Virus record (IMG/VR): IMGVR_UViG_3300011982_000003
Coordinates: 1-7,001 of that record
DNA: 7,001 nt
Source of the DNA: a virus
Strand: one strand, 5' to 3'
Part shown: positions 1 to 7,001 of the stretch, piece after piece
How the letters are laid out: each line of letters starts with the position of its first letter
Numbering within the stretch: position 1 is the first letter of the stretch
Program-made: the position numbers and the translations under genes
Notes under the pieces: model-generated
Seen by the model: only the letters and a program-made list of their open reading frames with translations
Databases searched by the model: none
Told to the model about the DNA's origin: nothing

Positions 1-77
1 GTTCGGAGACGCACATTTATTCCCAGCCTGCTGGAATGTTGTTGCCCGTTTTCCAGATGTTTTTGAACCCTAATGAC
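1..77. repeat. Terminal redundancy: 1..77 is identical to 6925..7001, so the window is a circular genome of 6,924 nt written with a 77-nt overlap
   Basis: Both ends match exactly when read directly (gttcggagacgcacatttattcccagcctgctggaatgttgttgcccgttttccagatgtttttgaaccctaatgac). The VP1 reading frame continues through the junction without a break. Confidence 0.9.
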
Positions 78-2102
78 CATGTATCAGTCGATACAAGTTC
101 AATTGTTCAGGCGCAAACACTTCAAGGTCGCCCGTTCTTAGGAATGAAACAGAATTTTGCGTTCTATTTTGTTCCTGCTCGTTTGATGTGTAGCTACTCG
201 AAAGCTTTCTTTAGCGGTGTAAATCCGAAAAATACGGTTACGAGTGCAAAGCTTGTTGCAGACAACCCTGCGGGTTCTGTTTTGAAAGTTCCTACCTTTA
301 AGCCTTATCAGGTGTTTGTCCGTTTTGCCGGCATTCCTGATGAAACTTCACAATTGCTTGACGTGAAGTGGATTGAGTCTAAGTTCGGTGGTTCTGCTGT
401 TAAAGACCCTCTTGCTCCTGGTAAGAATGAAGGCTTTTCAAGTGGTGGTTATTTTGGCAATCGTCGTGCTAAGTCTTCCGGTGTTGATGAGTTTACGGAG
501 GAAGAAGCAAAAGAAGCAGCTGCAAAGCCAAACCCTGTATTTAATGTTCCTGGAGATGCGTTTTTCAAGAAACCTTACGGTGATATTCTGGCGCAAAACA
601 GTAATATCGTTGATGCACTCGGCTATGATATGTTGTCTTCTTATGTTCGTTTTTGTGACATGATGAAGTACGGTGCTATGCCTTACATCGGCGAAAGTGT
701 CAATATCAAGTCTGTAACGCCGGAATTGATGAAATACGAAGCTAATTTATATTATTGGCTTGCGTATCAGAAGATATATCAAGACCACTTCCTTGATAGT
801 AACTATGAGTTTGTCAATCCTCGTTCTTATAACGTAGATGATTTGTATGACCCGACTGATTCCTCTTTCAAGTTCGATTTTGCGAGTACGAAAGAGGCTT
901 TGGACCGTGCTGTAGACATCTTTTCACCTCGTTATATCAAGTACGAGAAAGATTTGTTGTCTAACATTCACCCGTCACCGCTGTTCCTCGATGATGTTTC
1001 ATCTACGATTAAGACTTTTGTAGGTTCCGCCCCCGTTACGGGTGGCTCCTTAGATGGTCGCGGAAAAGCTTTTAACCCTTACAAAAATTCCGATACGCTT
1101 GTGTCGACGATTTGGAACGGTTCTGCGCAGTCGGAAACGATTATGTCAGCTGCTCAATTGCGCAACTTGATGGCCCTTGACAAGATGGCTCAGATTTCAA
1201 GTCGTGCACCTAAGACGTACAAAGGACAGATGTTGGCACATTACGGTGTGAATGTATCTGATGACCTAATGGAAAGTTTCTATCTCGGTGGTTTCCAAAA
1301 GGCGTTGGAAGTTTCTCCGGTTATTGCCACGTCAGATGGTAAATCGGATGATGGGTCTACCAATTTTGGACAGCAAGGAAGTTATATTGACTCTGCGCAG
1401 AGTGGACATATCAATTTCGATGCTCGTGAACATGGTGTCCTGATGTGTCTTTCTTGGTTCTCTCCCTCTTCTTTGTATGATGCTGACGGTATCGACGCTT
1501 TCAATACGAAGATGTTCCGCGAGGATTATTTTGTCCCCGAAGTCGAGGACCTTGGTATGCAGCCTATCGAGTATGCCCGTTTGTTGCCTCCTTGGATAAA
1601 GTTCGGTGCATATCGTCTGCCGGACATGACCGGATTGTCTGCAGAGTATTTGGCTACGCATAAGAAAGAGGTAGAAGATGCGTATAATGCTACGTATAAG
1701 CGTGCTTCGCTTCGTGCTCGTGGTCGCACCTTAGGTGGTGAAAGTAATGCTATCGATGTGTCAAGAGTGTATGGCTGGCAGCCTCGGTATCACGAGTTCA
1801 AAGCCGGTGCGGATTATATCCACGGAGAATTCAAGACAGGCCGCTCTATGCAGGTTCTTACTGTTCATCGTCCTACGGTGTTTAATAAGGAATTAGGCTT
1901 GAATGTTCGAAGTTCGTTTGCGTATGATAATACGTACCACGGTGTGCCTGCTTCGTTTTTGTATGTGGACCCTGCATGTACTAATGAAGTTGTGGAAGTC
2001 AATTATGACGGTACCGAGAAGACAGACCCGTTCCGCATCACTACGCACTTTGCAGTGAGTTATATTTCTGACATGTCCGTTTCCGGCATGCCTCGTGTTT
2101 AA
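1..2102 (+). CDS. Major capsid protein VP1 (F-like), 5'-partial in this linear window; the true start is at 6864
   Basis: A 688-aa ORF extended upstream through the junction. It is the largest ORF in a small circular genome that also encodes a rolling-circle Rep with a YVAKY motif, so the Microviridae capsid assignment is by context plus the conserved N-terminus. Its length matches the large VP1 of gut or Bacteroidota microviruses. Confidence 0.85.
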   Translation, partial: SETHIYSQPAGMLLPVFQMFLNPNDHVSVDTSSIVQAQTLQGRPFLGMKQNFAFYFVPARLMCSYSKAFFSGVNPKNTVTSAKLVADNPAGSVLKVPTFKPYQVFVRFAGIPDETSQLLDVKWIESKFGGSAVKDPLAPGKNEGFSSGGYFGNRRAKSSGVDEFTEEEAKEAAAKPNPVFNVPGDAFFKKPYGDILAQNSNIVDALGYDMLSSYVRFCDMMKYGAMPYIGESVNIKSVTPELMKYEANLYYWLAYQKIYQDHFLDSNYEFVNPRSYNVDDLYDPTDSSFKFDFASTKEALDRAVDIFSPRYIKYEKDLLSNIHPSPLFLDDVSSTIKTFVGSAPVTGGSLDGRGKAFNPYKNSDTLVSTIWNGSAQSETIMSAAQLRNLMALDKMAQISSRAPKTYKGQMLAHYGVNVSDDLMESFYLGGFQKALEVSPVIATSDGKSDDGSTNFGQQGSYIDSAQSGHINFDAREHGVLMCLSWFSPSSLYDADGIDAFNTKMFREDYFVPEVEDLGMQPIEYARLLPPWIKFGAYRLPDMTGLSAEYLATHKKEVEDAYNATYKRASLRARGRTLGGESNAIDVSRVYGWQPRYHEFKAGADYIHGEFKTGRSMQVLTVHRPTVFNKELGLNVRSSFAYDNTYHGVPASFLYVDPACTNEVVEVNYDGTEKTDPFRITTHFAVSYISDMSVSGMPRV

Positions 2103-2120
2103 CGTGTAAGATGTTTTATT

Positions 2121-2546
2121 ATGAAGAATTGTTATTTAAGACGCTGGCAGATTGAAAATGCTAATGCTTTTAGTCCTGCACAGGAGCAAGTTGTGACGGT
2201 AGACCAGGAGGCTACACAGTTGTTTGAAAAACTGAACCCCGTGTTGTCAAACGGTCATCGTGTGAATGTCATTACCCAGCTTGTTAACAAGAATGTGCCG
2301 CGTGAGGTTGCCGATGTTATTGCACAGTTGGTAGTTAATATACCGCACGATGACAAGAACAAGGGCTACACTGACGAGCAAATTAAGCAGATGATAGTGA
2401 GCCGTCATTATCAGAATGAAATTGAGCTTGAGGAAGTCCGTAAATCGCTTGATGCTGTGCTCGGAGATATGTTCCCAGATGAGCCTGCTTCGCAAGAGCC
2501 TGCTTTGCAGGAACCTACTCCACCGTCTGGCTCTAAACCCGAATAG
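2121..2546 (+). CDS. Hypothetical acidic 141-aa protein with a P/E/Q-rich C-terminus, possibly an internal scaffolding (VP3-like) protein
   Basis: Clean ORF on the same strand, tightly packed between the VP1 stop (2102) and the VP2 start (2549). The predicted protein is net acidic and largely helical, and is the size of gokushovirus VP3. No motif was recognised, so the functional call is only positional. Confidence 0.5.
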   Translation: MKNCYLRRWQIENANAFSPAQEQVVTVDQEATQLFEKLNPVLSNGHRVNVITQLVNKNVPREVADVIAQLVVNIPHDDKNKGYTDEQIKQMIVSRHYQNEIELEEVRKSLDAVLGDMFPDEPASQEPALQEPTPPSGSKPE

Positions 2547-2548
2547 TT

Positions 2549-3502
2549 ATGAATTATTTCAAGTTAGTAAGGGGAGAGCCTCTCTCCCCTACTTACGACA
2601 ATCGTAAGCAAATTGCGCCTTTACTTGCTGCTACTATACCTGCTGCCGTCTCGGCTGTCGGTTCTTTGGTCGGTAATTCAATGAATAATAAGGCTATACG
2701 TGAAAACAATCAGATGCAGCAGCGTCTTGTTGAAGAACAAAAAGCCTATAATGCACCGGACCAGCAAGTCGCTCGAATGCGTCAGGCAGGTTTGAACCCT
2801 TATATGATGCTTGGACAGCTTAATAGTGGTAATCAGGAAAGTGTTGCGACAACGACGCCGGAGAACAACGACACAGCCGTTAATGGTATTCTTAGTGCAG
2901 CTAATCAAGCCATTCAAGGCTTAGTAGGTCAGAGTCAAGTTCAGTTGAACAATGAGACAGCTAAGAAGACTGCGAGTGAAACCGCGCTTAATGAAATCGA
3001 TGCCCGAACGCGTGCAGCTGAAAATGATGCCCGGATTAATGCACTTGTAAAGCAGGGTAAGTTGACCGAAGAACAAGCCGAGGAAATTCGTCTAAAGAAC
3101 GACCTCACATTGTTGAATTGGGACGCTTTGTCGAAACAGTATAATATTCAAAATCAGAATGTACAAGCTGATACGAATTTGAAGACTGTAGAGAAGAATT
3201 CGAAAGATTTCCATCTACGGCAAGATAAGAAGTGGACAGATAAAGAACGTTATGCTGCTTTGCGTCTTCAAGGTACGCAATCTTTGTTGAATAATAAGCA
3301 ATCAAATGTGTTGAAACATGACGGAAATACTGCTTATTGGCGCTCTTTGGATAGTCACGTTTCCTATTTGGAGAATCAGCGCTTACATCGGTATAATCGT
3401 CAGTATTATCGTTCACCGATTAGTGACCGGAATTGGTCGCGTGTTCCTTTTGTTTCCGGTGCTGGAAGTAGTACGGGAGCTTTATTGAAACTTATCAAAT
3501 AA
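2549..3502 (+). CDS. Minor capsid / DNA pilot protein (VP2, H-like)
   Basis: 317 aa. An N-terminal hydrophobic stretch (IAPLLAATIPAAVSAVGSLVGNSM) is followed by a long Q/N/E/A-rich region predicted helical or coiled-coil. The MRQAGLNPYMMLG motif resembles the conserved AGLNP segment of microvirus VP2 proteins. The start is 2 nt after the preceding stop. Confidence 0.7.
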   Translation: MNYFKLVRGEPLSPTYDNRKQIAPLLAATIPAAVSAVGSLVGNSMNNKAIRENNQMQQRLVEEQKAYNAPDQQVARMRQAGLNPYMMLGQLNSGNQESVATTTPENNDTAVNGILSAANQAIQGLVGQSQVQLNNETAKKTASETALNEIDARTRAAENDARINALVKQGKLTEEQAEEIRLKNDLTLLNWDALSKQYNIQNQNVQADTNLKTVEKNSKDFHLRQDKKWTDKERYAALRLQGTQSLLNNKQSNVLKHDGNTAYWRSLDSHVSYLENQRLHRYNRQYYRSPISDRNWSRVPFVSGAGSSTGALLKLIK

Positions 3503-3548
3503 TTATTTATTTGGTTATGTGTAATATTAATTTTTAATTTACGTTATT

Positions 3549-3635
3549 ATGAAAAAAGAGAATGTTTGGAAGCTTGTGTTACAGATTGCTGTTTCGGCGA
3601 TTACTGCACTTGCAACCGCTTTAGGTGTTAATTAA
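3549..3635 (+). CDS. Small predicted single-transmembrane peptide, 28 aa (MKKENVWKLVLQIAVSAITALATALGVN)
   Basis: Hand-translated ORF, below the ORF-track size cutoff. It has an N-terminal KK then a 20-residue hydrophobic helix. It is on the coding strand in a region otherwise without ORFs, immediately upstream of a second similar peptide and a terminator-like hairpin. Confidence 0.4.
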   Translation: MKKENVWKLVLQIAVSAITALATALGVN

Positions 3636-3645
3636 TTTATTTGTT

Positions 3646-3762
3646 ATGTCGTATAAGAAAATATTTTTTACGATAGCAATTGTTTTTATGTTTATTTATC
3701 TGCCGGTTATCCTTGTTGGATTGATTTTTCTAATTGGTGATTGGTTAGGTATTAAAATTTAA
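3646..3762 (+). CDS. Small predicted single-transmembrane peptide, 38 aa (MSYKKIFFTIAIVFMFIYLPVILVGLIFLIGDWLGIKI), candidate holin-like or single-gene-lysis-like membrane protein
   Basis: Hand-translated ORF starting 10 nt after the previous peptide stop. It has an N-terminal basic KK, about 25 contiguous hydrophobic residues and a short polar C-terminus. A hairpin plus T-tract follows 13 nt after its stop. Confidence 0.4.
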   Translation: MSYKKIFFTIAIVFMFIYLPVILVGLIFLIGDWLGIKI

Positions 3763-3774
3763 TCTCTCTTAAAT

Positions 3775-3808
3775 GAGCGTGGCTTCGGTCACGCTTATTA
3801 TTTGCTGT
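3775..3808 (+). terminator. Rho-independent terminator-like hairpin (GAGCGTGGC-TTCG-GTCACGCTT, about 9 bp stem, TTCG tetraloop) followed by the T-rich ATTATTTGCTGTT
   Basis: Seen directly: positions 3776..3783 pair with 3788..3795, with one G-U and otherwise Watson-Crick pairs, then a T-rich run. It lies just downstream of the two small peptide ORFs. Confidence 0.45.
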
Positions 3809-4076
3809 TCGTTAGGTGAGCGTGAGCGAACATAGAATATGTTTTTTACCTTTACAGCTTGGGCCCTTGTGGCCGAACTGCGCCTAACGCTTTTTATTTG
3901 TTTTGTGTCGTTAGACAAACGCAGTACGGCGCAGCCGCCTCCTAAAGACTTTAAAAACTCTATTAATTTTGCACATCAACATTTTATCCGTATCTGTATG
4001 CGCGTGCGCGTCTCGTGCGCGCGTATGCTATACGTAGTTTGATGTGCTTAATTTGTTGTGATTAATTTGTTCCTGT

Positions 4077-4093
4077 CGGGCACGTAGTGCCCG
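4077..4093. other. Perfect GC-rich hairpin CGGGCAC-GTA-GTGCCCG (7 bp stem, 3-nt loop) in AT-rich non-coding DNA
   Basis: Exact inverted repeat read directly. There is no following T-run, so it is not a classical terminator. It is a candidate ssDNA structural signal such as a complementary-strand origin or packaging site. Confidence 0.5.
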
Positions 4094-4112
4094 CAAAACA
4101 TTTGGTAGGGGT

Positions 4113-4134
4113 TCGGGGGCTGCCAGGCCCCCGA
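4113..4134. other. Perfect GC-rich hairpin TCGGGGGC-TGCCAG-GCCCCCGA (8 bp stem, 6-nt loop)
   Basis: Exact inverted repeat read directly, 20 nt downstream of the first hairpin. It is flanked by G-runs (GGTAGGGG) upstream and the AT-rich CTATAAAAG downstream. Confidence 0.5.
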
Positions 4135-4415
4135 CTATAAAAGTTGTTGTATATAGTTTATATTATTGATATTCAGTTACTTATAATTGTTTATTTCTAT
4201 GCGTCGATAGACGGAACGTCGTTTGTATCGCTGCATATCTCTATTATTTTGTTATTATCAGTTTCCACGTCAGTGGCGCACGGCTCCCGTCCTGCGTACT
4301 CTACTCTCGACATATATAATAAAACTGACAGCTATCCAAGCACTATAAAACGCTTTAATTATTAATATTCCTTAAAAAAAAACGTTTATCATACTGCAGA
4401 TTATATTTTTCTGTG

Positions 4416-4423
4416 TATATTTG
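4416..4423 (+). promoter_or_regulatory. TATATTTG, a match to the Bacteroidota sigma-A -7 element TAnnTTTG, 31 nt upstream of the peptidase start codon
   Basis: The motif is seen directly. An upstream -33 TTTG element at canonical spacing is not clear, only a T-rich ATTTTTCTG. Assigning it as a promoter is inference from the established Bacteroides promoter consensus. Confidence 0.3.
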
Positions 4424-4453
4424 CGAATGTAAATACTAATTAACTAAAAAGTT

Positions 4454-4891
4454 ATGATGCTTGAAGATTGTAAATTGTCCCGCCATTTCACATTGTTTGA
4501 GATGTGCAATGTAAAAAAGTACGGTCGTTTTAATGAGCCTAACGCGAACGAGATTGCTAACTTAAAACAGTTGTGTTCGTTTCTCGAAATGCTTCGTGAC
4601 CGATTAGGCGGTTTATCTATAATTGTCAATTCTGGTTATCGTTCTAAGAACATTAATTTGCATGTAGGTGGTGTTCCCACCTCTGACCATGTAAAAGGTC
4701 TTGCTGCAGATATTCGCGTGATTGGTTATACCCCTATCAGGCTCGCAAAGTTTATTCGTAGCAATGATTTTCTTAACGGTTTTGTAGGTCAAGTAATCAT
4801 TTACCCTACGTTCTTGCATGTGTCGATAAATCGTTTCAAGCATAAGTCACAGTATCTAATAAAAAAAGGTAGTCGTTATGTCCCGTATTAA
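4454..4891 (+). CDS. Zinc metallopeptidase of the LAS / peptidase M15 (M15_3-like) family, a putative peptidoglycan D,D- or L-Ala-D-Glu peptidase (endolysin-like or entry cell-wall hydrolase)
   Basis: 145 aa. SGYRSKNINLHVGG is followed by SDHVKGLAADI, which matches the SxHxxGxAxD zinc-binding signature of VanY / M15 / hedgehog-fold peptidases. A downstream His in FLHVSIN serves as the third ligand. The first ATG is used (MML...), and there is no N-terminal signal peptide or TM segment. Confidence 0.75.
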   Translation: MMLEDCKLSRHFTLFEMCNVKKYGRFNEPNANEIANLKQLCSFLEMLRDRLGGLSIIVNSGYRSKNINLHVGGVPTSDHVKGLAADIRVIGYTPIRLAKFIRSNDFLNGFVGQVIIYPTFLHVSINRFKHKSQYLIKKGSRYVPY

Positions 4892-5063
4892 GTTGCAATA
4901 TCCTATAATTGAGCAATGCGAATTATCGATATACTTTGAGAGACGTATATCAAAGCATGGTGATAAGGATATCATTTTGTGGCGTGTTGAGCAATCAGAT
5001 GGTACATATCACTGTTTTTCAAGTTTTGATGCTGTAATCGATTTTGTAAAGTTGAATTTCTGA
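4878..5063 (+). CDS. Hypothetical 61-aa protein
   Basis: ORF overlapping the peptidase 3' end by 14 nt. Its stop overlaps the rep start in a TGATG arrangement, suggesting translational coupling. No motif was recognised. It is near charge-neutral, so it is not an obvious J/VP8-type basic DNA-binding protein. Confidence 0.45.
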   Translation: MSRIKLQYPIIEQCELSIYFERRISKHGDKDIILWRVEQSDGTYHCFSSFDAVIDFVKLNF

Positions 5064-6841
5064 TGCACCCTTTAGTTAGTCTCGTCAAAGAGAAAGAAGT
5101 GTTGTTACCTTGTGAACACCCGGTGTTGACAGAAAATAACGGTCGTGTTTATGCCCATGCCTGCGGTAAGTGTCGCATGTGTATGGAAAAGAAAGCACAG
5201 ATTTGGCGTATTAGATTAAAACAAGAGTGTGAAGATAACCGTTTTTGTATATTTTTTACCCTTACTTATGATAATATAAATGTTCCCTTTTTTCAACCTG
5301 CTAAAGACGCTGCTTGCTATGTACTCGATGGTGCGCAAGGATATCAGTTTAAAGGAGATGATTTCGTTTCTTATTCAAAAAGATTGTCCGTTCCTTATAA
5401 GGATTGTGGCGATGTGCTACCTATTGTTACCAATTTTGATGTTTGTAACTCTTTTGCTGTTGTTTCACGTACAGATGTTCAAAAGTTTTTGAAACGCTTC
5501 CGGTGGCATTTGCAACACCTTTTGACTAAACATTACAAGTTGAAATTTTATGACCAAATTTTCCATTGGACGCGACAGTTAGGTTATGATGGAACTGTAA
5601 AGTTTGAGGATTGGTTGTCTGATTTAGATGATGATACCTATACGATATATAATGAAGTTTATCAATATTATAAAAATAAATATGAAAAAGAAAAAGAACA
5701 AGCAAAGCAAGTCACGCGTTACTTCATTTGTAGCGAGTACACTCCGAGCACTTTCCGACCCCACTATCATGGTCTCTTTTGGTTTGAGAATGAAAAGGCG
5801 TACCAATTCGCCTTTAGGTGTATACGTAAGGCTTGGACGTTGTGCCATCAAAGGAATATCGACGTCCAATCTGTCACCGGCAACGCTTACGCCTATGTTG
5901 CGAAATATGTTACTGGCAATCTTAATTTGCCAAAGGTTCTACAAGCTAAATCTACCCGCACGTTCTGTCTGGCTTCTAAAGGTCCAGCTGTCGGGTATAA
6001 GTCGTTTAGTTCAGAAAGAGTATGCGAAATGTACAACCAACGAAATATATTCAGAAGTATTGACACAGTCACAAAGCAAGGAAAACAAGTTAATGTTTAC
6101 GTTGTTCCCCCGAGTGTTGTATCTCGATATTTCCCAAAGTGTTATCAGTATAGCCAGATATCTGATACACATAAATTTCGTGTATATACGCGATTTATCA
6201 AAATACAAAGATATGGTGACGTCGAAAAAATAGATATTCCTGCTTCTCTCGCGTGTTTACAATGGTATAAAGAGAATACGCATTTATATCCTCGGAGAAC
6301 TGTTGATGAATTAGGTGATAGTATGAACGCTGAGACTCCTTGGTTTCATTCTGCAGACATCAATGCCGCTCGTGCATGTTTAAGATGGTGTGTTAAGTAT
6401 GATTGTCACCCAAACCATTATATTGCGATGTTGGATTGGTTTCATAACGAGTATGCACAATATAATTTGTATCAACAATATCGGTATATGGAGCGTTTAC
6501 AGCGTGTTGTGCGTTACCGTGCTGATGAATACTATTCAAAGGATATAGATATAAGGTTAGATGATGTCAAGATATGTATAGATTTTACGTTCTTGGCGTG
6601 TTTACCGTTCTATTTGAAAGATGCTATTGATAGGCCTGATTTGTGTGCTATTGCAGAGAGTTACGGCATACATATATCTAACTTCTATTATCAAGGTTTG
6701 TTGTCACGTGATAAGGTTAATAGATACTATGAATATAACCAGAAGCATTTTGCCGAGTATCGACAAAAAGTTTATGATAGGTTGATATTGGCCGATAAAA
6801 CTAAGAAAGCTAATTCCTCTGTTTTGGAAGAAGTATATTAA
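5063..6841 (+). CDS. Rolling-circle replication initiation protein (VP4 / phiX174 gene A-like)
   Basis: 592 aa with the three RCR motifs in order: motif I FFTLTYD (about 5253..5273), motif II HYHGLFW (HYH at 5762..5770), and motif III YAYVAKYVTGN with paired catalytic tyrosines YVAKY (5894..5908), as in the phiX174 A protein. The N-terminus carries a Cys/His cluster, C-x-H...H-x-C-x2-C-x2-C. Confidence 0.9.
   Translation: MHPLVSLVKEKEVLLPCEHPVLTENNGRVYAHACGKCRMCMEKKAQIWRIRLKQECEDNRFCIFFTLTYDNINVPFFQPAKDAACYVLDGAQGYQFKGDDFVSYSKRLSVPYKDCGDVLPIVTNFDVCNSFAVVSRTDVQKFLKRFRWHLQHLLTKHYKLKFYDQIFHWTRQLGYDGTVKFEDWLSDLDDDTYTIYNEVYQYYKNKYEKEKEQAKQVTRYFICSEYTPSTFRPHYHGLFWFENEKAYQFAFRCIRKAWTLCHQRNIDVQSVTGNAYAYVAKYVTGNLNLPKVLQAKSTRTFCLASKGPAVGYKSFSSERVCEMYNQRNIFRSIDTVTKQGKQVNVYVVPPSVVSRYFPKCYQYSQISDTHKFRVYTRFIKIQRYGDVEKIDIPASLACLQWYKENTHLYPRRTVDELGDSMNAETPWFHSADINAARACLRWCVKYDCHPNHYIAMLDWFHNEYAQYNLYQQYRYMERLQRVVRYRADEYYSKDIDIRLDDVKICIDFTFLACLPFYLKDAIDRPDLCAIAESYGIHISNFYYQGLLSRDKVNRYYEYNQKHFAEYRQKVYDRLILADKTKKANSSVLEEVY
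5628..6233 (+). CDS. Candidate overprinted ORF (201 codons) in the +1 frame inside rep, with a highly basic N-terminus (MKKKKNKQSKSR...). Speculative.
   Basis: It is open for 201 codons in an AT-rich genome where alternate frames normally close quickly. Microviruses are known to overprint genes inside gene A (phiX B, K, A*). There is no independent evidence, and the basic N-terminus partly comes from an A-rich tract. Confidence 0.15.
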   Translation: MMIPIRYIMKFINIIKINMKKKKNKQSKSRVTSFVASTLRALSDPTIMVSFGLRMKRRTNSPLGVYVRLGRCAIKGISTSNLSPATLTPMLRNMLLAILICQRFYKLNLPARSVWLLKVQLSGISRLVQKEYAKCTTNEIYSEVLTQSQSKENKLMFTLFPRVLYLDISQSVISIARYLIHINFVYIRDLSKYKDMVTSKK

Positions 6842-6863
6842 TGTTTAACTAAATTATTGTATT

Positions 6864-7001
6864 ATGTCTAAAGTTCCAAAAATTGACGTTTCCCCTGCGA
6901 AACGACCTCGGAATGGTTTTGACCGTTCGGAGACGCACATTTATTCCCAGCCTGCTGGAATGTTGTTGCCCGTTTTCCAGATGTTTTTGAACCCTAATGA
7001 C
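6864..7001 (+). CDS. Major capsid protein VP1 (F-like), N-terminal part. The gene wraps across the circular junction and continues at 1..2102, giving about 720 aa in total.
   Basis: ATG at 6864 is the first start after an in-frame TAA at 6846..6848. Translation gives MSKVPKIDVSPAKRPRNGFDRSETHIYSQPAGMLLPVFQ..., a typical microvirus VP1 N-terminus (K/R-rich, RNxFD motif). It is in frame with the ORF 36..2102 (position 36 equals 6960, and 6960-6864=96). Confidence 0.85.
   Translation, partial: MSKVPKIDVSPAKRPRNGFDRSETHIYSQPAGMLLPVFQMFLNPND

Follow-up and report, generated by a model that had tools for sequence, protein, structure and literature searches.

The window, by which we mean the whole 7,001-nt stretch of DNA analysed, comes from a 6.9-kb single-stranded DNA microvirus of Prevotella-group bacteria. 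Between its pilot gene and its M15 peptidase gene lies a gap of 951 nt (positions 3503–4453) without a large conserved ORF. A sequence-only reading had reported two tiny ORFs in this otherwise ORF-free region, head-to-tail on the coding (+) strand, each having a pair of Lys near the N terminus as well as a hydrophobic stretch. The two ORFs and these features were borne out: the coordinates of the 28- and 38-aa ORFs, here called sORF1 and sORF2, were verified, and their best 19-residue Kyte–Doolittle means are 2.09 and 3.02, respectively. The features of the locus are as follows.

3503–3548, + strand: AT-rich spacer from the pilot gene to sORF1, 13% G+C, with a conserved TATAATATT-like box
3549–3635, + strand: sORF1, 28 aa, MKKENVWKLVLQIAVSAITALATALGVN; assigned to the DUF6486 or "smalltalk protein" family as a cysteine-less viral member
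3646–3762, + strand: sORF2, 38 aa, MSYKKIFFTIAIVFMFIYLPVILVGLIFLIGDWLGIKI; very hydrophobic, of a clade-restricted family
3772–3809, + strand: intrinsic-terminator-like hairpin, AATGAGCGTGGC-TTCG-GTCACGCTTATT, with a T-rich tail
4258–4331, + strand: structured noncoding element, TCAGTTTCC...CTCGACATATATAATAAAACTGACAG, conserved in 11/11 aligned genomes
4386–4406, + strand: dif-like attachment core, TTATCATA-CTGCAG-ATTATAT, at which relatives open on integration
4416–4423, + strand: putative promoter motif TATATTTG, an exact match to TAnnTTTG that lies 38 nt upstream of the start codon of M15
4454–4891, + strand: Peptidase_M15_3, putative endolysin, 145 aa, with no N-terminal signal or hydrophobic segment

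Two longer ORFs in the gap, of 67 aa (3839–4042) and 73 aa (4144–4365), were rejected as candidates: they belong to an insert specific to the window, and neither is shared with relatives.

Conservation of the gene pair across the clade

We located loci related to sORF1 and sORF2 with hand-made DNA patterns. The gene order was the same in 17 complete or near-complete genomes of the clade and 10 metagenome contigs: the pilot gene, a peptide of 27–29 aa, one to three more single-helix peptides, and a hairpin. The small-peptide genes (27–48 aa, one helix each) lay directly downstream of the pilot gene in every genome and contig examined, and sORF1 and sORF2 are the only small TM peptides kept clade-wide. 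An apparent counter-example, L141, carries M15 without the peptides; it has no terminal repeat, lacks the region homologous to positions 2997–3923 of L146 and is probably incomplete.

Chance is a weak filter in DNA as T-rich as this. Among dinucleotide shuffles of the 951-nt gap, 56% contained one or more TM-like ATG ORFs of at least 28 aa and 16% contained two or more, and in 1.6% two such ORFs stood head-to-tail and no more than 30 nt apart. The reality of the small ORFs is thus decided by comparison across genomes. The sequence-only reading had proposed to look for conservation at the same locus in related microviruses and for purifying selection by dN/dS, and both were found. The dN/dS estimates were 0.13 and 0.00 for sORF1, 0.23–0.65 for sORF2 and 0.10–0.14 for M15, and the range of 0.00–0.13 indicates that sORF1 is under strong purifying selection. 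The start context [AG]TT-ATG is found in seven of eight genes, including sORF1 and sORF2, in comparison with 7.3% of all ATGs on the strand, and relatives of both peptides have already been called as genes in public data. Altogether, we regard sORF1 and sORF2 as almost certainly real membrane-peptide genes. The opposite view, that they are chance hydrophobic ORFs in T-rich noncoding DNA conserved as a DNA or RNA element, draws on the high rate of TM-like ORFs in the shuffles; it is effectively refuted by codon-level and family evidence and is vanishingly improbable, as substitutions within the small ORFs fall mostly at third codon positions (29 synonymous and 0 nonsynonymous in one group), a Ser of sORF1 is preserved across a TCG↔AGC codon switch, the aligned subfamilies are free of frame-breaking indels amid indel-rich noncoding flanks, and sORF1 matches two curated protein families significantly.

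Families and neighborhoods of the two peptides

Those two families are Pfam PF20096 (DUF6486; E 1.1e-9, 38.1 bits, curated cutoff 22.7) and NCBIfam NF033879 ("smalltalk protein"; E 1.1e-8, 34.7 bits, curated cutoff 24.7). By these scores, which exceed both cutoffs, sORF1 is a DUF6486/smalltalk member and no orphan; the family to which it is assigned has HU-HIG, not a lysin, as its usual neighbor in bacteria. Comparing 76 bacterial and 13 viral peptides, we found that the two share a length of ∼30 aa, one hydrophobic helix and the pattern W-K...Q...S...T-A-x-A-T-x-L-G, placing sORF1 in the same length class and under the same helix motif as its bacterial counterparts. A polar stripe of Q12, S16, T19 and T23 runs along one face of the sORF1 helix, and this polar/small face is conserved. 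The two groups part at the C terminus. A Cys four residues past the conserved LG is present in 96% of the 76 unique bacterial peptides and in 0/13 viral ones. The bacterial peptides, from Prevotella/Segatella, end in a lipobox-like V-[TS]-S-C followed by zero to three residues in 96% of cases, an end that is typical of smalltalk and that the profile does not require, and they look like lipoprotein signal peptides that carry hardly any mature chain. The viral chains stop two to five residues past LG, mostly two, and have no Cys anywhere (0/13); sORF1 itself ends in ...LGVN, two residues past the helix.

The dominant Prevotella/Segatella of the human gut and mouth encode several smalltalk copies in each genome, and a viral-type peptide is on deposit under the name "smalltalk protein [Segatella salivae]." In the libraries and papers covered, the family has no assigned function. 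Its bacterial members usually follow an HU-HIG gene, at a distance of ∼100 nt (36/43 copies in one sample and 7/10 in another), whereas the viral sORF1 follows the pilot gene, and a Pfam scan of the proteins of the window found no HU-HIG match. This pairing of smalltalk with HU-HIG is previously unreported. An M15_3 gene lies within 3 kb of 13/121 smalltalk copies, and in three loci (L016, L064 and L106) smalltalk begins 22–74 nt past M15_3. The bacterial M15_3 proteins encoded beside smalltalk are also without a signal, and the viral M15 is 33–41% identical to them.

Other viruses extend the picture. The lemur Dulem microviruses 246–251 carry a cysteine-less smalltalk that follows Rep and a 73-aa ORF and does not adjoin the pilot gene, and no M15 was found anywhere in their genomes; roles other than partnership with M15 are thus possible. 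We also considered smalltalk as a component of tailed-phage lysis cassettes and rejected this, as the three large viral contigs that have it carry the bacterial Cys-type beside an integrase or HU-HIG. Among 64 nonmicroviral contigs with a related M15_3, none contained smalltalk (0/64).

The family of sORF2 is much narrower. Only 12 clusters of relatives occur among 5.8 billion proteins, and every one comes from Microviridae or from probable prophage contigs. Searches of Pfam, NCBIfam and PADLOC gave no match, PHROG gave one insignificant match (E 0.055), tblastn against 50,697 GenBank phage records gave none, and an exact look-up of the sORF2 peptide encoded in the window found no record. The position of the gene and its length of 38 aa are fixed in eight genomes, and in the family alignment K5 is invariant and K4 and P20 are nearly so; the sequence ends in ...GDWLGIKI. 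Across relatives, the second peptide slot is swapped between unrelated-looking peptide types, and a mid-helix proline is found in 13/14 members of the second-slot family. We propose that sORF2 is a partner peptide that is specific to the clade and evolves fast, its helix being kinked by the proline. A lambda-like dual start of sORF2 from an in-frame GTG at 3625 was considered and rejected: the spacing between sORF1 and sORF2 varies from 10 to 13 nt among relatives, so the frame of this GTG is not conserved.

Transcription unit, attachment core and M15 peptidase

A hairpin and T-tract directly after the pair, noted in the sequence-only reading, are indeed present: the stem-loop at 3772–3799 has a 12-bp stem and a TTCG loop (−17.3 kcal/mol). 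Such a hairpin with a T-tract follows the small-peptide genes in 17/17 genomes, its stem sequence being replaced between lineages with pairing retained. The stem shows compensatory pairs, and unrelated stems give the same structure at the same site. The stem-loop, T-tract and compensatory changes point to a terminator-like element at 3772–3809, at which termination is predicted.

The same reading had taken the pair as a small self-contained transcription unit, and here it did not hold up, as no Bacteroidetes-type promoter motif stands directly before the pair and the sole conserved one lies before M15. The TATAATATT-like box in the spacer between the pilot gene and sORF1 is conserved across three genomes; the motif TAnnTTTG is absent from this spacer, in a comparison of the sequences upstream of sORF1 from 11 genomes. 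TAnnTTTG, reportedly the Bacteroidetes −7 promoter consensus in work of Bayley and colleagues from 2000, has only two occurrences on the coding strand genome-wide, and 7/10 relatives have it between −29 and −39 relative to the M15 start. A scan for sigma-70-type promoters gave counts not above those of shuffles and none placed to drive sORF1; promoters in the host phylum are of another kind. In the prophage form, the gene order runs from M15 at the start to the small peptides at the end. The best explanation is a single genome-long transcription unit that starts at the M15 promoter motif and ends at the hairpin after sORF2.

Relatives are temperate, being found as prophages at a fixed chromosomal site in Segatella/Prevotella-type genomes. 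The attachment junction is seen in comparison of a circular genome (L002) with a prophage (L216): the ends overlap by ∼21 nt, and the block is conserved. The structured element at 4258–4331 might be an origin, a packaging signal or a recombination accessory. Scanned against Rfam with E values up to 1, the whole window matched no RNA family, so the hairpins of the gap have no counterpart among described RNAs. The attachment core is flanked by both acquired genes, M15 and smalltalk, an arrangement that fits their joint capture from a host M15_3–smalltalk locus.

The peptidase itself resembles an endolysin. It matches PF08291 (E 1.6e-18, 67.2 bits), phrog_894 "endolysin" (E 4.6e-27) and the muramoyl-pentapeptide carboxypeptidase of PDB 1lbu (E 2e-5), and its zinc ligands H79, D86 and H122 are invariant in seven divergent microviral enzymes. 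As the sequence-only reading had it, the enzyme appears cytoplasmic: the N terminus, MMLEDCKLSRHFTLFEMCNVKKYG, contains no hydrophobic run as read from the sequence, and the same is true of seven aligned relatives. Signal-less endolysins require a membrane lesion to reach their substrate, and for an M15_3 without a secretion signal a membrane partner is thus expected. Small peptides and M15 occur together in 17/17 clade genomes as well as in those metagenome contigs long enough to cover both (L234, L237 and L239), the two being separated by ∼700 nt and one terminator-like hairpin.

Role of the pair and comparison with known systems

The reading that we favor, with a probability of roughly 0.4, is that sORF1 and sORF2 form a holin-like membrane module for the M15 peptidase. 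Both would cross the inner membrane once, the N-terminal Lys pair facing the cytoplasm, sORF1 being a virus-adapted copy of a bacterial smalltalk that lost the C-terminal lipobox-like cysteine. They would build up in the cytoplasmic membrane late in infection or after prophage induction, and the polar stripe of sORF1 (Q12, S16, T19 and T23) may lead to oligomerization. Through the leak or lesion formed, the cytoplasmic, signal-less M15_3 would gain access to peptidoglycan and cleave the peptide links in it, and lysis would follow; the pair would be, in effect, a miniature holin- or pinholin-like module. We infer membrane insertion, topology, oligomerization, permeabilization and the dependence of M15 on the peptides.

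The position of the peptides at the end of a unit carrying structural genes speaks for this role, as do the 17/17 co-occurrence, the endolysin-like M15 with its zinc ligands and N terminus free of hydrophobic runs, the independent linkage of smalltalk and M15_3 in bacteria (13/121 copies), and the precedent of the microvirus Ebor, in which a verified wall hydrolase is accompanied by a membrane protein of 45 aa (PMC11980548). Against it stand sizes of 28 and 38 aa, far below those of typical holins, and the want of a charged C-terminal tail; the ∼700 nt and terminator between the peptides and M15; the Dulem smalltalk without M15 and the dominance of HU-HIG, not a wall hydrolase, as the bacterial neighbor; and the absence of smalltalk from the 64 nonmicroviral M15_3 contigs together with the location of viral Cys-type copies outside lysis cassettes. 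Measured by what is usual for holins, both are small phage proteins with at least one TM helix, as judged by hydropathy alone (2.09 and 3.02), and both lack a hydrophilic charged C-terminal domain. In searches of Pfam, NCBIfam and PHROGs with E values up to 1, neither matched a holin family, and no member of the small-peptide families bears a holin name. Linkage to a signal-less endolysin is through the same genome and the same putative transcript, with co-occurrence in 17/17 genomes, but at a distance of ∼700 nt and with the Dulem genomes having smalltalk and no M15. The sequence-only reading had put forward a holin-like partner of the peptidase, and of this the conserved single-helix genes and the signal-less M15 stand, while the match to a holin family or to phiX174 E and the charged tail are missing.

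A different role, which we hold to be doubtful, is that of a host mimic or antagonist: a cysteine-less viral smalltalk that keeps the host helix surface and coassembles with, blocks or prematurely triggers the host system. The target could be a conflict or abortive-infection module, or the peptide could serve superinfection exclusion in lysogens, with sORF2 as a variable accessory. The bona fide homology of sORF1 to a multicopy host family and the sharp Cys split (96% of 76 bacterial versus 0/13 viral peptides) argue for it, and so do the temperate lifestyle of the viruses, the viral-type peptide deposited under Segatella salivae, the retention of smalltalk without a peptidase in the Dulem lineage, and the swapping in the second slot, which resembles arms-race turnover. 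Host smalltalk is moreover paired with HU-HIG, a family for which a part in conflicts with invasive DNA has been proposed (PMC5499826). However, a PADLOC scan of HU-HIG, smalltalk, sORF1, sORF2, bacterial M15_3 and their neighbors found no known or candidate defense system, no promoter motif points to separate expression in the lysogen, and the route of M15 to the wall is left unexplained. A related and distinctly doubtful idea is that the virus captured host smalltalk and removed its lipobox cysteine and that the uncleavable helix would hijack a hitherto unrecognized Bacteroidales membrane switch, either setting off host-type autolysis at a time that suits the virus or disarming an HU-HIG/smalltalk conflict system.

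It is improbable that one or both peptides kill or lyse on their own, with M15 as a mere accelerator. They might collapse the membrane potential, in the manner of type I toxin peptides, or block envelope synthesis at a membrane step, in the manner of single-gene lysis proteins; given the likeness of sORF1 to a lipoprotein signal peptide that cannot be cleaved, this step could be the processing of lipoproteins. The Dulem microviruses, with smalltalk and without a wall hydrolase, are in line with such an effector, and so are the sizes of the peptides, like those of membrane toxin peptides, the near-invariant mid-helix proline of sORF2, close to the position of Pro21 in phiX174 E, and the likeness of bacterial smalltalk to a lipoprotein signal peptide with hardly any mature chain. 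On the other hand, sORF2 has no recognizable sequence similarity to phiX174 E, and M15 is under strong purifying selection in every clade genome, which argues that it is needed. Constitutive toxicity without evident regulation also fits poorly with stable prophages, although repression in the lysogen is possible. Still less probable is some other membrane role, neither lysis nor host mimicry, such as anchoring replication or assembly or helping the pilot protein in DNA delivery, for which we know of no precedent: both peptides are predicted membrane peptides and always come immediately past the pilot gene, but the Dulem smalltalk lies away from that gene and the bacterial homologs have no pilot-like context.

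To our knowledge, no mechanism is known for lysis by microviruses outside the phiX174 group. Microviral M15 has been seen since 2012 without a proposed membrane route, and sORF1 and sORF2 now provide two conserved candidate genes, in a module small enough for synthesis. As relatives are integrated as Segatella/Prevotella-type prophages, lysogens may offer an experimental handle. The smalltalk/DUF6486 microprotein family is now tied to a virus, and the presence of the Cys in bacterial and its absence in viral members make a ready structure–function experiment. If the hijacked-switch idea were true, it would reveal a new microvirus strategy of lysis or antidefense and the function of an abundant gut and oral microprotein family.

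The holin-like reading finds its closest models in tailed phages. The lambda S105/R and phage 21 S68/R21 cassettes similarly combine small phage membrane proteins with a signal-less muralytic enzyme in the genome, and tailed-phage holin and pinholin cassettes can have more than one tandem small TM protein and rapid turnover of a component; here, the peptides are instead single-helix chains of 27–48 aa without a charged C-terminal domain, and the enzyme is not adjacent. The lysis protein E of phiX174 is 91 aa long, has a basic C-terminal part and a functional mid-helix proline, Pro21, and is embedded in gene D. It is likewise microviral, with one N-terminal TM helix and a mid-helix proline as in sORF2, whereas sORF1 and sORF2 are free-standing and a peptidoglycan peptidase is also encoded; homology of sORF2 to E was rejected (hhalign probability 0.2%, no BLASTP alignment and no Pfam match). 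The proposal that a microvirus with a holin–endolysin-like arrangement would be new holds in part. M15_3 was reported in Alpavirinae and Gokushovirinae by Roux et al. 2012 (PMC3394797), with the proposal that it is an endolysin gained from Bacteroidetes by horizontal transfer; this is the same enzyme family in the same kind of virus, with no membrane partner or small ORFs reported there. Ebor, of the Tainavirinae and with a Rhodobacter host, encodes the verified wall hydrolase Gp7, which had other best matches, and Gp1, a membrane protein of 45 aa (PMC11980548); compared by description, it shares with the present virus the combination of an enzyme that degrades the wall with a very small putative membrane protein.

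Two small genes behind the pilot gene

The window is a circular microvirus genome of 6924 nt read beyond its own start, bases 1–77 being repeated at 6925–7001, and its genes are all on the + strand. The closest GenBank records, the human-saliva microviruses D_HF5_96 and D_HF4_111, have an identical gene order.

Features of the window
6864 across the origin to 2102, +, major capsid protein
2121–2546, +, 141-aa protein
2549–3502, +, DNA pilot protein
3503–4453, gap without large ORFs (951 nt)
3549–3635, +, sORF1, 28-aa peptide
3646–3762, +, sORF2, 38-aa peptide
3772–3809, +, hairpin and T-tract, terminator-like
4454–4891, +, Peptidase_M15_3 (M15)
4878–5063, +, 61-aa protein
5063–6841, +, replication initiator

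The two ORFs with their Lys pairs and hydrophobic helices, and the hairpin with its T-tract, all lie where a sequence-only reading had placed them. Within the window alone they are weak evidence, since shuffles of the T-rich gap often yield TM-like ORFs: 56% of dinucleotide shuffles contained a TM-like ORF of 28 aa or more starting at ATG, and 1.6% contained two such ORFs head-to-tail within 30 nt. Relatives were gathered using GenBank, the peptidase, the capsid protein and degenerate DNA patterns, the capsid route involving no selection for the sORFs. Locus conservation and purifying selection, which the same reading had named as checks, are both borne out. The order of pilot gene, 27–29 aa peptide, second small hydrophobic peptide starting 5–13 nt after the first (two or three such peptides in genomes L003 and L150) and G+C-rich hairpin with T-tract is shared by 17 clade genomes, complete or nearly so and as little as 38% identical in capsid, and by 10 metagenome contigs. 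For sORF1, dN/dS is 0.13 in one subgroup, and the other has 29 synonymous and 0 nonsynonymous changes; changes are almost confined to synonymous sites, one Ser being retained via TCG↔AGC, and the constraint is at least that of the M15 enzyme (dN/dS 0.10–0.14). With dN/dS of 0.23–0.65, sORF2 is close to the pilot protein and retains its length of 38 aa (8 genomes), the N-terminal MSYKK and a mid-helix proline. Both sORFs have the start context [AG]TT-ATG, found in 7 of 8 genes but in just 7.3% of the ATGs along the strand. Relatives of both peptides already have database entries, named "smalltalk protein [Segatella salivae]" and "hypothetical protein [Microviridae sp.]". Judged by this comparative evidence, sORF1 and sORF2 are genes, and the view that they are chance ORFs, to which the shuffles would lend some credit, is effectively refuted.

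Another hydrophobic ORF, of 56 aa (MTEILLIGALWIVTFPIW..., 3318–3488, +), overlaps the 3′ end of the pilot gene in a different frame, a position reminiscent of embedded lysis genes. As the hydrophobic ORFs of relatives at this position vary in length (30–132 aa) and sequence, T-rich alternative frames probably account for it.

The smalltalk family and the second peptide

Two curated profiles recognise sORF1 above their thresholds, DUF6486 of Pfam (E 1.1e-9) and "smalltalk protein" of NCBIfam (NF033879, E 1.1e-8), and by these profiles it is not an orphan. Neither name has a function attached; in the literature searched, "DUF6486" occurs in no paper and "smalltalk protein" in one only, as a gene-table entry. 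Scanning 185,579 bacterial genomes by pattern gave at least 120 smalltalk loci, nearly all of them, among the matches listed, in Prevotella, Segatella or other Bacteroidales and often with several copies per genome; identical peptides occur at several sites of a genome (loci L014–L133, L222–L231). The bacterial consensus among the matches listed is MKxxTWKTILQIAISILTAIATTLGV[TS]SC plus 0–3 residues. Its Cys, exactly four residues past the conserved LG and in a V-T-S-C context that fits the lipoprotein lipobox consensus, is found in 96% of 76 unique bacterial sequences among the matches listed and in 0 of 13 viral peptides, nearly all of which end two residues beyond the glycine of LG. The bacterial peptides (L014–L133) resemble lipoprotein signal peptides, with a Lys-rich N-terminus, a hydrophobic core and the lipobox; the 0–3 residues past the Cys leave almost no mature protein, and the most conserved residues are in the helix. 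The top-conserved positions are W-K, a polar/small stripe on one helix face (Q12, S16, T19 and T23 in sORF1), A-x-A and L-G. Since a generic signal peptide would not give such conservation, a specific helix–helix interaction is likely.

In Prevotella/Segatella chromosomes, a gene for an HU-HIG DNA-binding protein (PF18291) lies ~96 nt upstream of smalltalk in 36 of the 43 copies, among the matches listed, whose upstream flank is 2.6 kb or longer. Pfam-annotated Segatella copri chromosomes have the pair at 7 of 10 sites, with unrelated flanks that often carry transposases. This two-gene cassette appears undescribed, as the paper defining HU-HIG reports that conserved operonic linkages are almost entirely absent for these genes (PMC5499826). 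A Peptidase_M15_3 gene lies within 3 kb of smalltalk in 13 of 121 copies among the matches listed. At three loci in Prevotella genomes (L016, L064, L106), genes for a Toprim/DnaB-type primase-helicase and a 143-aa protein are directly followed by M15_3, smalltalk (starting 22–74 nt after M15_3) and HU-HIG, an order that suggests a small mobile or phage-derived module; their M15_3 is 33–41% identical to the window peptidase, and both are without a signal sequence.

For sORF2, Pfam, NCBIfam and PADLOC gave no family match and PHROG a single insignificant one (E 0.055). The second slot holds peptides of the types MS.KK...IPLL..., M[FL]DFNLKK..., MKIDFKKW... and MTWQKVALIA...; in an alignment of the first three, leaving out the MTWQK type, the Lys pair is invariant and a proline ~15 residues on nearly so. 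A profile search of 5.8 billion proteins recovered 12 clusters only, none named holin and all from Microviridae records or bacterial contigs of up to 211 kb, the latter probable prophages. In L150 (5855–6335), three further small hydrophobic ORFs, of 27, 48 and 42 aa, come after smalltalk, and two of them are paralogues (M.ID..KWSP.TVMV.IGFVFLL...) with a terminator-like hairpin between them.

Transcription, the gap and the prophage form

The hairpin stem shows compensatory substitutions between close relatives, and distant relatives have unrelated stems (GCGTGGC/GTCACGC, GTAGGGA/TCCCTAC, CAGGGATTT/AAATCTCTG, GAAGGGC/GCCCTTC), T-rich sequence always coming next; support for the predicted hairpin is as solid as that for the sORF genes. 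The Bacteroidetes −7 promoter motif has the consensus TAnnTTTG. The genome's entire coding strand has it at two sites only (~4.5 expected by composition), 4416–4423 and 3964–3971, both in the gap. The former lies 38 nt upstream of the M15 start, and in 7 of 10 relatives the motif falls between −29 and −39, a conserved position that suggests a single genome-long transcription unit. Upstream of sORF1, the coding-strand scan found no TAnnTTTG, and the only conserved feature is a TATAATATT-like box.

Close relatives in prophage form, from several samples (L216–L221), sit at a single, constant chromosomal locus flanked by NlpC/P60 and SusC/SusD-like genes, in the linear order M15_3, 61–64 aa protein, Rep, capsid, 146-aa protein, pilot, DUF6486 and 40-aa second peptide. 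Given this order and the motif positions, the simplest model is one long unit starting before M15 and ending at the hairpin after sORF2. The peptides would be its last genes, and the self-contained transcription unit ascribed to them earlier is not borne out. The prophage ends overlap in a dif-like attachment core of ~21 nt, TTATCATA-CTGCAG-ATTATAT (TTATCATA-N6-ATTATAT), corresponding to 4386–4406; within the gap it lies past the terminator and before the M15 promoter box. NCBI lists a viral-type peptide under Segatella salivae, a pointer to the host group.

Further elements mark the gap. A structured noncoding element at 4258–4331 (TCAGTTTCC...hairpins...CTCGACATATATAATAAAACTGACAG), strongly conserved in 11 of 11 aligned genomes and without an Rfam match, may serve as an origin of replication, as a signal for packaging or as an accessory site in recombination. 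A window-specific insert of ~400 nt (c. 3840–4250) with many G+C hairpins (e.g. GTATGCGCGTGCGCGTCTCGTGCGCGCGTATGC; GGGGTTCGGGGGCTGCCAGGCCCCCGAC) is missing from aligned relatives, and its 67- and 73-aa ORFs are nonconserved. Between terminator and M15, relatives have a hot spot of accessory ORFs (L001 3955–4239; L004 3882–4127 and 4534–4701; L003 4443–4589; L005), including an acidic 94-aa protein and an 81-aa protein after the terminator and a 48–58-aa protein (...VYQQVYVN...) between promoter box and M15; none of these is present in the window.

A proposed role in lysis and its alternatives

The window peptidase matches phrog_894 (E 4.6e-27), retains the His/Asp/His metal ligands and has a nonhydrophobic N-terminus; as far as sequence can tell, it is endolysin-like. 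As is well established for phage lysis, an endolysin without a signal needs the cytoplasmic membrane to be breached. No small TM peptides other than sORF1 and sORF2 are conserved throughout the clade; M15 accompanies them in 17 of 17 genomes, and certain host genomes likewise have smalltalk and M15_3 genes as neighbours. For these reasons we favour, at a probability of about 0.4, a miniature holin/pinholin-like module: the two peptides would form a tiny unit serving the signal-less M15, with an oligomer that the sORF1 polar stripe would line or zip together. Locus L141, considered as a lone genome with M15 and without the peptides, was rejected, the contig being probably incomplete.

Several observations speak against lysis. 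Holin homology was found for neither peptide and a charged tail is absent, both are extremely small, ~700 nt separate them from M15, and smalltalk was not found in tailed phages with related M15_3 enzymes. The most important counterevidence comes from Dulem microviruses 246–251 (lemur gut), which encode a genuine DUF6486 peptide lacking cysteine (E 3.1e-8), with a TTCG hairpin and T-tract after it, and no M15 in any frame. In Dulem virus 247 (L013, PP511389), the 31-aa peptide (6125–6220) comes directly after a 73-aa ORF, and the hairpin ahead of the T-tract reads GAAGGGC-TTCG-TGCCCTTC; viruses 246 and 249–251 go with it. These viruses are a second, divergent microvirus lineage. The annotated capsid start of PP511389, two bases upstream of the hairpin, is probably too far upstream, as the gene would run through the hairpin.

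HU-HIG, the main bacterial partner of smalltalk, likewise weighs against lysis and is central to the next reading, in which the viral peptide mimics or antagonises host smalltalk/HU-HIG in anti-defence, or in superinfection exclusion in lysogens; we consider this unlikely. Set between the constant company of M15 in the clade and the Dulem peptide without M15, stand-alone lysis by one or both peptides is more doubtful still. Some other membrane role, which their hydrophobic helices would allow, is the least probable of the three.

The sequence-only reading had said that a holin–endolysin-like arrangement in a microvirus would be new. Its enzyme side has been known since 2012, when such enzymes were proposed as microviral endolysins with the membrane partner unnamed (Roux et al. 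2012, PMC3394797); on the membrane side, the literature searched gave no proposal of a membrane partner for a microviral peptidase and no link of microviruses to smalltalk. The lysis function is unproven; the case is concrete and open to direct test. A 2025 paper describes a microvirus whose wall hydrolase is verified and which also encodes a membrane protein of 45 aa to which no role is ascribed (PMC11980548). In its mid-helix proline sORF2 is reminiscent of phiX174 E, to which it has no detectable homology.

Follow-up and report, generated by a model that had tools for sequence, protein, structure and literature searches.

The window (the whole 7,001-nt stretch of DNA analyzed here) comes from a phage with a circular genome of 6924 nt, an Alpavirinae-type microvirus with every gene on the + strand. 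Its gene set comprises the capsid, a 141-aa protein, the pilot protein, two small peptides, a peptidase M15, a 61-aa protein and Rep, and the same gene layout is found in other oral microviruses. We analyzed the gap at positions 3763-4453. A preliminary description of this DNA had seen no protein-like ORF there and, indeed, the only ORFs are of 67, 73, 41 and 49 aa; the three tested (67, 73 and 49 aa) had no PHROG match, and a search for tRNA and tmRNA genes gave none. Over 3560-4460, the window is 100% identical to L169 (ENA ERZ505025), which was assembled independently from a different sample, so assembly indels or a frameshifted gene are very unlikely. The length of the gap, previously thought unusual for Microviridae, is normal for this subfamily, with 187-812 nt separating the terminator from element B (described below) in relatives. 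The region is a row of separate modules rather than a single element. Its earlier designation as a candidate cis element holds in that it is non-coding and built of cis-acting elements, but an attP site, a promoter and element B had been overlooked, and we found no evidence for a packaging signal.

The first module is an intrinsic terminator (3772..3799, + strand), made of a hairpin of 8-12 bp, whose C(UUCG)G loop is invariant, and the T-rich tail ATTTGCTGTT; a terminator scan reported this GC-rich hairpin and T-run 3' of the last gene. Across 10 relatives, 80 of 80 cells of the hairpin alignment were paired, with two pairs changed on both sides and many G-U/U-G wobbles, which pair on the + strand only; slid control alignments paired at 25-55%. 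From its sequence, this hairpin appears to close a single long transcription unit. At the opposite end lies a putative -7 promoter box of the Bacteroidetes type, TATATTTG (consensus TAnnTTTG; 4416..4423, + strand), 31 nt before the start codon (4454) of the peptidase M15 gene. In the 7-kb window, the + strand has only two TAnnTTTG sites, for 7.4 expected on both strands, and in relatives the distance of the box from the dif-like site, counted from the start of the latter, is fixed at 33-46 nt. No -33 TTTG (about 19-21 nt upstream of the -7 box) was found for the 4416-4423 box, the presumed start of a long peptidase-Rep-capsid-pilot transcript. All genes would be transcribed from this one promoter, round the circle, to the one terminator. 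The DNA from terminator to promoter would then lie outside the main transcription unit and hold cis sites for DNA transactions, in the order structured cassettes, element B and dif-like attP. We also considered the hairpins as terminators against host read-through from the rpmB operon and rejected this role because the - strand carries no T-runs and the host operon has its own terminator.

The attP site occupies positions 4384..4411 (+ strand) and reads GTTTATCATAC / TGCAGA / TTATATTTTTC, that is, an 11-nt arm, a 6-nt spacer and an 11-nt arm. Since the free phage, lysogens and the empty site were available for one lineage, attP, attL, attR and attB could be read directly; the site is 28 bp long and the crossover takes place inside it. 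In the attL of L178-L182, host sequence AATTTATCATAA is followed by TGCAGATTATATTTTTC, and the phage side of the L179 attL is 100% identical to window positions 4395-4475, the other lysogens differing at one or a few bases. In the attR of L179-L181, phage sequence ..CTTATCATAC is followed by TGCAGA and then by host TTATATTATT.. The empty site of Segatella maculosa (L183, GCA_000382385.1) reads AATTTATCATAA|TACGTA|TTATATTATCA, its spacer differing from the TGCAGA of the lysogens. These junctions were seen in five or more independent assemblies (L178-L182), in S. maculosa-like contigs. The PhoH of the host shares 98% identity with that of S. maculosa, and the host dif-like site is located between phoH and the DUF4295-rpmG-rpmB genes. 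Similar att repeats were present at both ends of four proviruses (L154, L155, L156 and L159), for example ATTTATCATAA|TCGACA|TTATATTTTTA in L154. Within the window, 4384-4411 is the only good dif-like match, the next best having 3 mismatches and lying in Rep, 1.3 kb away. An AT-rich pattern taken at one point for a promoter turned out to be the att site, and a pattern search of IMG/VR returned 66 mostly irrelevant contigs.

No recombinase domain was detected in the proteins scanned (all but the capsid, with the 141-aa, 61-aa and peptide ORFs compared to PHROGs only). As the phage lacks an integrase, host XerC/D-type recombinases presumably catalyze its integration, in which the double-stranded replicative form would recombine with the host dif-like site via attP. 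Dif-like att sites are known to flank the integrase-less Alpavirinae proviruses BMV1-7 (Krupovic and Forterre, 2011, PMC3091885), which share with this phage the 28-bp site, the CATAA-N6-TTAT core, the lack of an integrase gene and a provirus placed between imperfect direct repeats of the site. L156, from Prevotella multiformis DSM 16608, is such a provirus. The present case differs from BMV1-7 in that the free circle, several lysogens and the empty site all come from one lineage. The Xer-exploiting vibriophages VGJphi and CTXphi are broader kin, although the inverted second site of CTXphi is absent here. Positions 3763-4453 are probably the sole non-coding control region of a temperate Alpavirinae-type microvirus with a Segatella (Prevotella) maculosa-like oral host.

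Upstream of attP, we found a conserved three-way junction supported by covariation, named element B (4257..4332, + strand). Helix P1 pairs 4259-4264 with 4322-4327, P2 pairs 4265-4268 with 4273-4276, and P3 pairs 4277-4280 plus 4282-4283 with 4291-4292 plus 4293-4296 around the conserved loop CTCCCGT. GNRA-like loops cap P2 in many copies. The strand at 4297-4321 is unpaired and carries CTCG at 4306-4309, where most relatives have CTTG, and then an AT-rich run; P1 is followed by ACAG (GACAG, 4327-4331). In an alignment of 15 sequences, pairing was 93.6%, both sides had changed in 9 of the 16 pairs, and the covariation score was reached in 0 of 500 shuffles. With 41 sequences, pairing was 93.3% and 13 of the 16 pairs showed changes on both sides; again none of 500 shuffles reached the pair count or the covariation score, and slid controls were 29-49% paired. 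Covariation was strong in all three helices. When 100 loci were scanned with a covariance model, full-length element B was retrieved in 41, each time on the strand that codes for Rep. These 41 loci were mostly Alpavirinae-like viral genomes with several Bacteroidales proviruses, including five of the 14 genome-collection (provirus) loci (L154-L157 and L159). The lysogens L179-L181 and L190/L191 have element B as well. Separately, a CUGAUGAG string in L190/L191 is not a hammerhead according to Rfam.

The unpaired strand contains CTTG or CTCG in 40 of the 41 copies. Exact CTTGATA occurs in L001, L007, L008, L076, L078 and L084, the window reads CTCGACA, and across the family the base following the G is A, T or C. 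Element B is conserved across genomes whose Rep proteins are only 20-30% identical, and it is absent from Rfam and from the literature searched. It usually lies 34-90 nt 5' of the dif-like site, and up to ~280 nt in five loci; as some genomes that have no dif-like site carry it too, it is not linked to integration. By sequence comparison, element B is the only family-wide conserved structure of the region, and it falls outside the hairpins listed in the preliminary description.

Those hairpins belong to two other modules located between the terminator and element B. The first is a structured cassette of what we call type III (3800..3957, + strand), the type being swapped among relatives. It begins with a hairpin (3806-3833) in which TGTTCG (3806-3811) pairs with CGAACA (3828-3833), close to the 3808..3834 reported earlier, and which encloses the conserved box TTAGGTGAGC (3812-3821). 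Its further helices are GGCC-N5-GGCC and CTGCGCC/GGCGCAG, the latter being the longer-range complement noticed near 3879 (3878-3884 with 3928-3934), where CCTAACG/CGTTAG also pair, and it ends with the 3' motif CCTAAAGAC (3941-3949), common to all cassette types. The type III cassette is 83% identical to that of L005, is also found in proviruses L179-L181, and shows no compensatory changes among the 4 available sequences. In relatives, the same slot is filled by unrelated cassettes of type I, II or IV, for at least four sequence types overall. Type I and type II cassettes are structured and kept in distant microviruses; type I has 8 pairs with compensatory change as well as invariant G-U pairs. 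Some relatives also contain inserted ORFs, which have their own terminator placed ahead of the cassette, and tandem cassette duplications were seen in L081 and L084. As read from these sequences, the cassettes are swapped between relatives as modules.

The second is a 281-nt hairpin block (about 3970..4250, + strand) with four strong hairpins and a 12-nt direct repeat at both sides, the left copy CTCTATTAATTT at 3958..3969 and the right copy CTCTATTATTTT at 4239-4250, both on the + strand (repeat search: spacing 281 nt, 92% identity). A long imperfect hairpin (3965-4053) has a 15-bp GC core with three G-T wobbles, and the others lie at 4078-4094, 4113-4134 and 4199-4236. Two exact hairpins described previously were recovered: CGGGCAC-GTA-GTGCCCG, whose true position is one base off (4078-4094 instead of 4077..4093), and TCGGGGGC-TGCCAG-GCCCCCGA at 4113-4134. 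A TAnnTTTG motif, TAATTTTG, is located at the 5' edge (3964-3971, + strand). No homolog of the block was found among GenBank phages, the fetched relatives, IMG/VR, JGI metagenome contigs or plasmids, and an exact-protein lookup of a 38-aa peptide gave no match. The block is identical in the second sample (L169); since no relative has it, the family cannot depend on it.

Folding the region as ssDNA and as RNA, as had been suggested, confirmed structure beyond chance over its whole length, with z = -5.5 for the + strand as ssDNA, -6.1 for the + strand as RNA and -4.2 for the - strand as RNA. A scan of the genome in 150-nt windows gave the highest degree of structure at 3901-4250, with z -4.9 to -5.4 against a genome mean of -0.77 (sd 1.5). 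Positions 3961-4256 reached z = -6.7 (+) and -5.3 (-) against 200 dinucleotide shuffles, with folding energies of -50.9 (+) and -45.6 (-) kcal/mol, a modest strand difference. Both 3800-3960 (z -1.35) and 4250-4340 (z -1.25) were thermodynamically not unusual, and the strong thermodynamic signal is almost wholly due to the lineage-specific block. Dinucleotide shuffles were used for key segments, and mononucleotide shuffles for the genome-wide window scan and for a comparison of 25 Alpavirinae genomes. In this comparison, the 160 nt 5' of element B were more structured than coding controls (median z -2.1 vs. -0.33, p = 5e-6). Conserved structure is present in relatives, and the covariation that the preliminary description had called for is strong in element B; the hairpins it had singled out (4078-4094 and 4113-4134) are limited to this lineage and lack comparative support, because both lie in the block.

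The block could be a recent insertion with no essential phage function, either a second foreign cassette stacked on the first or a small mobile hairpin element. It is missing from all relatives, it has the 12-nt direct repeat on either side, relatives show the uninterrupted junction ..TAAAGACCTAAAAC..TTTACTTTCAG, and the tandem cassette duplications of L081 and L084 indicate that the slot tolerates insertions. However, the two samples that contain it agree 100% within the block and differ in their flanking backbones, no further copy was found in any collection, which argues against an active mobile element, and a z of -6.7 is not expected from random filler. Sequence inspection revealed no terminal inverted repeats, ruling out a MITE. 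Overall, we consider an insertion without function somewhat unlikely.

Our best guess for the hairpins in 3800-4256 of the packaged strand is a role as complementary-strand origins, for which they are plausible candidates in a case that falls a little short of even. This guess is based on their position directly 5' of the candidate Rep origin, like a plasmid sso, on the family-wide structure of the 160 nt 5' of element B, and on the exchange of cassettes as modules. The cassettes and the 281-nt block would fold in the packaged + strand, and a host priming enzyme would start the conversion of the incoming single strand to duplex there; the cassettes would be interchangeable, as are sso cassettes in rolling-circle plasmids. 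Known complementary-strand origins (G4 oric, the phiX174 primosome assembly site, M13 ori(-), ssoA/ssoT/ssoU/ssoW) resemble these modules in being intergenic and strongly folded in the packaged or displaced strand, and possibly in strand specificity. Plasmid sso cassettes further resemble them by their place immediately 5' of the Rep origin (here a candidate one) and by the existence of several non-homologous types exchanged among otherwise related replicons. Two sso cassettes may also sit in tandem, as in plasmid pMV158. The difference is that no sequence similarity to any of these origins was shown, the role being drawn here from position and structure only, and a search of a plasmid collection gave no matches. 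TAGCG(T/A) strings in type I and II cassettes resemble the CS-6 of ssoA, which we take to be a six-base coincidence only. We know of no such origin characterized in Bacteroidales hosts. In reekeekee- and roodoodooviruses, intergenic hairpins next to Rep with compensatory substitutions offer a further likeness, and their authors tentatively tied them to negative-strand initiation, although these viruses belong to other subfamilies and have simple hairpins, with no att site and no CTTG described (PMC9865509).

For element B, the sequence points to a viral-strand (Rep) origin, a candidacy for which we see about equal grounds for and against. A phiX-type two-tyrosine Rep would nick it at the predicted G4309|A4310, starting and ending rolling-circle synthesis, with the unpaired 3' strand of the junction presenting CT(T/C)G and then an AT-rich run. 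The window Rep has the HUH motif PHYHG (233-237) and YVAKYV (278-283), which is identical to phiX gpA 343-348. The phiX174 origin reads ..CCCCCAACTTG|ATATTAATAAC.. and is annotated at 4306; the pC194/pUB110 origin reads ..CTTATCTTGATA (PMC5031790, PMC7072734). In both phiX174 and the pC194-pUB110 plasmids (..CTTATCTTG|ATA..), as in most copies of element B, the viral strand carries CTTG and then an AT-rich run, with a C-run ahead of the motif. L001, L007 and L008 contain CCCCTTGATATATATAGTAAAACTGAC, to be compared with CCCCCAACTTG|ATATTAATAACACTATAGAC of phiX174, and have CTTGATAT exactly as in phiX. The similarity to the phiX origin is short, at 16 of 24 positions, and lies in AT-rich sequence. 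Element B also differs from these origins in several respects. That of phiX174 is a 30-bp sequence in gene A nicked at G4305|A4306, whereas element B is intergenic and outside the Rep gene, and the motif here lies on the strand that a covarying three-way junction leaves unpaired; phiX and pC194 do not have such a junction. Moreover, the window reads CTCG|ACA instead of CTTG|ATA, and its cleavage is a prediction.

Alternatively, element B could be a complementary-strand origin or a site for a host factor (primase, PriA-type or RNA polymerase entry), with the viral-strand origin elsewhere, for example in-gene as in phiX174, and with the variable cassettes accessory or dispensable. Its covarying fold resembles a structure-recognized ssDNA priming site, it is found on the packaged strand only, and its conservation despite Rep proteins only 20-30% identical would fit a conserved host protein. 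Rep-specific co-evolution was not detected either. Similarity in element B follows both the capsid gene and Rep, and the partial correlation of element B distance was 0.07 with Rep given the capsid protein and 0.36 with the capsid given Rep. The distance correlation is not discriminating as an argument, and only the mosaic one survives: L005 has the cassette (83%) and the attP-promoter-peptidase segment (89-91%) in common with the window, but its element B is a different one and the two Reps have 38% identity; L005, L009 and L179 agree in element B type and in Rep type and carry different cassettes. Element B thus remains associated with the Rep/capsid backbone even where both flanks have been swapped, which would be unnecessary for a site read by the host. 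Furthermore, its near-invariant single-stranded CTTG corresponds to the motif nicked by Reps of the phiX/pC194 superfamily, and this Rep has YVAKYV. The one in-gene phiX-like candidate that was checked, TTTGATGTTTGTAAC (Rep, about 5445), is not conserved, since its synonymous sites vary freely and it is absent in L005, L112 and L118. We consider this alternative reading of element B unlikely. A BLASTP alignment of the phiX origin region to residues 88-144 of the window Rep was discarded, as it is not colinear with the catalytic motifs. The Rep loci of relatives were found from an alignment, a single-sequence Rep search having given none.

The region, or part of it, might also be expressed as a structured non-coding RNA, for instance from the TAATTTTG box (3964-3971) across the 281-nt block, and the cassettes or element B might act as RNAs, perhaps controlling lysogeny without a repressor gene. 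The + strand is more structured as RNA (z -6.1) than the - strand (-4.2), the long hairpin and the closing helix of type I contain G-U wobbles, many element B copies have GNRA-like loops on P2, and no repressor gene is evident. In addition, a TAnnTTTG, a motif otherwise under-represented in this genome, coincides exactly with the 5' edge of the block; yet one such motif per 281 nt compares with a chance expectation of about 0.15, no block hairpin is followed by a T-run, and G-T wobbles and GNRA/GNA loops are stable in ssDNA too. With Rfam 15, the window gave only a chance mir-1277 match (E = 8.2, 19.7 bits vs. an 81-bit cut-off), and nothing was found in the non-coding regions of 13 related loci, even at permissive thresholds. 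The region always lies between the terminator and the main promoter, the inserted ORFs of relatives end in their own terminator before the cassette, and neither the cassettes nor element B have a conserved promoter ahead of them. We regard a non-coding RNA as quite improbable.

Far less probable still is that the hairpins fold the packaged single strand into a forked attP like that of CTX, with ssDNA as the substrate of Xer integration. Extra dif-like sites are present near one end of BMV4-6, for which Krupovic and Forterre drew the CTX analogy (PMC3091885), and element B is usually 34-90 nt 5' of the dif-like site. However, the window has only one good dif-like site, the lysogens have reciprocal direct-repeat attL/attR as expected for a duplex attP (VGJ type), the second site is direct and not inverted where present (L094 and L110), and element B occurs in genomes devoid of any dif-like site. 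A pairing between the unpaired strand of element B and the XerD arm, compared by eye in three relatives, was AT-rich and not conserved. Finally, a decayed or frameshifted protein-coding gene can practically be dismissed: small extra ORFs do sometimes occupy the same slot in relatives (L002, L005, L007 and L076), but at another position and with unrelated sequences, the region is identical in the independent assembly, the tested ORFs (67, 73 and 49 aa) have no PHROG match, and the conserved parts are accounted for by RNA/DNA structure and the att site.

Few ssDNA phages of the human mouth and gut are as abundant as the Alpavirinae, and to our knowledge their replication origins, promoters and integration mechanics have never been mapped. 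We tentatively propose, as a possibility we hold with less than even confidence, that their replication signals are organized like those of a rolling-circle plasmid and not like phiX174, with element B as an intergenic viral-strand origin that has kept the ancestral CTTG nick motif on its unpaired strand, exchangeable and host-adapted cassettes, sometimes stacked, 5' of it and an adjoining Xer attP. The free phage, the lysogens and the empty site together fix attP at 28 bp and indicate a Segatella maculosa-like bacterium as the likely host. After integration, the cassettes and element B would stand at the right end of the prophage, with the main promoter and the genes at the left. Element B, family-wide and with a phiX-like CTTG, is a concrete candidate for the Rep nick site. 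If true, the dominant microviruses of the human mouth and gut would have their first assigned origin, together with a covariance model ready for annotation. With this model and the att pattern, thousands of metagenomic microvirus genomes could be annotated and temperate phages distinguished from lytic ones; the design of minimal replicons or of integration vectors for Bacteroidales is another possible use. The exchange of hairpin-rich cassettes next to element B bears on how these phages recombine and, because priming depends on host enzymes, may bear on their host range as well.

The window covers a whole microvirus genome, circular and 6924 nt long, with a 77-nt terminal redundancy (1-77 = 6925-7001), and a contig from a human oral metagenome (L186; ENA ERZ988427 contig k127_15679, SRR2037085) was identical to it. 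All genes lie on the + strand, which is the packaged strand of Microviridae, in the order capsid (6864..2102), 141-aa protein, pilot protein (2549-3502), two small membrane-type peptides (3549-3635 and 3646-3762), peptidase M15 (4454-4891, Pfam match), 61-aa protein and Rep (5063-6841). The gap at 3763-4453 separates the small peptide genes from the peptidase gene. Its GenBank relatives, OR148991 and OR149003 from saliva, share this layout, comparable gap included. The gene at 3549-3635, unannotated in OR148991, encodes a 28-aa hydrophobic peptide (MKKENVWKLVLQIAVSAITALATALGVN) with 77-86% nucleotide identity across the clade, and the two small peptides may act with the M15 peptidase as lysis or holin-like partners. 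We gathered relatives with a DNA pattern and with Rep alignment searches of IMG/VR and a genome collection, adding others from exact-protein lookups and GenBank phages. Aligned against all of them, the gap resolved into a row of independent modules.

As the preliminary description had proposed, the gap contains no protein-like ORF: those present are of 41-73 aa, none is a credible gene, and three (67, 73 and 49 aa) had no PHROG match. L169 (ENA ERZ505025 NODE_4222), an independent assembly of another sample, is 100% identical to the window over 3560-4460, and its peptidase is also identical, on a different flanking backbone. Assembly indels or a frameshifted divergent protein, which had been raised as a possible explanation, are therefore very unlikely, and a decayed gene was rejected on the same identity and the lack of PHROG matches. 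Sequence upstream of 3545 differs in L169 and its Rep has 586 aa vs 592 aa in the window, indicating a recent recombination event that transferred the entire control region from one backbone to another. The hairpins reported earlier exist, with coordinates off by at most one base, and the gap is indeed highly structured, beyond chance expectation (whole-region z = -5.5 for + ssDNA, -6.1 for + RNA and -4.2 for - RNA). The most structured stretch in a genome-wide scan was 3901-4250; nearly all of the signal came from 3961-4256 (z = -6.7), and 3800-3960 and 4250-4340 were thermodynamically ordinary. The length of the gap, previously considered unusual, is not so within the subfamily, where 187-812 nt separate terminator and element B.

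The first module is a terminator (3772-3799, + strand), which closes the single long operon; it is a hairpin whose C(UUCG)G loop is invariant, followed by a T-rich tail. Among ten relatives, all 80 cells of the hairpin were paired, with both sides changed in two pairs. The many G-U wobbles would be mismatches on the opposite strand, indicating that the terminator acts in the + sense transcript. Module 6 is a predicted promoter, whose -7 box (4416-4423, + strand; TATATTTG) fits TAnnTTTG, the Bacteroidetes -7 consensus known from Bacteroides promoters. This motif is rare, with 3 copies in 7 kb vs 7.4 expected, and both + strand copies (3964-3971 and 4416-4423) fall within the gap, the former exactly at the 5' edge of a 281-nt hairpin block. 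In relatives, the spacing between the -7 box and the first base of a dif-like site is fixed at 33-46 nt. Transcription would run from this promoter round the circle to the terminator, leaving 3800-4410 outside the main transcription unit and free for DNA transactions.

The dif-like site of the window (module 5; 4384-4411, + strand), 28 bp reading GTTTATCATAC-TGCAGA-TTATATTTTTC, is an attP, a function of known kind demonstrated by junction sequences. Long bacterial contigs (L178, L179-L182) encode a protein identical to the 61-aa protein of the window, and the complete lysogen contigs carry a closely related prophage between phoH and DUF4295-rpmG-rpmB. The attL junction links host sequence ending in AATTTATCATAA to TGCAGATTATATTTTTC and then to phage sequence, and the phage sequence of L179 matches the window with 100% identity as far as the interior of the peptidase gene. 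At attR, phage sequence ending in CTTATCATAC TGCAGA is joined to host TTATATTATT. The empty site in the Segatella maculosa reference assembly (L183, GCA_000382385.1, ~2840-2870) reads AATTTATCATAA-TACGTA-TTATATTATCA, and its comparison with both junctions places the crossover inside the 28-bp site. The PhoH encoded beside attL shares 98% identity with S. maculosa PhoH, and by sequence the lysogen host is Segatella (Prevotella) maculosa-like. The spacer is TGCAGA at both lysogen junctions (L179 9503-9530 and 16237-16264; TTCAGA in L182) vs TACGTA in the empty site; the lysogenised strains may differ at the spacer, or it may be converted upon integration.

More distant proviruses are flanked by a similar repeat, and in each of them element B precedes attR by 34-250 nt. 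We found no recombinase gene in the window. It has been proposed that Alpavirinae proviruses lacking an integrase rely on dif-like sites and on the XerC/D of the host (PMC3091885); the attP belongs to this class by every sequence-level feature, and host Xer proteins would probably act on it. A CTX-like folded attP was rejected because the window has a single good dif-like site (4384-4411). Two other loci carry two such sites in direct orientation downstream of element B, 121 nt (L094) and 35 nt (L110) apart. The host flank of lysogen L179 also holds two tRNA genes (2038-2111 and 2141-2214), several kb from the prophage and unrelated to the integration site. In the same lysogen, the -7 box of the main promoter is intact beside attL (9580 onward), and the phage has no visible repressor gene.

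Element B (module 4; 4257-4332, + strand) is the sole part of the gap conserved subfamily-wide. It is a three-way junction in which P1 pairs CAGTTT with AAACTG, P2 is a 4-bp hairpin, P3 is a hairpin with a bulge and a CYCCGY loop, and a 25-nt unpaired strand joins P3 to the 3' half of P1. Across 15 hand-aligned sequences, 93.6% of cells were paired vs 29-40% in slid controls, both sides changed in 9 of the 16 pairs, and the covariation score was reached by none of 500 shuffles. A covariance model built on these 15 sequences found full-length copies in 41 of 100 loci, all on the Rep-coding strand, and covariation then extended to 13 of the 16 pairs, four of them in P1. Among the 49 viral contigs nearest by Rep search, 28 matched, and at least one non-match (L079) is a truncated provirus. 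Of 14 genome-collection loci, 5 matched, all five being proviruses in Prevotella, Bacteroidaceae and Muribaculum genomes (weak in the provirus L157, E 0.72); no small 4-kb genome matched the model. Near-invariant positions were the TC preceding P1, the P3 loop, a CTTG in the unpaired strand (replaced by CTCG in the window and in some other copies) and the GACA after P1. In the Bacteroidales provirus L159, three tandem repeats of ~62 nt (15733-15980) lie between element B and attR.

We consider element B a candidate viral-strand origin, a reading from sequence to which we give about an even chance, with a predicted Rep nick between G4309 and A4310. Several features argue for it. Element B is strictly viral-strand and, alone among the elements, is retained by every complete genome of the group, even those without a dif-like site. 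Its single-stranded CTTG followed by A/T-rich sequence resembles known rolling-circle origins: the unpaired strand of three relatives (L001, L007, L008) reads CCCCTTGATATATATAGTAAAACTGAC, the phiX174 origin, annotated at 4306, reads CCCCCAACTTG/ATATTAATAACACTATAGAC, and that of pC194/pUB110 ends in CTTGATA (PMC5031790, PMC7072734). The Rep of the window has an HUH motif and a two-tyrosine motif, YVAKYV (residues 278-283, window 5894-5911), which matches phiX174 gpA 343-348 letter for letter in proteins otherwise barely alignable. Alternatively, element B could serve as the priming site, recognised by a conserved host factor. Similarity among its copies follows the capsid gene as well as Rep, a pattern that does not single out co-evolution with Rep; the phiX match is short and AT-rich, and the window's own copy reads CTCG/ACA. 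However, mosaic genomes have exchanged the sequences on both sides of element B and kept it together with the Rep/capsid backbone; such linkage would be expected if a phage protein reads the site, and would not be needed if host proteins do. As a viral-strand origin with a predicted cleavage site, it would work similarly to the double-strand origin of phiX/pC194, from which it differs in its intergenic position and its setting within a three-way junction.

Upstream of element B, the slot at 3800-3957 (module 2, + strand) is occupied by at least four unrelated sequence types among relatives: type I (L001, L002, L077, L078, L083, L084), type II (L009, L010/L012, L076, L081), type III (the window, L005 and proviruses L179-L181) and type IV (L007). 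The consensus fold of type I has compensatory changes in 8 pairs, and its closing helix TAGGTG/CATACCTA holds an invariant G-U pair. The type II 5' hairpin (GGGGYATAGGGGGC..GCCCCCATAGCG) was found again in human, pig and rodent microviruses; in L190/L191 it is enlarged by an expansion segment, and the long-range helix shows compensatory changes. Covariation was not seen in type III, whose copies are too few and too alike. Many cassettes start with TTAGGTGAGC-N3-5-GCGAACA and nearly all end with CC(N)TAAAG(A/C)CYTAAAAC. Type III is common to the window and L005 despite a Rep identity of 38%, and L009 has a type II cassette on an L005-like backbone; on these sequences, cassettes move independently of the remaining genome. 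Upstream of element B, L081 (type II) and L084 (type I) show tandem partial duplications of ~110 nt inside the cassette, which may be genuine or may stem from misassembly. The slot between terminator and cassette is a gene-gain hot spot: one or two small extra ORFs occur there in L002 (3955-4239), L005 (~3880-4130), L007 and L076 (two ORFs), bringing their own TAnnTTTG promoter and hairpin terminator.

The exact hairpins noted in the preliminary description lie in the 281-nt block (module 3; ~3970-4250), which has four strong hairpins (3965-4053, 4078-4094, 4113-4134 and 4199-4236) and is flanked by a direct repeat CTCTATTA(A/T)TTT. No counterpart was found in any relative or collection searched, suggesting a recent addition in this lineage. 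The block may also be dispensable, as all relatives lack it.

With less confidence than for element B, and by analogy, we propose the cassettes and the 281-nt block as candidate complementary-strand origins. They lie just upstream of the candidate Rep origin and would be the last DNA displaced, the position occupied by the sso of rolling-circle plasmids. Their sequences fold, and do so modestly better on the + strand, and in 25 genomes the 160 nt upstream of element B were more structured than coding controls (median z -2.1 vs -0.33, p = 5e-6). Their types are non-homologous and exchangeable, as also among G4-type vs phiX-type origins and ssoA/T/U/W; the likeness to sso and G4-type origins is one of position, structure and modularity only. 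The earlier reading of the hairpins as complementary-strand origins was partly right, yet incomplete, having missed the attP, the promoter and element B. Expression of the region as a structured ncRNA seems improbable. G-U wobbles, GNRA-type P2 loops in element B and the TAATTTTG box at the edge of the 281-nt block are consistent with it, but no Rfam family matched, no promoter is conserved and the terminator is always just upstream.

No description of element B or the cassette system was found in Rfam or the searched literature, where the nearest published item concerns conserved intergenic hairpins of other microvirus clades (PMC9865509). The three-way junction with its CTTG and the adjoining cassette organisation would be a new form of a known rolling-circle control region. 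Element B and the cassettes make the origins of Alpavirinae, so far unmapped, directly testable.

Follow-up and report, generated by a model that had tools for sequence, protein, structure and literature searches.

A predicted M15 zinc-peptidase endolysin and candidate membrane partner peptides in a temperate Alpavirinae-like microvirus

Organization of the genome

The window, by which we mean the whole stretch of 7001 nucleotides that was analysed, begins and ends with the same sequence, bases 1-77 being repeated exactly at 6925-7001, and therefore represents a complete circular genome of 6924 nt. Every gene of this genome lies on the plus strand. The features on which the analysis is based are the following:

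6864 across the junction to 2102, plus strand: major capsid protein (Phage_F, phrog_514), whose N-terminus MSKVPKIDVSPAKRPRNGFD agrees with that of relatives
2121-2546, plus strand: 141-aa protein
2549-3502, plus strand: DNA pilot protein
3503-4453: gene-poor stretch
3549-3635, plus strand: pep28, an unannotated 28-aa ORF (MKKENVWKLVLQIAVSAITALATALGVN) with a Lys-rich N-terminus and one transmembrane-like helix, candidate holin-like membrane partner
3646-3762, plus strand: tm2, a strongly hydrophobic 38-aa ORF (MSYKKIFFTIAIVFMFIYLPVILVGLIFLIGDWLGIKI, beginning MSYKK), directly after pep28
3772-3809, plus strand: terminator-like hairpin AGCGTGGC-TTCG-GTCACGCT with a T-rich run, after tm2
4385-4410, plus strand: dif-like attachment core TTTATCATACTGCAGATTATATTTTT, located 44 nt 5' of the peptidase start codon; integrated relatives have their crossover point here
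4416-4423, plus strand: TATATTTG, some 30 nt 5' of the peptidase start codon, putative promoter driving the peptidase-ORF61-Rep-capsid operon
4454-4891, plus strand: M15A / Peptidase_M15_3 zinc peptidoglycan peptidase of 145 aa, without signal sequence, putative endolysin
4878-5063, plus strand: ORF61, a conserved soluble protein of 61 aa whose gene overlaps the peptidase stop and the Rep start
5063-6841, plus strand: replication initiator (Rep)

A capsid start at position 36 was rejected as an artefact of linearisation, the true start being at 6864. The capsid, pilot and Rep genes confirm that the peptidase is encoded by a microvirus, as the preliminary description of this DNA had proposed. 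The nearest genomes in GenBank, OR149003 and OR148991, are microviruses from human saliva, which align over 66-77% of the genome at about 70% nucleotide identity. Scans of ORF61 against the Pfam and PHROG profiles gave only noise (E 0.02 or worse), and an Rfam scan of the gene-poor region (3450-4500) gave no match.

The peptidase is a small single-domain enzyme of the M15 family

The peptidase matched the Pfam profile PF08291 (Peptidase_M15_3) over profile positions 18-107 of 108 with 67.2 bits, against a gathering threshold of 23.2 (E 1.6e-18), which bears out the LAS/M15 zinc-peptidase identity proposed earlier. The SxHxxGxAxD signature, which had been recognised together with its H-x6-D spacing, corresponds to S77-D-H79-V-K-G82-L-A84-A-D86 and supplies a histidine and an aspartate as zinc ligands. 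In an alignment of 34 homologues, the S, H, G, A, and D of this motif are invariant, and H79 and D86 align with H154 and D161 of 1LBU. The third zinc ligand is H122, the downstream histidine already pointed out, which lies in F120-L-H122; it is invariant in the homologues, and the residue two positions before it is aromatic in 34/34. Upstream, the SGYR segment that had been noted contains R63 (in NSGYRS, aligned with NGGFRS of 1LBU), an invariant residue equivalent to R138 of 1LBU, which binds the substrate carboxylate. The protein has the LAS fold, with a central antiparallel sheet, flanking helices, and the predicted metal site on the sheet.

The general base of 1LBU, H195, is replaced by F120 in the window peptidase, so that the substrate specificity of 1LBU is not transferable to it; the residue at H+2 is S124, compared with an Asp in the endolysin LysPM1. 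In VanX, T5, and ChiX-type enzymes, an Asp or a Glu has the corresponding function. Possible candidates for the general base or acid are D78, invariant within the clade only, and E16, invariant in 34/34 homologues. Among clade members 50-97% identical to each other, 43 alignment columns are invariant, and the clade peptidase is, as judged from the aligned sequences, under purifying selection.

The highest 19-residue hydropathy window of the peptidase is only 1.26 and its first 30 residues average -0.62. By hydropathy, the protein is soluble and carries neither a signal nor a signal-anchor-release sequence, in line with the lack of a signal peptide stated before. It is a small single-domain member of MEROPS M15 subfamily A (Pfam Peptidase_M15_3, LAS fold). 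Family, fold, conservation of the metal ligands, and the lack of a hydrophobic leader are shown by the analysis; zinc-dependent muralytic activity is predicted from the residues.

M15 peptidases are frequent among microviruses

Roux et al. 2012 (PLoS One 7:e40418; PMC3394797) described PF08291 peptidases in 11 human-associated Alpavirinae and Gokushovirinae, inferred their horizontal acquisition, and proposed that they are endolysins dissolving the wall when infection ends. In the work of Kirchberger et al. 2022 (PMC9239249), peptidases are recurrent lysis-associated accessory genes across many microvirus families, and a peptidase region of about 700 nt has been swapped between distant microviruses. 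An M15 peptidase is also found in most Occultatumvirinae and in 5/6 cultured roseophage microviruses, where it is considered to act in lysis (PMC11499846).

When the GenBank phage collection was searched, 346 records matched the window peptidase, roughly 90 of them with microvirus-type organism names. The closest two, Microvirus D_HF4_111 (OR148991) and D_HF5_96 (OR149003), already carry the annotation 'peptidase M15'. Amino acid identity is 69% and 61.5% to the nearest GenBank entries and reaches 97% to unannotated metagenome proteins. Of the 61 near-complete relatives retrieved via the capsid protein, 32 have the peptidase gene and 29 do not. An enzyme known in these viruses since 2012 and present in about half of the relatives is not unusual for the family, contrary to what had been supposed; the contrast with protein E of phiX174 that had been drawn in the same place is valid for the phiX-like subfamily and fails beyond it. 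The window peptidase adds one sequence to a class known from 2012 onwards, whose members are nowadays annotated as a matter of routine. In the literature that we searched, there is no experiment demonstrating lysis by any microvirus M15 peptidase.

The phage is temperate and infects oral Prevotellaceae

Close homologues of the peptidase were found on contigs far longer than a microvirus genome, and two of these, L005 (97% identical) and L003 (68%), are integrated proviruses. They are flanked by bacterial housekeeping genes, among them PhoH, SAICAR synthase, RF-1, and ribosomal protein L33, and their genes follow the order peptidase, ORF61, Rep, capsid, scaffold-like protein, and pilot. Both ends of both proviruses map to positions 4385-4410 of the window, a segment that is duplicated at the two junctions. 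The duplicated core has the form TTATCATA-N6-(A)TTATAT and is dif-like in appearance. No integrase or recombinase gene was found in the window by ORF list, Pfam, or PHROG, and a dif-like core without an integrase gene fits the XerC/D-dif integration model that Krupovic and Forterre 2011 (PMC3091885) put forward for Bacteroidales microvirus proviruses (Alpavirinae).

The RF-1 beside the L005 provirus falls into the same 90%-identity cluster as RF-1 of Segatella (formerly Prevotella) oulorum. From the provirus junctions, the dif-like core, and this flank it follows that the phage is a temperate Alpavirinae-like microvirus infecting oral Prevotellaceae (Segatella-like), which are Gram-negative, and the Bacteroidota host assumed at the outset was thereby confirmed. 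The host assignment comes from the provirus flanks; a GTDB scan with the alignment of the peptidase clade, with one representative genome per species, gave no close relative, the best matches having 42% identity (cyanobacterial and acidobacterial MAGs). Lysogeny and host, like the order of the genes, are shown by the sequences analysed.

Transcription signals and exchange of the peptidase module

The putative promoter TATATTTG sits right after the attachment core, is conserved in clade A, and fits the Bacteroidota -7 consensus TAnnTTTG, which was reportedly defined by Bayley and colleagues in 2000. Matches to TAnnTTTG are scarce in the whole window, with 2 on the plus strand and 3 on both strands, against 7.4 expected. 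On the downstream side, the terminator-like hairpin is kept, compensatory changes included, in three relatives (L001, L002, and L005). The promoter match at 4416-4423 and the hairpin at 3772-3809 suggest a single transcription unit, starting with the peptidase and extending around the circular genome as far as 3762. In that case, the peptidase would be made together with Rep and capsid, and the timing of lysis would be set at the membrane step.

Two other readings of the upstream region were discarded. The conserved sequence before the peptidase is not a promoter only, as its first part is the attachment core according to the provirus junctions, and a sigma-70 promoter scan was set aside because its sites were no more numerous than in shuffled sequence and because it is inapplicable to Bacteroidota.

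In L005, L032, and L033, the peptidases are 88-97% identical to that of the window, with capsids that are only 39-42% identical. The segment of high identity (94% at the nucleotide level) spans positions 4385-5065, taking in the attachment core, the peptidase, and the whole of ORF61, and ORF61 travels with the peptidase in these recombinants. The mosaicism of the window clade is of the same kind as that reported by Kirchberger et al.

Two short membrane-protein-like ORFs follow the pilot gene

Directly 3' of the pilot gene, pep28 and tm2 encode short proteins resembling membrane proteins. The highest 19-residue hydropathy window of pep28 is 2.09, and the hydropathy of tm2 is 3.02. Pfam and PHROG scans with both gave only noise (E 0.02 or worse) and no match to a holin family. 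Typical holins have about 60-150 aa, and pep28 is shorter, at 28 residues.

In all complete genomes of the clade, pep28 is 27-29 codons long, and its motif ALTALxTxLGV is retained even where the capsids are only about 38% identical. Synonymous codon differences predominate in comparisons with close relatives (for example, 8 vs 3), and over all pairs the ratio of synonymous to non-synonymous differences is 884/1366 in the reading frame, compared with 263/1973 and 64/2164 in the two shifted ones. The conserved length and motif, together with the frame-specific synonymous excess, indicate that pep28 is a real gene. It is missing from the annotation of OR149003, in which a longer overlapping ORF in another frame is annotated. 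Within IMG/VR, pep28 is found in this clade only. The distance between pep28 and the peptidase in the window is about 800 nt, and the two genes occupy opposite ends of the operon.

An ORF of the type 'MS(Y/A/R)KK + hydrophobic' occupies the position of tm2 in most clade-A genomes, with a sequence less conserved than that of pep28. We regard tm2 as a second candidate membrane protein, which could be an antiholin, a holin, or an outer-membrane disruptor.

Small membrane peptides co-occur with the peptidase in two lineages

Within the set of 61 near-complete relatives, pep28 is present in 16/32 M15-positive and in 0/29 M15-negative genomes. Of the 16 M15-positive genomes without pep28, 15 belong to a second lineage. 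Its capsids are 21-25% identical to those of the query set, and its minimal M15 protein of 102 aa is only about 30% identical to the window enzyme but 40% identical to that of Stenotrophomonas phage Salva. All 15 encode a near-invariant 29-aa ORF, MKSETKSKIWSAIIAAAVSLLTSIAQIFS, here called pepB, which ends just before the M15 start. The remaining M15-positive genome (L042) has neither pep28 nor pepB; it has no terminal repeat and is possibly truncated where the peptide gene would lie. A peptide of the pep28 or pepB type is therefore observed in 31/32 M15-positive and in 0/29 M15-negative near-complete relatives.

Two further scans extended the second lineage to 65 loci. Both pepB and the M15 gene are present in 65/65, with pepB directly upstream, and in 55/65 the gap between the pepB stop and the M15 ATG is 3 nt. 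The variable sites of pepB are distributed over the three codon positions as 7/2/22, and synonymous and non-synonymous differences number 6140/2169 in frame and about 1000/7000 out of frame; pepB is under strong frame-specific constraint.

The pep28 and pepB families are each other's best sub-threshold match. With hhalign, they aligned over 21 columns with a probability of 80% (P 1.3e-5), the pattern W-x6-AVS-x2-T-x2-A being in register. The two peptides are probably homologous; the similarity is weak and could reflect a shared transmembrane composition. The layout and the distribution of the peptides are as expected of a holin-endolysin pair, and the two lineages would amount to approximately two independent events.

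The search for partners also led to candidates that were rejected. Short hydrophobic intergenic ORFs in general do not qualify, occurring in 23/29 M15-negative vs 29/32 M15-positive genomes; they are common with or without M15, as expected from a T-rich coding strand. A peptide-peptidase fusion made by readthrough was considered for the second lineage, where both genes are in the same frame in 59/65 loci, and was discarded, as the stop is TAA in 55 and six are out of frame. For the window, the readthrough reading is inapplicable.

Proposed lysis mechanism and alternative explanations

The match of residues to characterised PF08291 endolysins and the homologues in lysis cassettes lead us to take the peptidase as a cytoplasmic endolysin. 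We consider it likely that it is the endolysin of this temperate Alpavirinae-like microvirus and that it gains access to the wall through a breach of the membrane by pep28 and/or tm2. As the first gene after the attachment site and the Bacteroidota-type promoter, the peptidase would be a cytoplasmic product synthesised alongside Rep and the capsid proteins. The enzyme has no export signal, so the wall should be out of its reach, and it would be kept from it until the inner membrane is breached; for this reason, we agree with the preliminary description that a lysin of this kind would need a membrane partner. The agents of the breach would most likely be pep28 and/or tm2, encoded at the far end of the same string of genes, and the peptidase would then cut the peptide part of the peptidoglycan. 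In this scheme, lysis rather than entry is the role that the gene context and residue matches argue for, and a holin-like role for pep28 and tm2 is its most conditional element. That pep28 itself is the membrane partner of the peptidase is quite possible, and we propose it with reserve. In the same tentative way, Alpavirinae-type microviruses may use a two-component lysis like that of tailed phages, with a single-helix peptide of 28-29 residues (pep28/pepB) as the membrane component.

The most serious rival, which we judge unlikely, is that the peptidase acts as the endolysin without any partnership with pep28 or tm2. In that case, the enzyme would reach the wall by another route, for example through damage to the membrane by the pilot protein, an unrecognised overprinted lysis gene, or host factors, and pep28 and tm2 would serve in superinfection exclusion, assembly at the membrane, or phiX-E-like inhibition of wall synthesis. 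The distance of about 800 nt between pep28 and the peptidase in the window clade is in keeping with this, as are the abundance of generic small hydrophobic ORFs with or without M15, the presence of other conserved small membrane ORFs in some M15-negative relatives, and a hydrophobic segment (hydropathy 1.77) at the N-terminus of the pilot protein; moreover, overprinted genes escape computational exclusion (Kirchberger 2022, PMC9239249). However, the strict limitation of the pep28 and pepB families to M15-positive genomes argues for a partnership, and so does the 3-nt spacer between pepB and M15 in 55/65 loci, which is the classic holin-endolysin layout, as in MW202879.

We think it very unlikely that the peptidase instead is part of the virion, internally or on its surface, and makes a local opening in the wall when DNA enters, like the virion-associated hydrolases of tailed phages. 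The DNA of a microvirus has to cross the peptidoglycan on delivery, and our results are compatible with the packaging of a few copies of the peptidase, but the gene lies between the attachment site and Rep, outside the structural block of capsid, 141-aa protein, and pilot, so the gene context gives no support to the entry function that had been offered as an alternative. The protein is a free catalytic domain of 145 aa that lacks any structural or anchoring part, the PHROG family closest to it and its dsDNA-phage homologues are endolysins of lysis cassettes, about half of the related microviruses, which presumably enter by the same route, do without it, and gokushovirus virions consist of VP1 and VP2 only (PMC3091885).

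Least likely of all is that the gene is passenger DNA beside the attachment site or a wall remodeller expressed in the lysogen, without a lytic role: the peptidase gene sits at the very edge of the provirus, next to the dif-like crossover point, its module moves between lineages (peptidases 88-97% and capsids 39-42% identical), and Roux 2012 (PMC3394797) inferred horizontal acquisition, yet transfer of a gene is no argument against a role in lysis, the gene and its invariant catalytic residues are kept in every complete genome of the clade with capsids down to about 38% identity, and its orientation and its overlap with the next gene of the Rep-capsid operon argue for expression with the lytic genes.

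Implications

The finding of the enzyme alone changes little, and the potential importance lies in the mechanism of lysis. The literature that we searched contains no experimentally established lysis pathway for microviruses outside the phiX group, no account of the route by which an endolysin without a leader gets past the inner membrane in these phages of 6-7 kb, and no description of a co-occurring membrane peptide of 28-29 aa. Such a peptide is a concrete hypothesis that can be tested cheaply, as it involves two small genes. If it proves correct, a minimal holin would be defined, and some ssDNA phages would lyse their hosts as tailed phages do. In that case, pep28 and pepB would be among the smallest holin-like proteins, overlooked by gene callers because they have fewer than 30 codons, and peptide and M15 peptidase would have been gained, kept, and lost jointly as one functional unit. 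The provirus junctions point to a specific oral Segatella/Prevotella host.

Comparison with known lysis systems

With the M15_3 peptidases of Roux 2012 and the records OR148991 and OR149003, the window peptidase shares the Pfam family, the virus group, and the proposed role as an endolysin. The two records also come from the same habitat, human saliva, and have the same gene order (peptidase, small ORF, Rep). A membrane partner is absent from those descriptions.

Two endolysins of the family have been characterised. LysPM1, a PF08291 endolysin of 116 aa from Proteus phage Homer, depends on Zn2+ and has the triad H63/D70/H104, the motifs SxHxxGxAxD and (W/F)xH, an Arg (R47) equivalent to R138 of 1LBU, and D106 (H+2) as the proposed proton shuttle (PMC13461873). 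The M15A endolysin of Burkholderia phage ST79 has H77/D84/H119 and a WxH motif, degrades E. coli peptidoglycan in zymograms, and causes lysis of permeabilised Gram-negative cells; its gene is accompanied by those for a holin, lysB, and lysC (PMC5025407). These two enzymes and the window peptidase have in common a single Peptidase_M15_3 domain in 116-145 aa, without a signal or SAR sequence, the SxHxxGxAxD and (W/F)xH motifs, and the Arg of the 1LBU R138 type. LysPM1 and the ST79 endolysin act on Gram-negative walls after the membranes have been breached. Their phages are tailed dsDNA phages with standard holin and spanin genes, unlike the microvirus of the window, in whose genome no spanin-like gene was recognised. 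The Asp proposed as proton shuttle of LysPM1 (D106) is Ser124 in the window peptidase, and both have Phe at the position of H195. In contrast, 1LBU carries a further domain, at its N-terminus, that binds the wall, and its general base is H195, the first His of an H-x-H motif, at the place of Phe120.

The nearest dsDNA-phage homologues of the peptidase (about 40% identity) sit in standard lysis cassettes. The cassette of Stenotrophomonas phage Salva encodes an endolysin, a holin/antiholin, a holin, an i-spanin, and an o-spanin, and MW202879 has a holin gene overlapping the M15 start. As in these cassettes, a leaderless M15 enzyme may be coupled here to small membrane proteins, and the pepB-M15 pair has the same layout, with the partner gene abutting upstream. 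Unlike in the tailed phages, the candidate partner has only 28-29 residues and a single helix, and in the window clade the genes lie at opposite ends of the operon.

Finally, protein E of phiX174, a membrane protein without enzymatic activity, inhibits MraY and blocks wall synthesis, whereas the window genome encodes a putative wall-degrading enzyme. In either microvirus, an impaired cell wall would bring the infection to its end; with such an enzyme in place of E, the mechanism would resemble that of tailed phages (Roux 2012, PMC3394797).

Complete circular genome and capsid gene

Our results demonstrate that the window represents an entire circular genome, 6924 nt in length, its two ends being joined by a 77-nt assembly overlap in which positions 1-77 are identical to 6925-7001. 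At 6.9 kb, it lies at the large end of microvirus genome sizes. The capsid gene spans the resulting junction as follows:
6864-7001, continuing at 78-2102: capsid gene, N-terminus MSKVPKIDVSPAKRPRNGFD...
Because the gene begins at 6864 and crosses the junction, the apparent ORF start at position 36 was rejected as an artefact of linearisation. In the 141-aa protein encoded at 2121-2546, a 15-nt tandem duplication at 2481-2510 (GAGCCTGCTTCGCAA / GAGCCTGCTTTGCAG) gives rise to repeated EPASQ/EPALQ close to the C-terminus.

A mosaic peptidase-ORF61 module bordered by the attachment core

The following features were located at the peptidase gene and in two integrated proviruses, L005 and L003:
4385-4410 in the window; 7322-7347 and 14053-14078 in L005; ~9941-9965 and ~16598-16622 in L003: dif-like attachment core
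4878-5063: ORF61, a conserved 61-aa soluble protein
In these close relatives, integrated into Segatella/Prevotella-like chromosomes, the core is duplicated at both provirus ends. No integrase gene is found alongside it, and a dif-like core of this kind fits the XerC/D-dif model for Alpavirinae.

Comparison of window positions 4385-5065 with L005 7322-8002 revealed 94% nucleotide identity, while the Rep and capsid proteins of genomes sharing this near-identical peptidase-ORF61 segment are only 33-42% identical. Judged by these comparisons, the module is mosaic, a pattern also seen in the related genomes L032 and L033. As the exchanged block is bounded on its left by the attachment core, the exchange may be driven by Xer-site recombination between co-resident elements.

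ORF61 has a 14-nt overlap with the end of the peptidase gene, shares one base with the Rep start, and has no match in Pfam or PHROG. It is carried by most genomes of the window's own clade, and tblastn yielded no full-length match in L033, L061, L064 and L065.

Small genes in M15-positive and M15-negative relatives

In the human-saliva microvirus OR149003, the gene corresponding to pep28, the 28-aa candidate membrane partner of the peptidase, is located at 3621-3707, overlapped in a different frame by an annotated CDS (3655-3825) that encodes a 56-aa ORF. This annotated CDS is probably spurious, since the conserved and constrained gene is the 28-aa one.

A second M15-positive lineage comprises 65 loci among L103-L181 that carry pepB, a 29-aa peptide gene directly upstream of the peptidase (for example, L110 664-1062). 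Both ORFs share a reading frame in 59 of these loci, set apart only by the stop codon of the peptide and one further codon; the pepB stop is TAA in 55 cases, TAG in 9, and TGA in 1. Occasional readthrough of this stop would, as predicted from the reading frames, produce a membrane-anchored peptidase. The two ORFs are out of frame in the remaining 6 loci, so readthrough cannot be essential.

Several M15-negative relatives (L111, L112, L119, L122, L123, and L129) instead encode a conserved ORF of ~65 aa (MKITSQQWIEIIKLISTFIIG(I/V)ITTLAVQSC...; L111 3889-4086, for example). Its product has a hydrophobic N-terminal helix, VQSC resembling a lipobox, and a tail rich in Ser and Thr, and may take the place of the peptidase, as a lysis or membrane protein, in phages without that enzyme.

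Structured non-coding elements and a candidate origin

Three elements were identified in non-coding sequence:
3964-3971, + strand: TAATTTTG, a TAnnTTTG match (Bacteroidota -7 box)
3990-4135: three strong GC-rich DNA hairpins in AT-rich surroundings
4258-4330: conserved structured element, an outer stem with two enclosed hairpins

The -7 box match lies upstream of the GC-rich hairpins and is the only one on the + strand besides that before the peptidase; it could be the promoter of a short transcript, or have arisen by chance. The hairpin stretch folds with a minimum free energy of -34.6 kcal/mol (z -6.05; 0 of 200 shuffles equally stable), lacks conservation in both OR149003 and OR148991, and may act in the ssDNA genome as an origin for the complementary strand or as a priming signal.

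Folded alone, the window copy of the third element is not unusually stable (z -1.25), and its structure is supported by covariation, not by this folding. Among 13 genomes, the outer stem TCAGTTT...AAACTGA is invariant, and compensatory substitutions occur in both enclosed hairpin stems (CCAC/GTGG, CCGA/TCGG, CCGC/GCGG; CGCACG.., CGTGCG.., CTCGCG..). The invariant unpaired CTTGAYATATATAGTAAAA beside its hairpins resembles CAACTTGATATTAATAAC, the nick region of the phiX174 origin. The element is a candidate for the Rep nick site or for an origin.
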